From NCBI GenBank assembly GCA_013820875.1, contig JACDHS010000006.1, forward strand, positions 17,865-81,864: a stretch of DNA of 64,000 nt. The letters run 5' to 3'. The DNA is from Verrucomicrobiota bacterium (GTDB taxonomy: Bacteria > Verrucomicrobiota > Verrucomicrobiia > Limisphaerales > JACDHS01). The number at the start of each line of letters is the position of its first letter. Position 1 is the first letter of the stretch. A program made the translations under genes and the position numbers. Under the pieces are notes generated by a model, which did not search any database, was not told where the DNA came from, and saw nothing but the letters and a program-made list of their open reading frames with translations. Below are positions 1-64,000 of the stretch, in pieces.

Positions 1-254
1 ACTCCCGCGACTGCCGCGACACCCAATAACCTATAGATATTCGAGCGAACAGCGCAGTTGGTGGTATGAGCTTTGTCGGCCACCGCGATCTTTGCCTCTT
101 TGGCGCGAAACTTCGTCCTTTTCCAGGCAACCACGGCAGGGTTCTCAGTAACCCATGCCGCTTTTGCCTCACGCAAAGAACGACTGGCGGCTCTGCGCGT
201 CGATTCGATATCGTGTTTGACCTCTTCTTTGCTGCGCAATTCGGTCAGTTCCAT
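1..254 (-). CDS. DUF883/ElaB-YqjD-like protein, partial (3' end lies beyond window start)
   Basis: My own translation from ATG 254-252 reads MELTELRSKEEVKHDIESTRRAASRSLREAKAAW...AVRSNIYRLLGVAAVAG and stays open to position 1. It has the same helical head and onset of a hydrophobic tail as the two adjacent paralogs. It is absent from the ORF track because there is no stop in the window. Confidence 0.5.
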   Translation of the reverse strand, partial: MELTELRSKEEVKHDIESTRRAASRSLREAKAAWVTENPAVVAWKRTKFRAKEAKIAVADKAHTTNCAVRSNIYRLLGVAAVAG

Positions 255-266
255 GCTCGTGACTCC

Positions 267-524
267 TTATCTTCTGCGGGCGATCAGTCCAATAGCGAGG
301 CCACAACCAAAGGCGATGCCAAGCGCAGCATATGGGTTCTCACGGATTGCATGGTCTGTGGCGAGCGCCCCTGCCTTCGTTTTGTCCTGGGCCATGCCGT
401 AGGCGGACTGGGCTTTTTCCATTGCAGCACTCCGGGCAGCCTTGGCGCGATCACCCCATTCTTGCGCTTTTTCTTTGATCGTTTCCTGTGCTCCGCGTGC
501 GAGATTCTTCGTTCTTGTTTCCAT
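267..524 (-). CDS. DUF883 family (ElaB/YqjD/YgaM-like) membrane-anchored protein
   Basis: 85 aa. The N-part is Lys/Ala/Glu-rich and helical. The C-terminal anchor IRENPYAALGIAFGCGLAIGLIARRR is typical of the family. Confidence 0.8.
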   Translation of the reverse strand: METRTKNLARGAQETIKEKAQEWGDRAKAARSAAMEKAQSAYGMAQDKTKAGALATDHAIRENPYAALGIAFGCGLAIGLIARRR

Positions 525-649
525 AGATTGTCTTTCTTTGGTCTGTTTATGGTACGTTACTCTTTAAGTTGAGCGGGTGCTATCGGCGGAGTGGCGAACC
601 GGAGGTTCAGCGGATTTCCTGTCCGAAGCACCATGAGAATCGCTCGCGC

Positions 650-919
650 TCAATCCTCACATTCTTTTCCACTGCCGCCGCGCCCCATCAGAAATCCCAA
701 CAGGCAACCGGCGCCGAAAATAATTCCCAGCGAAACATAAGGACGCTGGCGAATGGCCTGGTCGGTTGCTTTGGAGTATTCCAATGTCCGATCGTGAAGT
801 TCATTATAGGCAGCTTTGGTGGCATCCACCGCTGCGGTGCCTGCCACTTTGGCTTTGTATTTCCATTCGGGCGATTCTTCTGCGGTTTCCTGGGCGATGT
901 CAGCAGCTTCGTTTCTCAT
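650..919 (-). CDS. DUF883 family (ElaB/YqjD-like) protein
   Basis: ORF 650..1174 trimmed to the internal ATG at 919-917 (MRNEAADIAQ...). The tail IRQRPYVSLGIIFGAGCLLGFLMGR matches the DUF883 anchor. The 85 upstream codons lie in a repeat region and look non-coding. Confidence 0.7.
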   Translation of the reverse strand: MRNEAADIAQETAEESPEWKYKAKVAGTAAVDATKAAYNELHDRTLEYSKATDQAIRQRPYVSLGIIFGAGCLLGFLMGRGGSGKECED

Positions 920-1166
920 ATTTTTTGAAATTGCATGTTGCGGTTTCTGATCAGGAAATCTGCACTCGCAGTTTCCCGTCTTAAGAATATTAGAAGAGGT
1001 GCGTTTCTTTACTATCGGGAGGAGGACTGTAATTGGACTCAGGCCAATGGCTGAACCACAAACCCAAGGACTGATGTGGAGAAAGCATTTCGAAACAAGG
1101 AATCGATTTGCCCACGGATGCAGCGTGTCGATTTGCTTCCGGCAGTTGAAAGACAAAGGAAGAAGG

Positions 1167-1288
1167 GAAACCACAGATAGACACAGATTTCAGCAGAAAA
1201 GCATTCACCTGTAGGGTCATCTCCATTTTCTTCACAAACCCTTCTTATCTGTGTCCATCTGTGTCCATCTGTGTTCATCTGTGGTTTC
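1167..1288. repeat. 10-bp tandem repeat (ATCTGTGTYC x4) with an inverted partner, forming a long imperfect hairpin
   Basis: 1247-1288 reads atctgtgtcc atctgtgtcc atctgtgttc atctgtggtttc. 1167-1188 (gaaaccacagatagacacagat) is its near-perfect reverse complement. It lies 130 nt upstream of the helicase ATG. Confidence 0.85.
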
Positions 1289-1417
1289 AACTGCTTTTTC
1301 CAGGTTCATAGCTCACCACTTTTAACGTACCCATCTCCCACAACGAAAAATATAATTATCGCCTTTCTAAATCTTTCATCCAAGGTGCATAGCTCGGTTG
1401 CTCGGTTATACTATTGC

Positions 1418-3454
1418 ATGACACCAAAACTTTTTTCGGATTTAGGGCTTTCACCAGAAATATTGAAAGCGATTGATAAACTCGGTTTCGAACAGGCTTC
1501 CCCCATTCAGGCAGACGCCATCCCGGTCCTGATGTCCGGCAAAGACGTCGTTGGACAATCCATGACCGGCTCCGGCAAGACTGCCGCATTCGCCATCCCG
1601 GCCATTGAAAAAACAGACCCACTCCAGCGCAATGTTCAGATCATGATTCTTTGCCCCACGCGCGAACTCGCCGTGCAGGTATCTGAAGAAGTACACAAAC
1701 TTGCTTTGTTCAAGCGTGGCATCAATGCGCTTCCCATTTACGGCGGCCAATCCTACGAACGCCAGTTCTGGGGTCTCAAGCAAGGCGCGCAGATCGTCAT
1801 CGGCACACCGGGCCGTGTCATGGATCACATGCGCCGCGGAACGTTGCGCCTCGATAATGTGAAGATGGCCATTCTCGACGAAGCCGATGTCATGCTCGAC
1901 ATGGGTTTCCGCGAAGACATCGAATTCATTCTCGCTGCACTACCCAAGGAACGTCAGACCGTTTTCTTCTCGGCCACCATGCCGCGCCCGATCCAGCAAC
2001 TGATCGAGAAATACGCGCGCGACCCGCAAAGCGTCCGGATCGAACAAAAAGCGATGACCGTGCCGACCGTCGAACAAGAGTTCTACGAAGTGAATCGCCC
2101 GTTCAAAGTCGAACTGCTCACCCGCCTCATTGATATTCACGATTACAAACTTGGCATCGTGTTCTGTAACACCAAGCGAATGGTGGACGATCTCGTGGAT
2201 CATTTGAATGCCCAGGGTTACTCCGCCGACCGTTTGCATGGCGACATGACGCAGGCGATGCGTGACCGGGTCATGAACAAGTTCCGCAAATCCGGTTTGG
2301 AATTTCTCGTTGCCACCGATGTCGCCGCTCGCGGCATTGATGTGGATGACGTGCAAGTCGTGTTCAATTACGACCTGCCCTACGATCCCGAAGATTACGT
2401 CCATAGGATCGGTCGGACAGGCCGCGCCGGACGTAGCGGACGCGCCATCTCGTTTGTCTCGGGTCGCGAGTTATTTCAAATCCAGCACATTGAACGCTTC
2501 ACCAAGATGCGGATTCAGCGTGGCAAAATCCCTACGGCCAACGAAGTTGAGGAAGCGCGCGCCAGTGTGTTCGTCGATAAAGTTCGTGAAATCCTGCAGG
2601 GCGGAAAATTCAAGCCGCAGGATCATCTGGTCGGCCGTTTGTTGGAAGAAGGATTTACTTCCACCGACATTGCTTCCGCACTCATTCACCTCTTGCAAGG
2701 CGACGAAGCGCCTCAAGCAGCCCGCTCCGAGGATTACGACCGTCCCGAACGCGCGCCGATGCGTGGGGATGCGCGCCAGGATCGTTTTGCCGACCGTGGT
2801 GGCCGAGGAGAACAACGCGGCTTCGACGATCGTCGTGGAGACCGCGGTGGCCGTGGCGGATTTGATGATCGCCGCGAGCGCGCACCGATGCGCCGCCCGG
2901 AACCCTCCAATTTCCGCGTCGCCGATGTGCGCGAGAAACAGCAACGCGAAGCGTTCGTGCCGAAGCGAGTCATTCCACCCGCTGGCGCACCGAAAACATT
3001 CGTGCCAAAGACAGTTACACCCAAAACGGTTACGCCAAAGCCAATCGCTCCAAAAACAGTTATCCCCAAGGCGCCGGAACCCGTGAAAACGGAGAAACCA
3101 ACCGCCCCTGTATCGGAAGCCGCTCCATCGGAACCGAAGAAGCCGCTCCCCTTTCCAGATCGTCGTCCAGAGACAACTGTTGCACCGAAAAAGGTGGCCA
3201 AATCAACGAAGGGCACTCCCGGTGACCAAACCCGTTTGCACATGAACATCGGCGAAGAGTTGGGATTCCGTCCGGCGGATGTAGTGAGTATCATCATGGG
3301 GGAGACCGGTGTCCCCGCAAAGCATATCGGAACCATCGACATGCGCGAAAAGCATCTATTCGTCAACGTCACCGCCGAGCACGCCAAAGCTATTGTTTCC
3401 AAGCTGAACCGAGCCCAGGTCAAAAACCAGAAATTGAAGGTTAAAGTGGCGTAG
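1418..3454 (+). CDS. deaD: DEAD-box ATP-dependent RNA helicase with C-terminal DbpA-type RNA-binding domain
   Basis: Q-motif region GFEQASPIQ, Walker A GSGKT, DEAD (LDEADVML), SAT, HRIGRTGRAG. The C-terminal segment TRLHMNIGEELGFRPADVV...KVKVA is DbpA-like. The start is trimmed from the track's 1271 to ATG 1418 (MTPKLFSDLGL). Confidence 0.9.
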   Translation: MTPKLFSDLGLSPEILKAIDKLGFEQASPIQADAIPVLMSGKDVVGQSMTGSGKTAAFAIPAIEKTDPLQRNVQIMILCPTRELAVQVSEEVHKLALFKRGINALPIYGGQSYERQFWGLKQGAQIVIGTPGRVMDHMRRGTLRLDNVKMAILDEADVMLDMGFREDIEFILAALPKERQTVFFSATMPRPIQQLIEKYARDPQSVRIEQKAMTVPTVEQEFYEVNRPFKVELLTRLIDIHDYKLGIVFCNTKRMVDDLVDHLNAQGYSADRLHGDMTQAMRDRVMNKFRKSGLEFLVATDVAARGIDVDDVQVVFNYDLPYDPEDYVHRIGRTGRAGRSGRAISFVSGRELFQIQHIERFTKMRIQRGKIPTANEVEEARASVFVDKVREILQGGKFKPQDHLVGRLLEEGFTSTDIASALIHLLQGDEAPQAARSEDYDRPERAPMRGDARQDRFADRGGRGEQRGFDDRRGDRGGRGGFDDRRERAPMRRPEPSNFRVADVREKQQREAFVPKRVIPPAGAPKTFVPKTVTPKTVTPKPIAPKTVIPKAPEPVKTEKPTAPVSEAAPSEPKKPLPFPDRRPETTVAPKKVAKSTKGTPGDQTRLHMNIGEELGFRPADVVSIIMGETGVPAKHIGTIDMREKHLFVNVTAEHAKAIVSKLNRAQVKNQKLKVKVA

Positions 3455-3508
3455 GCGATTGACGATTCTTGATTGACGATTGACGTGTCTCCGGCACGGA
3501 CTCAAACC

Positions 3509-3550
3509 ATGGCGCAGACAACAATCATTGTTTGCGCCATTTTACTTTTG
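3509..3550. terminator. Stem-loop between convergent genes (likely bidirectional intrinsic terminator)
   Basis: atggcgcagacaa (3509-3521) pairs with ttgtttgcgccat (3528-3540), 13 bp with one G-T pair, followed by tttacttttg. Confidence 0.6.
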
Positions 3551-3570
3551 ATCGGACGACTGCTAATCCT

Positions 3571-3927
3571 CTACGCACTCACCAGGACTTTGAACCCGCC
3601 CCAGGCCATCCGCTTGCAATCGAAGGGCATGTCTTTCTCCCCCATCTCTTGCATGCGAGGATCTTGCATCACCTTCGCGTTGACTTTGTCCCGATGCGCT
3701 CGTGATTTGAAAACGATCCATGCAAACACAACGGTCTCGCCCGGTTTAGCCTTTGCGAGTTTAGGAAAGGGAATGCCGAATTTCACATCCATGTCGTCCC
3801 CGACACATTCGCGGTATTCGAGAGCGCCATGTTCGCGCCAGATTTTCCCCGCCTTCTGCGCAATGCGCCGGTAATCCTGAATCTTTTCCGTGGGCACGGA
3901 TAAAACGAATCCATCTACATACTCCAT
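3571..3927 (-). CDS. DUF1428 family protein
   Basis: 118 aa. MEYVDGFVLSVP...WREHGALEYRECVGDD...VVFAWIVFKSRAHRD...PFDCKRMAWGGF matches the DUF1428 pattern as I recall it. Confidence 0.7.
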   Translation of the reverse strand: MEYVDGFVLSVPTEKIQDYRRIAQKAGKIWREHGALEYRECVGDDMDVKFGIPFPKLAKAKPGETVVFAWIVFKSRAHRDKVNAKVMQDPRMQEMGEKDMPFDCKRMAWGGFKVLVSA

Positions 3928-3956
3928 ATCATTTCCTTTGTTTTACGGTTTTCGGT

Positions 3957-5300
3957 TCAAGTGGTTACGTCGCTCAATTGATGTTGTGTGAGATGCCGAT
4001 TCTGTAACTCACAATTGTTCAGCCGGTTCGATAACAACAACTGCTCTGATTTAATCTCCGTCAGTTGAATCGCTTTTTGAAGATGTTGAGCGGCTAACTC
4101 AAAGTTCTTCAAGCGGGTTTCAAATTCAGCCTTCACTGCATAAAATAAATAGTAAGCTTCCAACGACTGCTGATTCTGAATGGCGGCTACAGCCTCCATC
4201 CCGGCTTTCGGCCCGTGGACCTGCGCAACGGCAACGGCCCGGTTCAACGCGATCACCGGCGATGCGTCCAGACTCACTAATTGATCGTACAATGCCAAAA
4301 TCCGCGGCCAATCTGTGGATGCGTAATCCCCCGCTGTGCAGTGGCACCCCGCGATTCCCGCTTGAAGATGATACGCCGTCAGGTCTTCGCCGACTGCGGA
4401 GCGCGCCAGGTGATACATTCCCCGCGCGATCATTCCCTGGTTCCAACTGGAACGATCCTGTTCCTCCAACCGAAGAACGTTTCCCGCAATATCCGTCCGC
4501 GCGGAAAGTCGCGCGGCATTGAATAACATCAGGGCGAGCAACGCATGCGTGCGCGGCTGGTTCCCTTCCGGATGTTCGGCCAGCAATGTTCCCAACCGAA
4601 TTGCTTCAACGCAGAGTTCTTCGCGAATTAAACTCTCCCCGTTCGACGCCTTATAACCTTCGTTGAACAACAGGTAGAGCGTTTGCAGCACGCCATTCAG
4701 GCGATCCGAAAGTTCATTACCACAGGGAATCTCAAACGGAATTTTCAACTCGCGAATTCTCTGCCTGGCGCGCGTCAACCGCTTGGCAACAGCGGCTTCC
4801 GTCGTCAGGAACGCTTTCGCAATTTCCGCCGGACTGAATCCGCAAAGCGTTTTGAGCGCAAGCGCCGTTTGCGATTCAGACGGAATCAACGGATGACAAC
4901 ACGCAAACATCAGTCGCAGGCGGCCATCCTTGATTTCTGTTTCAAACGCAGGTGAATCCTCGACGTTGACCTCATTCGACCATTGCTCAATGAAGGCAAT
5001 GATCTGCGGTTGCTTCTCGTAAAAAACCTTTTCGCGCCGGAGCACATCCAACGCGAGGTTCTTCGCCGTCTGCGTGAGCCATGCGGCTGGATTCCTGGGA
5101 ATCCCGTAGTAAGGCCAGGTCTGCAATGCCCGCCCCAATGCTTCCTGCACCACATCTTCCGACAACTGCAAACGTTCGATCCCAAAGAGACCCGTCAACA
5201 CGGAAACAAGCTTCCCTGCCTCATGTCGAAAGAGGTGATCAGTCAGCCCTGAAATATCGCGGCCCGGATCTGACCCTGGATTATTTGCGTCCGAACTCAC
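3957..5300 (-). CDS. ECF-type RNA polymerase sigma factor with long C-terminal helical/TPR-like extension (ECF42-like)
   Basis: 447 aa. The N-terminal sigma-2/sigma-4 regions read FRHEAGKLVSVLTGLFG...NPAAWLTQTAKNLALDVLRR...GFSPAEIAKAFLTTEAAVAKRLTRARQRI. They are followed by about 250 aa of helical extension. Two DGPF genes lie immediately upstream. Confidence 0.8.
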   Translation of the reverse strand: MSSDANNPGSDPGRDISGLTDHLFRHEAGKLVSVLTGLFGIERLQLSEDVVQEALGRALQTWPYYGIPRNPAAWLTQTAKNLALDVLRREKVFYEKQPQIIAFIEQWSNEVNVEDSPAFETEIKDGRLRLMFACCHPLIPSESQTALALKTLCGFSPAEIAKAFLTTEAAVAKRLTRARQRIRELKIPFEIPCGNELSDRLNGVLQTLYLLFNEGYKASNGESLIREELCVEAIRLGTLLAEHPEGNQPRTHALLALMLFNAARLSARTDIAGNVLRLEEQDRSSWNQGMIARGMYHLARSAVGEDLTAYHLQAGIAGCHCTAGDYASTDWPRILALYDQLVSLDASPVIALNRAVAVAQVHGPKAGMEAVAAIQNQQSLEAYYLFYAVKAEFETRLKNFELAAQHLQKAIQLTEIKSEQLLLSNRLNNCELQNRHLTQHQLSDVTT

Positions 5301-5439
5301 TGATCACATCCACCTGGACCACTGAAAGCAACCCGGGCACGTTTGCTGAGTGTCAGTGTGCGTGCCCCTTCTGGTATTGGCCGAACTTGATTTTTCATTC
5401 TTTGTCTCTGCTTGAATTCTCGTCTTTTGGTAAATGCTT

Positions 5440-5865
5440 TTATGCGGTCACGCCCGCGGTCTCTCCCGAGCGCGTCGAATCTTCCAACGCACGTTCCCTC
5501 ACTCCGCAGATCTCTGCCACCGGCCGAACCTCGACCGCCGCCCCGTATTCGAGCCCGGGACATTGCTTTGCGATTTCGAGCGCTTCGTCCATTCCCGCGA
5601 CATGAAGATAAAAATAGCCGCCAATGGCCTCCTTGGATTCCGCAAAAGGGCCGTCGGCGACAGATTGACCTTTCTTCCCGGAAACAATCTTGCCCTCATT
5701 CATCAGCGGATGGCCGGACTTCGCCTTGCCCTCTTTCGTGAGTCCTTCGAACCAGGCCATCCAGTCGGAAACCACCTTTTGAAGTTGTTCCGGAGAGAGA
5801 CCTTTGTCCCAGTTGGTCCCGCGAAAAAGCAGCATGTAATCAGATTTCGGTGTGGGTGTGTTCAT
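5440..5865 (-). CDS. YciI-related / DGPF domain protein
   Basis: Trimmed to ATG 5865 (MNTPTPKSDYMLLFRG...). It contains DGPFAESKEAIGGYFYL, the DGPF signature. Confidence 0.8.
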   Translation of the reverse strand: MNTPTPKSDYMLLFRGTNWDKGLSPEQLQKVVSDWMAWFEGLTKEGKAKSGHPLMNEGKIVSGKKGQSVADGPFAESKEAIGGYFYLHVAGMDEALEIAKQCPGLEYGAAVEVRPVAEICGVRERALEDSTRSGETAGVTA

Positions 5866-5881
5866 AGTGTCATTTGTGCCA

Positions 5882-6280
5882 TTAAGCCGTTGCCAGTGCC
5901 AATCGTTCTTTTGCCCGTTTGAAGCACGGGCATTCATCCAGCACCTGCCGCACTTCGATGTTAACCCCGTACTCAAGGGTCGGACTGGATTTTGCGATGT
6001 TTGTCGCCTCTTCGATACTGTCCGCCGTGATCAGCAGATAACCACCGATCGCTTCCTTCGATTCCGCGAATGGTCCGTCGGAAACTTTCTGCCCGGAAAG
6101 GGTTCGCCCCTCGCGAGCGAGGGGTTGGCCTCCTTTTACTCGTCCTTGTTCTTGCAGCCCATCAAACCACGCCATGACTTTGTCCAGGCGTTGCTGCAGT
6201 TCTTCGGGGGAGATTCCCTGGTCCCAATCCGGTCCACTGAAAAGCAGTATGTATTCGGATGATGTCTTTGAATTGTTCAT
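5882..6280 (-). CDS. YciI-related / DGPF domain protein (paralog)
   Basis: 132 aa with SDGPFAESKEAIGGYLLI. It is clearly homologous to the adjacent gene. Confidence 0.85.
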   Translation of the reverse strand: MNNSKTSSEYILLFSGPDWDQGISPEELQQRLDKVMAWFDGLQEQGRVKGGQPLAREGRTLSGQKVSDGPFAESKEAIGGYLLITADSIEEATNIAKSSPTLEYGVNIEVRQVLDECPCFKRAKERLALATA

Positions 6281-6404
6281 AGTCTTTCCTTTTGTCGTAT
6301 AATTTTAATCTCGTTTCAATACTACGACGAATGAAGCGAAGCTTTTAGGACAGTCTGCGGGTGATTTTATCATAGAGTAGAACAGCGCATCTTGCCTGTC
6401 CCGA

Positions 6405-6476
6405 GTGAAGGGGAGAAAAGGAGAAGAGGTGAAAAGGAGCACCACCCGCCCTTTTCACCTTTTCACCTTTTCACCC
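6405..6476. repeat. 8-bp tandem repeat (TTTTCACC x3) with a purine-rich inverted partner, forming a hairpin
   Basis: ggtgaaaagg (6428-6437) pairs perfectly with ccttttcacc (6450-6459). The right arm continues as ttttcacc x3. The left arm 6405-6437 is an imperfect complement. Confidence 0.85.
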
Positions 6477-6693
6477 ACTTCAACAGCAACGCACCGGGAA
6501 TGGCGGTTCAGACGAAAGACTATTAATCGAAACGGGCAAAGACCTCTTATGAAGTTTCGGGAGCACCCTTATCGCCACAGTTCGGGTCGAGAATTAGTTT
6601 TGCCGCGTGCGATTGAATTACATGGGCGCTGCTCGGCGCGATTGCACGGGAAGCTATCGAAAATGCACAGTTCAAAACATTGAGGAAATCAGA

Positions 6694-7212
6694 ATGAAAA
6701 TTAAAGGGATACTTACATTGATTGCAGTTCTGCTGATCGCGGCGCCAACGACCACCAAAGCGCAAAATTGGTTTAGAGAGGCCGCCGGTTCGGAAGGTGG
6801 CATGTTCTCATCGCACGAACTTAGATATGAGGCGTTTGGGTCTTGGGGCACCCGGGACAGGAAGAATTTCTCCAGCGATCGTCCCGGCGTGGGCATGGGG
6901 GTTGATTACTTTTTTACCCGCCACTTTGGAATTGCAGCAGATACCTATCTGGATCGCTTCGATTGGCCTACGCATTTGGACATCAGCGGCGTTGCCCGGT
7001 GGCCGATTGAACAGGTTGCCATCGCGCCCTATCTTTTTGGCGGGTTTGGCCGGCAATGGCAACACGTCGGCCAGTGGACCGGCCATATCGGATTGGGCCT
7101 TGAATGGAGGGCTACCAACGAAATGGGCGTCTTTTTCGACGCGAGACAGGTCGGCGCAGACAAAACCCGTGATTTCACACTCTACCGCCTGGGTGTGCGA
7201 TTCGGATTTTGA
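6694..7212 (+). CDS. Small outer-membrane beta-barrel protein (signal peptide, C-terminal aromatic)
   Basis: Trimmed to ATG 6694, with gaggaaa upstream. The signal peptide is MKIKGILTLIAVLLIAAPTTTKAQ. The body shows alternating beta-strand patterns and ends ...YRLGVRFGF. Confidence 0.65.
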   Translation: MKIKGILTLIAVLLIAAPTTTKAQNWFREAAGSEGGMFSSHELRYEAFGSWGTRDRKNFSSDRPGVGMGVDYFFTRHFGIAADTYLDRFDWPTHLDISGVARWPIEQVAIAPYLFGGFGRQWQHVGQWTGHIGLGLEWRATNEMGVFFDARQVGADKTRDFTLYRLGVRFGF

Positions 7213-7324
7213 AGAACCGGCCTCTTGTTTTTAAAGGGCGAGTTCGCAGCAGATGGATTGCGAAGAAGGCCGCTTGAAAAGCCACCCACCTGTTGGGTGA
7301 AGTCTTTGTTGGGATTGGGGCTCT

Positions 7325-8437
7325 TCACTCAGCAATCAACTTGCGTGATAACTTCTCCAGTTCTTTGGAAAAACGCGCGGGGTTGAAATCAGGGAGTGAT
7401 TGGGTCAGAGCGAAGAGTTGGTTTATTTCGGGGTCAAGTTTTTGATTGTAGCCGGAATGTCCAGCGAGTCGGTCAAGACCCAGCACGAGCCTTTCGGCGC
7501 GGCGAGCGTGGACGGCGACAGGAACCTCCTTGTTCTGAAATTCAGGGAAAGTTTCGGCCAATTGACGCAACTGTTTGCGGGCGTGATCCGCATTCCACCT
7601 GGCATCGGCAGCCTGGCGGGCGGCGTCATCGGCACGCTTCTGAACGCGGGTGTAATGGGTTCGTTCGCTTTCGGTATCGCCGCTCGGAACATCCATGCCA
7701 GTGGCACGGACGAGCCAGAGCAATCCCGCCCAGCGGTCGTGCAGTTTTTTATCGGCATTCTCTTCACGCGCCAGTTGCCAGCTCATTTCCCGGAGGGCCA
7801 CCAGTTGACCGATGTACCAGGCTTGCGCACCGGAATAGGATTCTTTTTCCCGCCAATGCTTCGGCTGCGACACGCTTTGGCCATCCAGTTCAAAAATCAA
7901 TTCGGGATGACCGGCTGCAGCCAGTTCGGGTTCGAGGGTTTGATGGCAGGCAACGCAGGTATTGGCGCGGACGTAGAGATTTTTGAGATCACGCATTCCG
8001 GAAGCGACGCGATCGAAATGATTGAAGTCAGGTCGAGTATGGGAAAGAAGCCACGGTTCGGCGGCGCCATGGCAACTCTCGCAAGAGACGCCCTGGGAAA
8101 TCTTGATTCCCTGCGCGAGCAACTTTTCGCTTACCGTTTGAAACGGTGCATGGCAGGTGGTGCATTGAGCGCTTTTGGTTGCGTCTTCAATTTTCAATAC
8201 TTCGGCCATTCGTTCTGAACGGGCGGAGGTGAGAGTGGCGTAGGAGCGGGAATGAAAATCGAGCTTTGACCAGATAACACATTGGTTCTTCTCCTCGCTG
8301 GCTCCGCCGTGGCAACTGGTCGAACTGCAGGAAGGCATCCCCGTGAAGCGGGGCGGTTGAATCGTTTCCGCGGCGAGCCACCCGCTGGTAACGGTAATCA
8401 AACTGAATAAGACGGCGGCGATTTTCAAAAGTCTCAT
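7325..8437 (-). CDS. Periplasmic multiheme cytochrome c (3 CxxCH + 1 Cx4CH) with helical C-terminal domain
   Basis: Signal peptide MRLLKIAAVLFSLITVTSGWLAAE. Heme motifs are CSSTSCH, CTTCH, CESCH and CVACH. It is divergent from the 8512-14099 operon. Confidence 0.8.
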   Translation of the reverse strand: MRLLKIAAVLFSLITVTSGWLAAETIQPPRFTGMPSCSSTSCHGGASEEKNQCVIWSKLDFHSRSYATLTSARSERMAEVLKIEDATKSAQCTTCHAPFQTVSEKLLAQGIKISQGVSCESCHGAAEPWLLSHTRPDFNHFDRVASGMRDLKNLYVRANTCVACHQTLEPELAAAGHPELIFELDGQSVSQPKHWREKESYSGAQAWYIGQLVALREMSWQLAREENADKKLHDRWAGLLWLVRATGMDVPSGDTESERTHYTRVQKRADDAARQAADARWNADHARKQLRQLAETFPEFQNKEVPVAVHARRAERLVLGLDRLAGHSGYNQKLDPEINQLFALTQSLPDFNPARFSKELEKLSRKLIAE

Positions 8438-8511
8438 GACCCGTTTGAGTAAACAAAGAAAGTTGTTCGTTTACTCTGTAATTGGCTTTTGTTAAACAAT
8501 TCCTGACTTAG

Positions 8512-9813
8512 ATGCAACCTTTGGTCAATCATCTGCAATCTTTCTCAACGTGGCCGCTGGGCTATACCGTTGGAATGGTGATCCTCACAGTCCTGCTGCT
8601 TCATGCCATGCTGCAATTGTATGGCTACAGCAGACGACTCGGTTTTGAGAAACAACAGCAACGCCTCGCGCGCCAGCAAATGCAGCTCTCCATCCAGGCC
8701 GCCATGCTCCGCTGCAAGGAGGCTGAAGCCGGGCAACTCGTCTGGAATGGCTTCCGCAAGTTCCGGGTCGCGAAAAAGGTTCCAGAATGTCAGGACGTCT
8801 TTTCCTTCTATCTCGCGCCACACGATGGCAAACCGATTCCCAGCTTCAAGCCGGGTCAATATCTGACGTTTCAATTGCACGTTCCGAACCAGGCCAAGCC
8901 GGTCATTCGCTGCTACTCGATCTCCGATGCGCCACGAGAAGATAATCAATTCCGTGTCACCATCAAAAAAGCATTGCCTCCACGCGATGCCAAAGAGGCG
9001 TTGCCGGGCATCGCATCCAGTTATTTCGCCGAAACTCTGCGGGAAGGAGACATCCTCGATGTGAAAGCTCCGTCCGGCGCGTTCTTCCTGGAACTGGGTA
9101 AATCCACTCCGGTCGTGCTGATCTCCGGTGGGGTGGGCATCACGCCAATGTTGAGCATGATGAATGCGCTTTTGAACATGGGTTCAAAACGTGAGATCTG
9201 GTTTTTCCATGGAGCCCGCAACAGCAAGGAGCACATCCTGAAAGAATACGTGGAGAAGATAGTGGCCCAGCATGACAACGTGCGTTTGGTGGTTTCCTAC
9301 AGTGCTCCGCTGCCGGGCGATGTGATGGACAAAGATTACCACCACCAGGGATATTTCAGCGTCTCCCTGCTCAAAGATCTCCTGCCATCGAACAATTTTG
9401 AGTACTTCATTTGCGGTCCGCCCAAGATGATGGAGGACGCCGCCTTCAAACTCGCAGAATGGGGCGTGCCGAAAAACCGGATTAATTATGAAGCATTCGG
9501 TCCTCCCGCAAAAAAGAAAGTGGACGCTCCAACCGGTGCACTCCTCACGACTGGCGCAGGATTGAAAGTGACTTTTGGCCGTTCTGGAAAAACCACCGTG
9601 TGGGATCCGACGTGCGAATCCATCCTGGATCTGGCGGACAAGGCAGGCGTGGATATCAGTTCAGGTTGTCGCTCCGGCAGTTGCGGCACCTGCCTGGTTG
9701 CAATCAAGACTGGCAAGGTAGCTTACTCCGGGACGCATGATGCCGTTGGCGAAGAAGGTTCCTGCCTGACCTGCGTTTGCAAGCCGGAAACAGACGTCGT
9801 CCTGGACGTGTAA
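8512..9813 (+). CDS. Membrane-anchored FNR-family flavoprotein reductase with C-terminal plant-type [2Fe-2S] ferredoxin domain
   Basis: N-terminal TM segment GYTVGMVILTVLLLHAMLQLYGY. FAD motif RCYSIS, NAD(P) motif GGVGITPM, and a Fer2 cysteine set CRSGSCGTC...C. Confidence 0.8.
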   Translation: MQPLVNHLQSFSTWPLGYTVGMVILTVLLLHAMLQLYGYSRRLGFEKQQQRLARQQMQLSIQAAMLRCKEAEAGQLVWNGFRKFRVAKKVPECQDVFSFYLAPHDGKPIPSFKPGQYLTFQLHVPNQAKPVIRCYSISDAPREDNQFRVTIKKALPPRDAKEALPGIASSYFAETLREGDILDVKAPSGAFFLELGKSTPVVLISGGVGITPMLSMMNALLNMGSKREIWFFHGARNSKEHILKEYVEKIVAQHDNVRLVVSYSAPLPGDVMDKDYHHQGYFSVSLLKDLLPSNNFEYFICGPPKMMEDAAFKLAEWGVPKNRINYEAFGPPAKKKVDAPTGALLTTGAGLKVTFGRSGKTTVWDPTCESILDLADKAGVDISSGCRSGSCGTCLVAIKTGKVAYSGTHDAVGEEGSCLTCVCKPETDVVLDV

Positions 9814-9816
9814 AGA

Positions 9817-11535
9817 ATGAGCACCACTTCATCGAAACCACAACGTTGGGACGATGCCACTTCATTTGGAGGCGGCCTCTCCGATGCGGAAGTGGATCGA
9901 TTAATGACCCTGTCCCCTTTTCGCGAGATGGACCAGGAGACATTCCCGAAGCGTTTGCCATTACGCGGAATCCTTCAGAACGACACACGCATTCGCAAAT
10001 TCAGCAAAGGAGAAATGGTCGTTCGCCAGGGGGACTACGGCACGTCAGCGTTCCTGATCATGTCCGGCGAAGTGAAAGTGGTGCTGAAGCCGGAACTGCC
10101 CCCGCGCATCCTCGGTCGCAAAGAAGCAGAGCGTCCGAATATCTTTCGTATTTTTAGCCAGTTCTGGAATTCCAAACATCCGGAAACCCGCAAGCCATTC
10201 GAATTAAAGGCTGGAGATGAAGTATCCGCGCGACAGGCGGATGACGGTGAACTTAAAGTTTTCCTCCAGGACATACCGCGCATTCTCGACCAGCATCAGA
10301 CCGCCACAATTGGTTCCGGAGAATTCTTTGGCGAAATTTCGGCTCTCGGACGCATCCCCCGCACCGCCACCACCTTCTGCGAAAAGGAGGCGGAACTGCT
10401 CGAGATCCGTTGGCAGGGCCTGCGCGATCTCCTGAAGTACGACAAGAACCTGAAAATGCGGATCGACCAGATTTACCGTGAACGCGCTCTCGCCAGTCAT
10501 CTGTTGAAAATGCCGATGTTCCGGAACCTCACGCCGGAGAATCTGCAGAAGGTGATTGATGAAGCGGAATTCCGAACCTACGGCGAATACGATTGGTCCG
10601 GCGATTACAAAAAGCTGGTGAAAGCAGGCGCGGCTGAGGGCGCTCCCAAAGAACCTGTGATCGTACAGGAGGGAGATTATTTGAATGGGCTCGTGCTCAT
10701 TCGCGCCGGTTTTGCGCGGTTAAGCCAGAAGTTTGGACGCGGTCTGCGCACGTTGAATTACCTGGGAGTAGGCCAGAGTTATGGTTTCGACGAGATCGCA
10801 CATAACTGGCGGAAGAAAGAGGAGTCGCTGCCGTTTCAATACACCCTGACGGCCATCGGTTACACGCACGTCATCGTGATTCCAACGAATCTCATTGAAG
10901 AACTGGTGCTCCCTACCCTGCCCCCCAAGGCATGGCCGGCGTTGATTCAGAAAAAGGAGGAAGCAGCACCGACTGTCGAAAAGAATAAAGCCGCTGAAAC
11001 TCGCATTGGGCCGGACATGATGGAGTTCGTCGCGGAACATCGTTTCTTCAACGGCACGGCCACAATGCTGATTGACCTGACGCTATGCACGCGTTGCGAC
11101 GATTGCGTGCGGGCCTGCGCCTCCACGCATAACAATAATCCGCGTTTCCTGCGCAATGGCCCGACCAACGGCAACGTGATGGTGGCCAATGCCTGCATGC
11201 ATTGCGTGGATCCGGTTTGCATGATCGGCTGCCCGACGGGCGCCATTCATCGAAATGCGTTCGAAGGCGAAGTCGTTATCAACCAATCGACGTGCATCGG
11301 TTGCCAATCCTGCGCATCCAACTGTCCATACGATGCCATCCGAATGGTGGAAGCGCGCGATACCAAAGGGCGTCTCGTTCTGGACAAAGAGATGAAAGGC
11401 ATTCTGAAAGCCACGAAGTGTGATTTGTGTGTCGATCAATATGGAGGGCCGGCTTGCGAGAGAGCTTGTCCCCATGATGCTTTGGTTCGCCTCAACATGA
11501 ACGATCTCGATAGCTTCGCCAAATGGCTTAAATAG
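9817..11535 (+). CDS. Fusion protein: two cyclic-nucleotide-binding (CAP_ED) domains plus a four-cluster [4Fe-4S] ferredoxin module (DmsB/NrfC-like)
   Basis: cNMP signatures are FFGEISALGRIPRTATTF and a second domain VQEGDYLNGLVLIRAGFARL. Cysteine groups are CTRCDDCVRAC, CMHCVDPVCMIGCP, CIGCQSCASNCP and CDLCVDQYGGPACERACP. No Tat or Sec signal is apparent. Confidence 0.8.
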   Translation: MSTTSSKPQRWDDATSFGGGLSDAEVDRLMTLSPFREMDQETFPKRLPLRGILQNDTRIRKFSKGEMVVRQGDYGTSAFLIMSGEVKVVLKPELPPRILGRKEAERPNIFRIFSQFWNSKHPETRKPFELKAGDEVSARQADDGELKVFLQDIPRILDQHQTATIGSGEFFGEISALGRIPRTATTFCEKEAELLEIRWQGLRDLLKYDKNLKMRIDQIYRERALASHLLKMPMFRNLTPENLQKVIDEAEFRTYGEYDWSGDYKKLVKAGAAEGAPKEPVIVQEGDYLNGLVLIRAGFARLSQKFGRGLRTLNYLGVGQSYGFDEIAHNWRKKEESLPFQYTLTAIGYTHVIVIPTNLIEELVLPTLPPKAWPALIQKKEEAAPTVEKNKAAETRIGPDMMEFVAEHRFFNGTATMLIDLTLCTRCDDCVRACASTHNNNPRFLRNGPTNGNVMVANACMHCVDPVCMIGCPTGAIHRNAFEGEVVINQSTCIGCQSCASNCPYDAIRMVEARDTKGRLVLDKEMKGILKATKCDLCVDQYGGPACERACPHDALVRLNMNDLDSFAKWLK

Positions 11536-12357
11536 ATGATTTCGCGAAAGAATAGATGGGTCGCTAAACTCTTTTTGTTGATCCTCCTGTGTGTGGTCGT
11601 CACGGTGGTGGCTCAACAATACAGTCATTTACCGAGGCATGTCTTCATCACCGGCTGGCTGCTCCTGGGATTGATGCTGTTGCTGACGCTTTACAATGGC
11701 CGCAAGAAAATCCCTTTTCTGCCGCTGGCAAACTCCAAAGATTGGCTGCAATTCCACATCTATGCGGGGTGGTTCACGCTGTTGCTCTTTTTGCTTCACA
11801 TCCGTTTTCGATTTCCGACTGGTTGGTTTGAAGGGACTTTGGCAACCCTCTATGCGGTTGTGATGGTGAGCGGGATCGTTGGTCTTTTCATCTCAAGATC
11901 CTTTCCGAAACGCCTGACCAGCCGGGGTGGCGAGGTTCTGTTCGAGACCATACCAATCGTTCGTCGCAACCTGCGAAAACGCGCGGAGGAACTGACGCTC
12001 AAATCCATCCCGGACGTGCAGGCTTCGACGGTCGCCGATTTTTATACCAATGAATTGGCGGGATTCTTTGCCGGCCCCAAAAACTATTGGAAACATTTGT
12101 TCGAAATCCGAACTCCACTCAACCATCTGCTAAAAAAAGTGGATGACCTGAAAAGGTTTTTGAATGAGAAAGAGCGCGGTGTCATGAGCGAATACTCCGA
12201 TCTCGTTCGGCAGAAGGATGGATTGGATTATCATCATACCCTGCAACTGACGCTGAAACTTTGGTTGTTTGTTCACATCCCGCTAACCTACAGCCTGCTG
12301 ATTTTTTCCCTGGTGCATGTCATTTTGGTCTTCGCGTTTTCGGGAGGAGCCCGATGA
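11536..12357 (+). CDS. Integral membrane protein, putative di-heme b-type cytochrome (two TM helices each with His-X13-His)
   Basis: ATG directly follows the upstream TAG. It has about 5 TM segments. TM3 reads QFHIYAGWFTLLLFLLHI and the last TM reads FVHIPLTYSLLIFSLVHV; each has two His 14 positions apart. Confidence 0.55.
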   Translation: MISRKNRWVAKLFLLILLCVVVTVVAQQYSHLPRHVFITGWLLLGLMLLLTLYNGRKKIPFLPLANSKDWLQFHIYAGWFTLLLFLLHIRFRFPTGWFEGTLATLYAVVMVSGIVGLFISRSFPKRLTSRGGEVLFETIPIVRRNLRKRAEELTLKSIPDVQASTVADFYTNELAGFFAGPKNYWKHLFEIRTPLNHLLKKVDDLKRFLNEKERGVMSEYSDLVRQKDGLDYHHTLQLTLKLWLFVHIPLTYSLLIFSLVHVILVFAFSGGAR

Positions 12358-14099
12358 AAGATCAATTACCCGCGCCGGACTTTAATTCCCAACGCTACGA
12401 ACGTCCCAATCAGAAGTGGGTTTGTGGATGGTTGTGCGACGGCACCCCTTGCAAGAATGGTCCGGATGGAAAAGGCCATTGCGGCGCCACGGCTGATTGT
12501 CACCCAGTTTTGAAGCCTGGAAACGAAGGCGAAAAAGCTGCTTTTGTCTGCACACGCTCCAAGGAACTCGGCGGCCCCTGCGAAGAAGGCCCGCGCGCAG
12601 ACGGCTGTTGCAGTCATCCACCCAAACTTTGTCAGCCTCAGCTCAGCCTGCGTCATAAGCGCGGCCTCGTCACGAAAAGCGTCATCGTTCTCACCCTCGG
12701 TTTGCTCCTGGTGATTTTTTATGGCGGGTATCGCTGGCGGTTTATTTCTCCCGGCGAACTTTCCTTTAAGCATCAGAGCGCGGCCTTTGCCCAGATGGCG
12801 CACGACCTTCATGGCGCAAACCAACAATGCGCTGCGTGCCATGCGGCAGCAAAATCCGGCCCGTCCGATTGGATCGCCACCGCCAGCGCCGCCGATCCCG
12901 GACCACATGAACTTCAAAAACTTTTACTCACACCGCACCCGGAAACGACCCGGCTCGACCTGACTTGTCAAAAATGTCATCCGCACCACACGTTTCACGA
13001 ACCGAACGTCGCCTGGGAATATTCCTGTTCCTCCTGTCACCAGGAACATAAGGGTGGCGGCCCGATGAAAGCGGTTAATGTACAACATTGCGTCGGTTGC
13101 CACGGCAACGCAGAAGTGATGCAGGCAGCCGCGAAAAAGGGAGAGTTAATCCCGGCGCACCATTTCGATTTTCAATTTGATCAGACGCGCGCGTCGTTCC
13201 GCGCGCCACGACCCGCGAAAGGTTACACACAGTTGATTACCGAATTTTCAAAGGATCATCCCGAGTTCCTCGTGCATCGGGAAAACTTAAAGGATCCGAA
13301 CACCCTTCGATTCAGTCATGCCACTCACGTCGGGGACAATCCAAATATGCCCCTGCTCGACGGCAGGAAACTGGATTGCGCCTCCTGCCATAAACCTGGT
13401 CCCGGCGGCGTTTACTATCAGCGCGTGACCTTCGAAGCGAATTGCAAGGCCTGTCACTCCCTCCAGTTCGACCGCGAAAACCCGGGTCTGACCATTCCGC
13501 ACGGGGAACCAGCATTTGCCCAGGCGTTCCTGCGCAGCCTCCCCCAGCAATATGCAAGCTACGCGAGCAAATCAAAAGGGATCACCGGGAAAACGGAACT
13601 GGATCGATTCGTTCGCGAACAACTCAAGGAGTTGCGGGACCAGTTTGGTTCCGGTGAAGAATTGGAACAAAAAGTTTTCTTCAGTGACGAACGCACTGCG
13701 CCGGCCACCAGCATCGGCGGCCTCAGTTCAAAGGGGCGCTCCATGTTCGCCGGTTGCGCTTATTGTCACGAAGTAAAACCAGGTAAAGATTTGCCGATTG
13801 TGACTGCTCCCGTCATGCCGGAGCGTTGGCTGGATCGTGGGCGCTTCGATCATTCCAAACATGCCAACCTGAGCTGCGTCACCTGCCATGAACAGGCAAT
13901 CTTCAGCAAACATGCCTCGGACATTCTACTCCCTACGCAACACAGTTGCGCCGCTTGTCACCGGCCACAGGGAGCTGCCCGGAATGATTGTTTGGAATGT
14001 CATTCCTATCATCATCGCCCGGAGAAGTTCGATCTCCCCATTCGCACAGAACGAAATACCAACTTCCTGAAAACGGCGACTTCTTCCGCGGGGAAATAA
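12354..14099 (+). CDS. Membrane-anchored decaheme cytochrome c with Cys-rich N-terminal region
   Basis: Trimmed to ATG 12354, which overlaps the upstream TGA (ATGA). Ten CxxCH motifs: CAACH, CQKCH, CSSCH, CVGCH, CASCH, CKACH, CAYCH, CVTCH, CAACH, CLECH. One TM (VIVLTLGLLLVIFYGGY) follows a roughly 100-aa segment containing 10 Cys. Confidence 0.8.
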   Translation: MKDQLPAPDFNSQRYERPNQKWVCGWLCDGTPCKNGPDGKGHCGATADCHPVLKPGNEGEKAAFVCTRSKELGGPCEEGPRADGCCSHPPKLCQPQLSLRHKRGLVTKSVIVLTLGLLLVIFYGGYRWRFISPGELSFKHQSAAFAQMAHDLHGANQQCAACHAAAKSGPSDWIATASAADPGPHELQKLLLTPHPETTRLDLTCQKCHPHHTFHEPNVAWEYSCSSCHQEHKGGGPMKAVNVQHCVGCHGNAEVMQAAAKKGELIPAHHFDFQFDQTRASFRAPRPAKGYTQLITEFSKDHPEFLVHRENLKDPNTLRFSHATHVGDNPNMPLLDGRKLDCASCHKPGPGGVYYQRVTFEANCKACHSLQFDRENPGLTIPHGEPAFAQAFLRSLPQQYASYASKSKGITGKTELDRFVREQLKELRDQFGSGEELEQKVFFSDERTAPATSIGGLSSKGRSMFAGCAYCHEVKPGKDLPIVTAPVMPERWLDRGRFDHSKHANLSCVTCHEQAIFSKHASDILLPTQHSCAACHRPQGAARNDCLECHSYHHRPEKFDLPIRTERNTNFLKTATSSAGK

Positions 14100-14415
14100 G
14101 TAAGCCGCGTTTCCGAATCCATCGGGATGAATCCCTTGCGAGTTTGCCCGGCCACCCATCTCGCGTGCCAGCAACTCAATGGCATTATCAATGGGAAACC
14201 GATTTCGATCCGCTGAACTTCGGTCTCACGGCGCAGGATTCCCGGCCGCGACGACAAGAGCATCAGCACCCTGGAATTTGACGACGTCGCCCTTGGCAGC
14301 AATCCAGGGGTTGAACCAAAAAAGTGGATGAGCAGCTGAAAACACCTTCAATTGCTGTCTCACTTGCAATGCGTTACCTTTCATTTGACGCCAGCCACAA
14401 CGGGCAAGCAATGAA

Positions 14416-16089
14416 ATGGGAAGCAGTATGTCTGAGGTAACACATTCTAAGCTAACGGCTCACCGCCCTTGGATGTTTCAATCGCGATCCCGACTTTTTG
14501 TGACTCTTTTCCTGGTTGTCGCGATCCCTACAGCCATTTTGACGGCTTTGACGGCTTTTTTTGTTTATGACGAACTGACTGACCAGACGGTGAGACATAA
14601 CACCGTCACGGCGCGGCTCGTCGCCAAACACATTGATGAAGAATTTTACGGCTTGCGCCGCTATGTCGAGAGCTTTGCAATACGTGAAAGAATCAGAAAT
14701 TCGATCGAAGCCAATGATGCAGATGCGATACAGGAACAACTAGAGGATCTGGTTGAGAACAACAGCAAACTTTCACGAGCGGTAATCACCGACACCCAGG
14801 GTGTTCTGCGTTTCGATTATCCCAGAGACCCGGAAACACTCGGAAAAGATTTTTCTCACCGCAACTGGTTCAAAGGAGCTTCACAAGCGGATACACCTTA
14901 CATTTCAGAAGCTTACCGGCGGACTGCACTGGACCAGGCAGTTGTCGTGATGATCGCAACTAAAATCAGAGATCCTCAAGGCGCCGTCGGCTATTTAGGC
15001 GCCCACCATGCGATTGAAGATCTCATGGATTGGCTGGACTCAGTGCAATCATCCGATTCGGAGCGAATAGCCATTTTTGATCAGTATGGAAATCAGATGA
15101 TGAGAATGGATAGCCCACAAATCGAAAACATCAGCGAGCACCCGGACATTCAGAAAGCTTTAAAGCAGCCCGAGGGCTGGTTAAAAATCAACGGCATCGA
15201 TGAATTTGATCGCGCTCTCTTGAGCCATGTTCCTATTCCGAATCTTGGTTGGACCGTGATGGCATACCAGGACTACACAGTGGTTTTTGCACCCGTGCAA
15301 CGTCTGCTTCGCACCATTCTGATTTTTTTCCTAATCGCACTGGCTGCGATGGGATTGCTCGGCTGGCTTTGGTATCGTGTTCTCTTCACCTACGCGGAGG
15401 ATTTGCGACGGAGCAACAGGGAATTGGAAAACCTTTGCTATAGCATTGCCCACGATTTACGGGCGCCGTTAAGAGCGATGCAGGGATTCACCAGTCTGAT
15501 TGCCGAGGACTACGCAGAGAAACTTGGCGATGAAGGAATGGCGTGCGCGCGGCGCGTAGGAACTGCCGCCCAACGAATGGATTGGCTTATTCGCGACCTG
15601 TTGGAATATGGGAGCGTCACACACAGAAGCCTGGAGTTCGAACGAGTCGATTTAAGCCAAAGCATGCAAAATGCAATGGAAGCAATGGTCGCTCGCATTC
15701 AGAAAAAGCAGGCAGAAATCAGGGTCAACGACCCTCTTGGAGTTGTGACTGCCGATAAGCGTATGGTGCAGCACCTCCTGGAGCATCTATTGAGTAATGC
15801 TCTGAAGTATGTCGCTCGCAATATCACGCCGAAAATTGAGATATGGAGCGAAGACAAGCCACAGCATGTGCGCCTATGGATGAGGGACAATGGTATCGGG
15901 ATTCCATGTGAACAATTTGAAAGAATTTTTGGCATTTTCCAAAGACTGCACCCCACCGAAAGCTATTCTGGAACAGGAATTGGCCTGGCGATTGTTAAAA
16001 AAGCAGCGGAACGCATGGGCGGCAGCGTTGGCCTGGAATCTGAACCCGATAAAGGGAGCATCTTTTGGATCGAATTACCAAAGAAGTAA
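14416..16089 (+). CDS. Sensor histidine kinase (periplasmic Cache-like sensor, HisKA, HATPase_c)
   Basis: Two TM segments flank a roughly 250-aa extracytoplasmic domain. H-box SIAHDLRAPLRAM. ATPase motifs DNGIGIP and GTGIGLAIVKK. No response regulator is adjacent. Confidence 0.85.
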   Translation: MGSSMSEVTHSKLTAHRPWMFQSRSRLFVTLFLVVAIPTAILTALTAFFVYDELTDQTVRHNTVTARLVAKHIDEEFYGLRRYVESFAIRERIRNSIEANDADAIQEQLEDLVENNSKLSRAVITDTQGVLRFDYPRDPETLGKDFSHRNWFKGASQADTPYISEAYRRTALDQAVVVMIATKIRDPQGAVGYLGAHHAIEDLMDWLDSVQSSDSERIAIFDQYGNQMMRMDSPQIENISEHPDIQKALKQPEGWLKINGIDEFDRALLSHVPIPNLGWTVMAYQDYTVVFAPVQRLLRTILIFFLIALAAMGLLGWLWYRVLFTYAEDLRRSNRELENLCYSIAHDLRAPLRAMQGFTSLIAEDYAEKLGDEGMACARRVGTAAQRMDWLIRDLLEYGSVTHRSLEFERVDLSQSMQNAMEAMVARIQKKQAEIRVNDPLGVVTADKRMVQHLLEHLLSNALKYVARNITPKIEIWSEDKPQHVRLWMRDNGIGIPCEQFERIFGIFQRLHPTESYSGTGIGLAIVKKAAERMGGSVGLESEPDKGSIFWIELPKK

Positions 16090-16101
16090 ACCAACTCCAT
16101 C

Positions 16102-17649
16102 CTATAACTCCGGGTTGCGAGGGAACTTCGCGTAAGGGAGACGTGCTCCACGATAATCCATCCGGTCAGCGCGAATCTCCTGTGGCGGCCTGAACCCAAC
16201 GGTTCCAGCCGAACCGATCAGGTCATCCTGGTCAATACCGTCACCCGATATTCCAATTGCTCCAATCAACACCCCGTTGCGATACAGTGGAAAGCCGCCG
16301 GGGAAAATGGTGATGCCATTTGGCAGGTTCGGATTGGGCGGAAAAGAATCCGCGGGTAAGCCGACAAATGCTCCATTCAACGAATTGAATCCGACGAAAC
16401 CTGAAAACCGTTCCTGCAAACCCAGAAAGGGTCCCGGCGTTGTGTCAACAATCCCCGGCGGATACATACTCTGCGCCATAAACCCGACGGTTCGCGTGGA
16501 GAAGGCGCGGTTGTTGTTCGAGAAGAAGAGGGCCGTCCGCGCTTTCTGCACCGAAACGTCCCAACTGAAAATTGTGGCATCGGGAGTGCGGAAGGTTCCA
16601 AGAATCGGGGGCCGTCCTCCCGGTTCATTCGGATTTCCAATTACCGAAATAAAGACCTGCGCTGGTTGCCCAACCGGCAAACGAATCCCTCCGCGAGTAA
16701 TGCTCGCGCGGTACGCCGCACGGGCAATGATCAACCGAACCTCGCGAGCACTCAAACGGGGTTGGCCATCAATCAAGCCCGGAAGCGGATCACCCCGAAT
16801 CGGCGCGCGAACTTCACCAAGCACCCCGCCAACCAACATCTTCGGATAGCTGACATTCGGACTGCTGCGAATGGGATAAGGGGCAACCTCTCCGCCGAGG
16901 TCCGCTACGGAGGAAGGATCCACCACTTGTGTCGAACTCGAAATATAGGCCACGCGAATTCCATCAATAAAAACATTTGAACCGGCGATGGTTGGATGCG
17001 GCGAGTAGCCCACCTGCCCTGCCAGCGCGATGTCTTCGTCCACATCATAGACTTGTGTGACCTGAATGTTTTCCGAACCGTCCCCTGTCACGCCAATGCC
17101 GCCAATCGCGATTCCGTTCTTATAGAGAGGCACGCCTCCTGGCGAGCCTGCCAGTGACGTGCCGGGGATCGGCGCCCCGTTGGCACCGCTGGGCCCCGAG
17201 TCCGTGCCGGGTCGCACGGTGAATGTGCCGGGATCTTTAAAACGATTGACTCTGCTGAAAGGCAGATTGGAAAAATTAACACCGACGAGCGGACCAGGCG
17301 GCCGATTGGCGATGCCCGGAGGAAAATGCTGCTGCACGATGAAACCCGCCGTGCGACTGGTCAATGCCTGGTCGTTACTGCTGAGAAATGCGGCAGTGCC
17401 AGCCTTTGCAACGGCGGCCGCAATTTTGTTGGCCCGGTTCACCGGATTCGTCGGAATCGCACCGACCGCCCATACTCCGAGCACATAGCCCTCGCGATCG
17501 ACCACGGCGATAAAACTGTTCGGGGAAATTGCCTTCGCGCGAGCCGCGGCCTGGTTGATGACAATCTGCACATCCTCGGCCTGCATCTGGGCAAAGGCCG
17601 GCAACTGACAGAGTAGCAAAGAGAGGAACAGCAAACAGAATCTCATCAT
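16102..17649 (-). CDS. Secreted protein with two tandem GlcG/DUF336 (HbpS-like) domains
   Basis: Trimmed to ATG 17649 (MMRFCLLFLSLLLCQLPAFAQ). There are two copies of the pattern ...AKAGTAAFLSS/ARTALFFSN...GG(V/F)PLY(K/R)NG..IG(G/A)IG(V/I)(T/S)GDG. Confidence 0.7.
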   Translation of the reverse strand: MMRFCLLFLSLLLCQLPAFAQMQAEDVQIVINQAAARAKAISPNSFIAVVDREGYVLGVWAVGAIPTNPVNRANKIAAAVAKAGTAAFLSSNDQALTSRTAGFIVQQHFPPGIANRPPGPLVGVNFSNLPFSRVNRFKDPGTFTVRPGTDSGPSGANGAPIPGTSLAGSPGGVPLYKNGIAIGGIGVTGDGSENIQVTQVYDVDEDIALAGQVGYSPHPTIAGSNVFIDGIRVAYISSSTQVVDPSSVADLGGEVAPYPIRSSPNVSYPKMLVGGVLGEVRAPIRGDPLPGLIDGQPRLSAREVRLIIARAAYRASITRGGIRLPVGQPAQVFISVIGNPNEPGGRPPILGTFRTPDATIFSWDVSVQKARTALFFSNNNRAFSTRTVGFMAQSMYPPGIVDTTPGPFLGLQERFSGFVGFNSLNGAFVGLPADSFPPNPNLPNGITIFPGGFPLYRNGVLIGAIGISGDGIDQDDLIGSAGTVGFRPPQEIRADRMDYRGARLPYAKFPRNPEL

Positions 17650-17703
17650 CCTGCCTTCTTTGTAAAAAATTCCGCGTCTGAACGCGAGGGCAAAACAAAT
17701 CCG

Positions 17704-17741
17704 ATCAAACAAAAAAGGCACTCTGAAAACAGAGTGCCTTT
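17704..17741 (-). terminator. Intrinsic terminator downstream of the HU gene
   Basis: aaaggcactctg (17714-17725) pairs perfectly with cagagtgccttt (17730-17741) around a 4-nt loop. On the minus strand it is followed by TTTTTTGTTTG. Confidence 0.8.
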
Positions 17742-17766
17742 GATAACCAATCAACAACAAGGAAGA

Positions 17767-18057
17767 TTACTTCTTAACACCGAGAATCGCGTCCTTCGCT
17801 GCTTTGGCAACGCGGAACTTGACGACTTTCTTAGCGGCGATCTTGATCGTTTCGCCAGTGGCCGGATTGCGACCCATGCGGGCTTTGCGTTGCACCAACA
17901 CCAGCTTGCCGATTCCAGGCAGGGTGAAAGTATTCTTCGCATTCTTGTACGCGAGTTCAGCCAGATGATCGAGAATCTCGACACCAACTTTTTTGCTGAC
18001 GCCAATTGAAGATGCAAGTTCTTCGGCGATTTGGGATTTTGTGAGTGCTTTAGCCAT
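17767..18057 (-). CDS. hup: HU/IHF family DNA-binding protein
   Basis: Trimmed to ATG 18057 (MAKALTKSQIAEELA...). The arm motif is RKARMGRNPATGETIKIAAKKVVKFR. Confidence 0.9.
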   Translation of the reverse strand: MAKALTKSQIAEELASSIGVSKKVGVEILDHLAELAYKNAKNTFTLPGIGKLVLVQRKARMGRNPATGETIKIAAKKVVKFRVAKAAKDAILGVKK

Positions 18058-18231
18058 ATTCTTTTTTTTAATTTGCAATCAGGACTTGCCTGATTTGTCT
18101 CCGCATTAAAGCGATTGAAACTTATCACGCAACAGAAAAAGCGCGTTTTGTTGGGGATTTTCTTAAGGCCCGAACCCTCAGAAATCTTTCCAACGGGAAT
18201 CCCTTCCCGGCTAAAATCCGGTTTACTGAAT

Positions 18232-19173
18232 TCAGAGTCGCTCCCTTCCGTGTGGTTTCGCCAGGTCAAGTTCCGGGCCGATCGGCACGATGCCGGTGGG
18301 GTTGATCTCGCGGTGCGTGATGTAGTAATGCCGCTTGATGTGGTCCAGGTTCACAGTCTCGGCTATTCCCAGTTGCTGATAAAGATCGAGCAGATACCCA
18401 TGCAGGTTCGGATAATCAGCGATGCGTCGCAGGTTGCATTTGAAGTGGAGGTAGTAAACGGCATCAAACCGGATCAATGTGCAGAAGAGTCGCCAATCAG
18501 CTTCCACGATGGTCTGCCCGAAAAGGAAACGCTGCCCGGTCAAACGCACTTCGAGTGTATCAAGAGCAGCGAACAAACCTCTGACGGCATGTTCATAGGC
18601 GCGTTGACGGGTGGCAAACCCGGCTTTGTAAACGCCGTTGTTCACCTTGTCATAAATACATTGCGACACCTCTTCGTGTTCGGCTGCGATGTCCTTGGGA
18701 AATAAATCCACTTGGGCGCGCCCGAATTGATTGAAGACGTCATTAAACATCCGGCAGATGTCGTCCTCGGAATTGTTGACGATGCGTTTGGTTTCTTTGT
18801 CCCACAGAACGGGAACGGTGTAGCGCCCTTCGAACTTCGGATCGGTGCCGAGGTAAGCTTCGCTGAGAAAAGCAAAGTGATTAATCGGATCGGTGCTATA
18901 TCCCGGTCCATCGCGGAAGGCCCAGCCGAATTCATCGCGCACCGGATCCACCACAGTCATACCGATTGCTTCCTCCAACCCTTTTAACTTTCGAACAATG
19001 ACCGTTCGACTGGCCCACGGGCAGGCCAGCGAAACATAAAGGTGATACCGTCCCGCCACGGCTGGATAGCGCGTGGAGCCGTCATTGGAAATCCAATCGC
19101 GAAACGCATCCTCCTGTCGCGCGAATTCACCAGTCTTCGATTGTTCCTGCGGAAATTGTGCGGTGGCAGTCAT
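18232..19173 (-). CDS. Xi-class glutathione transferase / glutathionyl-hydroquinone reductase (YqjG/ECM4-like)
   Basis: Trimmed to ATG 19173. It has RYHLYVSLACPWASRT (the CPWA motif) and a GST C-terminal fold pattern. Confidence 0.8.
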   Translation of the reverse strand: MTATAQFPQEQSKTGEFARQEDAFRDWISNDGSTRYPAVAGRYHLYVSLACPWASRTVIVRKLKGLEEAIGMTVVDPVRDEFGWAFRDGPGYSTDPINHFAFLSEAYLGTDPKFEGRYTVPVLWDKETKRIVNNSEDDICRMFNDVFNQFGRAQVDLFPKDIAAEHEEVSQCIYDKVNNGVYKAGFATRQRAYEHAVRGLFAALDTLEVRLTGQRFLFGQTIVEADWRLFCTLIRFDAVYYLHFKCNLRRIADYPNLHGYLLDLYQQLGIAETVNLDHIKRHYYITHREINPTGIVPIGPELDLAKPHGRERL

Positions 19174-19317
19174 AACCTGATCATGTTTTCCAAACGAACT
19201 TAACACGTTTGAAATTATTTCGTAGCGCGCATCTGTTTTGGCAACCCATGCTTCCGCTGAGAAGCAAAACAGGTGATGCCCGAATTTTCCTCTTACCAAT
19301 TCAAATTACTTTCCTGC

Positions 19318-20517
19318 ATGAAATCACAATGGGTTTTCACAATAGCGCTCCTTGGCACGTTGGGTGCCGCCGCACAGGAAGACGGCAAATCACCGATAAA
19401 GGAAAAAATTGAAAGCTACACATTGCGTCCGGCACAACGCGAACCTTCGGACGAACGGATCAAACAACTCAAGCTCGCACCCGGTTTTCAAATCAATGTG
19501 TTCGCAAAAGATCTTGGCAATTCCCGAATGATGGCAGTGGCGCCCGATGGGACGGTGTTTGTGGCACGTCGCGAGCAAGGGGAAGTTTCAGCATTGCGCG
19601 ACACCAATAATGACGGTGTGGCAGACATCAACGAAGTGGTCTTCAAAGACATCGATGATGTCCATGGCGTCACCGTTCACGACGGCTACCTCTACCTTGT
19701 GGCAATCAAAGAACTGTACCGTGCCCCGCTGCAAAATGGCAGACCCGGCAAGTTGGAAACGTTGATTGACGATATTCCTGATGGTGGACAGCACCCGAAT
19801 CGCACCATTGCATTCGGGCCTGATGGCGCGCTTTATCTCTCCGTCGGCAGCACCTGCAATGCATGCATCGAACCCAACCCGGAACACGCCACCATGCTGC
19901 GCGTGGATCCCAAAGACTGGAGTCGCAAGGTGTATGCGAAAGGATTACGCAACACCATCGGCTTCGATTGGCATCCACAAACGAAAGCGTTCTGGGGCTG
20001 GGACCATGGCTCCGATGAATTGGGCAACGATATTCCGCCCGAAGAGTTGAACCTGATTAAACAAGGCGGTGATTACGGTTGGCCCTTCTGCTATGGTAAA
20101 CAGGTAATTGATCCCAAGATGAAAGATCCCAAAGAAGGCACCAAAGGAGAACATTGCGCGCAAACGATTGGATCCACATTGGAATACCAGGCCCACAGCG
20201 CGCCCATGGCCTTCACCTTTTACACAGGCTCACAATTTCCTTTGGAATATCAAAACAATGGTTTTGTAGCGATGCGCGGTTCGTGGAATCGTAAACCCGC
20301 CACCGGCTACAAGATTGTGCGGGTGAAATTCCAGGACGGAAAACCTGCCGGCACGGAAGATTTTGTCTCCGGATTCTTAATCGAAAATGGCGCGGCACAT
20401 TTTGGAAGGCTCTCAGGTATCGCCATGGCGCAGGATGGTTCCCTGCTCTTTTCCGACGATGCCAATGGAGTGGTTTACCGCGTCTCCTACATGGGAGCGG
20501 GCGCAGAACAAAACTGA
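19318..20517 (+). CDS. PQQ-dependent sugar (sorbosone/aldose) dehydrogenase-like beta-propeller, secreted
   Basis: Trimmed to ATG 19318 ([20 protein letters not shown]). Motifs: [43 protein letters not shown]. Confidence 0.7.
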
Positions 20518-20548
20518 TGAAACTTACATTCTTGAAAAGGCAGTGAAA

Positions 20549-21253
20549 ATGGAGAAACGCCCACCGCAACGCTCCGGTTTCACGCTCATTGAACTACTGG
20601 TTGTTATCGCGATCATTGCCATTCTCGCCGGGCTGCTCCTCCCTGCGCTCTCCAAAGCAAAGCAGAGATCGCACCGCGCCGCCTGCCTTTCCAACCTTCG
20701 CCAGATCGGCTTTGCCTTCAGCATGTATGTTTCAGACAACGACCATCGCTTCCCGGATCAGCGCGATTTAAAAAACGATCTCGGCTACAAACCATGGACC
20801 ACATGGCCTCCCTCCGATCCGCGCTCCGGCTGGGCGGCTGCAACGCTCCACAACTACTTAAGGAACTTTGAAATCTGGTCGTGTCCAGCCGTGAAAACAT
20901 CGCCGCTCCGCGATGTCGAACAATGCAACCAATCGGTCTCCACTGAACCCGATGCTCCGGTGGCTCGCTACTGGTTGTGGCGGTTCGATCGTGCGGAAGC
21001 CGAAATACCGTTGGACAATTTCTGGGGAAAGAACGAGCAACAGATCATTCACGACTTGCGCGCTGCCGAAAATCCGCAGGTCGGAATGCCTGCGGCGACT
21101 TCAGATGTGGAATTGGTCGTCGATCCTTATTTCCCTAACACCATAGGATCGTTGCCGTCCGAAATTCGCGGCCTGGCAGTTCATCCGCAAGGCAGGAACC
21201 AATTGTTTCTCGATGGTCACGCCAAATTTTTGAAAGACGCCCGGTTGAGGTAA
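20549..21253 (+). CDS. Prepilin-type N-terminal cleavage/methylation domain protein of the H-X9-DG family
   Basis: Trimmed to ATG 20549. N-terminal motif [30 protein letters not shown]-terminal [13 protein letters not shown] gives H-X9-DG. Confidence 0.85.
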
Positions 21254-21455
21254 AAACGGTCCCTCCTCGGGAACATTTTTCCTGGATTCCCGGGATAGCT
21301 CCCCGGCCTCGGAAGAATGATCTGTCCCACAGTCTCACAACCCTTTTTCACGACAGAGATTTCACCCTGAAAACCGCATTGGAACCCGGTTAAAAGTCGT
21401 AAACCATTTCACTGGAGGGGGTTTCCAGCATGGAGTTGGGTGATAAAGAACGCGA

Positions 21456-21682
21456 TGGAGGTCTTCCAAATTATTTTGGAGCGCAAGAATTTACATTTTT
21501 CGGCCTCCAAACTTTTTTGGAGCGCAAGAATTTACATTTTTCGGCCTCCAAACTTTTTTGGAGCACAAGAATTTACATTTTTCGGTCTCCAAACTTTTTT
21601 GGAGCACAAGAATTTACAATTTTTGGTCTCCAAACTTTTTTGGAACGCAAAGAATTACATTTTTCGGCACCCATTTTGATTC
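21456..21682. repeat. Tandem array, 41-bp period, about 5.5 units, with a hairpin at each unit junction
   Basis: Units start at 21478, 21519, 21560, 21601 and 21642 (ggagcgcaagaatttacatttttcggcctccaaactttttt), with a partial unit at 21456. CTCCAAA-cttt-TTTGGAG spans each junction (for example 21505-21522). Confidence 0.9.
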
Positions 21683-21783
21683 ACTGACTTCTATTCCACC
21701 GCAAACGTCGAGGAACCTGCGCCACCTTCATAAACCGCTGTCTTGAAAGCCGTTACAAACCGGGAACAGGACCCAAACCGGCA

Positions 21784-21968
21784 TTTTTTCCCGCGGAAAA
21801 AGTCTGAGTCAGCTTCTGATTCCGTTTTTTTCCGGCGGAAAAGTTGTGATCAGAGCTGGAGCGTGTTTTTTCCCGCGGAAAAATCGTCCATCAGCTTCTG
21901 ATCACAACTTTTCCGCCGGAAAAAATGCCGATCTGGTCGTGAATCGGACTTTTTTTTCCGGGAAAAAT
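21784..21968. repeat. Cluster of five TTTTCC(N3-5)GGAAAA palindromes, including a 101-bp near-perfect palindrome
   Basis: Palindrome centres lie at about 21793, 21835, 21875, 21916 and 21960. Arms 21825-21858 and 21892-21925 are reverse complements with a single 1-nt indel. Confidence 0.9.
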
Positions 21969-22237
21969 GAACCCAATAAGCAGAGAGGAAAGTCGTCCGC
22001 GGAACACAATAGAGTGCGAAGCGACACCCGTTTTAGTTCCGTTCAAAAATCCATCCCAACACTCCGATGCGCGGGCGTGCGCTGGCGAACTTGTGGGGAG
22101 TGACAAATGTCCCATCTCGATCAGGAGTCGGGAGCAAACAACGAGCTTTTTTGCTTCTCCGAATTTAGATGACGTCAGCCCTGATATTGATTGCCTGTGC
22201 GCTTGCCGATATAGGCATGTTGGATACACTGCTTGAG

Positions 22238-22244
22238 GTTAGCC
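22238..22244 (+). other. Core-site-like GTTAGCC at the array start (attI or degraded attC remnant?)
   Basis: GTTAGCC lies 3 nt upstream of ATG 22248. I found no convincing inverted partner upstream. Confidence 0.3.
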
Positions 22245-22247
22245 AGT

Positions 22248-22736
22248 ATGACCCCGACTCGAGCACAGTATTTCTTCGCAAGAGGCATACCGCTTCGCGT
22301 GTTATCTTTGCTTTTTTTCATTGGTGTCCCTCTCTGTTTTGCGTATGTCGTGGCAGGTGTTCTCACGCACGTTTATGAGCCTCTCTCCAGCGTTTGGAAT
22401 CTACTAAAGCTGGGGTTTTATGTGATCGTTGCACTGCTATTGAGCTTTCTCGTGACTCTCGTTATGGGGGGGTTCCTGGTGGGCATCTTTTGGCCGCTGT
22501 TTCGGCCTCTATATGAGGCACGCTGCAGGAAGAACGGCGCGCCGTTTCATGTTGGTGATCGCGTTCGCATACTCGTGGGCCGCAACAAAGATCGGGTTAC
22601 CAGAGTTTACAGTGATTGGAGGGATGATTGTGTGCGGGTGGAACTGGGTGAGGAGGAGAAAGAAGAGTTCAAGGACATTTTCTCGATCATCCAACTCGTT
22701 AGAGAGGATGCCGAATCGGGTAGCCGGAATGATTGA
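22248..22736 (+). CDS. Cassette ORF: small membrane protein (3 TM) with soluble C-terminal domain
   Basis: Trimmed from the track's TTG 22233 to ATG 22248 (MTPTRAQYFF...). The hydrophobic segments are clear. The last 8-10 codons (..DAESGSRND*) are encoded by repeat element B. Confidence 0.6.
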   Translation: MTPTRAQYFFARGIPLRVLSLLFFIGVPLCFAYVVAGVLTHVYEPLSSVWNLLKLGFYVIVALLLSFLVTLVMGGFLVGIFWPLFRPLYEARCRKNGAPFHVGDRVRILVGRNKDRVTRVYSDWRDDCVRVELGEEEKEEFKDIFSIIQLVREDAESGSRND

Positions 22737-22809
22737 CCTCCCCCCACACCACCTGACATGCGGGTCCGCGCCTCAGTTTCGAGCGAACCTGGAATAACCA
22801 TTCCGGACT
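22714..22809 (+). repeat. Element B, copy 1 (3-copy structured repeat)
   Basis: The core aatcgggtagccggaaKgattgacc..cccccacaccacctgaYatgcgggtccgc is shared with 27284 and 28244. A local stem pairs agccggaatg (22722-31) with cattccgg(a)ct (22799-809). Confidence 0.85.
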
Positions 22810-22910
22810 CTCTTGGATCACGCTGTTGGCTTGACTTTCCATCGTAAAAATTCAAGTTCAGCAAATGGTTTTTGCCCCAGACGCCCACCCAAGGCAATCG
22901 GATAGTCCCG

Positions 22911-22974
22911 CCCGAAAACCCGAGCCAATATCAAGTTATCAGGGCAAATCTGCCTGTGAATCATATGGTTCGGT
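22911..22974 (+). repeat. Weak attC-like element ending in GTTCGGT
   Basis: GTTCGGT (22968-22974) lies 6 nt before ATG 22981. A possible inverse core is cccgaaaac at 22911-22919. The internal pairing is poor. Confidence 0.3.
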
Positions 22975-22980
22975 GGAAGC

Positions 22981-23661
22981 ATGATGAACACGCAACGCTT
23001 GATTCAAATAGGGGAGTCATTAGCTCGGCCTTGCATTTACCTGAACCATGCCCCCTCCAAAGGCGCCGCAGTTGCCGCTTATTGGGCGGGAAGTCGCAAA
23101 GATATTCCAGACGAGATTCCTCAGCCCAGTGCGTACTGTTCCCGACGGCATATCCTCACGATTGAGCCGCATCTTTTCGCCGAACTTGGTTTAGATGTTC
23201 GTCGCCCCTTCTGTGTATATGAGGAGGAAGACCAAGAAGGGGCGATTCACCCGACCATATATTTACCAGAGTCGCCTGCGTTTTCAGAGATTCAGTGCTC
23301 CGGTGTTCCCCTGTTTCCGAGAAAAGACCGGTCTTTTCCTCCATTTCAGGCAGCCTGTTTGTATGGAGGCGAAGAGGTAGCCGCTTGGTTAAATTCGCTC
23401 GGCAAGAAGCCCTGGGAATATACACACGTCGCGAATGAGGTCAGGAGCGGGTATGATGCCGAATACCGAAGGCGATCGCCACTTTACACTAAAGGAGCAG
23501 ATGTGATGCTCGGCGGTTGGCATACGATTTGGCATTGGGACTCGTTTTACATGCCCGCAGAGATGCGATTGCTCGCTTGGACCTTTCGTGATGCCGAGCC
23601 GTGGTACGAGGTTTGGCTTGATCAGATAGGGAATCTAAGTGTGAAAACACGGACCACTTAG
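22981..23661 (+). CDS. Cassette ORF: hypothetical protein (226 aa)
   Basis: Long ORF with ordinary composition. The C-terminal MLGGWHTIWHWDSFYM...LLAWTFRDAEPWYEVWL faintly resembles YwqG/DUF1963-type proteins, but I cannot confirm this. Confidence 0.55.
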   Translation: MMNTQRLIQIGESLARPCIYLNHAPSKGAAVAAYWAGSRKDIPDEIPQPSAYCSRRHILTIEPHLFAELGLDVRRPFCVYEEEDQEGAIHPTIYLPESPAFSEIQCSGVPLFPRKDRSFPPFQAACLYGGEEVAAWLNSLGKKPWEYTHVANEVRSGYDAEYRRRSPLYTKGADVMLGGWHTIWHWDSFYMPAEMRLLAWTFRDAEPWYEVWLDQIGNLSVKTRTT

Positions 23662-23719
23662 CAGACCTGAGCCGGGCGGAAAATGTTACTCTGCCGCAAG
23701 TTGCCCAACCAAAGCGTCG

Positions 23720-23792
23720 AGCCAACGGCCGGTTGCGCTTTTTGTTTTGTCCTTGAGTCACTGGCCAGCGGTGGCTCACGCTGGCGTTAGCC
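23720..23792 (+). repeat. attC-like element (AGCCAAC ... GTTAGCC)
   Basis: Inverse core AGCCAAC at 23720-26 and core GTTAGCC at 23786-92, 13 nt before ATG 23806. The internal stems are imperfect (for example ccagcg/cgctgg). Confidence 0.35.
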
Positions 23793-23805
23793 TGCATTCG
23801 CGCGC

Positions 23806-24372
23806 ATGAACTCTTCACTCCATCGGTTAATCACGATTGAGCCGCCACCAATTCACTTGGTTGCGCCCGGATCGCTGGCGGATTGGTCGCGAGTTGAGAC
23901 AGAAGTTGGCGCTCGGTTGCCACAAGACTTTAAGGATTACATTTCGGTTTATGGTGCGGGGCAATGGGGCGATTTCTTTGGAGTGATTAACCCCTTCTAC
24001 AAGTGGAAGCATCCGCAAGCGCAGGAGAGTTGGCGCGCTTGGATGGATCTGCGTTTGGGAGGATTGGAAGAGATGGGACGGAAGTATCCGCAGTACACCG
24101 CCCCATTCCGTCCGCACCCTGCCTCGGATGGCCTGCTTGCATTCGGGTATAATGACAACGGAGGCACTTTGTGCTGGCAGGCATCGGGAGAGCCAGACTC
24201 CTGGCGCATTGTGTGCCTCGATGGAAAATTGTCGGAGGAGTATGATGCGTTCGACATGACGCTGACTGCTTTTCTTGCGGCATTGCTGAGCGAGGAGATT
24301 TCTCTACGGACATTTGCGCCGGATTTCTTTCCAGTTCGGCGGCCGGCGTTTCGACCTTACACGACAGAATGA
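23806..24372 (+). CDS. Cassette ORF: SMI1/KNR4 (SUKH-1) family protein, immunity-protein-like
   Basis: WSRVETEVGARLPQDFKDYISVYGAG...LLAFGYNDNGGTLCW matches the SMI1_KNR4 pattern (W..iE..lG..LP.dyk.fl..yGg). Confidence 0.7.
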   Translation: MNSSLHRLITIEPPPIHLVAPGSLADWSRVETEVGARLPQDFKDYISVYGAGQWGDFFGVINPFYKWKHPQAQESWRAWMDLRLGGLEEMGRKYPQYTAPFRPHPASDGLLAFGYNDNGGTLCWQASGEPDSWRIVCLDGKLSEEYDAFDMTLTAFLAALLSEEISLRTFAPDFFPVRRPAFRPYTTE

Positions 24373-24379
24373 CCATGCA

Positions 24380-24505
24380 GGCTATCAAGGTCGGTGCAGA
24401 CAACAGCGCCCCGCGCTTTGGCCTTGTTGCTTTTCTGATTTTTCTAGCCACTATTGCAGTCGGCGCGGCGCTCACGGGCGCTGTGTCTGACCTGATTCAT
24501 TAGCC
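24380..24505 (+). repeat. attC-like imperfect palindrome (GGCTATC ... ATTAGCC), 126 bp
   Basis: The left arm ggctatcaaggtcggtgcagacaacagcgcc..gcgc matches the reverse complement of the right arm ggctaatgaatcaggtcagacacagcgcc..gcgc, with several bulges. It starts 8 nt after the stop and ends 15 nt before ATG 24521. Confidence 0.6.
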
Positions 24506-24520
24506 ACAATCAAACAATCC

Positions 24521-25084
24521 ATGGGCCTACATATTCAAACACTCGATGCGATTCCCGCAGATGCGGGACGCAAATACTTCATCTATCTTCTCGACTACGG
24601 CTGGGAGGAACCTCTCGTGAATACCTTAATGCAGAATTTCACGAATATGGCCCGTATGGCCTCTGACTCCGATGCAGTAGTCATCGCCGGCATCTCGCCC
24701 GTCCATTTTGCTAATGATGTGTTCTCGTGGCACGGCATCAACGGTGAGGATGGAGAAGCTATCTTACCAGCGATAATGATTACATCCTTGCACCCCACGT
24801 ATTTCATCGAAAATCAAAACGGAGCAAGAGGCGAGATAAGCGACAAATTGATCATCATTCCGCTGAAGAAGGCGTGCAAGACGACCGATGACGTAATCAA
24901 GCTTATCCAATCTATATTTAAGGACATCAAGGGAGGCGGCGCTCCGATGTCCTTTTCAGTTGCGAAAGAAATGAAGAAAGAAGAGCACGGAAGATTCGCC
25001 GATTCTCTACTTCTAGAACCGAATTTTGCGGGAGTTGGAGTCAGGCTTCCTCAGTTACTGCAATGGCTCGTAAAGAAGAAATAG
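24521..25084 (+). CDS. Cassette ORF: hypothetical protein (187 aa)
   Basis: Clean ORF bounded by attC-like elements. I recognise no motif. Confidence 0.55.
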   Translation: MGLHIQTLDAIPADAGRKYFIYLLDYGWEEPLVNTLMQNFTNMARMASDSDAVVIAGISPVHFANDVFSWHGINGEDGEAILPAIMITSLHPTYFIENQNGARGEISDKLIIIPLKKACKTTDDVIKLIQSIFKDIKGGGAPMSFSVAKEMKKEEHGRFADSLLLEPNFAGVGVRLPQLLQWLVKKK

Positions 25085-25206
25085 GCTAACATGCGCTGCA
25101 GTGAACTGCTCCGGGCGTCACGGCAACTGCTTCCGCCGCCGCCTTTCCGCCCACCATGCAGCTACCGCGCCACCTTCCGCAGTCGCTGAGCTTGGGGTCG
25201 TTAGCC
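25084..25206 (+). repeat. attC-like element (GGCTAAC ... GTTAGCC), 123 bp
   Basis: Inverse core GGCTAAC at 25084-90 overlaps the TAG stop. The exact complement GTTAGCC lies at 25200-06. Inner arms are partly complementary (gctgcagtgaactgc against gcagtcgctgagc). Confidence 0.5.
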
Positions 25207-25227
25207 CGCAATCGCACGTCAACTAAT

Positions 25228-25533
25228 ATGAGACCATTGGGACATCCTCCAGACGCAGAATCTGACGAAGACTCCATAGAGATGATTCGCGGATGGATAG
25301 TTGATGGTGAGCTTCAGATTTCTTTGGCCGCATGGGTTTGGGTCGACGAACCCAACCAATGGGGACGCTTACTTGCGGAGTCCGCGTGTCATCTCGCTGA
25401 TGCCATTTCAGAAGAAACCGGGAAGAATCGAGATGAGGTGTTTCGCGCCATTACCGAGAGTTTGATTCACCATTTGCGTCATCCTCCAACTGACTTGGAG
25501 GGTGATCACGTCAGTCCCGTCGACCCAGTATGA
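25228..25533 (+). CDS. Cassette ORF: hypothetical protein (101 aa)
   Basis: Trimmed to ATG 25228 (MRPLGHPPDAESDEDSIEMIRGWIVDGELQISLAAW...), which places the start after the core site at 25200. Confidence 0.5.
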   Translation: MRPLGHPPDAESDEDSIEMIRGWIVDGELQISLAAWVWVDEPNQWGRLLAESACHLADAISEETGKNRDEVFRAITESLIHHLRHPPTDLEGDHVSPVDPV

Positions 25534-25540
25534 AGACTCT

Positions 25541-25633
25541 GGCTAACCAACCGCATGCACTAAACCCCGCGATAGCGCTGTGGTTTCAAATTGAGTATCA
25601 CTGGCGCGGGGTCAGTGATGCGGGACGTTCGGC
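25541..25633 (+). repeat. attC-like imperfect palindrome (GGCTAAC ... GTTCGGC), 93 bp
   Basis: ggctaaccaaccgcatgcactaaaccccgcg pairs with cgcggggtcagtgatgcgggacgttcggc. The paired blocks are cgcgggg, agtg, atgcgg and gtt, with extrahelical bases between them. It ends 6 nt before ATG 25640. Confidence 0.65.
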
Positions 25634-25639
25634 AAAAGT

Positions 25640-26122
25640 ATGACACGCGCACTGGCATTGATTCTGATGTTGTTTCTCACGGCGTGTTCTGACGTGGGTG
25701 ATACCAGGCTGGATGGTACGTGGGCTTCTGATCGGGAAGCCACTGTTGCTTATGGCAGGTCTCTGAGCCCCGACATGGACTGGGGCAAGTATTCTCAAAT
25801 TTTCGGACACCTTCGTGTGACATATGACGCCAATACAATGACCACCGATTTTCAGGGGCATGTTGAGCGCCGTCCGCTTCGACTTGTGCGCAGGGATAAG
25901 GATTCAGTGACAGCCAAGGTGTGGGATGATCTCGATGAGAAGGAGCGTCTGGTCACGATTCACTTTGTGGATGCGGATACTTATTGGATATACATTCGGG
26001 ACACGGATCATCGAGAGTATTTTAAAAGATTGAAGGAGGCCAAACCAAGCGATGCACCTAATGACGGCCCCGCCATGTCAGTTGAGGAGTCGGATGGCTC
26101 TGGAGGGGGCCGTCATCGGTGA
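25640..26122 (+). CDS. Cassette ORF: small lipoprotein (lipobox LTAC)
   Basis: MTRALALILMLFLTAC|SD signal/lipobox. The last roughly 28 codons are encoded by attC-like element A1. Confidence 0.6.
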   Translation: MTRALALILMLFLTACSDVGDTRLDGTWASDREATVAYGRSLSPDMDWGKYSQIFGHLRVTYDANTMTTDFQGHVERRPLRLVRRDKDSVTAKVWDDLDEKERLVTIHFVDADTYWIYIRDTDHREYFKRLKEAKPSDAPNDGPAMSVEESDGSGGGRHR

Positions 26123-26137
26123 TCTTGCACGTTAGGC
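26039..26137 (+). repeat. attC-like element A1 (GCCAAAC ... GTTAGGC), homologous to A2
   Basis: Stems are atgacggcccc/ggggccgtcat, cacc/ggtg and caag/cttg. The canonical core GTTAGGC at 26131-37 lies 13 nt before ATG 26151. About 75% of the sequence is alignable to 27576-27669. Confidence 0.6.
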
Positions 26138-26150
26138 CGCTTCTCACGTC

Positions 26151-26420
26151 ATGAACAGCATCTGGATTTTTAACGGCCCGAAGTCGCAGTTTCCTTCTGG
26201 CGTGTTCACGCAGCGTGAAGCTGCCGAGAGTTGGATTCGCCAGCATGGTTTGAGCGGCACTCTCACAGCGTATCCCGTGGACATCGGCACGTATGACTGG
26301 GCAGTCAGCGCAGGACATTTCACTCCGAAGCGAGACGACCAGCGAAGCGCAGAGTTCATTCAGCGCTTCAGTTCTGCCACGCAGGAGCATTATCATTATG
26401 AGCACGGCAACGAGGCCTAA
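26151..26420 (+). CDS. Cassette ORF: hypothetical small protein (89 aa)
   Basis: MNSIWIFNGPKSQFPSGVFTQREAAESWIRQHGLSGTLTAYPVDIGTYDWAV... It starts right after the core site. I cannot assign a family with confidence. Confidence 0.5.
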   Translation: MNSIWIFNGPKSQFPSGVFTQREAAESWIRQHGLSGTLTAYPVDIGTYDWAVSAGHFTPKRDDQRSAEFIQRFSSATQEHYHYEHGNEA

Positions 26421-27252
26421 CAAATCACCCCACATGAATATTACGGGAAGACAGAAGGTTGTTGCGACTGCCGCGATAGCGGCGGCCATTCTCGCGCTTT
26501 GGGCACTCTGGCCTTCAGGACCGTCGTATCAGGGAAGATCGATGAAGAGCTGGTTCTATGACCGCGGCGAGAATGATACGGAGGCTTTTCGAGCAATGGG
26601 CAGCGCGGGTGTGCCGTTTCTGATCGAACGGCTGGAGGATGCTCCGTCGGAACGCGTGACGCTCCTGGTAAAGTTGTCCATTGTGAGTAAGGAGTCCTAC
26701 CGTCAAAATAAGGTGATGTGGCAACACAGGGCGGCATATTTGCTGGGAGAGATGGGGACGGCGGCGCAGAAGGCGGAGCCGAAACTGGCGAAGGCGGCAA
26801 CGAGTGAAAACTGGAGCTTACGCGGAGGTGCGACGGTTGCCCTGATGAAGATCAGGCAGGAATCGCCTGACTCCTTGATCGAACAACTGCGCGACACGAG
26901 CGACCCGCAGGCCTGGTATCAAACCGGAATGATGGTTGGGCAGTTCGGAGCGCAGTCGGAACCGGCAGTGCCGATCCTGCTGGAAGCCCTTCAGCACACC
27001 AACAATGTCATCCAAGCGCACGCGCTCATCGCGTTGGGAATGATTGCCAGGCAGCCCGACAAGTGCATCCCTGCCATCGTTCCATTCCTGACCTCGCCGA
27101 ATGTCAGTGACCGGCAGAAGGCGATCGGGGCACTACTCGCTTACAGAACCAATGCGTTGCCCGCGACAGATGCGATTCAAAAGGCATTGAGCGATTCCGA
27201 CCCATGGGTGCGGAGCGATGCCGCCGCCGCCATGAAGATTTTGCAACAATAG
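26398..27252 (+). CDS. Cassette ORF: HEAT-repeat protein with N-terminal membrane anchor
   Basis: I prefer ATG 26398 (AGGAG 10 nt upstream), which overlaps the previous ORF by 23 nt; the alternative is ATG 26434. TM segment VVATAAIAAAILALWALW. Repeated helical pairs (..AAYLLGEMG.., ..ALIALGMIA.., ..AIGALLAY..) are HEAT/PBS-lyase-like. Confidence 0.6.
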   Translation: MSTATRPNKSPHMNITGRQKVVATAAIAAAILALWALWPSGPSYQGRSMKSWFYDRGENDTEAFRAMGSAGVPFLIERLEDAPSERVTLLVKLSIVSKESYRQNKVMWQHRAAYLLGEMGTAAQKAEPKLAKAATSENWSLRGGATVALMKIRQESPDSLIEQLRDTSDPQAWYQTGMMVGQFGAQSEPAVPILLEALQHTNNVIQAHALIALGMIARQPDKCIPAIVPFLTSPNVSDRQKAIGALLAYRTNALPATDAIQKALSDSDPWVRSDAAAAMKILQQ

Positions 27253-27283
27253 AAACCCTGGAAAACAGGGATGAAATTGTCGG

Positions 27284-27362
27284 ATCGGGTAGCCGGAAGG
27301 ATTGACCTCCCGGCCCCCACACCACCTGACATGCGGGTCCGCTTCAGGCGGTTCCGGTCAGA
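27284..27362 (+). repeat. Element B, copy 2
   Basis: atcgggtagccggaaggattgacctcccggcccccacaccacctgacatgcgggtccgcttcaggcggttccggtcaga. It begins 32 nt after the HEAT gene stop. Confidence 0.85.
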
Positions 27363-27575
27363 TTATCGTCTGACAGTTTCCCTTTCGGGCTCTGCCCTTC
27401 GTAATGCAGTTCGATCCATCGTGCCTTCAAATCCGGCACGGCTTGTTCCCTCGCGATTCCGCAGTTGTTTCTGTTTGCTTTTGAGATCATCCTGCTTTTC
27501 ATCCGAGAAATCAGATGATCATTTTCTCACATAGAAGACTTCCATCCCATCAATTCACGCCCATGTCAGGCGCAC

Positions 27576-27669
27576 ACCAAGCGATGTACCGAATGACGGC
27601 CACGCCCCGCCAGTTGAGAATTCGGATGTTTCGGGGAGGGGGCCTCATCGATGATCTTGATGGTTCGGC
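27576..27669 (+). repeat. attC-like element A2 (... GTTCGGC), homologous to A1
   Basis: It aligns with 26044-26137. CCGAA (27589-93) and TTCGG (27664-68) replace A1's CCTAA and TTAGG. It ends 18 nt before ATG 27688. Confidence 0.55.
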
Positions 27670-27687
27670 AGGAGCACAACGCTTTCC

Positions 27688-28266
27688 ATGACCGCCCTAA
27701 TTCATTCGAAGCGACTGGACCTGGTTCCCATGACTCCGGCATTCCTCCGTGCTTCACTGGAAGGCAACATCCAGAGAGCGGAACAGGAACTGCAACTGTC
27801 TTTACCTTCGGGATGGCCTGGGGAAAACGCGGATATGCTATCCCTCCGGCTCAAACAACTCGAAGACGACCCGACCCTTCAGCCGTGGTTGGTCCGTGCA
27901 ATGGTCCTTCGAGGGGCTGCCATCATGGTCGGGCACATTGGCTTCCACACTGCACCGGATGCGGATTACCTTCGGCCACTCTGTCCCGGGGGCGTCGAGT
28001 TTGGCTTCACCGTATTTCCTTCCTTCCAGCGCCAGGGATTCACCCGCGAAGCTGCCATTGCCCTAATGCATTGGGCGAGTCGGACTCATGACGTGAAACG
28101 CTTCGTGCTGTCAATTCGACCGGACAATGTTCCATCCCAACGTCTCGCCGCCCAACTGGGATTTCTCCGTGTCGGGTCTCATGTTGACGAGATTGATGGC
28201 TTTGAGGAAATTTTGGAACGCAGAATCTTGAGTGACGATGCCCAATCGGGTAGCCGGAAGGATTGA
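27688..28266 (+). CDS. Cassette ORF: GNAT family N-acetyltransferase (RimJ/RimL-like)
   Basis: FGFTVFPSFQRQGFTREAAIALMHWA (acetyl-CoA motif A, Q/RxxGxG/A-like) and NVPSQRLAAQLGF. The last codons (..DAQSGSRKD*) are encoded by element B. Confidence 0.8.
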   Translation: MTALIHSKRLDLVPMTPAFLRASLEGNIQRAEQELQLSLPSGWPGENADMLSLRLKQLEDDPTLQPWLVRAMVLRGAAIMVGHIGFHTAPDADYLRPLCPGGVEFGFTVFPSFQRQGFTREAAIALMHWASRTHDVKRFVLSIRPDNVPSQRLAAQLGFLRVGSHVDEIDGFEEILERRILSDDAQSGSRKD

Positions 28267-28325
28267 CCGTTCCGGCCCCCACACCACCTGATATGCGGGT
28301 CCGCATCAGGCGGTTCCGGTCAGAC
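28244..28325 (+). repeat. Element B, copy 3
   Basis: aatcgggtagccggaaggattgaccgttccggcccccacaccacctgatatgcgggtccgcatcaggcggttccggtcaga. It overlaps the GNAT stop codon. Confidence 0.85.
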
Positions 28326-28378
28326 CGCTTCAAAAAACAATTGGCGCCATCGCATCGAACGAGGTGCCCGTGACGTCA

Positions 28379-29755
28379 CTATTTCTCTGCAATGCAGTAG
28401 AGGTATTGGTGACCCCGCACAAAAATCTCTTTGCCGACCATCGCGAAAGAGGCATCGGTTTTGTCATCCAGTTTATTGGTGGCAATAATTTCGAGCTCCG
28501 GACCTTTTTTCAACACCACACAGGTGCCTTCACGACCCAGCACATAGATCCGATCTTTTGCGGCGACGGGTGAAGCGTAGATTCCATACAGACCCTCCAA
28601 CCGTTCGTGCTCGAAATGAATTTTCCCGGTCTTCTTGTCGAAACAAGAGAGGACGCCGTTGTTGCCGGCAACGATGTAAAGTAAATCATCCACCAGCAAT
28701 GGTGACGGAACGTAAGGAGTGCTTTTATTATGACTCCAGCGAACGGCATCTGTGTCGGTGAGATCGCCTGTGCGACCTAGCGCGATGGCCTGCAAAGCAT
28801 TGCCCCGGAAACCGCTCGTCACGTAAACGGTGTCTTCGTCTGCGACGGGAGTGGGGATGGCATTGAGCGTTTGACCGGCGCATTCCCAGATCAATTTGCC
28901 AGTCTGCAAATCATAGGACCGGATTTTGTTCGTCCCATTGATAATGACCTGCGGTTTGCCATTGTGCTCGACGACGAGCGGAGTGGTCCAGTTGGTTGGT
29001 TCATCGCGCTTCTGTTTCCAAAGTTCTTTGCCGGTGTTCTTATCGAGCGCGACAATGAAATCATCACCTTCATGGTCCCAGAGAACGACGACGGTGTTTC
29101 CATGCAAGGCGGCAGAGGAACCTTCCCCGAAACCGTTGCGCGTCTGCATGTCGCCAAAATCTTTCTCCCATTTCAAATTCCCCTTCATGTCGTAGCAATA
29201 AAGTCCGCGGGAACCAAAGTAGGCGAGGACATGTTTGCCATCGGTCATCGGGGATGCGGAAGCAAAGCCGTGATCTTTATGGTGCCCTTCGTGCGGTGTT
29301 TCTTCGCGCGCAACGTGTTGCCAAAGAACTTTTCCAGTGGTGCGATCGTAAGAAATGAGGGTGAACTGGTAAGATTCATCAGGCGCGGGTTCAGCCCCGA
29401 ATCCACCGCCGCCGCCACCGCTACGTCTGCGGCCTTCTCTGTCGCCCCGGTTCTCTGCCGGTTGGTCTGATGCTGTTTTCTTTTCCGCTGCCTTTTTGCC
29501 GGAAGGAACGGCTGTGGAAATAAAGACCTGGTTACCCCAGATGATCGGCGTGGAAGAACCGAACCCGGGGATTTTCACTTTCCACTTCACATTCTCCGTC
29601 TCGCTCCATTTCAGCGGTGGCTCCGCTTGAGCAACACCATCCATGGTGGGCCCACGCCATTGAGGCCAATTCTGGCTGCTGGATTGTGCGATCGCAGGGG
29701 TGACGATGTATGAAGTGAGAACAGCAAGAACGCCAAGAGTGGTAAGCCATTTCAT
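28379..29755 (-). CDS. Secreted PQQ-like beta-propeller repeat protein (BamB-like fold)
   Basis: Trimmed to ATG 29755 (MKWLTTLGVLAVLTSYIVTPAIAQ). It has NWPQWRGPTMDG followed by repeated W/G beta-propeller blades. Confidence 0.75.
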   Translation of the reverse strand: MKWLTTLGVLAVLTSYIVTPAIAQSSSQNWPQWRGPTMDGVAQAEPPLKWSETENVKWKVKIPGFGSSTPIIWGNQVFISTAVPSGKKAAEKKTASDQPAENRGDREGRRRSGGGGGGFGAEPAPDESYQFTLISYDRTTGKVLWQHVAREETPHEGHHKDHGFASASPMTDGKHVLAYFGSRGLYCYDMKGNLKWEKDFGDMQTRNGFGEGSSAALHGNTVVVLWDHEGDDFIVALDKNTGKELWKQKRDEPTNWTTPLVVEHNGKPQVIINGTNKIRSYDLQTGKLIWECAGQTLNAIPTPVADEDTVYVTSGFRGNALQAIALGRTGDLTDTDAVRWSHNKSTPYVPSPLLVDDLLYIVAGNNGVLSCFDKKTGKIHFEHERLEGLYGIYASPVAAKDRIYVLGREGTCVVLKKGPELEIIATNKLDDKTDASFAMVGKEIFVRGHQYLYCIAEK

Positions 29756-29866
29756 AGTTCTGATGTCGAATTTAGCCTGCAATGGCGTCGGCGTCGCGAA
29801 CAAAGTTTTTGAAAAGACTGTCGAAATCAGCCGCATTCCGGCAAACCAATCAGTGTAAAACTGCAT

Positions 29867-31099
29867 ATGACTACTATTCAGCACTCAAAGCACCAGGCAT
29901 TGGCCAAAACATTCATCCTGCTCTTCACCGTTGCCCTGATGTTTGGGCAATCCGCCGTGGCGCAAGTGAAGGTGGCAGTTCAGGAGAAACGCACCTGGGA
30001 GTTTAAGGACGCGGGCATCCGTTTTAACAATGATTTTCCCGGCGCACGACTGAATGAATGTTCGCAGGTCGGCAGCAACCAGTTTCGTATTTTGATCCTC
30101 CCCGAGAATGCGCCGGTTAACAATAGTCCGTGGTTTGCTTTCCAGGTGGTTGCCAAACGACCCACGACGGTCACGGTGACACTCGCCTATGAAAAGGGAA
30201 AACATCGTTACCACCCCAAGATCAGCCATGACGGAAAGACCTGGACCATGCTCGGCGCAAATGCTTATCACCGCGACCGCGAGAAGAATGAAGCGGCGCT
30301 CACTTTTAAAGTTGGACCCAAACCGGTCTGGATCGCTGCGCAGGAAATGATCGGCGGCAAAGAACTCACCGCGTGGATGAACGGATTGAGCAAACGCAAG
30401 TTTGTCGAAAAAAGTTTGGTCGGAAAATCCATGCAAGGCCGGGCAATCGAACAACTGGAGATCGGTAGCGGTTCGAGTTCGAATTACGTGTTTATAATCG
30501 GTCGCCAGCATCCGCCGGAAGTAACCGGCTCTTTTGGCCTGATGAGTTTCACTGAAACCATCGCCGGGAACTCCAGTGTCGCGCAGAATTTCCGGAAGCA
30601 TTTCAGCACGATTGTTATTCCACTCCTGAATCCGGACGGGGTGGAGCATGGGCATTGGCGGCACAATATGGGTGGAGTGGATCTGAATCGTGACTGGAAT
30701 AAATTCGACCAACCGGAAACCACGCTCGTGCGGGATCACCTGGTAAAAATCGGCAGCCCAACAGGAGCACGCGTTTTCCTGATGCTCGATTTTCATTCCA
30801 CGGGTAATGACATTTTTTACACCCAGACGGATGCGCAAAAAACGTTTCCTGAAGATTTTACAAAGAATTGGCTGGCGGCGATCCAGGGGCGATTCCCGGA
30901 TTACAAAGTGGTTCGCAGCGGTTCACACGATCCGCGCGGCAATACTTCGAAGGTCTGGGGTTTCATGCAGTTCGGCGCTGCGTGCATTACCTATGAACTC
31001 GGTGACAACACAGATCGGAAGCGGATTCGACAAATTACTTCTGGAGCTGCCGAAGAGATGATGAAGATGTTTCTCGCTGAAATCGGGGAGAGGAATTAA
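29867..31099 (+). CDS. M14 family zinc carboxypeptidase, secreted
   Basis: It has a signal peptide. GRQHPPEVTG gives the HxxE zinc ligands and LDFHSTG supplies the third ligand His. Confidence 0.75.
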   Translation: MTTIQHSKHQALAKTFILLFTVALMFGQSAVAQVKVAVQEKRTWEFKDAGIRFNNDFPGARLNECSQVGSNQFRILILPENAPVNNSPWFAFQVVAKRPTTVTVTLAYEKGKHRYHPKISHDGKTWTMLGANAYHRDREKNEAALTFKVGPKPVWIAAQEMIGGKELTAWMNGLSKRKFVEKSLVGKSMQGRAIEQLEIGSGSSSNYVFIIGRQHPPEVTGSFGLMSFTETIAGNSSVAQNFRKHFSTIVIPLLNPDGVEHGHWRHNMGGVDLNRDWNKFDQPETTLVRDHLVKIGSPTGARVFLMLDFHSTGNDIFYTQTDAQKTFPEDFTKNWLAAIQGRFPDYKVVRSGSHDPRGNTSKVWGFMQFGAACITYELGDNTDRKRIRQITSGAAEEMMKMFLAEIGERN

Positions 31100-31464
31100 A
31101 GCACTGGTGGACGCAAAAGCTTAAACGGGTTCCCAGGCTATCACGCGGGAATTTAGCGGACGATCATTGAACCTACCGCGCCAAATCCTTCTTTCGTCAA
31201 GGTAGCCCATGCAGGAATAGCGTTCGCAATGCGCTACGACAGGAACAAACGGGGCCGGCAGATAGTCAACAATGACTCTGCTCTGCTCGGTCAAACCCCT
31301 AAAATTCCATTTGGATTCGTTCATGACTACTCCAGCGTGCGAACACGGGGTGATAAAAAACCGGTGCGATAGCAGCGGATCCCAACACAAGAACTATGAT
31401 ACAAACTTATGGTTTATGCACGGGAAGAATTGGCGACTGACCGATCGCTTGGAGCATTGGGTTA

Positions 31465-32634
31465 TTATGGAATCGGCTCCACCAAAGCGTTTCGCGCCTG
31501 CACGACACGCCGGACAGCCTCTTCAACGGTTGAACCCACCGCCGTAAGGTGACCCATCTTACGTCCAACCCGCGCATCCCTCTTGCCGTAGAGATGCAGT
31601 TTTACGTGCGGATTTTGCAAAGCAGCGGCCCAGTTCGGTTCGCCACGTTCCCAAAGATCACCGAGAAGATTGGCCATCGCGCTGGGTTGACGCAGTTCAG
31701 TTGAACCGAGTGGCAATCCGCAAACAGCGCGCACTTGCTGCTCAAATTGACTTGTGACACTGGCATCAATTGTCAGGTGCCCGGAATTGTGTGTGCGCGG
31801 GGCCAATTCGTTTACAAGCACTTTGCCCGACTTTGTGAGGAACATTTCCACTGTAACCAACCCGACGACATTCAACTTTTCCAGAATACCGCGTGCGAGT
31901 TCATCCGCTTCAGCAGCCAGGCGCGGATCGATCGTAGCGGGAGCAAACGTCACATCCAAAATGTGATTGGAATGCGAGTTTTCGAAAACCGGGAATGCGG
32001 CAAACTGACCATTAAGACCTCGCGCAGCCACTACGGAAATTTCCTTTTCGAAATCAACGAACGCTTCGTAAATCCCTTCTGCTCCGTTCAACCTGGCAAA
32101 AGCGCCTGGCAGTTCATCGGCACTTTTGATTTTAACCTGTCCCTTGCCGTCGTAACCGAAGCTGGCTGTTTTTAAAACAGCAGGAAGACCAAGTTCTTTC
32201 GCGGCATCTTCGAGGTTTTGCAGAGAACTGATGCGACGAAAGGGCGTCACGGGAAAGCCGTTTTCGGACAGGAAAGTTTTTTCCCGCAAACGATGTTGTG
32301 TCACATGCAATACGTGTCCGTCAGGTCGAACCGGGACAATTTCCGAAGCAGCCTGGGTCGTGGCGGAGGGAACGTTTTCGAATTCGAAAGTTACAACATC
32401 CACTTGACGTGCGAAGTCGCGGATTTTATCGAGGTCATCGTAGGAACCTGAAATTTCCAGGTCTGCAACATGGCCGGTGGGCGTATCGTTTTCCGGTGAG
32501 TAAGTGATGATGCGATAGCCAAGCTCACGCGCGGCAATCGCGAACATACGTCCAAGCTGTCCGCTGCCAAGGACACCGATGGTGGCGCCAGGGAGGATTA
32601 TCTTGTTACCAGATTTCTGCTGCACGAATTGCAT
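31465..32634 (-). CDS. purK: N5-carboxyaminoimidazole ribonucleotide synthase
   Basis: 389 aa. IGVLGSGQLGRMFAIAARELGY plus ATP-grasp motifs. It lies directly downstream of purE. Confidence 0.9.
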   Translation of the reverse strand: MQFVQQKSGNKIILPGATIGVLGSGQLGRMFAIAARELGYRIITYSPENDTPTGHVADLEISGSYDDLDKIRDFARQVDVVTFEFENVPSATTQAASEIVPVRPDGHVLHVTQHRLREKTFLSENGFPVTPFRRISSLQNLEDAAKELGLPAVLKTASFGYDGKGQVKIKSADELPGAFARLNGAEGIYEAFVDFEKEISVVAARGLNGQFAAFPVFENSHSNHILDVTFAPATIDPRLAAEADELARGILEKLNVVGLVTVEMFLTKSGKVLVNELAPRTHNSGHLTIDASVTSQFEQQVRAVCGLPLGSTELRQPSAMANLLGDLWERGEPNWAAALQNPHVKLHLYGKRDARVGRKMGHLTAVGSTVEEAVRRVVQARNALVEPIP

Positions 32635-32659
32635 TAAGCGAAAAATGAAACTGAACGGC

Positions 32660-33160
32660 TCACTTTTTCAATCGCCGATTCGATAAAACTTTTTTGGTTT
32701 GTCGCTTTCGGAACCCGTCATAGGCAGCACGACAGTCCGGATACTTTGCCCCAAGCATCGCCGTTGCAAGAAGCGCGGCGTTGATCGCGCCAGGCTTGCC
32801 AATCGCCAGGCTGCCGACAGGAACGCCTGCTGGCATTTGGGCGATCGAAAGGAGTGAATCAAGACCTTTTAACGCTTTCGATTCCACCGGAACACCGAGC
32901 ACGGGTAGCACCGTTTTTGAGGCGCACATTCCCGGCAAATGCGCGGCGCCCCCTGCTCCCGCGATGATAATTTCCAACCCGCGCTCCGCAGCCGTACCAG
33001 CATATTCGAAAAGCCAGTCAGGTGTACGATGAGCAGAAACAACGTTCGTCTCGTAGGGCACCTTCATTTCATCCAGTTGCGCGGCGGCATGTTGCATGGT
33101 TTCCCAATCGGATTGACTTCCCATGATAATTCCAACAAGCGGCTTTTTATTATTCGCCAT
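32660..33160 (-). CDS. purE: N5-carboxyaminoimidazole ribonucleotide mutase
   Basis: Trimmed to ATG 33160 ([22 protein letters not shown]...). Motifs: SAHRTP and [10 protein letters not shown]. Confidence 0.9.
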
Positions 33161-33241
33161 AAGCAGGCGCAGTTTTATCGTCGGAAAGCGTTGTGTCGAA
33201 AGAAAACTTGCTACCGCAGAGTCGAAACCTAAGCTCGCGCC

Positions 33242-34213
33242 ATGACTTTCAGACGAAAGATTAGCAGTGCAATCGCAGTTTTTCCTTTTCTGCTTTCTCC
33301 ACTGATAGCCGAAGAAGCGGCGCAACCTCTGTTAGATGCGCTCACCAGCACAACCATTAGCGGCTATATTGATTCCGGTGCTCATTGGAATCCGGGCCCA
33401 GGCATTCCAGTTACATCAATCAATGGAACGGAAATCCTGTGGCAGCACCAGAACGGCAGGGTGGCCATCTGGCAATTGTCAGGCACTGACCTGATCGGCG
33501 CGATTCGAGTCTCGGAACCTTCCTCGACCGCTCCCCGGACGGCACTTGCTTTCGACAAAAATTCCATCGTCTTTCAGCAGTTGGGTTATTTTTGGAAGGA
33601 CGATTCGATCATCAATGCATGGCCCGCTTTGCCGCTTAAGGATTTACATTTTGCTGGCACAGCGAATCTCGTTGGCGATCGGGACAACGATTTAGTTTGG
33701 GCATCTGGATCTCATCTCCTGGTTTGGGAAATGAACGGAACTCGTGTTGTCCGACAGCACATTGTTTCCACTCGATTCCACGTTCCAGCCGATGCCCGCG
33801 TCGTCAGCATCGCAAGATTTGATGCTGACAATTTTCCGGATTTACTCTGGCACGATCCACGCGGATTTGTGTGGGTTACGTTTATGGAGGGTCTCAACGT
33901 CAGAGGGACTGTGGTGTTGAACAATGGCAAGCCCGCCAATCCGGACTGGACACTCCGAGGAGCAGGCGATTTCAATTTGGACGGAAAACCTGATCTGCTC
34001 TGGCAGCATAAAGACGGGCGAACCGCCACCTGGCTCATGGACGGAACAATTCGTAAAAGCGCAGCACTACTGCGAGGCGGAAAGCCAGTGGGAGCAGGAT
34101 GGAAAATCATAGATACACGGAAAGCGGTATTCCATGTCGTGACCTATCAACCTGCCCCTCCACCCCCCCCATGCCCCTCCAATCCCCCTTTTTCCACCCA
34201 TGTTCGGCGGTAG
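33242..34213 (+). CDS. Secreted FG-GAP/VCBS-like repeat protein with Pro-rich C-terminus
   Basis: It has a signal peptide and repeated D.(D/N).DL(L/V)W....G motifs ([23 protein letters not shown]). The tail is [13 protein letters not shown]. Confidence 0.65.
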
Positions 34214-34304
34214 CAGTTCCACAATTATCTTCCCACACACCGGACCGATTCCAGTCGTTATCGCGCCTACTCCTGTTTCGGACTAATCTGAATACATCTT
34301 CCTG

Positions 34305-34338
34305 AACAAGAAAAAAGCGACCCGAGAATCGGATCGCT
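34305..34338 (-). terminator. Intrinsic terminator after rplW
   Basis: On the minus strand, AGCGATCCGA-ttc-TCGGGTCGCT (one mismatch) is followed by TTTTTTCTTGTT. Confidence 0.7.
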
Positions 34339-34366
34339 TTGTGAACCAAGTTAAATCTAAAGCGGA

Positions 34367-34648
34367 CTAGGTCAAACTGATCTTGTCACCCTCTTTGAGA
34401 GTAACAATCGCCTTCTTCCAATCCGGCGCCTTACCACGAGCTGGGCTCGATTGGCGGCGTGCCTTTCCAAAGACATTCATCGTGTTCACTCGTGTGACTT
34501 TCACTTTGAACAACTCTTCAATCGCTTTGCGGATCTGAATCTTGTTCGCACGTTTGTCAGCTACCACAGTATATTGGTTGAGCTGGTCTGACTGGCGCGT
34601 GCCCTTTTCAGTGACACGCACGGTTTTGATAACATCAAAAGAATTCAT
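34367..34648 (-). CDS. rplW: 50S ribosomal protein L23
   Basis: Trimmed to ATG 34648 (MNSFDVIKTVRVTEKGT...). It lies downstream of rplD. Confidence 0.9.
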   Translation of the reverse strand: MNSFDVIKTVRVTEKGTRQSDQLNQYTVVADKRANKIQIRKAIEELFKVKVTRVNTMNVFGKARRQSSPARGKAPDWKKAIVTLKEGDKISLT

Positions 34649-34652
34649 AGTC

Positions 34653-35279
34653 TTATTCCTTGCCGAGGCGTTCTTCAACTTTTTCGAATGCGCTACGAGT
34701 AAAAACAAGCTTCGCCGGACGCAACACTTCATACGTGTTGAGGGACTCACTCGTTGCCACATAAATCTGTGGCAGGTTTCTCGATGCAAGCATCAGGTTC
34801 TGATCCACACCCTGCGAAACGATCAGCGCCGTGTCATCGATTTCCAACGTGTTCAGCAGATTGACGAAATCTTTGGTCTTCGGGGAAGTCAGTTTCAGAT
34901 CGTCCACAACCAACACGTCGCCGGATTTGATCCGTTCGCTAAGTGCTTTGCGCAATGCGAGTTGTTTCGTCTTGGTATTAATCTTTTTCGTGAAATCGCG
35001 GGGCTTCGGTCCAAAGACCACACCACCACCACGCCACAAAGGAGATGCGAATGAACCGGCACGAGCGCGGCCAGTGCCCTTTTGGCGCCATGGCTTTTTG
35101 CCGCTGCCAGCAACTTCACCCATCGTTTTGGTGCAAGCAGTGCCGCTACGTTGAGCAGCCATGTATGCAGTAACGGCGTCATGAACTGCCTGTGTGCCAC
35201 TTCCATCTTCAATCAATGGAAAGCGAACTTCGAGTTCTCCAGCGTTCTGACCTTTATTATCTTTAACAGTAAGCTTCAT
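34653..35279 (-). CDS. rplD: 50S ribosomal protein L4
   Basis: 208 aa with [15 protein letters not shown]. Confidence 0.95.
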
Positions 35280-35315
35280 AAATGAACGGTTGGCGGGCAG
35301 TCGCCCACCCTATTT

Positions 35316-36044
35316 TTACTTCTTCTTCGCAGCGGCCTTCGCAGCAACACCTGCAGACTTGGCTTTCACGGCCGACACCGGTTCGAAGCGGAGTTTCGCC
35401 CGTTGAGAACCTTTCGGCAATTTCTTCGCTTCCCGAATGATCACATAATCATCATTTGAACCAGGAATTGCGCCTTTGATTAGAAGGATATTCTCCGATT
35501 CACGAACCTGCACAACTTGCAGATTCTGCGTCGTGCGCTGAACCTGGCCCATGTGACCGGGCATTTTCATGCCGCGCATAACCGTTCCAGGGAACAAACG
35601 TTGCCCGATGGCACCCGAACGACGACGCCAACCTTTGGCACCGTGAGTAGCATCACCACCGCGAAAATTATGGCGCTTCATAACACCTTCGAAGCCGCGA
35701 CCTTTTGTCACGCCAATGGCATCAACAAAATCGCCGACTGCAAAGATGTTCGCACCGACTGTGTCACCAGATTTAACTTCAATCGAGAAATCGCGAAATT
35801 CCTTGATGCGTTTCACTGGAGCAGCATTGTGCTTCTTCATGTGACCGAGAAGCGGTTTGGTCAACCGGCTTTCTTTTTGGTCATCGAAGCCTAACTGAAC
35901 AGAATTATAACCATCGCTCTCCTGGGTTTTCACCTGAATGACGCGATTGGGGCCGACAGCAACGACCGTTACCGGAATCAGAACTCCTTTGGAGTCGTAA
36001 ACACGGGTCTGGCCAAGTTTTTTTCCTAACAATCCGATTGGCAT
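35316..36044 (-). CDS. rplC: 50S ribosomal protein L3
   Basis: 242 aa. MPIGLLGKKLGQTRVY...GVTKGRGFEGVMKRHNF. Confidence 0.95.
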   Translation of the reverse strand: MPIGLLGKKLGQTRVYDSKGVLIPVTVVAVGPNRVIQVKTQESDGYNSVQLGFDDQKESRLTKPLLGHMKKHNAAPVKRIKEFRDFSIEVKSGDTVGANIFAVGDFVDAIGVTKGRGFEGVMKRHNFRGGDATHGAKGWRRRSGAIGQRLFPGTVMRGMKMPGHMGQVQRTTQNLQVVQVRESENILLIKGAIPGSNDDYVIIREAKKLPKGSQRAKLRFEPVSAVKAKSAGVAAKAAAKKK

Positions 36045-36056
36045 AAAAAAGCAGAG

Positions 36057-36365
36057 TTAAATTTTGATGGTGATGTCCACGCCAGCCGGAAGATTGAGTT
36101 TCTTCAATTCATCCACGGTCTTCGCAGTCGGCTCGATAATATCGAGCAGGCGCTTATGGGTGCGTTGTTCAAAGGTTTCTTGCGACTTCTTGTCGGCATG
36201 TGGCGAGCGCAAAACGGTAAAGCGCTCGACCCGAGTCGGAAGTGGAATTGGACCAGCGACTCGTGCGCCGGTGCGTTTAACAGTTTCAACAATGTCAGAG
36301 GCCGATTGGTCAATGACACGATGATCGTATGCTTTCAGTCTGATGCGGATGCGTTGTCCAGCCAT
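36057..36365 (-). CDS. rpsJ: 30S ribosomal protein S10
   Basis: 102 aa. [17 protein letters not shown]...GPIPLPT. Confidence 0.95.
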
Positions 36366-36398
36366 AATTCAAAGAGCGTGGTTAATAGTTTATTTTTT

Positions 36399-38579
36399 CT
36401 AGCTGCGTGCTGCTGGACGGGCTTTCGCCGAATCCATAATGGTACTCAAAACACTGTTTGGAACCTGTTCGAAAGTCAGCGGCTCCATTGAATAGGAAGC
36501 ACGGCCTTTCGAAAGAGAACGGATGGCAGTGGCGTAACCGAACATTTCGGCCAGAGGCACCTGAGCGTTTAAAATAGTCTGTCCTGCCTTTGCGTCAATC
36601 CCGTTGATCACACCGCGGCGGCGATTCACATCACCGAGCAGATCACCTTGATATTCGTCCGGTGTGGTGACTTCAACCTTCATGATTGGCTCGAGCAACA
36701 CTGGACCCGCTTTTTTGAAAGCGTCTTTCAGAGCGAAGATACCAGCCATTTTGAAGGCCAACTCGTTGGAATCAACTTCATGGAACGATCCGTCAACCAC
36801 ATCCACTTTGATATCAATGACTTGATAGCCGGCATAAACACCGCTGCGGATGGCTTCCTCGATACCATTAATAACTGCCGGAATGTATTCCTTCGGAATC
36901 GCACCACCAACAATCTTGTTATTAATTTCGATGCCTTTTCCCTTTTCATTCGGCTCAAGCTTGACGACGGCGTGACCGTATTGACCACGACCACCCGATT
37001 GACGAATGAACTTGCCTTCGCCTTCTGCGGGTTGAGTCACAGTTTCACGGTAAGCGATCTGAGGCGCGCCAACGTTGGCTTCAACCTTAAATTCACGCTT
37101 CAAACGATCAATGATAATTTCCAGGTGCAACTCACCCATCCCGGCGATGATGAGCTGGCTGGTTTCTTCATTGGTGAAGCAACGGAACGTCGGATCTTCT
37201 TCCGCCAAACGCTGCAAACCTTCGGACATCTTGTCGCGGTCTGCCTTGGTCTTCGGTTCCACAGCCATGCTTATAACAGGCTCAGGAAAGGTTGGCGGTT
37301 CCAGGGTCACGTCGAAATCTTCGTCGCAAACTGTGTCACCAGTGGTGATGTTGCGGAGACCAACTAGAGCGGCGATGTCGCCAGCATAAGCCGCATCGAT
37401 ATCTTTGCGTTCGCCACCTTGAATGACCATCAAGCGGCTAACCCGTTCACGTCTGCGTGTGCGCGGATTATAAATCGTGTCACCCTTCTTCAAGATGCCG
37501 GAATACACACGGAAGAACACCAACTTACCGGCGTAAGGATCAGTCCAAAGTTTGAATGCGAGCGAACAGAATTTGGCGTTGTCATCCGTATCCACTTTGA
37601 CGATATCTTCAGTTCCTGGAACCAAACCTTGTGCCGACGGAATGTCCAGCGGGCTTGGAAGATAATCAATAACAGCATCAATCAGAACTTGAACGCCTTT
37701 TTTCTTGAAAGCAGAACCGCAAAGAACCGGGACCAGTTCAATTTTGCAGGTTAACCGGCGAATCGCAGCTTTCAGGATCAAAGGTTCGATCGGCTTTTCT
37801 TCCAATACCAGTTCAGCGAGAGAATCGTCTTTGTTCGATACAGCTTCGATCAATTCCTTCAAAGCGGCTTTTGCGCGCTCCTTGTGAATATCAGGAATCT
37901 CCGTGATCTCATACTTAAGACCTTCATTTAAGATGTCGCCTGCACCCCAGATAATTGCCTTCTGGTTTACGACGTCAATGACACCTTCAAAGTTTTCCTC
38001 GGCACCGATCGGCAGAAAGATCGGGAAAGCGTATGCGCGCAATTTTGTGCGCATGTCATTCAGTGCATTTTCAAAGTTGGCACCAGTCCGATCCATCTTA
38101 TTGACGAATGCGATACGGGGAACTTTGTACTTCGTAGCCTGGCGCCACACCGTTTCAGATTGCGGCTGCACACCAGCCACACCACAAAACACAGCTACTG
38201 CACCATCGAGCACACGCATCGAACGCTCAACTTCAGCGGTAAAATCCACATGGCCCGGGGTATCAATGATATTGACCCGGTGCGGAATTTCCGTGAAGAG
38301 CTTGTTAAGAAGTTCTTCGTTCTTCTGTTTCCAGAAGGTCGTGACTGCAGCAGAAGTAATGGTAATGCCACGCTCCTTTTCCTGCTCCATCCAGTCGGTC
38401 ACGGTATTGCCGTCATCGACATCACCAATTCGGTGAATCAAACCGGTATAAAAGAGAATACGCTCGGTCGTCGTGGTCTTGCCGGCGTCAATGTGGGCGG
38501 CGATACCAATATTGCGAGTCCGCTCCAGCGTGTACTGCCGGTTCGGAGAATTGACCCCTTTGTTTTCTACTGCACTCAT
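36399..38579 (-). CDS. fusA: Elongation factor G
   Basis: 726 aa. NIGIAAHIDAGKTTTTERILFYTG, DTPGHVDF, NKMDR. Confidence 0.95.
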   Translation of the reverse strand: MSAVENKGVNSPNRQYTLERTRNIGIAAHIDAGKTTTTERILFYTGLIHRIGDVDDGNTVTDWMEQEKERGITITSAAVTTFWKQKNEELLNKLFTEIPHRVNIIDTPGHVDFTAEVERSMRVLDGAVAVFCGVAGVQPQSETVWRQATKYKVPRIAFVNKMDRTGANFENALNDMRTKLRAYAFPIFLPIGAEENFEGVIDVVNQKAIIWGAGDILNEGLKYEITEIPDIHKERAKAALKELIEAVSNKDDSLAELVLEEKPIEPLILKAAIRRLTCKIELVPVLCGSAFKKKGVQVLIDAVIDYLPSPLDIPSAQGLVPGTEDIVKVDTDDNAKFCSLAFKLWTDPYAGKLVFFRVYSGILKKGDTIYNPRTRRRERVSRLMVIQGGERKDIDAAYAGDIAALVGLRNITTGDTVCDEDFDVTLEPPTFPEPVISMAVEPKTKADRDKMSEGLQRLAEEDPTFRCFTNEETSQLIIAGMGELHLEIIIDRLKREFKVEANVGAPQIAYRETVTQPAEGEGKFIRQSGGRGQYGHAVVKLEPNEKGKGIEINNKIVGGAIPKEYIPAVINGIEEAIRSGVYAGYQVIDIKVDVVDGSFHEVDSNELAFKMAGIFALKDAFKKAGPVLLEPIMKVEVTTPDEYQGDLLGDVNRRRGVINGIDAKAGQTILNAQVPLAEMFGYATAIRSLSKGRASYSMEPLTFEQVPNSVLSTIMDSAKARPAARS

Positions 38580-38641
38580 TTTAAAAATCTAACGAATAAA
38601 AACGCCCCGAATTTCATCGGGGCGCAGTTCAAATCTTAATT

Positions 38642-39115
38642 CTACCAGCGGAAATGCGCGAAAGCTTTATTGGCCTGTGCCATTTTATGCACTTCATCAC
38701 GCTTACGGATAGCGTTACCCTGCGCCTGGTAGGCTTCCAGGATTTCCGCAGCCAACGATTCTCTCATTGGTTGCCCCTTACGCGCATCAGCGAAATCAAC
38801 GATCCAACGGAGAGCCAGGGCAGCCTGACGATCTGAGGGAACTTCAACCGGCACCTGGTAAGTTGCGCCACCCACTCGGCGAGGCTTCACTTCCAGACGG
38901 GGTTTTGCGTTATCCACTGCGCGCTGCAAAATTTCCAACGGGTTGGATTGCGGATTCTTTTCCACAATCTGGTCGAACGCACCATAAACGATACGTTGAG
39001 CGACTGATTTCTTGCCGCTGATCATGACGGTGTTCACGAGACGCGTTACGAGTGCGCTGTGATACTTACCATCTTCCACCATTATTCTTTTCTCTGCTTG
39101 ACGACGACGTGCCAT
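38642..39115 (-). CDS. rpsG: 30S ribosomal protein S7
   Basis: 157 aa, ending ...MAQANKAFAHFRW. Confidence 0.95.
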   Translation of the reverse strand: MARRRQAEKRIMVEDGKYHSALVTRLVNTVMISGKKSVAQRIVYGAFDQIVEKNPQSNPLEILQRAVDNAKPRLEVKPRRVGGATYQVPVEVPSDRQAALALRWIVDFADARKGQPMRESLAAEILEAYQAQGNAIRKRDEVHKMAQANKAFAHFRW

Positions 39116-39128
39116 AAAAATCTTTTAT

Positions 39129-39530
39129 TTACTTCTTCTTAGCCGCACCTGCTGCTGTTGCCTTTGGACGCTTTACTCCGTACTTGGAACGGCTGACGCG
39201 GCGCTTTTCAACACCGGAGGCATCCAATGTACCGCGAACAATGTGATAACGCACACCGGGCAAATCCTTCACACGACCGCCACGCACCAGTACAATAGAA
39301 TGTTCCTGGAGGTTGTGACCTTCGTCTGGAATATAAGCAATCACTTCAAAACCATTCGTCAAGCGGATCTTGGCCACTTTACGCATCGCAGAGTTAGGCT
39401 TTTTCGGAGTACGAGTCATCACTTGAAGACACACCCCACGACGAAACGGCGAACGGTCCAAAGCAGGAGCCTTGGATTTCACTTTCAGTTTTGAACGTCC
39501 CTTCCGGACGAGCTGGTTAATTGTCGGCAT
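39129..39530 (-). CDS. rpsL: 30S ribosomal protein S12
   Basis: [12 protein letters not shown]...[12 protein letters not shown]...[15 protein letters not shown]. Confidence 0.95.
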
Positions 39531-40010
39531 TTGTATTTAAAGCATTTAGGTCGCTTCACTGGGAAGCGGGAGCGCGGAATATAACAAAGCGATTTTCGCT
39601 TGCAACAGGTAATTACAGAAATCTCCCAATTTCGCAGAAGAACCGTAAAACATTGGTGCTTCACCCCATTGAACAACGCACTCGGCGATACTATATAGCT
39701 ATTTGGCGTCTCTTCAAACATCTGTTTGCTCAATATATTCCTCCAAAATGCTGTTTTCGGTGGAATAAGAATCGTTGTTTGCCCGACTCCTGACGTCCTT
39801 GCCCCGGAGGGGGCCTCTGACAATAGCCCAATGTTTCAGCATTGGGTGTGGTTCATTATTGATCCAAACCACGATCTGGGCTGGTGCCATTCGAAAGGCG
39901 CATGGCTATTCCACTGAAAACAGCGAGGAACCCTCGGCCCCAGGCAAAGCCCCTACAAATCAGGCGCGCTTACAATGCATCCTGCGGCTCACAACACCCC
40001 TGCTCAGGCA

Positions 40011-40085
40011 TGTCTGTGGCTCCGACCGAGTGACCTTCCAACGTTAAATGGTGTGTCTGCGGCTCCGACCGAGTGACCTTCCAAG
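40011..40085 (+). repeat. Two-copy direct repeat (about 32 bp, offset 43 bp)
   Basis: tgtctgtggctccgaccgagtgaccttccaa at 40011 and tgtctgcggctccgaccgagtgaccttccaa at 40054. Confidence 0.9.
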
Positions 40086-40179
40086 TTGGATCCGGATATT
40101 TATTGAGGCGACGAGTCTAAAATTTTAACTAGCCGGAAAGGTTTGTGGGCGTTTATAAAGGTGGACCGCAAAAACATTT

Positions 40180-41508
40180 ATGAACTTTGAAACCTTCACT
40201 CGCCGGGACTTCTTGAAGAGTTCGACAGTCGCAGCCGGGGGCGCACTGCTCGGAACCCTTTCACTTGAACGCAGCGCGCATGCCGCAGCGAACAATGACA
40301 CACTAAAAATCGCTCTTATCGGCTGTGGAGGACGCGGTTCCGGCGCTGCTGCCCATGCTCTTACGGCCGATCCGAATTGCAAACTGGTCGCGATGGTTGA
40401 CGCTTTTCAGGATCGATTGGACAAGGGGCTTGAACAAATCAAAAATAAACACGGAGATCGCGTTGCTGTTCCGGAAGAAAACAAGTTCGTCGGATTCGAC
40501 GGTTATAAAGAAGCCATCGCGCTGGCTGATGTCGTTATCCTGGCGACCCCTCCCGGATTTCGGCCGATGCACTTCGAAGAAGCCGTCCGCCAGGGTAAAC
40601 ATGTGTTCATGGAAAAACCGGTTGCTGTAGACGCCCCTGGCGTTCGCCGGGTGCTCGCGGCTGCTGCAGAAGCGAAAAAGAAAAATTTAAAAGTGGGCGT
40701 CGGCCTGCAACGCCATCACCAACCTAATTACAATGAAACCATCAAACGCCTGCAGGACGGCGCAATTGGCAACATTGTCGCGGCCCGAGTTTATTGGAAT
40801 GGCGGCCCAGTGGGACCAAAATACAGGCGCGCGCAAGTCGCCGAAATCGTAGGTCGCCAACCCACTGAAATGGAATTTCAGATGCGCAATTGGTACATGT
40901 TCAATTGGCTCTGCGGCGATCACATTGTCGAACAACACATTCATAACCTCGACGTGATCAATTGGATCAAGGGCAGCTACCCGGTGCGCGTGCAAGGGAT
41001 GGGCGGTCGCGCTTTCCAACAAGGCCCGGACAGCGGAGAAATTTTCGATCATCACGCCGCGGAATATGAGTATGCCGATGGCACCCGGATGTTCAGTCAA
41101 TGCCGTCAGATCCCAAACTGCGAAAACAACGTCTCCGAACATGTCATCGGGACCAGGGGGCATGCAGACGTCAACGGTCACAAGATTTTTGGTGGAGAAA
41201 CGGCGTGGCGCTACAAAAAAGAAGGCCAATCCAATGACGGCTGGCAATTGGAGCATTACACGTTGTTTGATGCCATTCGCAATGACAAGCCATACAACGA
41301 AGCGGAAAATGGAGCGAAGAGCACGTTAACGGCTATCATGGGTCGCATGGCGACCTATTCGGGCAAAGTCATCGAATGGGAACAGGCGCTCAATTCGACG
41401 CTGGAGCTTGTTCCAAAGACTTTGGCGTGGGATGCGCAACCGCTCGTCCTGCCGGGCGCGGATGGATTGTATCCGTTCGCTGTGCCAGGAAAAACTGTCG
41501 CGGTTTAA
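40180..41508 (+). CDS. Gfo/Idh/MocA family oxidoreductase with Tat signal
   Basis: Tat motif TRRDFLKSSTVAAGGALLG...AHA. Rossmann motif IALIGCGGRGSGAA. Confidence 0.85.
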   Translation: MNFETFTRRDFLKSSTVAAGGALLGTLSLERSAHAAANNDTLKIALIGCGGRGSGAAAHALTADPNCKLVAMVDAFQDRLDKGLEQIKNKHGDRVAVPEENKFVGFDGYKEAIALADVVILATPPGFRPMHFEEAVRQGKHVFMEKPVAVDAPGVRRVLAAAAEAKKKNLKVGVGLQRHHQPNYNETIKRLQDGAIGNIVAARVYWNGGPVGPKYRRAQVAEIVGRQPTEMEFQMRNWYMFNWLCGDHIVEQHIHNLDVINWIKGSYPVRVQGMGGRAFQQGPDSGEIFDHHAAEYEYADGTRMFSQCRQIPNCENNVSEHVIGTRGHADVNGHKIFGGETAWRYKKEGQSNDGWQLEHYTLFDAIRNDKPYNEAENGAKSTLTAIMGRMATYSGKVIEWEQALNSTLELVPKTLAWDAQPLVLPGADGLYPFAVPGKTVAV

Positions 41509-41524
41509 ACTTAATCCAACACTA

Positions 41525-41573
41525 AACCGGCCACGCTTCAGTTCATCTGTTGCGTGGCCGGTTCATTTATTTC
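41525..41573 (+). terminator. Intrinsic terminator
   Basis: aaccggccacgc (41525-36) pairs perfectly with gcgtggccggtt (41552-63) and is followed by catttatttc. Confidence 0.7.
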
Positions 41574-41706
41574 AGATTCTTGCAACAGCAGAACCCTCCT
41601 GCTTCATCAACCTAAAAACCGCAGTTTAACCCTGCCTGAAACCTTTAATCCCTCTCTTTCTTACGTTTACAAAGACCGAAACCGGAAAAATCACCGTTTT
41701 CCCCAC

Positions 41707-41993
41707 GTAACCGAGAGGCAATCCGCCCGGATCGGGTCTCGGTTAGCGTAACCGAGAGGCAATCCGTTCGGATCGGGTCTCGGTTAGCGTAACCGAGAGG
41801 CAATCCGTCCGGATCGGGCCTCGGTTAGCGTAACCGAGAGGCAATCCGTTCGGATCGGGACTCGGTTAGCGTAACCGAGGGGCAATCCGTTCGGATCGGG
41901 TCTCGGTTAGCGTAACCGAGAGGCAATCCGTTCGGATCGGGCCTCGGTTAGCGTAACCGAGAGGCAATCCGCCCGGATCGGGTCTCGGTAATC
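41707..41993. repeat. Tandem array of seven 41-bp units, each a long hairpin
   Basis: The unit is gtaaccgagaggcaatccgYYcggatcgggNctcggttagc, starting at 41707, 41748, 41789, 41830, 41871, 41912 and 41953. TAACCGAGA/TCTCGGTTA and ATCCG/CGGAT are inverted within each unit. Confidence 0.95.
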
Positions 41994-42166
41994 ATCGTCG
42001 GGAGCCATCAAACTGTTAGGCTAGATCGGGCAGTTGGATTTCAACGCAGAGGCGCAAAGAGGCAGAGGCGCAGAGGATTTATGCTTTTTACCTCATTAAA
42101 AACACCTCATCTAAAAGGTGAGTGCCCGGAAGACTTGGAACTCTGCGTTAACTGCCGTTTTTAGGA

Positions 42167-43198
42167 TCAAGGTTCCACCAGCCACGTGCGGAAATTGGGC
42201 GTTTCCGATGTCTTGATGTTCTCCATGCGCTTGCGCGAAATGCGAGTCGCAGCTTCAGGCCTTTTTTCCATCAACTGCAACCCGGCATCAATCCCGAGAA
42301 CGCTGACGGCTGTCGAAAGCGCATCCGCAGTAGCAGCATCATCCGCCACGACCACCACACGGCTGTGATCCACGAGGCCAATACCAGTGCGGGGATCAAC
42401 AATGTGCGAGTAACGATTCCCATCCAACTGGACGTATTGGAATAAATCGCCGGAAGTCGCCATGGCTTTGTTTTTCAAGTAAAGAAAGTCGGAGGGAGCG
42501 GAATTCTCTTCCAAGGGCGGGAGTTCGATTCTCCACGTTTTTGTTCCCGGCGGAGGTTGGCTGACGACGAGATCGCCACCACCGGAAACAAGCGCTCGCA
42601 ATATCCCGTGCTGCTTCAAAACTTTCATTGCTTCATCCACGGCATAGCCTTTGCCAATCCCGCCGAGGTCAAGGCGCATATTGGGCGCAACCAGTTCGAC
42701 GGTACGACTGTTCGGTTCGAGTTTCATCTTTTCATACCCAACCGCGAGCCGCGCTGCGGCTAGACGGGACTCATCGGGAAACTTTTTTTCACGTCGTGCT
42801 TTGCGCCAAAGATTTACCGCCGGTCCGACCGTCACATCAAAGGCTCCCCCGCTCTGTTCCGCAAAATCTTGTGATCGCTTCAGCACGTGCCAAAGATCAT
42901 CGCTGACTTTAATCATTTGCCCGGAGCCGGATGTGCGCGAAAGCTGGCTCAACTCACTGTCGTAGTCGTAATCACTCAAGACCGAATTCAACGCAGCGAT
43001 TCGCGCAAAGGCAGCGTCCGCTGCGCGCCTGGCCGGAACCTCATCTGGAGCATAGAGAACGATTCGAAAAGGCACTCCCATTTGCGGTTGTTGGAATTCA
43101 AACCGGCGAACCGGCGTATCAGTGGTAACGCAGGAAACCGTAAACACAGCCACGCCCAACAGGAGAAACAGCCAATGGAGTGTTTTGCCAAATCGCAC
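42167..43198 (-). CDS. apbE: FAD:protein FMN transferase (ApbE family) lipoprotein
   Basis: Signal/lipobox LLLGVAVFTVSC. The motif LDLGGIGKGYAVDEA is typical of ApbE. Confidence 0.85.
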   Translation of the reverse strand: MRFGKTLHWLFLLLGVAVFTVSCVTTDTPVRRFEFQQPQMGVPFRIVLYAPDEVPARRAADAAFARIAALNSVLSDYDYDSELSQLSRTSGSGQMIKVSDDLWHVLKRSQDFAEQSGGAFDVTVGPAVNLWRKARREKKFPDESRLAAARLAVGYEKMKLEPNSRTVELVAPNMRLDLGGIGKGYAVDEAMKVLKQHGILRALVSGGGDLVVSQPPPGTKTWRIELPPLEENSAPSDFLYLKNKAMATSGDLFQYVQLDGNRYSHIVDPRTGIGLVDHSRVVVVADDAATADALSTAVSVLGIDAGLQLMEKRPEAATRISRKRMENIKTSETPNFRTWLVEP

Positions 43199-43398
43199 AG
43201 GTTAAACTGTAAGACAAATCCAGAACAGGAAAGGCGGAAGTTTTAGAACGTGGACCTGCGGCGTGATTAAGAGTGGGTGAGACAGAAGGGGCGCTCCGCT
43301 TCCACGCCCATCTCACCCGTTAAAACCGCACCCTCAGCTTCTCCCCTAAAGAAACTTGGCTTGTTAAGAAAGGGGCATTCCATCATCTTCGTGTTTCC

Positions 43399-44019
43399 AT
43401 GAAAAAGGCGAAAGCGGTGTTTGCAGTTGCTCTGATTCTTCTACTGCACTCCTTTCTTTGGCTATCGCTCAAAGGCGTCATTCAGAAAATCGAGCAGGAG
43501 AACGGTGTGATGGAGAATTATCAGGTCATCAACCTCTTCCTTGGCATCGCTCTCTGGATATGGGCTCTTCGACGCTCCAGGTTCCGCGCTGACAAAATCC
43601 TTTTTGCGGGCCTGGCGTTATTCAGCGGAACCATTCTCATCCTTGAGGTGGATTTCCGCCAAATGAATGCTCCGCTTCTGAATGCGATCATAAATGGAAA
43701 GATTCGCGATCTCTGGCTCGGAACACTGTGGCTTGTGGGAATCATTTTTTTCGTGCGCAATGCCAAGCCGGTTCTGAATGCCTTTCTTTCATGGCTGCGC
43801 ACCCCAGCCGCAGTGCTGATGTTTGCAGCGGGAGCTTTTTGGATAACATCCGCGCTGATCGATAAATCGCTGCTCGGACGCAAAGATTTGTTCAACGAAG
43901 AATTGATGGAGGTAAATGCCACTCTGCTGATGACCGCATCGGCCTTGCTGAATCTTTACACCCAAAACCGGCAGCCAAGCCCGGGCTACACTCCGGAACC
44001 AGCGGCGTTGATTCTTTAG
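43399..44019 (+). CDS. Integral membrane protein, unknown function
   Basis: 206 aa with about 6 hydrophobic segments. I recognise no motif. Confidence 0.55.
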   Translation: MKKAKAVFAVALILLLHSFLWLSLKGVIQKIEQENGVMENYQVINLFLGIALWIWALRRSRFRADKILFAGLALFSGTILILEVDFRQMNAPLLNAIINGKIRDLWLGTLWLVGIIFFVRNAKPVLNAFLSWLRTPAAVLMFAAGAFWITSALIDKSLLGRKDLFNEELMEVNATLLMTASALLNLYTQNRQPSPGYTPEPAALIL

Positions 44020-44237
44020 TTACTAAGACTGGATACTGGATTCTGCTGCTCGCGCAGGTGAGTTGAAACTGCCTCCTTTTAAAAGGAGTGAGCCGGCCCC
44101 GAGTGCAACCAATCACTCAGAACCGGCTCTTATCCCCCCAAACAACGGAGTCACTTTAGCAGTGATACAAAATACTACAATCAGGCCATCCATTTTTCAG
44201 CTATCAGGTATTCCATCAGACAAAGACGGTAGTGAAA

Positions 44238-45236
44238 TCAGGAGTGTGGAAATTGCGCATTCCAGCGCGCGGGAAAATAATGTTTCCAAAATAACCCGAA
44301 GAAAATGGAACGCACTTCTCCCCGGCCTATTTTGATTCGACGGGATGGCTCCAGGACATTTTCCTTCCGGAGTTGTTGAAGCGTTCTTACCCCAATCAGA
44401 ATCGGCAATGCACAGGCAATTCGCACGCGCATCTGCTTTTGCGGAAGCGCGTTGGTATAATCCCAACCGGCGCGCAGGTTCGAATGTGCCTGGTTGAGCA
44501 GAGCATCGTAAACGGGACGGAACCGCGAGATGTTCGCGGGATCCAACAGGTCTTCTGGCTTCAAGCTCGCTGCCACCAGTTTTTCGCGCGGGATATAGCA
44601 GCGTCCCTGGCGCAAATCACTCGGCAGGTCGCGCAGGATATTGACGAGCTGCAGCCCCTTCCCAAAACGAACGCTGTTCTGGATCAGGAGATTGTCATTA
44701 AGCGGCGCCGTCGGAAACAAATGGGTTCGGCACATCTTGGTCCAAAACTCGCCCACACAACCGGCGACACGATAGGTGTAACCATCCAGTTCCCCTTCCG
44801 TTTGCAGCGTCAGGATGCGCGACTCCGCGGCATGCGAGAAACGAATCAAGTCGAGTTCCTGCCCGCTGAGAATGGTGCTCAGGACTTCGCGAATGCGTTG
44901 TTGATCTTCAGGTGAAAATTCGTTGAGCAGCGCCAGGGCTTCTTCATTCCGTTCCAGTAACACGCGTTCACCCGGTGATCCCTGGTTCTTCGCCAGTTCA
45001 CCGAAGTTCAATGGTTGGGAATTCTTCCCAGACAACCGTTCTCGAAAGGCCCGTAGCGCCTGCAAGCGTTTATCCACCGGGACAATCTGCGTGTCAGCGA
45101 TGGTATCCGTCGTGCGGGCCAGCAAGTAGGCGAGGCTGATCTGTGGACGAATCGCCGGCGGCAGTATCCGCATTGTTTTGTAGAACGAACGTGAAACCTG
45201 TTCGAGCAGGTCTGTAAGCAGGGGGGAGGTTGCCAT
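44238..45236 (-). CDS. Squalene/phytoene synthase family protein (squalene synthase-like)
   Basis: SRSFYKTMRILPPAIRPQISLAYLLARTTDTIAD (first Asp-rich region), YRVAGCVGEF, and NILRDLPSDLRQGRCYIP. Confidence 0.8.
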   Translation of the reverse strand: MATSPLLTDLLEQVSRSFYKTMRILPPAIRPQISLAYLLARTTDTIADTQIVPVDKRLQALRAFRERLSGKNSQPLNFGELAKNQGSPGERVLLERNEEALALLNEFSPEDQQRIREVLSTILSGQELDLIRFSHAAESRILTLQTEGELDGYTYRVAGCVGEFWTKMCRTHLFPTAPLNDNLLIQNSVRFGKGLQLVNILRDLPSDLRQGRCYIPREKLVAASLKPEDLLDPANISRFRPVYDALLNQAHSNLRAGWDYTNALPQKQMRVRIACALPILIGVRTLQQLRKENVLEPSRRIKIGRGEVRSIFFGLFWKHYFPARWNAQFPHS

Positions 45237-46637
45237 TTATTTAAGTAGTTTTTTCCAGCGAGCCAATTGTCGTTTCACTTCATTCGTCCCGGGCGCGCCA
45301 ACCAGGTTTCGTTGTGCCATGGCTTTCTGCAGATTGAAAACATCCAGGGCATCTTTGCCAAAGATTTTATCCACCGATTGAAGCTCTTTCAATGAAAGTT
45401 GGTTGAGCGGTTTGTTTTCTTTTTCCGCCAATGCGACAACGGCGCCGACGGCATGATGCGCCTGGCGAAATGCCATTCCCTTGCGCACAAGATAATCAGC
45501 CAGATCGGTCGCAAGCAGCGCAGGATCGCTCGCCGCCGTAGCGCACGCTGTTTTGTTGACGGAAGTATTCTCCAACATTGCGCCGACGATCCGGACCGTG
45601 GTGCGAATTGTGTCGGTGGTATCGAATAAACGTTCTTTGTCTTCCTGCAAATCGCGGTTGTAGGTCATGGGCAACCCCTTCAACAACGTGAGCAGCGCGA
45701 CGAGGTTGCCGTAAACGCGTCCGGTCTTGCCGCGGGTGAGTTCCGCGATGTCCGGGTTTTTCTTCTGCGGCATCAAGGACGAACCGGTCGTGTAGGCATC
45801 GGCAATCTTGATGAAATGGAACTCGCTGCTGGCCCAGAGGATGACATCCTCGGCGAGACGGGACAGGTGCATCGCGGTGATGGCGGCGACGCTGCAAAAT
45901 TCGAGGGCGAAATCGCGATCGCTCACGGCGTCCATGGAATTTTGGGTGACGAGCGGCTTGTCATTGTGATCCACAAAGCCGAGTTGTTTGGCAACGAACT
46001 CGCGATTGAGCGGCAACGTCGAACCGGCAATGGCGCCACTGCCGAGCGGGCAGACATTCACGCGTTGGAAACAATCGATTAGCCGCGCGTGATCGCGGTC
46101 GAACATTTCCACATACGCCAGCAAATGGTGGGCGAAGTAAACCGGTTGGGCGCGTTGTAAATGGGTGTAGCCGGGGATGATGACATCCACGTTCTTCGCG
46201 CCGAGTTCGACCATCGCCATTTGGAGATCGCGCAGTTCCCCGGACAATTCGAGGATCTCATTCCGCAGCCACATGCGGACATCGAGCGCCACCTGGTCAT
46301 TGCGGGAGCGGCCGGTATGAAGTTTCGCGCCAGCCGGAACGCGTTTCGTCAGTTCCGACTCGATGTTCATGTGGACATCTTCGAGTTCCTCTTTCCACTC
46401 GAAATTCCCATCTGCGATCTCCTGGCCAATGTCTTCCAACCCTTTGCTGATCTGTGCCAGTTCACCCTTCGTCAGCACGCCGATTTTGTGCAGCATGGCG
46501 GCGTGAGCGATGGACCCCATGATGTCATGGCGCCATAGACGCCAATCGAAGGAAATGGATTCGGTGAATTTTGCAACGTCCGCGGCTGGGCCGGAGGCAA
46601 AACGTCCACTGCGTGAGGTAGGAGAACTTTTACTCAT
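45237..46637 (-). CDS. argH: Argininosuccinate lyase
   Basis: Trimmed to ATG 46637. GRFASGPAADVAKFTESISFD, the fumarate-lyase signature GSSLMPQKKNPD, and HTGRSRNDQV. Confidence 0.9.
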   Translation of the reverse strand: MSKSSPTSRSGRFASGPAADVAKFTESISFDWRLWRHDIMGSIAHAAMLHKIGVLTKGELAQISKGLEDIGQEIADGNFEWKEELEDVHMNIESELTKRVPAGAKLHTGRSRNDQVALDVRMWLRNEILELSGELRDLQMAMVELGAKNVDVIIPGYTHLQRAQPVYFAHHLLAYVEMFDRDHARLIDCFQRVNVCPLGSGAIAGSTLPLNREFVAKQLGFVDHNDKPLVTQNSMDAVSDRDFALEFCSVAAITAMHLSRLAEDVILWASSEFHFIKIADAYTTGSSLMPQKKNPDIAELTRGKTGRVYGNLVALLTLLKGLPMTYNRDLQEDKERLFDTTDTIRTTVRIVGAMLENTSVNKTACATAASDPALLATDLADYLVRKGMAFRQAHHAVGAVVALAEKENKPLNQLSLKELQSVDKIFGKDALDVFNLQKAMAQRNLVGAPGTNEVKRQLARWKKLLK

Positions 46638-46705
46638 TTCTAGACGATGCGAATTTGCGCGGAACACCCCGGGAAGTAAAGGGAGTTTGAGGTTTCAAGT
46701 TTGCG

Positions 46706-46816
46706 CATCTCATTTCTTGCAAGGGTCAGGTGAGATGAACTGGCACCGGGACGGTGCCATAACTCGCAGGCGAGGACGCCTGCGATACGTAGCGTAGCCG
46801 TCCTCGGCTGCGAGTT
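46706..46816 (-). other. Three consecutive stem-loops in the argH upstream region
   Basis: Stem pairs are 46761-78/46799-816 (18 bp, 1 mismatch), the alternative GCAGGCG-agga-CGCCTGC at 46766-83, TGGCACC/GGTGCCA at 46741-59, and CATCTCA/TGAGATG at 46706-37. Confidence 0.5.
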
Positions 46817-47159
46817 CAACGGGCGTCCCCGCCGGTTGTTCAGGAATTGAGATGCCGCGCAAGAAAGTTAGATGCGCCCGTTTGCAGTTTAAGGTTGGGG
46901 GCTTACAGCTCGAACACCACATTTAGTTCCCAGGCGGCGGGAACAAGCGAGTCGGGTTCGTGCTCGTGAGGCTGGTTTGCCAGAGCATGTTGCTGCGGAT
47001 GTAGATCACGTTGTCCTTATACCAACGTGGAATGCTCATACGCTTTGCACCCTCGTCCTCGACCAGGGTTCGAGTTGTGCCGTCGATGAGATCGTGCCAC
47101 AATTAATTTCCGCCGCATACCCCACAGTAGCTGGGGCAGATGTCTTGCCAAGAGCGTTC

Positions 47160-48464
47160 TTAATTTCCGCTTTCCGAGGAGGCAACCGTTTTCCAATAAT
47201 CCGGCAGATCTGATTTCGTCTCGACCAGGATCTCGAGAATGGCGCGCCTTGTCCCGGATGCAATGGCGGCAAAATCTCCAGAGGTATCCTTTTCCGTCAG
47301 AATTTCCCAGAGGCGTTTATAAACGTGGTTCTTGGTTTGCGCCGGCAGTTCATTGAAGGCTTTGGAATAGATCAGGAAACTGCACGGATACTTGAACACC
47401 CGCTTCTTCAGGTCGAACTGCCGGAGTGAACGTCCTTTGCTGTCGGTCGGACCGAAGCTTTCGAAGTCTTTTGTGAAAGTGGAACTCCCTTCCAAGCCAT
47501 CCTTGATCGTCGCTTCCTCCGTGAAGAGCAGGTATTTTAGAAACGACTCCACAATATTGGAGATGTAATTCATGTGACCGTAGCGGGCCAGTTGAATGTT
47601 GGATTCGTAATTCAGACGAGTGATGAAATTGTGCATGTGGGTCTGATGCTCAAGCACCATCAAAGCAACTATGTCGCTGCCCTTTTCGGGATAGCGGGAT
47701 GCATTGAAGAACCCGCTCAGGTCGGTCAGGTTTCCGGCGTGGTTCGGCTTTTTCTCCTGTTTATCCAATGCTGCCTTGCCCATCAGATTCCCGCGATGCG
47801 TTTGTTCGCCATGTTTGCCGGTGACATACCATCCGCCCCAACGATCCTCGAAAGGAGTGCGATGATTCACAATGGAAATGCCGGTGCTCAGTTCGACAAC
47901 CCCGCTTTCGTCGGTCTCAAAGGATCTTACGAGATGACCGGGCACCCCCATGCTTTTGCTGGAGGCATGACACTCAAGGCATTGATCGGTGCGAACAAAT
48001 TTCGGATTCTTTAATTGATGCTGGTCGAGCGTGTAGAAGACGCCACCCAGTTTTGGATCGACGGCGGAAACCTCCACGATCGGTGAACCGGGAATGTAAC
48101 CGATATAAACGTCGTCATTGAAATAAAGTGCGCGCGGTGTCCGGGGACTGATCCGCTCCCGTTGCAGCGATGTTTTCGAAAAGACCAGCACCTGGGAAGA
48201 TTTTGGAATTCCGAGTTCCAGGAGCAATGCATCGAGAAAGCCAGAGTCGCCTTCGTGTTTCAATTCGAATTCACCTTTGTCCATCTTCGACTGCAACTGG
48301 CTGATGGGATCGGAGGTCTTCGCTTTGTTGTAGCCGATGGTGTCTTCCTCAAAAGGCATCATGTGGGTCGCGCCCTGGAAATCGGCCTGTCCATTGGCCG
48401 GGATGAAGCTAAAGAGGAGGCAACTGCCAAGGAGTGCAAGAGTTTTGGTCCAGGTGCTCTCCAT
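47160..48464 (-). CDS. Secreted hypothetical protein with a single CxxCH heme-c motif
   Basis: Trimmed to ATG 48464, with AGGAGG 6 nt upstream on the minus strand. It has a signal peptide (LALLGSCLLFSFIPANGQA) and a lone CLECH. Confidence 0.6.
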   Translation of the reverse strand: MESTWTKTLALLGSCLLFSFIPANGQADFQGATHMMPFEEDTIGYNKAKTSDPISQLQSKMDKGEFELKHEGDSGFLDALLLELGIPKSSQVLVFSKTSLQRERISPRTPRALYFNDDVYIGYIPGSPIVEVSAVDPKLGGVFYTLDQHQLKNPKFVRTDQCLECHASSKSMGVPGHLVRSFETDESGVVELSTGISIVNHRTPFEDRWGGWYVTGKHGEQTHRGNLMGKAALDKQEKKPNHAGNLTDLSGFFNASRYPEKGSDIVALMVLEHQTHMHNFITRLNYESNIQLARYGHMNYISNIVESFLKYLLFTEEATIKDGLEGSSTFTKDFESFGPTDSKGRSLRQFDLKKRVFKYPCSFLIYSKAFNELPAQTKNHVYKRLWEILTEKDTSGDFAAIASGTRRAILEILVETKSDLPDYWKTVASSESGN

Positions 48465-48748
48465 CGAAGGCCTCCTCATATTATTCAACAAACATCTCAC
48501 GGCGATTATAATTTAGCGGGCAGGTATTGGCACCCGCAAGCTCTGCAAGAAACTGTGCAAACGTTCGCACCTATTGACGAATTGTTTCTCTGCAAAACAG
48601 GGGCAAAGCATCAAAAAGTTGATTCAGATCAAGAGGCGGGTTGCAAAATAGGGTGATTCCTCGCCAACGACCGTGTAGTTGCCCGCAAATCCTTCTCATA
48701 GATTATTGCCGAACCTGAAGCAAAGGGCCTGATTTTCAGGAAAATTAT

Positions 48749-49645
48749 ATGTCGTACAAAGAATGCATCATCCAACCGTCCTCTGCGCAGAAACCCGTCA
48801 AAGTTTCTGCCGGCACAGCGTTTGGCTGTGCCAGGGATTTTATGGACAATCGTTTCGTTTATGTGGTGGTTTCGCCACGAGCCAAAGGGCTGTCCATAGG
48901 CGTGAACATGAACCCCGACAAGATGTGCAACTTTGATTGCAGCTATTGCGAAGTAAACCGGCTGACACCCACGGATAGCCTTCTGGATGTGGATGTAATG
49001 GCAGCCGAGTTACAGAGGACGCTAGGGCTGGTTCGCACTGGAAGAATCCGGGAACATTCATTGTTCGGCGCGTTGCCTGACGAGTTGCTGCAGTTGAAAC
49101 ACGTAGCGCTGAGCGGCGATGGTGAACCGACTCTTGCTCCGAATTTTACAGATGCCGTGCAGGGCGTCATGCACGTCCGCGCGTGCAGTGGCGATTCGTT
49201 CTTCAAAGTGGTTCTTATCTCAAATTCGACCGGGCTAGATCTTCCCGACGTCCAATCCGGCCTGCGTTCGTTCACGCGTTACGACGAGGTCTGGGCAAAG
49301 CTGGAAGCCGGGACACAGGAATACATGAATCGTATCAGTGGTTCGACTGTGTCACTTGAGAAAGTGCTCACGAACATTCTCCTCGTGTCCAAAGAACGTC
49401 CGGTGATCATTCAAAGTTTGTTTCCATCCATTAATGGAAAAGAACCGACTTACATGGAAATCGATCAATACGTCTGGCGCTTAAAAGAATTGAAAGAGGC
49501 TGGCGCTCAGATTCCTCTCGTGCAGATTTATTCCGCTACAAGACCAATGTCACATTCCGAATGCGGACATCTCCCGTTGCGAACGCTCCATGGGATTGCC
49601 CAAAAAGTGAAACTGATAGCCGGGTTGAAGGCAGAAGTGTTTTAG
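48749..49645 (+). CDS. Radical SAM domain protein
   Basis: CNFDCSYC is a CxxxCxxC cluster. It is followed by SGDGEPTL (a SAM-binding GGE-like motif). Confidence 0.75.
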   Translation: MSYKECIIQPSSAQKPVKVSAGTAFGCARDFMDNRFVYVVVSPRAKGLSIGVNMNPDKMCNFDCSYCEVNRLTPTDSLLDVDVMAAELQRTLGLVRTGRIREHSLFGALPDELLQLKHVALSGDGEPTLAPNFTDAVQGVMHVRACSGDSFFKVVLISNSTGLDLPDVQSGLRSFTRYDEVWAKLEAGTQEYMNRISGSTVSLEKVLTNILLVSKERPVIIQSLFPSINGKEPTYMEIDQYVWRLKELKEAGAQIPLVQIYSATRPMSHSECGHLPLRTLHGIAQKVKLIAGLKAEVF

Positions 49646-49673
49646 GCACCGTCTGCTCCCTGGAACTCGGGAA

Positions 49674-51263
49674 TCAGGCAGACGCCTTGGGCGCTACTCG
49701 CTCCTGCCGATAGCTCGCCACCACCCAGTCGCTTAAGACTTTGTCCGGCGCTTCAACCGCATCTTGATCAATCATGAATTCCTGTTGCCCTGTATTTTGC
49801 CCGATCAGTTTCAAGCCGAATTGGAAATCCTTGAACTTCATCGCGCACAAATCACGCACGGGAACCTTCTGATCCACCGAAAGCTGCACCAACAAATCAG
49901 CGGCTGCCTCCGTGAATTTCACCTTGATCTTGTGCTCCTGTTCGAAGCGATCCGCGAAGTCATAGACCAATTGACGCACCACCGTCCGCTCTTCCTTCTG
50001 ATGTTCCGCGAGAAGTTTTTGCAATTCGCTCGCAGAATCCTCCACCAGTTCGCGGGTGACGACAAAACGCTTTACGTTCGTGGATGGTAGTTCGAATTTG
50101 AAATTGCGGAAGATCCGCTCGCAAACAGTCATCAACCCGCGCGCGCCAGTCTGTTCTTCCGTCGCCAGTTCCGCGATGCGACGCAACCCATCATCTTTGA
50201 ACAACACTTCGATGCCATAAGCGGCAAAGGTCTGCTCGTATTGCCGGATGATGCTGCCTTCGCTGGTTTTTAAAATCTGGAAGATATCATCGGCACTGAG
50301 TGGATGACACACCACACGCACCGGGAGGCGTCCGATGAATTCCGGCTCAAAACCGAAGTCCACGAAATCGCGCGTTTGCACCTGGTCGAGCGCCGCTTCG
50401 CCAACGAGCAAATTCTGCTGGAGTCCCGCAGCAAATCCAACAGTTGCTTCGCGCAACCGTTTCTGCACCAGTTTCTGCAAACCGGCAAACGCGCCGCTCA
50501 CGATAAACAGAATATGTTTCGTGTTGATGGTGTTCGGACCTTTTTTTCCACGCTGAGTAATATCCATCATCGCCTGGATCTGGCCGGCGATGTCCTGCTG
50601 GGAGCGTGCCGGGACTTCGGTCTCTTCCATTAGCTTCAGCAGATTCGTCTGCACACCGCGCCCGCTGACGTCGCGTCCGCCGTGCGAATTGTCCGCAGCA
50701 GCGATCTTGTCGATTTCATCAATGTAGATGATGCCATATTTCGCGCGCTCCACATCTCCGTCAGCCACCCGGACGAGTTCGCGGACGAGATCTTCGACAT
50801 CGCCGCCGACGTAGCCGGTTTCAGAAAACTTGGTGGCATCCGCCTTCACGAAAGGCACTCCGATCAAATCTGCCGCGCAACGGATCAGGTAGGTTTTACC
50901 AACACCCGTCGGCCCGACTAAAATAATGTTTTGTTTGGCGTAGTTCGGCTGGTCCTTGCCTTCTATCGCGAGGCGCACGTGGTGGTAATGATCGCACAAA
51001 GCCACACTCAACACCTTCTTCGCTTCTTCTTGTTTGATGACAAAACGATCGAGATACGTTTTGACGTCACGCGGTTTCTTGTCGAAGGCAAACAGCGGCG
51101 TGTCTTTCTCAATCTCCGTTGTTTCCGGAGGCGGTGCCCCCTGCCCTTCTTCCGGTTTGGTGAAGAACATCGGGTTGTTCGGAAAATTTTGTTTCATGAA
51201 GTCCTGCAATTGCTTCTGAAAATCTTCCGGCGAAGGTGGTCCGTTGAAAGTGCGTGTTTTCAT
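49674..51263 (-). CDS. ClpX-like AAA+ ATPase lacking the N-terminal zinc-binding domain
   Basis: Trimmed to ATG 51263. YLDRFVIKQEEAKKVLSVAL, Walker A GPTGVGKT, pore loop GYVG, Walker B IIYIDEIDK, and a VGF loop. There is no CxxC in the first 90 aa. Confidence 0.75.
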   Translation of the reverse strand: MKTRTFNGPPSPEDFQKQLQDFMKQNFPNNPMFFTKPEEGQGAPPPETTEIEKDTPLFAFDKKPRDVKTYLDRFVIKQEEAKKVLSVALCDHYHHVRLAIEGKDQPNYAKQNIILVGPTGVGKTYLIRCAADLIGVPFVKADATKFSETGYVGGDVEDLVRELVRVADGDVERAKYGIIYIDEIDKIAAADNSHGGRDVSGRGVQTNLLKLMEETEVPARSQQDIAGQIQAMMDITQRGKKGPNTINTKHILFIVSGAFAGLQKLVQKRLREATVGFAAGLQQNLLVGEAALDQVQTRDFVDFGFEPEFIGRLPVRVVCHPLSADDIFQILKTSEGSIIRQYEQTFAAYGIEVLFKDDGLRRIAELATEEQTGARGLMTVCERIFRNFKFELPSTNVKRFVVTRELVEDSASELQKLLAEHQKEERTVVRQLVYDFADRFEQEHKIKVKFTEAAADLLVQLSVDQKVPVRDLCAMKFKDFQFGLKLIGQNTGQQEFMIDQDAVEAPDKVLSDWVVASYRQERVAPKASA

Positions 51264-51375
51264 GTGTGCCCGGTTAAACTCGCGCAAATTTGCATCCCCC
51301 GCAAAGGGAAACGGGCGCAATCGCAAAGGAACAAAAGCGCTGTTCAATCCCGTAAAGGTGTTGGAAGCTTCGCGC

Positions 51376-52332
51376 ATGGCAGAACGGCATGTGATTGTCA
51401 CCGGTGGCGCCGGTTTCATCGGTTCACACCTCGTAGAACGATTGATCGCGGACGGGAAATCCGTCGTGGTCATCGATGATCTATCCACGGGACGAATCGA
51501 AAATTTGTGCCACTTGCAGGCCGGTCCACGACTCACCGTTGTTCAATCCAAACTTTCCGAATGTCCCAGCCTCCGGGAACTGGTCTCCAATGCGGAATTC
51601 ATCTTCCACCTCGCTGCTGCGGTGGGAGTGGAACTGATTCTGCAATCGCAGGTGCAAACGATTCACACCAACCTGCACGAGACGGAAATTATTTTTGCGA
51701 GCGCCAGTGAATTTGGAACTCCCGTGCTGCTGGCCTCCACCTCGGAAGTTTACGGCAAAAGTCAAAAGGACTCTTTCTCCGAGGAGGATGATTTGATCAT
51801 TGGACCGCCTTACCTGAGTCGCTGGAGTTATGCTTGTTCCAAATTGATGGATGAGTTTCTCGCCCTGGCCTACGCGCAAGAACAAAAGCTTCCGGTGATC
51901 ATTGCCCGATTGTTCAACACAGTCGGTCCCCGGCAAACCGGCAAGTATGGGATGGTTTTACCACGGTTCATCACCGCAGCCAAAAACGGTGAATCGCTAA
52001 AAGTGTTTGGCGATGGCAATCAAACCCGCTGTTTCTGTTATGTTCAGGATACTGTGGAAGCTTTGATGCGCTTAGCCAATTCGAGCGAAGCGCGCGGTCA
52101 GATCTTCAATGTCGGCAGTTCTGAAGAGATATCAATCCGATCCCTTGCCGAGGCGGTGATTAAAGCGACGAATTCAGCATCACAAATAGAGTCCATCCCA
52201 TACTCGGCAGCTTACCCTCCCGGGTTCCAGGATATGCTCCGGCGCAAACCTTCCACACAGAAATTGAAACGGGTGACCGGCTTTACCCCTCAGACACCGC
52301 TTGCAGAGATCATCCAGATCACTTCTGCTTAA
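51376..52332 (+). CDS. NAD-dependent epimerase/dehydratase (UDP-sugar decarboxylase/dehydratase-like SDR)
   Basis: Trimmed to ATG 51376. VTGGAGFIGSHLVERL plus the catalytic YACSK. Confidence 0.8.
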   Translation: MAERHVIVTGGAGFIGSHLVERLIADGKSVVVIDDLSTGRIENLCHLQAGPRLTVVQSKLSECPSLRELVSNAEFIFHLAAAVGVELILQSQVQTIHTNLHETEIIFASASEFGTPVLLASTSEVYGKSQKDSFSEEDDLIIGPPYLSRWSYACSKLMDEFLALAYAQEQKLPVIIARLFNTVGPRQTGKYGMVLPRFITAAKNGESLKVFGDGNQTRCFCYVQDTVEALMRLANSSEARGQIFNVGSSEEISIRSLAEAVIKATNSASQIESIPYSAAYPPGFQDMLRRKPSTQKLKRVTGFTPQTPLAEIIQITSA

Positions 52333-53140
52333 GCGCTTTGCGCAGATATTCCGGTCGATCAGTCGTGATTCCATCTACACCGGCTGCGACGAGCGCCTTG
52401 GCGACTGCCGGATCATTCACCGTCCAGGTGTAAAGTTTGAGACCGGCCGCGTGGACTTTTTGCACGAATGCTTTATCAATCGGGAAATTGTAATTGAGAT
52501 TCAAGCCATCAAGATTTGCGTCTTTGGCTTTCTTGATCAGATCCTCGATCTCTGGATATTTGCCGGTATCCTTGTCCTTCTTCCATCCGTGCAAATAGTA
52601 AACCTCATGTTTCGGAAATTGAGCCTTCGCAGCCTGGGCGGTGTTATAATTGAAGGTGATCATCGTCAGTTGCTCTGGTTTTTTACCTGAAGCCGCCATG
52701 ACGCGTCCTAGTTCCGGCAGGATTTCCGGGCCGACTTTGATTTCGATGAACATCGCTTTGCCTTTTGGAACGGTGGCCAGGATCGATTCCGTCGTTGGGA
52801 TCCGTTCACCCGCAAATTTGGGCCCTTTCCAGGAACCCACATCGAGCTTCTGCAATTCGTCCCAGGTTTGATCCACAATCTTCTTATTTACGCCACCAAT
52901 GCGCTTGGTGTCGTAGTCGTGCATCGAAACGAGTTTGCCGTCTTTCGAAAGATGAATGTCGAATTCCACGGCATCCGCTTTTTGTTTCCAACCGAGTTTG
53001 ATGGCGGAGAGGTTATTTTCCGGCGCATCGTAAGAAGCGCCGCGATGAGCAATGATTTCAACGGCCGAAACGGATAGAGTCATACACGAGAAAAGTAGTG
53101 CCACGGAAAGTTGGGAAAAGACGCGCAACGGATTCTTCAT
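52319..53140 (-). CDS. Glycerophosphodiester phosphodiesterase, secreted
   Basis: It has a signal peptide. IIAHRGASYDAPENN and EFDIHLSKDG are GDPD motifs. Confidence 0.85.
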   Translation of the reverse strand: MKNPLRVFSQLSVALLFSCMTLSVSAVEIIAHRGASYDAPENNLSAIKLGWKQKADAVEFDIHLSKDGKLVSMHDYDTKRIGGVNKKIVDQTWDELQKLDVGSWKGPKFAGERIPTTESILATVPKGKAMFIEIKVGPEILPELGRVMAASGKKPEQLTMITFNYNTAQAAKAQFPKHEVYYLHGWKKDKDTGKYPEIEDLIKKAKDANLDGLNLNYNFPIDKAFVQKVHAAGLKLYTWTVNDPAVAKALVAAGVDGITTDRPEYLRKALKQK

Positions 53141-53206
53141 TTGCGAATCAACCTAGTGCGTCAGGCACGCAACAGCCAGAAATTTTAGCGACAAAAAAAG
53201 AATTTA

Positions 53207-53300
53207 ACCACGAATGGACACGAATAAACACTAATGAAGACAGTTAACGACTACTCCAAGTTGGTCCCATTCGTGTCTATTAGTGTTCATTCGTGGTTTC
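53207..53300. repeat. 10-bp unit repeat (YATTMGTGTY) with an inverted partner, forming a long imperfect hairpin
   Basis: The right arm is cattcgtgtc tattagtgtt cattcgtggtttc (53268-53300). The left arm is aaccacgaatg gacacgaata aacactaatg (53207-53237). The architecture matches 1167-1288. Confidence 0.85.
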
Positions 53301-53341
53301 GTCCTTATTTCCGTGTTATTCTGTGTGCTCCGTGGGCCAAT

Positions 53342-54292
53342 TCACTTTGGCAGCCATTTCTCCCAGTTTTTGGCGAACTCATCCACGTTCTCTTTGGTAA
53401 CTGGCATCAACGGGCTGACATCCCGGACGGTCTCCGGATCTTTTTTAAGATGAACCTTGTTAATCAAATGTTCGACGGAACGAAAACCCCATTCGTAGCA
53501 TTGCTGGGCGAGAAGCATCTGGACGTGGCCGCTCCGCAGGTAGGCGAGTTGCGGTGGTAAGGCATCCACTGAAACACATTTCACCGTGCCCGGTTCCCAT
53601 TTCAGCGCATTGTCGGTGAACAATGGCCAGCCACCGATCATTGCCCAGCCAGTGATCTCCGGGTTGGATTGCATCACCTGTTCCACACGGGCGGCGGCGT
53701 CCTGCGGCGTTTCTTTGTGATAATAGGTATCGGCGATCTTGATGCCTGGATATTTCTTCGCCGCATTTCGGACCCCTTGCGCGCGCTTCTGCAGATTGGG
53801 CGCATTCTGGTTGCCGGCGAGAATGGCGATCGTTCCGCGGCCCTTCATGATTTTGGCGAGTTCTTCCATGACCTGTTCGCCGCATTTAATGTCGTCCACG
53901 CCGTAAGTGACGAAACGGCGACTGTTCGGCGCATCGGAATCGAAGGTCGCAACCGGCACACCATTCTTCACGGCGGAATTGATTGCATCGGTAAGTTTGT
54001 TGGCATCGGAACAACTGACGGCGATTCCATCCGCCCCGGCGAGCACGAGTTGTTCGATGGCTTCCGCTTGTTTCTGCGCGTCTTCTTCGTTAGGCGTGCG
54101 CCAATCTATTTTGATCTTTACTCCGTGTTTCTCCGAAAGCTCTTTTGCAGCAGCTTCAGCCCCGACACGAGCCGCTTGAAAGACCGGGTTGCCTTGCGAT
54201 TTTGCCACCAGGCCGATGGTGTAACTCTTGGTTTGTGCAAGGGCAGTTCCAGCCAGTCCAATTGATAAAAGAATTCCAAAGAAGGTTTTCAT
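53342..54292 (-). CDS. Sugar ABC transporter substrate-binding protein (RbsB/PBP1-like)
   Basis: It has a signal peptide. YTIGLVAKSQGNPVFQAARVGAE matches the periplasmic-binding-protein type I pattern. Confidence 0.8.
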   Translation of the reverse strand: MKTFFGILLSIGLAGTALAQTKSYTIGLVAKSQGNPVFQAARVGAEAAAKELSEKHGVKIKIDWRTPNEEDAQKQAEAIEQLVLAGADGIAVSCSDANKLTDAINSAVKNGVPVATFDSDAPNSRRFVTYGVDDIKCGEQVMEELAKIMKGRGTIAILAGNQNAPNLQKRAQGVRNAAKKYPGIKIADTYYHKETPQDAAARVEQVMQSNPEITGWAMIGGWPLFTDNALKWEPGTVKCVSVDALPPQLAYLRSGHVQMLLAQQCYEWGFRSVEHLINKVHLKKDPETVRDVSPLMPVTKENVDEFAKNWEKWLPK

Positions 54293-54334
54293 AAAGTGTG
54301 TGTGCGGATTGATACCGCAAAACCCACCTTACGT

Positions 54335-55456
54335 TCAACTCTTGAGAAGGCGACGTTTCGCGATCCAGTTGTTCAATTGATCCAGCACCACGGCAACAAT
54401 CACCACCGCCCCGATGATGATCTGGCTGTAGTTCTGATCAATGCCCAGAATAACAATCCCACTGGAAATCATTTGTATTAGCAACGCCCCGAGAATCGCA
54501 CCAAAGGCAGAACCTTTTCCACCCGACAAACTCGCTCCCCCGACCACTGCCGCCGCAATCACGTTCAGTTCATAGCCGGAACCATCGCCCGAAGTGGCCG
54601 CGCCATAGTAACCGAGAGAAAGCATCGCAGCGATCCCCGCCGTAAGACCCGAAATTATAAAGACGCTAAGCTTCACCCGCGTCACGCGAATGCCGCTGAA
54701 CCGACTCGCCAATTCATTTCCTCCGACCGCATAAACCCGCCGACCGGCTGCCAGGCGCGACAAATAAATTCCTCCCACGATCGCAACAAGGATCATGACC
54801 GCCAACGGAACCAAACTCAAACCGCCCTCGGTTTCCCATCGGATTAAATCACGAAACGATTGTGGAAAACCGCCAATCGATTGTCCCTTGGTGGCGACGA
54901 ACGCGATTCCGCGGAAAATCGCCATCGTGCCCAGCGTGATAATAAAAGGATGCACCTTGAGCGCGGTAATCATCGCGCCGTTGGCCAACCCACACACCGT
55001 TCCCACCCCTACGCAAACCAGTATCCCGAGAGCCACCGGCAGAAACCCGGCCGCCGCCGATCCTTCCGGGCCGAACTTATTTAAAAACATCGCCGCCAGC
55101 ACCGAAGCCAGCGCATAGATGGCACCCACCGAAAGATCAATTCCGCCCGCAATAATCACGAACGTCGCCCCCACTGCCATGATCGCAATGAAACTGGTAT
55201 CCTTGGCGAGTTGCGCGAGGTTTTGGGCGTTGAAGAATTTATTCTTCTCCACAAACACCAATTCCTTTTCTCCCTCCGCATTCGTCGTGAAAACCCGAAC
55301 CCGTTCACCTTCCGCATTCGTCTCAAACTGCGGCACCCGGACCGAACCACCGAAGATCGTGAGCAGCAGCCCGAGTAGAACGATCACCACTAACAGTCCT
55401 CCCTCCTGCAATCGCAAAGCAAAGAGCGCGCTGGTTTTCGGTGTGGCTGAACTCAT
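54335..55456 (-). CDS. Sugar ABC transporter permease (RbsC/AraH family)
   Basis: Trimmed to ATG 55456. It has about 10 TM segments. GGIDLSVGAIYAL and GGxELAxRxSGI are family motifs. Confidence 0.8.
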   Translation of the reverse strand: MSSATPKTSALFALRLQEGGLLVVIVLLGLLLTIFGGSVRVPQFETNAEGERVRVFTTNAEGEKELVFVEKNKFFNAQNLAQLAKDTSFIAIMAVGATFVIIAGGIDLSVGAIYALASVLAAMFLNKFGPEGSAAAGFLPVALGILVCVGVGTVCGLANGAMITALKVHPFIITLGTMAIFRGIAFVATKGQSIGGFPQSFRDLIRWETEGGLSLVPLAVMILVAIVGGIYLSRLAAGRRVYAVGGNELASRFSGIRVTRVKLSVFIISGLTAGIAAMLSLGYYGAATSGDGSGYELNVIAAAVVGGASLSGGKGSAFGAILGALLIQMISSGIVILGIDQNYSQIIIGAVVIVAVVLDQLNNWIAKRRLLKS

Positions 55457-56039
55457 TGAAGCCGCGACGCTAACAAAGGAACGGAGGCGCTGACAAGTTT
55501 TTGGCGGGGAGTGGCCGTGTGAGAGCAATCGTCTGTCGAGCGACTTGTGGACGGAATGCATCGTCCGGTGGGGCGTTGCTGCGCCGATTCCCTGATTTCT
55601 GCCTTCCGCAATTCAGCTTAATGCAGCTTGCGTGCGTGTTGTTGTTGTGAGCCGAAAGGGATCCTTGTCAGACGTCGGCGCAGCAACGCCCCACCACGCG
55701 CACGCCTGGGTGGACGTAAACAGACATTATGTTCTGCGTCACCTGGGAGGGATGAGATTACCACCACCTTTTCGGCGTAAAGAGTCGGGGGGCCGGTTGT
55801 TGGGATGGATTTTACAAGGAAATACACAAGTTGTTTCTTCGTATGGCATTCCGATATAAGGATTATGGTTAAGAAAGGAGGCGATTCGGCCTTCCATTTG
55901 GTTTTTTCCCGTTTTTGCTGTAGATTGGGCCAAATAGAGGAACCCATCAGCGGTTTTACCTGTTGACGCTCTCGGTGAACGCTTCATAAGGTATCCGCAT
56001 GCCTCGTAAGCACATGATGTGTTTTGGGCAAAAAAGCTT

Positions 56040-56252
56040 ATGGCTGAAGGATATTGTGTAAAGTGTAAGGCCAAACAGGAGATTGTGGACGCGGTCGAAG
56101 AAGTAATGAAGAACGGTCGCAAAGCAATCAAAGGACGCTGCCCCACTTGTGGGACGGTCATGTTCAAAATCCTTGGCGGCAAAACAACCTCTCCCACAGC
56201 CGTTAACTCGGATACCCCGGAAAAACCCGGATCGGCTCAGTCGAACTCTTAA
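56040..56252 (+). CDS. Small zinc-ribbon protein (CxxC...CxxC; DUF5679-like)
   Basis: Trimmed to ATG 56040. MAEGYCVKCKAKQEIVDAVEEVMKNGRKAIKGRCPTCGTVMFKILG. Confidence 0.6.
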   Translation: MAEGYCVKCKAKQEIVDAVEEVMKNGRKAIKGRCPTCGTVMFKILGGKTTSPTAVNSDTPEKPGSAQSNS

Positions 56253-56255
56253 ATT

Positions 56256-57428
56256 ATGTCCCAGGAACTCGCATACGTCATTATTACCCCTTATTCCCTG
56301 CACAAAAGCCGCACCGGCGGTATTTTTGCTCGGTTAATTACTCGCACAGGTCTGGATTTGGTCGGCGCCCGCATGTTTGCCCCCAGTGCAGAGCTGGCGA
56401 AGGCTTACTCAGAAGCGATCATTTCACCGGCTGACTCCCAGGATGGGCAGGTCCAGGAGTTGATTCGCGATTACATCCTGAAGAATTTTTCTCCAGACGC
56501 GAAGAGCGGCCGTCGTCGCCGCGTCATGATGCTGCTGTTCAAGGGAGACGATGCCGTCCGGAAAATCCGGTCGGTGGCTGGCAACATCAGCGCGGATCGT
56601 CGTGGCGGTGAAACCATCCGGGACACCTTTGGCGACCTCGTCTTGGATGACAGCGGCAAAGTCGTTTATTTTGAGCCTGCTATATTGGCTGCTCCGAACC
56701 AGCAGGAAGCGGAAGCGAAACTGAAGCTCTGGGGCAAATATTCGGATACTGACGGGGGCATCCTGCAGGATACCATTGCGTATCAGGATGACGAAACGCC
56801 GCAACGCACGCTCGTCCTGATCAAGCCGGACAATTTCCGTTTTCCAACGGGTCGCCCTGGCAACGTGATTGATTTCTTTTCGCGCACAGGTCTTTACATC
56901 GTCGGCATCAAACTGCTGCAGATGAGTATCGCGCAGGCGAATGAATTTTATGGTCCTGTTCGTGATGTGCTTCGCAACAAGCTGAAGGATATGGTCGCCG
57001 GAAAAGCGAAAGGCGCGCTGGAAAAGGAATTTCACATGCAGATCCCGGATGCTGAAGTGAAGCAACTGGGCGACATCCTCGGGCCTGTCTATGGCGATAA
57101 CCAGTTTGAGAACATTGTGAAGTTTATGTCCGGCCATGCGCCCAGTGAAGTTCCTCAGGATAAATGGAACGAGCCTGGCACGGAAAAATGTATCGCGCTG
57201 GTATATGAAGGGGTCAATGCCGTCAGCAAAATCCGCGATGTCCTCGGGCCGACGGATCCTTCCAAAGCGCCTCCGGGATCGATTCGCCGTGAGTTCGGTC
57301 AGACGATCATGGTGAATGCCGCCCACGCAAGTGATGCTGAAGAGAATGCAGTGCGCGAAATCGAGATTGTCAAAGTGGCAGAGAACAACTTTAAAACGGT
57401 GATCGAAGAAGTTTACGGAAAGATTTAG
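56256..57428 (+). CDS. Tandem nucleoside-diphosphate-kinase-like domain protein
   Basis: The C-terminal domain has RTLVLIKPD and NAAHASD (the NDK active-site His context). The N-terminal domain (YVIITPYSL...) is NDK-like but lacks that His. Confidence 0.7.
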   Translation: MSQELAYVIITPYSLHKSRTGGIFARLITRTGLDLVGARMFAPSAELAKAYSEAIISPADSQDGQVQELIRDYILKNFSPDAKSGRRRRVMMLLFKGDDAVRKIRSVAGNISADRRGGETIRDTFGDLVLDDSGKVVYFEPAILAAPNQQEAEAKLKLWGKYSDTDGGILQDTIAYQDDETPQRTLVLIKPDNFRFPTGRPGNVIDFFSRTGLYIVGIKLLQMSIAQANEFYGPVRDVLRNKLKDMVAGKAKGALEKEFHMQIPDAEVKQLGDILGPVYGDNQFENIVKFMSGHAPSEVPQDKWNEPGTEKCIALVYEGVNAVSKIRDVLGPTDPSKAPPGSIRREFGQTIMVNAAHASDAEENAVREIEIVKVAENNFKTVIEEVYGKI

Positions 57429-57466
57429 TGACGTCAGGGCATAGTCGCCTGGACGTGTAAAGCTGT

Positions 57467-57498
57467 GGCCAACCGCGTGAGGCGGTTGGCCTTTTTTC
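57467..57498 (+). terminator. Intrinsic terminator
   Basis: ggccaaccgc-gtgag-gcggttggcc is a perfect 10-bp stem followed by ttttttct. Confidence 0.85.
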
Positions 57499-57524
57499 TA
57501 AAGTGTTGCCAGTTACTGTCCCGT

Positions 57525-59000
57525 TCAGCCCACTGAGTTGATGGCCGCGAGGATTTTATCCAGGAGCAAGTCCGGGGCGCAACCCAGCACCACGACTGCC
57601 GCCGCGAGAACGACAATCCCGATTCCTGCAAAAACGGGTGTTTGGATTGCCGTCGGAGAAACAGGCGCGTCAGCGACATATATCTGCTTGAGGATTTGCA
57701 GGTAGTAATAGAGTGAGATGGCACTGGCGCCGACAGCGGCAATGACGAGCCATAACATGCCGAGATCCTTTGCTGCACCTGCCGCCGAGGTAAACACGTA
57801 GAATTTCCCAAAGAAGCCGGCTAGCGGAGGAATCCCGGCGAGCGAAAGAATGAAAATAAGCATGCACCCCGACAAGACGGGAGCGCGGCGGCTGAGACCC
57901 GCGAAGTCAGTAAGCCTGTCGCGGCTACCGCTGTTTTCAACGATCGAAACCACCGCAAGACTGCCGAGGACGGTGATCGCATACGTGATCACGAAATAGA
58001 GGAGAGAGGCCATCGCGCGTTGCTCGTGCGCAAACAACGCCAGCAATGCGTAACCTGCCTGGGCAATGGCAGAATAGGCCAGGATGCGTTTCACACTCGT
58101 CTGGGCAATGGCCGCTATGTTCCCAAGCAACATCGATGCAAGTGCCAGCACTGCAATGACCGGCATCCAGCCTGAAACAAATTGTTGCCAGGCCGCGCTG
58201 CCGTGGTTCGATTCAAAGCCCTGGATAAGAATTCTCGCGAGGACAAAGAAGCAGCCCACCTTCGAACCGGACGCGATGAACGCAGCAATGGGAGTTGGCG
58301 CCGCATAATAGGTATCGGGAACCCAGAGATGAAGCGGCGCGGCGGCGATTTTGAAAGCGAATCCGATGAGCGTCATCACGAGCGCGACATAGAACACAGG
58401 TTCCACGGATTGCGCCTTCATGGCTGCAGCGATGGCGCCAAGTTCCGTATGCCCTGTGAGACCGTAAATCAAGCTGATGCCAAACAGTGTGAAGGCCGCC
58501 GACATGCCGCCGAAGAAAAAATATTTCAACGCCGCTTCCGCTGACGCGAGGCTTGCCTTGTTGAAAGCGGACAACGCGTAAAGCGAAAGGCTGACGAGTT
58601 CAAGGGCGACGAAGATCATCAGCAGATTTTCCGAACTCACCAACAACATCAGCCCCACTGCAGCAAGGAGCAGAATCGCAAAATATTCACCCACGTGCGT
58701 GGTGAATTTCGCATTGAGAGAAACGATAATCGTGAAGATGGTGAGCCCGATCAGCACCTGCTTGATCAGTTGTGTCAGAGGGGTAAGCGAAAGCATCGGC
58801 AAGTTTGCGGTCCCCGACGACTGGCTGATCCAGACGATCGCCGCCAGACACGCGAGACAGGCAACCCCTCCTGATACAGCCAAACGGCGCTTTATCTCGT
58901 GTCCGCGCATGAACGCCAGATCGACCAGCAGCACGAGAAACGCTCCAGCGGTAACAATCAGTTCCGGTGCAACAGCTTTTAATAACTCAAACAAATTCAT
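57525..59000 (-). CDS. nuoN: NADH-quinone oxidoreductase subunit N
   Basis: Trimmed to ATG 59000, which overlaps the upstream stop (ATGA). It has 14 or so TM segments and an antiporter-like fold, and sits last in the nuoL-M-M-N order. Confidence 0.85.
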   Translation of the reverse strand: MNLFELLKAVAPELIVTAGAFLVLLVDLAFMRGHEIKRRLAVSGGVACLACLAAIVWISQSSGTANLPMLSLTPLTQLIKQVLIGLTIFTIIVSLNAKFTTHVGEYFAILLLAAVGLMLLVSSENLLMIFVALELVSLSLYALSAFNKASLASAEAALKYFFFGGMSAAFTLFGISLIYGLTGHTELGAIAAAMKAQSVEPVFYVALVMTLIGFAFKIAAAPLHLWVPDTYYAAPTPIAAFIASGSKVGCFFVLARILIQGFESNHGSAAWQQFVSGWMPVIAVLALASMLLGNIAAIAQTSVKRILAYSAIAQAGYALLALFAHEQRAMASLLYFVITYAITVLGSLAVVSIVENSGSRDRLTDFAGLSRRAPVLSGCMLIFILSLAGIPPLAGFFGKFYVFTSAAGAAKDLGMLWLVIAAVGASAISLYYYLQILKQIYVADAPVSPTAIQTPVFAGIGIVVLAAAVVVLGCAPDLLLDKILAAINSVG

Positions 59001-60493
59001 AGTGCGGCTCCCTTCCACAAGGGCTGCATGAGCGGCGAATTCAGTGCGGGATTGATCAGGTCGAGCAACAATTTCGGCCAGAGTCCAATGGCGACTGTAG
59101 TGGTCAGCAGAACCACCGCGCCGACTCGTTCCGGAATGGAGATGGCTTCAAAGTGCAGTCCGCCTGCCGGTTGTGTCTTTCCAGGTTCGTTCTCGGCAAA
59201 GAAAGCCTTGATCAACGCTCGTAGCATGAAGGCCGCACCAATCACAATTCCCGCTGCGGCTATGATGGTAAGACCAGGGAAAGTCTGCCATGCGCCAATG
59301 AGCACCTGCAGCTCAGCAACAAACCCGCTGAAACCCGGAAGACCCATCGAAGCCGCACTGGCGATCACGAAGGTGACCGCGGCAAACGGGAGAGCTTTGC
59401 TCAGGTTCATCGGTTGGAGTTCGTCAAGGTCGCGGGTATGTGCGCGTTCGTAAACCATGCGACCAACAACACCGAACAGAAGCCCGGCAATGATCCCGTG
59501 AGAGAACATCTGCAACACAGCGCCGCTCAAACCAATCTGGGTCAGAGTCATTAACCCGAGCAAAACAAATCCCATATGACTGACGCTCGAATAGCCGATG
59601 ACAAATTTGAAGTCTCGTTGGATCAGAGCCACCGTTGCGCCGTAAACAATCCCGATCACCGCCAGCAACGCAATTTCGTTGTGCCACCTTTCTAATCCGA
59701 GCGGGAAAAGAGTCATCGCCACTCGAAGCGCTCCGTATGCGCCAAGTTTCATCACCACCCCGGCGAGCAACATTGAAGCGGCTGTTGGCGCAGCGGAATG
59801 GCCCATGGGTGCCCAGGTATGAAACGGCCACAGGCCAGCAAGGATGGCGAAACCGATAAATACCAAAGGAAAGGCCCAGGCCTGGAAGGTCTCCGAGAAG
59901 GGGTAACTCGCGAGTTCCAGCAAATTGAAGCTGCTTGAGCCGGAGACAATGTAAGCCGCGATAATTCCAATCAGCACCATGGCGCTCCCGACAAACGAAT
60001 AGATCGCCAGCTTCATGGCGCCATACTCCCGGCGTTTCGAACCCCAGATCGCGATTAAAAAGTATTTCGGAACAATCGCGATCTCATAAAAGACGAACAA
60101 CAGGAAGAGGTCGAAGCTGAGGAACACACCATAAACGCCGCCGATCAGAGCGAAATAAAAGGCGAAGAACTCCTTCACGCGATGTTCGATATTCCAGGAA
60201 AACAGAACGCCGCACACCGCCGCGATCCCGGTGAGGAGAACAAGCGTAAGACTAATTCCGTCGGCCGCCAGGTAAAAACTAATTCCCAGATCCTTGATCC
60301 AGGGGATGTTTAGTATCTCGACGACTCCTGAAGAGCCGTTGGTTTGATACTGACAAATTGCGGCGACTCCGCAGAGCAACCCGGCGAGCGCTATCACCAG
60401 CGAAACCCAACGAATCAGACGCGCATTTTCCCGGGGCAGAAACACCAGTGCCGCCGCGCCGAGAAATGAAATGTAAATGGTCCAGGCGAGCAT
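58997..60493 (-). CDS. nuoM: NADH-quinone oxidoreductase subunit M
   Basis: 498 aa. MLAWTIYISFLGAAALVFLP... with the HxWxPxA-type motif FHTWAPMGHSAAPTAASMLLAG. Confidence 0.85.
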   Translation of the reverse strand: MLAWTIYISFLGAAALVFLPRENARLIRWVSLVIALAGLLCGVAAICQYQTNGSSGVVEILNIPWIKDLGISFYLAADGISLTLVLLTGIAAVCGVLFSWNIEHRVKEFFAFYFALIGGVYGVFLSFDLFLLFVFYEIAIVPKYFLIAIWGSKRREYGAMKLAIYSFVGSAMVLIGIIAAYIVSGSSSFNLLELASYPFSETFQAWAFPLVFIGFAILAGLWPFHTWAPMGHSAAPTAASMLLAGVVMKLGAYGALRVAMTLFPLGLERWHNEIALLAVIGIVYGATVALIQRDFKFVIGYSSVSHMGFVLLGLMTLTQIGLSGAVLQMFSHGIIAGLLFGVVGRMVYERAHTRDLDELQPMNLSKALPFAAVTFVIASAASMGLPGFSGFVAELQVLIGAWQTFPGLTIIAAAGIVIGAAFMLRALIKAFFAENEPGKTQPAGGLHFEAISIPERVGAVVLLTTTVAIGLWPKLLLDLINPALNSPLMQPLWKGAAL

Positions 60494-60494
60494 A

Positions 60495-62051
60495 CTAGAG
60501 ACTCAGTTGTTTGATAAGGTTCAGAACAGTGGGGTTGATGACGCCGATCACGATCTGCGGGAAAATTCCAAGGATGAACATCAATGCGATCACGGGCGCA
60601 ATCGTGAGGCGTTCTCGTGAGGTCAAATCGGTCCAACCGCTCCATTCCTTGCGCAACGGGCCTGTGAAGACCCGTTGCAAAATCGTGAGGAGCAAAACCG
60701 CCGTTACGAGGAGACCCACTGTTGAAATCGCCGCCGCCCACGGCACGAGCGGGAATGTTCCTTTGAAAATTAAGAATTCGCCGATGAAACCGTTCAAACC
60801 AGGCAATCCAAGCGACGCAAAAAGAGTGATGCCCAACAATCCACAGAATGCCGGCGCGACTTTGCGCAATCCGCCAAAGTCGTCAATGCCGCGCAATCCG
60901 CCACTGCGTTGCTCGATCAGACCAATAAAGCAGAACAGCGCCGACGCAGTAAGCCCGTGATTGAACATTTGCAGCATCACGCCGCTCAGCGCTGCCGATT
61001 TCTCGGTCGCTGAGTCTGTTCCGACACCGGTGATTTGCGCTGCGGCAAAAATTCCGAGCAGACAGTAACCGAGATGATTAATGGAGGAATAGGCGGCCAT
61101 CCGTTTGAGATCTTTTTGGGCCAATGCCGCGAAGGCGGAAAACACGATTGTTGCGACAGCCAGGATGAGAAGCGGCGTCAGCACTTCACGCATCTGTTCC
61201 GGAAAGATCGGCAGCAGAATTCGGATAAAGCCGTAAACGCCCATTTTTGACATCGCACCAGTGAGTACCATGGAAGTGCCGGTGGGCGCTTCTGCATACG
61301 CCGCAGGCAGCCATGTGTGAAATGGAATGAGCGGCACTTTGACAGCGAAACCGAGAAACACGCCGACGAAGATAAACATGGCGAGAGTCTGTTCGCTTTC
61401 GAAAAAGGTGCCGCCTAGCTTTGCAAACAGTGCAGATTTCAGTTCGCCTTTGCCCGCAATCTCCGCCAGGGCGATAAAGTCCCAGGTTCCGGTCGCCGCG
61501 TGGATCGCCAGGAACGACAGCAACATCGCAACGCTGCCGACCATCGTGTAAATGAAAAACTGGTAGGCGGCGCGTGTCCGCTCTTTTCCGCCCCAGACTT
61601 TAATCAGGAAAAACGCGGGGATCAGACTCAATTCCCAGAATAGAAACCAATGGAAGAAGTTGAGAGCCGTGAACGTGCCGAACAACCCGGCTTCCAGGAA
61701 CAGGAAGAGCGAAAAGTAGAGCTTCGGGTTCTTGTCAATTTTTGCCGAAGACAGCATCGCAAACGGAATGATGATCGCCGCCAACAACACCATCAGCAGA
61801 GACAATCCGTCGGCTGCCAGGAAATACTCAATCCCAAGGGAAGGAATCCACGCAGCGCGCTCGACAAACTGCAACCCGCCATCGGCCTTGAAGGAGAACC
61901 ATAGGGCCACAGCAAATGCCAGCGCCGCGAGACTGAATACAATGGCGAGCCTGCGGGCAAATTGTTTCCGTTCAGGATTGAGACAAGCGACGATGACCCC
62001 GCCGATCAGCGGAATGAGTGTCAGCGTTGTTAGAAAGGGAAATGAGTTCAT
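60495..62051 (-). CDS. nuoM: Second NuoM-like antiporter subunit
   Basis: Trimmed to ATG 62051, which overlaps the nuoL stop (ATGA). MNSFPFLTTLTLIPLIGG... and FHTWLPAAYAEAPTGTSMVLTG. It is paralogous to the next gene. Confidence 0.8.
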   Translation of the reverse strand: MNSFPFLTTLTLIPLIGGVIVACLNPERKQFARRLAIVFSLAALAFAVALWFSFKADGGLQFVERAAWIPSLGIEYFLAADGLSLLMVLLAAIIIPFAMLSSAKIDKNPKLYFSLFLFLEAGLFGTFTALNFFHWFLFWELSLIPAFFLIKVWGGKERTRAAYQFFIYTMVGSVAMLLSFLAIHAATGTWDFIALAEIAGKGELKSALFAKLGGTFFESEQTLAMFIFVGVFLGFAVKVPLIPFHTWLPAAYAEAPTGTSMVLTGAMSKMGVYGFIRILLPIFPEQMREVLTPLLILAVATIVFSAFAALAQKDLKRMAAYSSINHLGYCLLGIFAAAQITGVGTDSATEKSAALSGVMLQMFNHGLTASALFCFIGLIEQRSGGLRGIDDFGGLRKVAPAFCGLLGITLFASLGLPGLNGFIGEFLIFKGTFPLVPWAAAISTVGLLVTAVLLLTILQRVFTGPLRKEWSGWTDLTSRERLTIAPVIALMFILGIFPQIVIGVINPTVLNLIKQLSL

Positions 62052-64000
62052 TGTCGTCCCCAAATCAGAAACAGGAGCAGCACGAAGAGCGCTGCGCCAA
62101 TGGTTCGCAGATAATTTTGCAACTGCCCGTTTCGAAGCCGGGACAGCCATCCGGCGGATTCGCGCAAGCCTTCGCAGCCCTGGTCAAAACCGCCGTTTAC
62201 AACCGTGTTATCGATCGTGAGATTGAGACGTGAAAACAAGTTAGTGCATCCGCCGACCAATTGAACCATGCCACCCCATAAGACCCGGTCGAGCCAGTCT
62301 GAAGTGACGGCAAGCAAGGTGGTCAATCGAATCACCGTTGCCGCATAAAGTTCATCAATAAAAAGCCTTCCACGGAGCCATCCGAAAACGACGGGCGAAA
62401 GTTTCTCCAGCGGATCCAGTTCGATGGAAGGCTTTGCGGCAGCTTTGGCATACACCCACCAACCGAGTCCAATACCACCACAGGCAATCAATGCAGAAAG
62501 AACCATCATTCCAAGCGCGCCGCCTGCAAGGAGTTTTCCAAAATTGAACTCGACTGGATGACCGGTCAGCCAGCCACTGAACCATGGCCACGCCGGAGTG
62601 CCGAGAAATCCCAGGATCACCGCAAACACCGCCAGGATCGTGAGCGGTACCGTCATCGTCCGCGGACTTTCATGCGGCGCATGATGTTTATCGCCGCGGT
62701 GCATGCCGAAGAAGACGTAACAAACCTGGCGCGTCATATAGAAGGCGGTGAGAAATGCGCCAATGATTGCGAGGTAAAACGGAATGTGAGAACCAGGCCA
62801 GGCATGAGCAGCGTGAAGTATTTCGTCCTTACTCCAGAACCCCGCGAAGAACGGCACACCGCAGAGCGCCAACATCCCAATGGCGTAAGTCGCGAATGTT
62901 ACCGGCATGAACTTCCTGAGGCCACCCATCTTTCTGATGTCCTGCTCTTCGTGGCAACCGTGAATGACCGATCCGGCACCGAGGAAGAGCAGCGCTTTGA
63001 AAAAGGCATGCGTGATCAAGTGAAACATGGCGACTGCTACACCGCCAACCCCAAGGCCGATCATCATGAACCCGAGTTGTGAAACGGTGGAATAGGCGAG
63101 AATGCGCTTTAAATCGTTTTGCCCCACGGCGATGAGCGCGGCAAATACCGCCGTGATCGCTCCGACGAACGTTATGACCTGCGCTGCGGTTGTTGGCAAA
63201 CTGAGGTCGCCAGCCTGCGCGGTAACGAGTGGATAAACTCGCGCCATCAAAAAGACACCCGCAGCAACCATCGTCGCAGCGTGGATGAGGGCACTGACAG
63301 GCGTGGGGCCTTCCATCGCATCCGGCAGCCAGACATGCAATGGCACCTGGCCGGATTTACCGACTGCGCCGCAGAAGATCAAAAGTGCAATCACCGTGGA
63401 GAGCGCCATTCCCGCGAAAGCTGTCTGCGCCACCAGTTGCGTGAGGGCGGAACTTTCGAGGCAGCCATTGCCGCCATCATAGAACAACAGCGTTCCAGTC
63501 TTCCCATAGAGCCACAGCATTCCGAGGAACAGGCCGATGTCCCCGATACGAGTGGTAATGAACGCTTTCTTCGCCGCCGCCGCCGCGCTCGGCTTTTGGA
63601 ACCAAAAACCAATCAACAGGTAGGAAGCTAATCCGACGAGTTCCCAGCAGATAAAGAGCAGGAGCAAACTGTTACTGATGAGCAGGCCGAGCATCGCCGC
63701 CGCAAACAGCGAGAGAAAACAAAAGAACTGTTTGAAGTTCTCATCGTGTGCCATGTAACCCGCGCTGTAGATGAAGATCAGCAACCCCACGAATGTGACC
63801 ATCACCAGCATCACGGCAGTCAGGGGATCGAGAATGAAACCAAGGCGAAGCGATCCTTCCCCAAGTTGAAACCAGTTAAAATTGAACACCTGCCGAAAAA
63901 CTTCTCCTTGAGCGGGAGCGTTGAGGCTCGCCGCAAATGCGGCGCATGAAATCAAGAACGCCAATGCCATGGAACCAATGGCCAGCGTGGCTGCGAGCTT
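62048..64000 (-). CDS. nuoL: NADH-quinone oxidoreductase subunit L, partial (5' end beyond window)
   Basis: The frame stays open through 64000 (..KLAATLAIGSMALAFL..). It has WLPDAMEGPTPVSALIHAATMV and a long C-terminal amphipathic segment before the last TM. Confidence 0.9.
   Translation of the reverse strand, partial: KLAATLAIGSMALAFLISCAAFAASLNAPAQGEVFRQVFNFNWFQLGEGSLRLGFILDPLTAVMLVMVTFVGLLIFIYSAGYMAHDENFKQFFCFLSLFAAAMLGLLISNSLLLLFICWELVGLASYLLIGFWFQKPSAAAAAKKAFITTRIGDIGLFLGMLWLYGKTGTLLFYDGGNGCLESSALTQLVAQTAFAGMALSTVIALLIFCGAVGKSGQVPLHVWLPDAMEGPTPVSALIHAATMVAAGVFLMARVYPLVTAQAGDLSLPTTAAQVITFVGAITAVFAALIAVGQNDLKRILAYSTVSQLGFMMIGLGVGGVAVAMFHLITHAFFKALLFLGAGSVIHGCHEEQDIRKMGGLRKFMPVTFATYAIGMLALCGVPFFAGFWSKDEILHAAHAWPGSHIPFYLAIIGAFLTAFYMTRQVCYVFFGMHRGDKHHAPHESPRTMTVPLTILAVFAVILGFLGTPAWPWFSGWLTGHPVEFNFGKLLAGGALGMMVLSALIACGGIGLGWWVYAKAAAKPSIELDPLEKLSPVVFGWLRGRLFIDELYAATVIRLTTLLAVTSDWLDRVLWGGMVQLVGGCTNLFSRLNLTIDNTVVNGGFDQGCEGLRESAGWLSRLRNGQLQNYLRTIGAALFVLLLFLIWGRQ

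Follow-up and report, generated by a model that had tools for sequence, protein, structure and literature searches.

Five closely linked genes, designated A to E, were found in a stretch of 64,000 nucleotides from a soil Verrucomicrobium (the window), and we consider, with moderate confidence, that four of them, B, C, D, and E, encode one inner-membrane complex that would take electrons from NAD(P)H in the cytoplasm and deliver them to the periplasm, bypassing the quinone pool. It looks like an undescribed complex that recurs in distant phyla. Synteny, haem count, cofactor ligands, and ATGA overlaps kept across many genomes confirm that the gene set is real and beyond chance; from the encoded proteins, we infer which cofactors the complex binds, its topology and gating, which way electrons flow, and what it does in the cell. 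An earlier, sequence-only reading of this DNA had proposed these five open reading frames, their cofactor motifs, and their coupled junctions, and all were found in place, as follows.

7325-8437, minus strand: A, secreted tetrahaem cytochrome c (signal-peptide-like TM segment at residues 3-24; PF13435)
8438-8511, no strand: divergent spacer between A and B, 74 bp, with the presumed promoters of both genes
8512-9813, plus strand: B, membrane-tethered NAD(P)H:[2Fe-2S] reductase (Pfam, TM)
8551-8628, plus strand: N-terminal TM helix of B, residues 14-39
8740-9513, plus strand: FAD/NAD(P) module of B, residues 77-334 (FAD_binding_6, NAD_binding_1)
9580-9807, plus strand: plant-type [2Fe-2S] domain of B, residues 357-432 (Fer2)
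9817-11535, plus strand: C, cytoplasmic cNMP/four-cluster protein (PF00027, Fer4_11/Fer4_7)
9934-10911, plus strand: two cNMP-binding-like domains of C, residues ~40-365, the first split by an insert
10327-10371, plus strand: phosphate-binding cassette in cNMP domain 1 of C, F171-T185, FGEISALGRIPRTAT
11062-11517, plus strand: four-cluster [4Fe-4S] ferredoxin domain of C, residues 416-567
11536-12357, plus strand: D, five-TM membrane protein, putative di-haem cytochrome b, with four invariant histidines
11755-11757, 11797-11799, 12274-12276, and 12316-12318, plus strand: codons of H74, H88, H247, and H261 of D, respectively
12354-14099, plus strand: E, decahaem cytochrome c (10 CxxCH)
12396-12638, plus strand: predicted cytoplasmic 8-Cys domain of E, residues ~15-95, before the TM helix
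12660-12737, plus strand: TM helix of E, residues 103-128
12828-14012, plus strand: predicted periplasmic 10-haem domain of E, residues 159-553

Direct reading of the junctions placed the B stop codon (TAA) at 9811-9813 and the C start codon (ATG) at 9817, with the C stop codon (TAG) at 11533-11535 and the D start codon (ATG) at 11536; D and E overlap by an ATGA at 12354-12357, with a GGAGG-like site 5 to 11 nt upstream. ATGA overlaps join C to D in 54 of 79 loci and D to E in 53 of 78, approximately 68% in both cases. The 74-bp divergent spacer was likewise read as claimed; a scan of it for the sigma-70 consensus, which is uninformative for this phylum, gave no match.

Among 80 loci of Limisphaerales and Pedosphaerales (Verrucomicrobiota) with enough flank, A-B-C-D-E synteny is retained in nearly all, and the set is also present in Alpha- and Gammaproteobacteria, including Tistlia consotensis and Halofilum ochraceum, the proteobacterial loci that carry it being L084-L087 and L089. 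Co-occurrence outside this genome, on which the sequence-only reading had staked its module, is therefore found in both phyla. In Verrucomicrobiota A is divergent from B; in Proteobacteria it lies within the operon, between B and C, where its neighbors encode a 5-haem cytochrome and a probable outer-membrane barrel. Several lineages encode C and D as one polypeptide (816-884 aa), and in one locus (L083) a C-D fusion and E occur without B or A nearby, so some versions of the module may not be fed by NAD(P)H. Most hosts of the module are aerobic heterotrophs, and an Fe-SOD gene lies close to it in Tistlia. We regard it as extremely improbable that these are neighbors with independent functions that were misread as a "wire": the individual domain types are common and these genomes have many multihaem genes, but the order is kept over approximately 85 loci in two phyla, 4-nt overlaps occur in most loci, C-D fusions exist, and ligands and haem count are conserved, with exactly 10 CxxCH motifs in 78 of 79 E homologues.

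The predicted point of electron entry is B, in which NAD_binding_1 (75 bits), Fer2 (45 bits), and FAD_binding_6 (35 bits) were all detected along with the N-terminal TM helix, in agreement with its earlier assignment as a tethered FNR/[2Fe-2S] reductase. Its cluster cysteines C386, C391, C394, and C418/C421 are invariant in 70 homologues, and its nearest solved structure is the reductase half of flavohaemoglobin (E = 1.8e-49), with NqrF next. The nearest relatives of B (Hmp, NqrF, and dioxygenase reductases) all oxidize NAD(P)H.

For C, both parts of the proposed cNMP and 4x[4Fe-4S] architecture were recovered: PF00027 (cNMP_binding, 76 bits) and Fer4_11 (40 bits) matched above cut-off, and the 16 cysteines of the four ferredoxin motifs are invariant in 77 homologues. 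The ferredoxin domain also gave hits to the NCBIfam models of DmsB, HybA, FdnH, and NrfC, and the nearest solved chains are the cytoplasmic HycB3 and HycB; no signal, Tat motif, or TM segment was found in the C sequence. The G-E and R-[TS]-A positions of the phosphate-binding cassette are conserved across Verrucomicrobiota and Proteobacteria, and the second cNMP-like domain lacks the cassette residues. A gene for a CHASE2 nucleotide cyclase comes immediately after E in 19 related loci, where a FecR-like gene shares its slot. The conserved cassette and these cyclase genes lend support to the earlier suggestion that the conduit is regulated, and the first cNMP domain of C probably tunes or gates flow in response to cAMP or cGMP.

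D belongs to an unnamed family of 2,415 cluster representatives at 50% identity, with no Pfam or NCBIfam match above cut-off. Below threshold, DUF4405 and Ni_hydr_CYTB each matched 17 of 33 members and Ferric_reduct matched 6 of 33; the best E value for DUF4405 was 1.8e-4, and the window protein scored 16 bits against a cut-off of 26.7 bits. Experiments have shown that DUF4405 binds haem b (PMC11334425). The AF2 model of D is all-helical (pLDDT 75), and neither its sequence nor its predicted fold matched a PDB entry. The TM histidines of D, whose conservation the sequence-only reading had required, show no exception: all four are present in every one of 33 cluster representatives (32-52% identity) and of 89 homologues taken from the loci. 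Thirteen residues separate H74 from H88 and H247 from H261 (two HX13H pairs), and a 115-residue cytoplasmic helical insert (residues 121-235) lies between TM4 and TM5. By the positive-inside rule, both His-bearing helices run from inside to outside, so that one predicted bis-His site would be inner and the other outer, as they are in NOX/FRD and cytochrome b. The C-D fusion would place the C ferredoxin domain beside the cytoplasmic face of D and fix D as N-in.

Such a protein might instead be a quinone-reactive cytochrome b, like FdnI, NarI, or HybB-type anchors, with electrons passing via the quinone pool; B-C-D would then work as an NAD(P)H:quinone oxidoreductase, or D-E, like CbcL, CymA, and ImcH, as a quinol:cytochrome c oxidoreductase. 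We judge this fairly unlikely. Ni_hydr_CYTB, which D matches weakly, is a quinone-reactive cytochrome b family, members of the four-cluster family that includes the C ferredoxin domain are usually paired with quinone-reactive anchors, and to our knowledge the inner-membrane entry points of multihaem conduits (CymA, CbcL, and ImcH) are all quinol-fed. However, translational coupling ties D to both the NAD(P)H module and the decahaem output in more than one phylum, which is needless if the pool mediates; C is cytoplasmic and nearest to the non-quinone HycB proteins, and no quinone-site motif was identified in D.

The view of E as a 10-haem cytochrome with one TM helix was borne out, both features being present, and all 10 motifs and 10 further histidines are conserved. 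The positive-inside rule, the fusion of cytoplasmic C to the D N terminus, and the periplasmic attachment of haem c argue that the decahaem domain lies outside, the periplasm-facing orientation predicted earlier. The N-terminal 8-Cys domain of E, absent from the sequence-only reading, has conserved cysteines at C24, C33, C43, C49, C66, C76, C86, and C93. A matches Cytochrome_C554 (PF13435) with 43 bits against a cut-off of 20.8, with a c554-like fold at residues ~37-195 followed by a C-terminal helical domain of ~175 residues of no known family. As claimed, it is a tetrahaem protein with a signal peptide; only three of its motifs are CxxCH, the fourth being a CX4CH (C37-X4-C42-H43) kept in 98% of 52 homologues, in which the three CxxCH and four further histidines are conserved as well.

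Read in order, these cofactors suggest a continuous path. Electrons would pass from NAD(P)H to the FAD and [2Fe-2S] cluster of B, tethered by its one TM helix, through the four [4Fe-4S] clusters of cytoplasmic C, to the cytoplasm-side haem b of D (ligands H74 and H247) and then to its periplasm-side haem b (ligands H88 and H261). E, with its single TM anchor and ten bis-His c haems, would relay them to soluble tetrahaem A and onward to further partners. Export from the negative to the positive side would dissipate membrane potential, so a non-respiratory role is more likely, candidates being redox balancing, reduction of extracellular or periplasmic Fe(III) or humics, iron acquisition, and ROS chemistry.

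The sequence-only reading had also allowed for the reverse, with periplasmic or extracellular donors (Fe(II), reduced humics, or a partner cell) feeding A, E, and D, and then C and B, to reduce NAD(P)+. FNR-family enzymes are reversible in principle, and the Mto and Pio multihaem conduits of iron oxidizers run inward. Nonetheless, inward flow here is very doubtful, as electrons moving from the positive to the negative side would oppose the membrane potential, NAD(P)+ (~-320 mV) could then be reduced only by a donor of much lower potential than Fe(II) or humics, an ion-translocating subunit that could pay the energy cost is absent, and the nearest relatives of B all run outward from NAD(P)H. 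The reverse direction appears thermodynamically unlikely.

Two further genes lie downstream of E in the window.

14416-16089, plus strand: K, dCache sensor histidine kinase (Pfam dCache_1, HisKA, HATPase_c)
16102-17760, minus strand: F, secreted protein with two HbpS/GlcG-like domains (PF03928, 63.7 bits, 2 stretches)

The sensor kinase noted earlier at 14416 is present but incidental: of 82 loci, only 1 has a homologue close to the module, and in 19 other loci the FecR-like and CHASE2 cyclase genes take its place. F is a frequent accessory neighbor of the module in Verrucomicrobiota: a homologue lies within 10 kb of D in approximately 32 loci, often directly after E, and none was seen in the proteobacterial loci examined. 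F has a signal-peptide-like segment at ORF residues 38-59, and its true start is probably an internal Met near 17652. In other genomes the module sits in a larger gene set that the sequence-only reading did not contain. Downstream, related loci encode either a 5-haem cytochrome together with a probable outer-membrane barrel that has a beta-signal at its end, or a decahaem/LVIVD protein of 1,300 aa accompanied by a protein of 867 aa; none of these putative outer-membrane and terminal components was found in the 64-kb window.

These neighbors bear on whether the module is a bulk conduit or a redox- or cNMP-responsive sensing or stress device that reports or repairs periplasmic redox state, for example as an intermittent electron supply for periplasmic enzymes of repair or peroxide removal, much as Fre-MsrQ feeds MsrP. 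This account overlaps with export, since the wire would be the same and the purpose alone differs. It draws on the cNMP domains, the varied sensor genes that adjoin (the dCache kinase here, the CHASE2 cyclase and FecR-like gene elsewhere), the aerobic hosts, the Tistlia Fe-SOD gene, and the frequent HbpS-like secreted neighbors, HbpS being a redox-stress sensor partner in Streptomyces. A sensing or stress role as such is unlikely, however, because 21 redox centers (FAD, [2Fe-2S], four [4Fe-4S], two haem b, ten haem c, and four on A) would be excessive, B to E lack an output domain such as HTH, kinase, or cyclase, and in other genomes the module is linked to large cytochromes of extracellular type and to probable outer-membrane barrels. 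Altogether, the results support the module and conduit hypothesis, which the checks of co-occurrence, histidine conservation, topology, and known complexes did not refute.

The claim that this is not a described complex stood up as well: no curated family (Pfam, NCBIfam) reached cut-off for D or for the whole set, and no characterized complex, solved structure, or full-text report matched the gene set. C 416-567 shares its four Cys motifs with HycB (formate hydrogenlyase/HDCR), DmsB, NrfC, HybA, and FdnH, but it is fused to two cNMP-binding-like domains, has no Tat signal, and is partnered by an unrelated 5-TM histidine-rich protein and not by an NrfD-, DmsC-, or FdnI-type anchor or a hydrogenase. 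Tmc and Hmc of Desulfovibrio also cross the membrane with a periplasmic multihaem c, a membrane cytochrome b, and a cytoplasmic Fe-S protein; their subunits, however, are non-homologous (TmcB and HmcF are HdrD-like CCG proteins, TmcC and HmcE are NarI-like), the NCBIfam models for TmcA and HmcB come nowhere near their cut-offs in this set, and these complexes lack an NAD(P)H module and a cNMP domain and are thought to run inward, to sulfate reduction. NqrF of Na+-NQR similarly joins an N-terminal anchor to [2Fe-2S], FAD, and NADH domains as the electron-entry subunit of a membrane complex, but the domain order of B is permuted, with a C-terminal [2Fe-2S]. B scored 121 bits against the 295-bit cut-off of TIGR01941, and other Nqr subunits are absent.

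CymA, CbcL, ImcH, CbcBA, Rnf-MmcA (Methanosarcina), and Ndh2-EetAB-PplA (Gram-positives) are likewise membrane modules that deliver electrons from metabolism to carriers in the periplasm or outside the cell; b and c haems occur together in CbcL and CbcBA, and Rnf-MmcA starts from a cytoplasmic low-potential donor. These entry points are quinol-fed, or use ferredoxin via the ion-pumping Rnf, whereas the module would take electrons directly from NAD(P)H via an Fe-S chain, and none has cNMP domains or a D-type protein. The DUF4405/MsrQ-like/PepSY-like flavinylation-associated cytochromes (PMC11334425) are also small and polytopic, with four central histidines most conserved; D, in contrast, has 5 and not 6 TM helices and a large cytoplasmic insert, and its partners are Fe-S and multihaem proteins, not ApbE-flavinylated ones. 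In NOX5, Fre/FRO, SpNOX, and Fre-MsrQ-MsrP, electrons from an FNR-family NAD(P)H/FAD module enter two stacked transmembrane b haems, held by two His pairs ~13 residues apart on two parallel helices, and exit the cytoplasm without quinone, all as proposed here. Unlike these systems, the module has a separate TM-tethered donor with an extra [2Fe-2S] cluster (B), an interposed four-cluster ferredoxin with cNMP domains (C), and a D protein with 5 TM helices and a 115-residue insert that falls below the PF01794 threshold, and its predicted output is a 10-haem cytochrome c and not O2, Fe(III), or MsrP directly.

An ORF check located all five open reading frames, A to E, that the sequence-only reading had joined into a transmembrane electron-transfer module. 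These genes and their neighbors in the window are as follows:

3957-6280, minus strand: ECF-type sigma factor with a DUF6596 C-terminal domain, then two YCII-domain genes
7325-8437, minus strand: A, tetrahaem cytochrome c
8512-9813, plus strand: B, FNR-like reductase with a [2Fe-2S] domain
9817-11535, plus strand: C, cNMP-binding and four-cluster [4Fe-4S] protein
11536-12357, plus strand: D, membrane protein, putative di-haem b
12354-14099, plus strand: E, decahaem cytochrome c
14416 onward: dCache sensor kinase
16102-17760, minus strand: F, secreted protein with tandem HbpS/GlcG-like (PF03928) domains

Direct reading of the sequence confirmed the coupled junctions claimed for B-C, C-D, and D-E: the TAA stop of B (9811-9813) precedes the ATG of C at 9817, the TAG stop of C (11533-11535) abuts the ATG of D at 11536, and D and E overlap in an ATGA at 12354-12357, with a GGAGG-like site upstream. 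A and B diverge from a 74-bp spacer (8438-8511). D is 100% identical to the NCBI entry "hypothetical protein H0X66_02245"; in the NCBI record of the source MAG it is 13 codons shorter (260 aa, P0001), the difference corresponding to 11536-11574, and the upstream ATG at 11536 looks correct as the start because the longer ORF abuts the C stop and alignments with homologues cover all 273 aa. The ECF sigma factor and YCII genes just upstream of the module region are housekeeping or regulatory genes unrelated to it, and their adjacency is not conserved.

Scanning genomes for the D family yielded 80 loci, of which essentially all belong to Limisphaerales/Pedosphaerales-type Verrucomicrobiota; the scan peptides were Verrucomicrobiota-specific, and other phyla were reached only through a C-D fusion search and contig look-ups. 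Wherever the contig was long enough, the order A (divergent)-B-C-D-E was constant, at 42-84% identity, and clustering of all ORFs in the loci left A-E as the sole near-universal families. ATGA overlaps join C to D in 54 of 79 loci and D to E in 53 of 78, with B-C gaps mostly of 0-24 nt; at locus L088, where gene calls split E, a 707-aa ORF with 10 haem motifs is present. One D-family representative, P0251, is a C-D fusion, and a search with it recovered many such fusions (816-884 aa) as well as stand-alone C homologues from Alpha- and Gammaproteobacteria, among them Tistlia consotensis, Halofilum ochraceum, and Azospirillum, Rhodospirillum, and Oceanospirillum MAGs. The proteobacterial contigs carry a co-directional seven-gene cluster: an ~700-aa five-haem cytochrome, an ~450-aa protein, B, A, C, D (or a C-D fusion), and E. 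A minimal variant (L083, 8001-12820) comprises a C-D fusion and a 10-haem E, with B and A absent within 8 kb; in some lineages, then, the donor module may be interchangeable or lie elsewhere in the genome. Co-occurrence of the gene set outside the source genome, on which the module proposal had been staked, was borne out in nearly all of 80 verrucomicrobial loci and in Proteobacteria. Eight MAG records with the cluster (L021, L028, L035, L039, L041, L042, L058, and L059) have titles that name Klebsiella, Bifidobacterium, or Akkermansia muciniphila; since they share 55-63% identity with the window proteins and have the same synteny, this taxonomy looks mis-assigned.

The two HX13H helices ascribed to D were present, and the description was amended to five TM helices with a 115-residue cytoplasmic insert. 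No curated Pfam or NCBIfam model matched D, and the insert found no family in a relaxed Pfam search. By exhaustive profile search, the D family comprises 2,415 representatives at 50% clustering. The membrane histidines H74, H88, H247, and H261, whose conservation had been set as a check, are invariant in 33 representatives (32-52% identity) and 89 locus-derived sequences. H74-X13-H88 and H247-X13-H261 form two His pairs within the 12-14 spacing on parallel TM helices that characterizes NOX-type proteins and would provide putative haem sites. The AlphaFold2 model of D is all-helical (pLDDT of 75); a Foldseek search with it against the PDB gave nothing below an E value of 1, and the family profile found only coiled-coil noise among PDB sequences. 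DUF4405, Ni_hydr_CYTB, and Ferric_reduct are di-haem b membrane families. Window D scored below the gathering threshold for DUF4405 (PF14358; 16.0 versus 26.7 bits) and for Ni_hydr_CYTB (PF01292; 10.1 versus 30.1 bits) and had no match to Ferric_reduct (PF01794) at E of ≤0.01. Among 33 diverse members scanned singly, weak matches appeared in 17 for DUF4405 (best E, 1.8e-4), in 17 for Ni_hydr_CYTB (best E, 5e-3), and, sub-threshold, in 6 for Ferric_reduct (best E, 0.016). The weak DUF4405 and Ni_hydr_CYTB matches are consistent with remote relatedness rather than membership, and we read D as a putative remote, unnamed branch of the broad di-haem b group that belongs to no named family. DUF4405 has been shown by experiment to bind haem b (PMC11334425).

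In B, an N-terminal TM helix precedes FAD_binding_6, NAD_binding_1, and Fer2 domains (Pfam/NCBIfam), all three above cut-off, as in FNR-like reductases with a plant-type [2Fe-2S] domain (PDR/PaaE/Hcr-like), and the cluster cysteines are invariant among locus-derived homologues. No NCBIfam equivalog reached its cut-off, the best being the Hmp reductase half (262 versus 432 bits). B is most closely related to the flavohaemoglobin reductase half (E, 1.8e-49) and to NqrF, both of which oxidize NAD(P)H. C combines cNMP_binding (PF00027; 76.1 bits, cut-off 27.5), matched in three stretches that represent two domains, of which the first is interrupted by an insert, with Fer4_11 (40.4 bits, cut-off 26.2), which identifies a four-cluster ferredoxin domain. 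Its cysteines C424/427/430/434, C460/463/468/472, C493/496/499/503, and C535/538/547/551 are invariant in 77 sequences. The phosphate-binding cassette of cNMP domain 1, FGEISALGRIPRTAT, is kept in Verrucomicrobiota and Proteobacteria with the pattern FGE-x-[AS]-AL-x-R-x-PR-[TS]-A, and domain 2 is degenerate. Profile score and cassette residues (G-E ... R-[ST]-A) together place C among cNMP-binding-domain proteins, ligand binding being predicted.

E has one TM helix and 10 CxxCH motifs, as had been described, with only weak matches to c3/c7-type domains in Pfam/NCBIfam; exactly 10 motifs occur in 78 of 79 homologues, whose lengths range from 515 to about 830 aa. All 10 motifs and 10 further histidines are conserved, a pattern that fits 10 bis-His haems. 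To this picture we add a cytoplasmic Cys-rich domain at the N terminus (residues about 15-95; window 12396-12638), which begins with a conserved Y-x-R-P-N-x-x-W-[VI]-C-G and in which C24, C33, C43, C49, C66, C76, C86, and C93 are invariant, Proteobacteria included. No Pfam family matched this domain, even in a relaxed search; it could form an Fe-S or Zn site at the cytoplasmic face of the complex. The AlphaFold2 model of E is poor (pLDDT of 59), as expected without haems, and a Foldseek search from it is meaningless. A, with a signal peptide and a Cytochrome_C554 domain, is a tetrahaem cytochrome c as proposed, except that its first haem motif is CX4CH and not CxxCH; its C-terminal domain found no family in the relaxed Pfam search.

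We place C in the cytoplasm because it is without signal, Tat motif, or TM helix, because it carries cNMP domains, and because its ferredoxin domain is closest to the cytoplasmic HycB3 and HycB (HycB3, E of 1.4e-15). In the fusions, C is joined directly to the N terminus of D. From loop charges and these fusions, D is predicted to be N-in, with five TM helices, a cytoplasmic long insert, and the C terminus outside. Both His-bearing helices would then run from inside to outside, so that H74 and H247 would form a cytoplasm-side bis-His site and H88 and H261 a periplasm-side site, an arrangement like that of cytochrome b and NOX/FRD proteins. Since c haems are attached in the periplasm, E is predicted to be N-in with its 10 haems outside, in agreement with the periplasm-facing decahaem domain proposed earlier. 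B is probably tethered through its one TM helix, and A and F are predicted to carry signal peptides.

In the proposed mechanism, electrons would pass from NAD(P)H to FAD and [2Fe-2S] in B, then through four [4Fe-4S] clusters in C, two b haems in D, and 10 c haems in E, and finally to tetrahaem A and further partners. Inward flow ending in NAD(P)+ reduction would call for a donor of implausibly low potential, and the set contains no subunit that pumps ions. Export for a non-respiratory purpose is favored, since outward transfer would be driven by the membrane potential and would dissipate it. Altogether, the module interpretation is supported as far as sequence analysis reaches: A-E very probably represent a real, conserved transmembrane electron-transfer complex, and electron flow from NAD(P)H outward, bypassing quinone, is the likelier direction, held with less assurance.

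A sensor kinase had also been counted as a module neighbor. The kinase at 14416 is not conserved beside the module across loci, and we rejected it as a regulator. At 19 Limisphaerales loci, including L032, L037, L053, L056, L057, L060, L064, L069-L074, L076, L077, L079, and L081, its position is taken by a FecR-like gene and a CHASE2 class III nucleotide (adenylate/guanylate) cyclase directly downstream of E, 2.5-5.5 kb downstream of D; neither gene occurs in the window. The adjacent cyclase is circumstantial evidence for cyclic-nucleotide control of the module and suggests that the cyclic nucleotide to which C would respond has a dedicated source. F homologues, second to A-E in frequency (32 loci), are frequent neighbors in Verrucomicrobiota only. 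The longest ORF of F begins with TTG, and its real start is probably at about 17652, where the signal peptide begins at an internal Met-Met.

Candidate downstream partners were found in other genomes, at positions that include the following:

L001 14252-20825: decahaem/LVIVD region
L005 12284-16099: decahaem/LVIVD region
L084 13138-16947, minus strand: decahaem/LVIVD region
L084 1939-5568: five-haem cytochrome and Gly-rich protein
L085 1728-5509: five-haem cytochrome and Gly-rich protein
L086 2083-5575: five-haem cytochrome and Gly-rich protein
L087 4088-7608: five-haem cytochrome and Gly-rich protein
L089 4116-7533: five-haem cytochrome and Gly-rich protein

Near the module, about 22 verrucomicrobial loci and Halofilum ochraceum encode a secreted decahaem cytochrome of ~1,270 to 1,330 aa that contains LVIVD beta-propeller repeats and is 46-49% identical between phyla. 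Its frequent companion in Verrucomicrobiota is an ~867-aa protein without a Pfam match whose C terminus resembles an OMP beta-signal, and this pair may form the terminal or outer portion of the system. In Proteobacteria, the cluster opens with the ~700-aa five-haem cytochrome (c554/MtrC-like) and an ~420- to 480-aa Gly-rich protein that has a signal peptide, no Pfam match, and an outer-membrane beta-signal at its C terminus (...QVRF, ...VTQF, or ...QVLF); these look like a porin-cytochrome pair. None of these four partners was found in the 64-kb window.

Taken together, these observations lead us to propose, tentatively and at slightly less than even confidence, a widespread (Verrucomicrobiota, Alpha- and Gammaproteobacteria) and unrecognized cNMP-gated NAD(P)H:multihaem-cytochrome oxidoreductase, built on a new di-haem b family, that would export reducing power directly, bypassing quinone, to an envelope-spanning cytochrome conduit. 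If true, it could account for redox dumping by aerobic heterotrophs, for their reduction of extracellular Fe(III) or humics, or for the superoxide they produce outside the cell, and among bacteria it could be an origin of extracellular superoxide or Fe(III) reduction. The work also delimits a membrane-protein family that has no name, spans 2,415 clusters at 50% identity, and is marked by four invariant histidines, as well as an unassigned cytoplasmic 8-Cys domain in E. In C, it provides an uncommon example of cNMP sensors fused to an Fe-S subunit of respiratory type. Because the module occurs in cultured Halofilum ochraceum and Tistlia consotensis, the hypothesis is directly testable.

A match to a characterized complex, which would have told against the proposal, was not found among the systems compared, and no description of the A-E gene set was found in the open-access full-text literature. 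The module would function like a multi-subunit NOX/ferric reductase or Fre-MsrQ, but D fails the PF01794 profile of the NOX/FRD superfamily. Its layout resembles Tmc/Hmc, and its parts come from FNR, four-cluster ferredoxin, cNMP, and multihaem c families; membership in Tmc/Hmc was rejected on scores (TmcA, 30.8 versus 114 bits; HmcA, 19 versus 400; HmcB, 40.8 versus 420), and Pfam found no CCG or NarI-type domain in the locus. An Mtr-type porin-cytochrome conduit was likewise rejected: E falls below the MtrC/MtrF domain II/IV cut-off (22.9 versus 30 bits), and the window has no porin or second large cytochrome gene, possible outer-membrane partners occurring only in other genomes. For Na+-NQR, B scored 120.7 versus 295 bits against the NqrF model TIGR01941, with no further nqr genes adjacent, and the Uet cluster of Tenderiales and PCC3 of iron oxidizers are different systems. 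The paper on verrucomicrobial porin-cytochromes does not define the inner-membrane step (PMC5615132); if the proposal is true, the module could be this missing step of verrucomicrobial extracellular electron transfer and a prokaryotic multi-subunit counterpart of NOX/ferric reductases. The architecture and the membrane-protein family are new; the principle of haem-based transmembrane electron transfer is already known. CymA, CbcL, ImcH, and CbcBA draw on quinol, and Rnf-MmcA couples ferredoxin with ion pumping; to our knowledge, in every characterized Gram-negative route, electrons bound for multihaem cytochromes of the periplasm or cell exterior leave from the quinol pool. A path that leads from NAD(P)H by way of Fe-S clusters and b haems to a decahaem cytochrome would amount to a different kind of entry point, one that does not conserve energy.

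Follow-up and report, generated by a model that had tools for sequence, protein, structure and literature searches.

The run of small plus-strand genes at positions 22238 to about 28324 of a 64,000-nt window (the whole stretch of DNA analysed here) raises the question of whether it is an integron cassette array that lacks an integrase of its own, namely a CALIN, as a sequence-only reading had proposed. The host is an uncultured Verrucomicrobiota genome, and housekeeping genes lie on both sides of the locus. Our analysis indicates that the locus is very probably a chromosomal cassette array without an adjacent integrase. The proposal was upheld by covariance models of the attC sites, by attC-targeting intron fragments within the array and by an intron lineage that adjoins integron integrases elsewhere; the reading had overlooked the three group II intron fragments.

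The array consists of eight cassettes, of which one has two real ORFs and the others have one each, and every cassette closes with an attC site of a single family (Table 1). Ten plus-strand ORFs had been described, and the gene caller of the public record also gives ten (22248-28266), one of which, a 44-aa ORF at 24369-24503 inside an attC site, is probably spurious. In sum, the products are SUKH, GNAT and HEAT proteins, DUFs and orphans. The cassette 1 and cassette 8 ORFs each take their final six codons and stop codon from an intron fragment (SGSRND-stop and SGSRKD-stop, respectively), and the last ~28 codons of the cassette 6 ORF read through its attC site. A homologue of the cassette 4 ORF, 68% identical, is present in another array with the same attC family (contig L087).

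Table 1. Features assigned to the predicted cassette array (window positions; R1 and R2 are covariance models described in the text).
Feature	Position	Strand	Details
Left-edge core GTTAGCC	22238-22244	+	From sequence; 3 nt before first cassette ORF
Cassette 1 ORF	22248-22736	+	162 aa, no family
R'' left part GCCGA, cassette 1 attC	22710-22714	+	Severed by intron fragment; flank as at 108 insertion sites elsewhere
Intron fragment, cassette 1 attC	22715-22769	-	Last 59 nt of intron, 5'-truncated; 84.7-88% identical to 3' ends of six full-length introns
Degenerate rest of cassette 1 attC	22770-22974	+	Ends in core GTTCGGT 22968-22974
Cassette 2 ORF	22981-23661	+	226 aa, no family
Cassette 2 attC	23703-23792	+	R'' GCCCAAC 23703, R' GTTAGCC 23786; R1 28.4 bits, E 5.8e-5; R2 39.3 bits, E 2.2e-9
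Cassette 3 ORF	23806-24372	+	SMI1/KNR4 (SUKH-1), Pfam PF09346, E 4.6e-8
Cassette 3 attC	24380-24505	+	R2 40.4 bits, E 1e-9; fold z -2.4
Cassette 4 ORF	24521-25084	+	187 aa, no family
Cassette 4 attC	25084-25206	+	R2 31.2 bits, E 7.2e-7; cores GGCTAAC/GTTAGCC perfectly complementary; long central part
Cassette 5 ORF	25228-25533	+	DUF5076, Pfam PF16826, E 1.5e-21
Cassette 5 attC	25545-25633	+	R' GTTCGGC 25627; R1 71.9 bits, E 2.3e-16; R2 69 bits, E 1.4e-18; fold z -2.2
Cassette 6 ORF	25640-26122	+	160 aa; N-terminus resembles lipoprotein signal
Cassette 6 attC	26039-26137	+	GCCAAAC...GTTAGGC; R1 41.2 bits, E 2.5e-8; R2 50.5 bits, E 7.6e-13; fold z -3.1
Cassette 7, two ORFs	26151-27252	+	DUF7710 26151-26420 (PF24819, E 1.2e-39); HEAT-repeat protein to 27252 (PF13646, E 2.1e-19)
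Internally deleted intron	27284-27575	-	292 nt, in R'' of cassette 7 attC
Cassette 7 attC, right of intron insertion point	27572-27669	+	R' GTTCGGC 27663; R1 E 9.5e-4; R2 38.8 bits, E 3.1e-9
Cassette 8 ORF	27688-28266	+	GNAT acetyltransferase, Pfam PF13302, E 3.7e-16
R'' left part GCCCA, last attC	28240-28244	+	Remainder of last attC missing
Intron fragment, right end of array	28245-28324	-	Last 80 nt of intron, 5'-truncated; 90-92.5% identical to full-length 3' ends

All 13 core heptamers that the sequence-only reading had quoted are exactly in place. They were correctly described as matching or one base off GTTRRRY, since GTTAGGC at 26131 is the only strict fit and the rest differ by one base. 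Of the 10 called starts in the array, 5 have the pattern GTT[AC]G[GC][CT] in the 30 nt that precede them, compared to 0 of 30 elsewhere in the window (five of these comparison genes were placed with an offset of about 41 nt, as the NCBI record is one repeat unit shorter). The local core is accordingly not a general feature of gene starts in the window. A looser pattern, GTT followed by RRRY with one mismatch, precedes 5 of the 30 called genes elsewhere in the window and is therefore weak evidence alone.

attC sites contain an imperfect inner palindrome (L''/L') with extrahelical bases and a variable loop, and are about 57-141 nt long. The window sites, 89-126 nt in length, have such a bulged palindrome between complementary end cores (R'' RYYYAAC and R' GTTRRRY, with cores one base off RRRY). 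In the family to which they belong, a long imperfect stem comes after R'' (GCCNAAC), then a variable loop, a one-sided spacer of 4 nt and a GTTAGGC-like R', and two single-base bulges, six pairs apart, lie on the R''-side (5') arm of the stem. When the canonical aadA1 attC was aligned to the family model, its known bulges fell in the same columns.

Two covariance models were trained on sites from other metagenome contigs only, with no window sequence: R1 on 8 intron-target sites reconstructed from other contigs, and R2 on 44 sites in intron-bearing contigs. In the R1 alignment, 89.9% of the paired cells were paired and 17 pairs exhibited compensatory changes, compared to 31-41% pairing when the partners were slid. 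Across the 64 kb, R2 found six matches of full length (E 1.4e-18 to 7.2e-7); each is on the plus strand and between cassette ORFs, and the next best match anywhere had an E-value of 0.86; R1 matched four of these sites (Table 1). The proposed attC sites thus gave significant matches with models specific to the local attC family. The matches begin at a stop codon or no more than about 42 nt past it, or overlap the ORF end, and terminate 3-22 nt before the next start, on the plus strand throughout. In 1.19 Mb of control loci, R1 matched only L087 (three matches), which is itself a cassette array, and R2 gave no match in 1.17 Mb of unrelated, mostly Verrucomicrobial DNA. In addition, R2 detected, on the Pseudomonas plasmid pVIM_Pse-KSS14, the canonical attC sites of the class 1 integron cassettes aadA1, fosE and aac(6')-Ib' (E 4.6e-9 to 4.2e-6).

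The models also revised several of the assignments. The inverse core of the 23786 unit had been wrongly placed at AGCCAAC 23720; the model gives GCCCAAC 23703-23709. For the 25627 unit the model picks AACCAAC 25545-25551, which overlaps the GGCTAAC at 25541 chosen earlier. The 27663 unit had been left without an inverse core, and an attC site is nevertheless present, its R'' separated by an inserted element. Two junctions lacked an inverse core in the earlier account because intron fragments interrupt them. Four of the six model-matched sites retain intact AAC and GTT, with 4-7 of 7 core positions complementary, a range that depends on the R'' assignment at site D. The attC sites of cassettes 6 and 7 are 78% identical to each other. 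In the cassette 3 attC the two conserved triplets have each changed (AAC to ATC and GTT to ATT), and this site is therefore probably no longer recombinable. The junction 22770-22974 was recognised by neither covariance model.

A second repeat, present in three copies in the array, consists of the 3'-terminal part of a group II intron, which lies antisense to the cassettes within the inverse core (GCCNA/AC, the slash marking the insertion point). The window fragments share 84.7-93% identity with the ends of full-length relatives. All three copies are dead, two being 5'-truncated and one internally deleted. The 292-nt copy retains intron nucleotides 1 to ~128 and ~1747 to 1912, with 5' GTGCG and 3' CGAT ends, and, of the reverse transcriptase ORF, a 52-codon remnant that ends in NLTGTA-stop. 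The right end of the array falls at the last copy.

In other contigs, full-length copies are inserted in the inverse-core heptamer at 108 sites, and the insertion-site consensus there is likewise GCCNA/AC (108 left and 30 right flanks). These introns are 1879-1914 nt long, begin with 5' GTGCG and end with 3' CGAT, match the Rfam families group-II-D1D4-3, D1D4-1 and Intron_gpII, and encode a protein with RVT_1 and GIIM domains only. They therefore show the GUGYG...AY boundaries and the reverse transcriptase/maturase without an endonuclease domain that are expected of a group IIC-attC intron. A 22-nt intron stretch is identical in at least 120 metagenome contigs. The nearest plasmid homologues, with 52% protein identity, are ltrA introns of a class 1 integron, located behind its fosE and aadA1 cassettes in antisense orientation. 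Published IIC-attC introns are inserted in R'' on the bottom strand of attC and run against cassette transcription, and CALINs are among the places where they occur (PMC7923331). All three window copies are on the minus strand, and insertion inside GCCNA/AC in the antisense orientation is the signature of such attC-targeting introns. An intron of this type would have struck three attC sites, presumably by reverse splicing into their bottom strands, where the GTT that is complementary to R'' is split between its T's.

With regard to the integrase, the absence of a tyrosine recombinase from the 64 kb, as claimed earlier, was borne out by phmmer searches of all 684 six-frame ORFs with three tyrosine recombinase queries, a full integron integrase among them (best E 0.078). 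No integrase was found in the ~6.5 kb of contig past the right end of the window (to record position 70713). Upstream of 22238, R2 gave no match with E<=5, and neither an attI-like site nor a promoter was recognised. The locus thus lacks the intI gene with its IntI-specific domain and the attI site that lie beside the array in a complete integron, and instead contains six attC matches inside 4 kb, where two clustered sites with no integron integrase nearby suffice for a CALIN. The same intron lineage is found beside integrases in two other contigs: in one (L163) it adjoins a full integron integrase (TIGR02249, 278.9 bits; cut-off 265), and in another (L091) a C-terminal integron integrase fragment (190 bits over 121 residues). 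The putative link between this attC family and an integrase comes from these two short contigs and from the likeness to canonical sites.

Since no integrase is encoded nearby, any cassette movement would require an integrase made elsewhere in the genome. By analogy with established integrons, the attC bottom strand would fold into a hairpin whose bulged bases mark the strand used, the integron integrase would cleave R' between G and TT and join it to another attC or to attI, and whole cassettes would leave as circles and then re-insert. An array that is still active in this manner, served in trans by an integron integrase of the same genome, is a possibility that we consider rather unlikely. 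At least four attC sites (23703, 25084, 25545 and 26039) have intact AAC/GTT cores and stems, CALINs alongside distant integrases are known (PMC4889954), and the sequence comes from a metagenome contig, so that the remainder of the genome lies out of view. However, four of the eight sites are damaged, one by mutation of its triplets and three by intron insertions, the intron copies are all dead, and the two assemblies that carry the locus showed no difference in cassette content. Because of this decay, the most likely reading of the array is a relic that is largely frozen, or else an integron satellite. No syntenic relative that shares the flanking genes turned up for a comparison of cassette gain or loss.

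It is very improbable that the hairpins are ordinary terminators or REP-like palindromes of a small-gene operon, with an intron homed to terminator-like stem-loops and no integron involved. Class C introns do use terminator hairpins, an ability that IIC-attC introns retain (PMC7923331), and a generic scan for AAC...GTT palindromes gave 13-14 matches per strand in the 64 kb, only two array sites included. When the bottom strands were folded as ssDNA, three of the six sites (24380-24505, 25541-25633 and 26039-26137; Table 1) stood out from shuffled sequences, whereas 25084-25206 did not (z -0.6, although its cores pair perfectly) and the energies of 23702-23792 and 27571-27669 were unremarkable. 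The generic scan is unspecific, and the family-specific covariance models are the decisive support. None of the six sites scored as a plus-strand terminator or contains a T-run, and the AAC/GTT cores and the two bulges stand at fixed positions throughout. Moreover, the family model recognises true class 1 attC sites, the family is missing from 1.17 Mb of control DNA, integron integrases adjoin the same intron in two contigs, and the genes of the array are functionally unrelated.

Likewise very improbable is an immunity-gene island, as found downstream of polymorphic toxins and shaped by ordinary recombination with the shared motifs as duplication leftovers. One ORF is SMI1/KNR4 (SUKH-1), small same-strand ORFs of unknown function look like such islands and two attC sites are 78% identical. 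Nevertheless, the array has no toxin gene next to it, and its ORFs are not paralogous to one another. The elements that separate the ORFs are structured, show covariation and are shared with more than 40 sites in other contigs with different genes, the cassette 4 homologue occurs singly in another array, and SUKH genes are common integron cassettes as well, so that the immunity reading is not exclusive.

A CALIN with attC-targeting introns is an already well-known kind of element. The locus resembles described CALINs (Cury et al. 2016, PMC4889954; Neron et al. 2022, PMC9024848) in its chromosomal location, in carrying at least two co-oriented attC sites at cassette-sized ORF spacing and in having no integrase within the required distance; their reported average is about 6 attC sites, compared to 6 recognisable and 2 damaged ones here. 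It differs in the one-sided 4-nt spacer beside R', in cores such as GTTAGCC/GTTCGGC instead of strict GTTRRRY, and in that the call rests on a family-specific model rather than on IntegronFinder's own. The introns share with group IIC-attC introns (e.g., ltrA of pVIM_Pse-KSS14; PMC7923331) the RVT_1 and GIIM domain composition, the length of ~1.9 kb, the GUGCG...AU ends, the antisense position in R'' on the bottom strand of attC, the occurrence in CALINs and the commonness of truncated copies. In contrast, protein identity to the plasmid-borne ones is only 52%, the window holds dead fragments only (59, 80 and 292 nt), and the 5' exon ends in ..GGT rather than the published TTGT. As in the sedentary chromosomal integrons of Vibrio, Xanthomonas and others, the array is chromosomal, its cassettes are mostly of unknown function and attC sites are alike within it, as shown by the pair in cassettes 6 and 7, whereas neither an integrase nor attI is present at the locus, the cassettes number only eight and, that pair apart, the attC sites are diverse.

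Finally, the locus may belong to something larger, although we regard this as unlikely: a large uncharacterised system of soil and freshwater, with a distinct attC family (one-sided spacer, C/T bottom-strand bulges) and a dedicated, very conserved attC-homing intron. Such an intron would split R'' between its two A's, disable excision and thereby lock chosen cassettes, while an integrase acting in trans would keep the other sites active. If this is true, the intron would be more than a parasite.

Every 7-mer quoted in the sequence-only reading was present at its stated position, and the public gene calls contained ten plus-strand genes (22248-28266). When the cassette borders were set at G|TT of each core (R'), the proposed units, about eight in number, resolved into eight cassettes. 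The specificity of the 7-mers to array starts held for the local core, GTT[AC]G[GC][CT], which preceded 5 of the 10 called array starts versus 0 of the 30 called genes elsewhere (5 of the 30 mapped ~41 nt off), whereas the looser textbook core (GTTRRRY) with one mismatch also preceded 5 of the 30 and is therefore weak alone. Similarly, hairpin folding was clear for three sites only and not for the remainder, a generic AAC...GTT palindrome scan was unspecific, and MAFFT with RNAalifold misaligned the window's own sites and gave no useful structure. By themselves, the 7-mers, gene calls, Pfam families, folding, and palindrome scan would not settle the attC call.

Coordinates of the array features and the order of the flanking genes
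Feature	Position	Strand	Bits	Description
Flanking genes, 5'				sorbosone dehydrogenase-like gene; prepilin-type N-terminal protein
Cassette 1	22239-22968
Intron fragment	22715-22769			final 59 nt of intron; dead copy
Cassette 2	22969-23786
attC (R2 match)	23703-23792	+	39.3
Cassette 3	23787-24499
attC (R2 match)	24380-24505	+	40.4
Cassette 4	24500-25200
attC (R2 match)	25084-25206	+	31.2
Cassette 5	25201-25627
attC (R2 match)	25545-25633	+	69.0
Cassette 6	25628-26131
attC (R2 match)	26039-26137	+	50.5
Cassette 7	26132-27663			two ORFs and the 292-nt intron relic
Intron relic	27284-27575			292 nt; internal deletion keeping roughly nt 1-128 and 1747-1912; dead copy
attC (R2 match)	27572-27669	+	38.8
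Cassette 8	27664 to ~28244
Intron fragment	28245-28324			final 80 nt of intron; dead copy
Flanking genes, 3'				PQQ-repeat protein; M14 peptidase; purK/purE; S10 ribosomal operon

A repeat search identified a second repeat family, with three plus-strand copies at ~22715, 27284, and 28245 and nowhere else in the window, which overlaps the final codons of two unrelated ORFs. At least 120 JGI metagenome contigs contain an identical copy of its 22-nt core, and in these contigs the repeat is followed by the opposite-strand end of a long ORF with the terminus NLTGTA*; the protein ending in this way carries RVT_1 and GIIM domains. In addition, intron DNA from other contigs matched the Rfam families group-II-D1D4-3, D1D4-1, and Intron_gpII. 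The opposite-strand RVT_1/GIIM ORF and the Rfam matches indicate that the repeat is a group II intron's 3' end, antisense to the cassettes. The intron measured 1879-1914 nt in its full-length copies, with a GTGCG start and a CGAT end, and 5'-truncated copies would be the expected product of incomplete reverse transcription starting at the 3' end. Rfam searches of the window itself, in gathering and E-value modes, returned nothing relevant and missed the intron fragments as well. The right end of the first fragment was also sought near 22890, for which BLAST gave no support.

The 292-nt relic was considered as a mobile mini-intron, which was rejected because the breakpoints differ among the short derivatives (five, in other contigs), which makes them independent deletions. 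Internally deleted derivatives of 210-902 nt were observed in the contigs L122, L129, L148, L162, and L157 and at 27284-27575 of the window; in those with both ends mapped (L122, L129, L148, L162, and the window copy), the breakpoints were all different and both ends were kept. In two further contigs, L099 and L167, the sequence left of the intron 3' end showed that the 5' end of one copy lies 0-3 nt from another copy's 3' end, a sign that two introns were inserted in tandem at one attC.

The intron flanks in other contigs (108 left and 30 right) yielded the target consensus G-C-C-N-A | A-C, which corresponds to RYYYAAC, the inverse core of integrons, with the insertion point separating the two A's. 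Exactly this insertion pattern has been described for group IIC-attC introns, which insert into the bottom strand of attC at R'' (the inverse core) and against the direction of cassette transcription, CALINs (clusters of attC sites without an integron integrase) included (PMC7923331). Among 72,556 plasmids, the intron protein was most similar (52% identity) to the ltrA introns of the Pseudomonas plasmid pVIM_Pse-KSS14, which follow the fosE and aadA1 cassettes in a class 1 integron and are oriented antisense to them. The array sites are recognised targets of an attC-homing intron.

For full-length introns in other contigs, the target sites were reconstructed by joining the two flanks, and eight of these sites aligned well. 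The reconstructed structure comprises an R box, a long L stem whose 5' arm carries two single-base bulges, a loop, and, ahead of R', a spacer of 4 nt; 89.9% of the cells in the eight-site alignment were paired, with compensatory changes at 17 pairs, versus 31-41% with slid partners. Two covariance models were trained without window sequence, R1 from the eight reconstructed sites and R2 from 44 matches within intron-bearing contigs. R1, with which the whole window was searched on both strands without filters, found four array sites (E = 2.3e-16 to 9.5e-4) and matched the other two partially. R2 gave six full-length matches, all on the plus strand and each between two cassettes, the next-best match in the window reaching only E = 0.86; our own family-specific models thus bear out the earlier attC assignment. 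In 1.19 Mb of other loci, used as a control, R1 found three sites only, all in L087, another cassette array. On pVIM_Pse-KSS14, R2 recovered the canonical aadA1, fosE, and aac(6')-Ib' attC sites (E = 4.6e-9 to 4.2e-6), and the known bulged bases of the aadA1 attC occupied the bulge columns of the model. In other metagenome contigs, such sites form arrays with four to five members, spaced as cassettes would be. The array sites have the sequence and the structure of attC sites.

The array shows several signs of decay. Neither conserved triplet is intact in the cassette 3 attC (ATC/ATT), and intron fragments interrupt the attC sites of cassettes 1, 7, and 8. The remainder of the cassette 1 attC is degenerate and that of the cassette 8 attC is missing, so that the array ends in an intron scar. 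The intron fragments explain the cassette junctions at which no inverse core is visible, as well as the C-terminal tail common to unrelated cassette proteins, SGSRND* in cassette 1 and SGSRKD* in cassette 8 being encoded by the intron fragment. In cassette 6, the last ~28 codons read through its own attC. Left of the first core, the sequence at 22200-22244 (..ACACTGCTTGAG GTTAGCC) bears a loose likeness to the attC consensus in its right arm (..CGCTGAGC.... GTTAGGC), so that the array may begin on the left with a truncated attC and not with an attI.

The Pfam families found in the array were SMI1/KNR4, DUF5076, DUF7710, HEAT repeats, and GNAT acetyltransferase, and four array ORFs had no Pfam family. 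Defence-system profiles gave a single weak match (cassette 3, PDC-M40A, E = 2e-4), which was judged not meaningful, and a promoter scan gave 0 matches on the plus strand. Cassette 4 (24521-25084) represents an unannotated family with 216 homologues (E<=0.001); the 120 homologues listed show 45-73% identity and include Pectobacterium, Alteromonas, Yersinia, Pseudohongiella, and Chloroflexi. Most homologues have no recognisable array around them and are often followed by a DUF6615 gene, which in contigs carrying P0126, including L087 (268-1466; also L088), lies 3 nt after the homologue; the window lacks such a partner. L087, fetched for its 68%-identical homologue, proved to carry an array whose attC sites are of the same family, the only recognised array among these loci. 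At 3392-4546 of L087, a weakly matching RVT_1/GIIM gene lies sense to the cassettes, unlike the antisense IIC-attC introns.

No tyrosine recombinase was found in the window, as the sequence-only reading had stated. Two short intron-bearing contigs carry integrase genes: a full integron integrase in L163 (TIGR02249, 278.9 bits versus a cut-off of 265) and a C-terminal fragment in L091 (190 bits over 121 residues). The attC family co-occurs with integron integrases. The fragment in L091 (5502-6059) is co-oriented with the cassettes and the gene in L163 (713-1900) is divergent from them; thus, both integron layouts may occur alongside the intron and the attC family. In another contig, L143, an array contains a tyrosine recombinase gene (3066-4193, minus strand) whose score falls short of the integron-integrase cut-off; the gene is oriented opposite to the cassettes and ends immediately beside an attC match (4197-4286). 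By established integron biology, the integrase would cut the folded bottom strands at G|TT and the cassettes would move as circles.

Housekeeping genes surround the array, and the contig past the right end of the window, to record position 70713, carries the nuo operon and other housekeeping genes. The best homologues of a flanking protein were from Limisphaerales and other Verrucomicrobiota genomes. Synteny was absent in 80 loci retrieved via the flanking PQQ-repeat protein, and the neighbourhoods of the closest homologues of the M14 peptidase (75% and 69%) differed from that of the window. The metagenome contig JAITZQ011654497.1 (GCA_020064125.1) carries the same DNA at an offset of 220 bases, with a few mismatches and with one 41-bp repeat unit fewer than the window. 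The window is one such unit longer than the NCBI record, and the copy number therefore varies between assemblies or within the population. This tandem repeat (21465-21668; 5.0 copies, 92% matches, units containing TCCAAA...TTTGGA) was absent from all other loci compared. Directly 3' of it, ~270 nt 5' of cassette 1, lies an imperfect palindrome (21773-21969; 73-nt arms, 77% complementary) composed of TTTTCC(C/G)GCGGAAAAA-like motifs at ~41-43 nt spacing, for which Rfam gave microRNA matches at chance level only.

CALINs, integrons of Verrucomicrobia, and IIC-attC introns within CALINs (PMC7923331) have already been published. The locus is a clear further case that supplies some useful detail; it does not represent a new kind of system, and no concept is altered by it. 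It adds a well-documented CALIN to the Verrucomicrobiota, a phylum whose integrons have been noted before and hardly described. Overall, one attC family and one lineage of attC-homing introns are widespread across environmental metagenomes, and intron fragments are of practical use as an independent sign that a questionable palindrome is a genuine attC.
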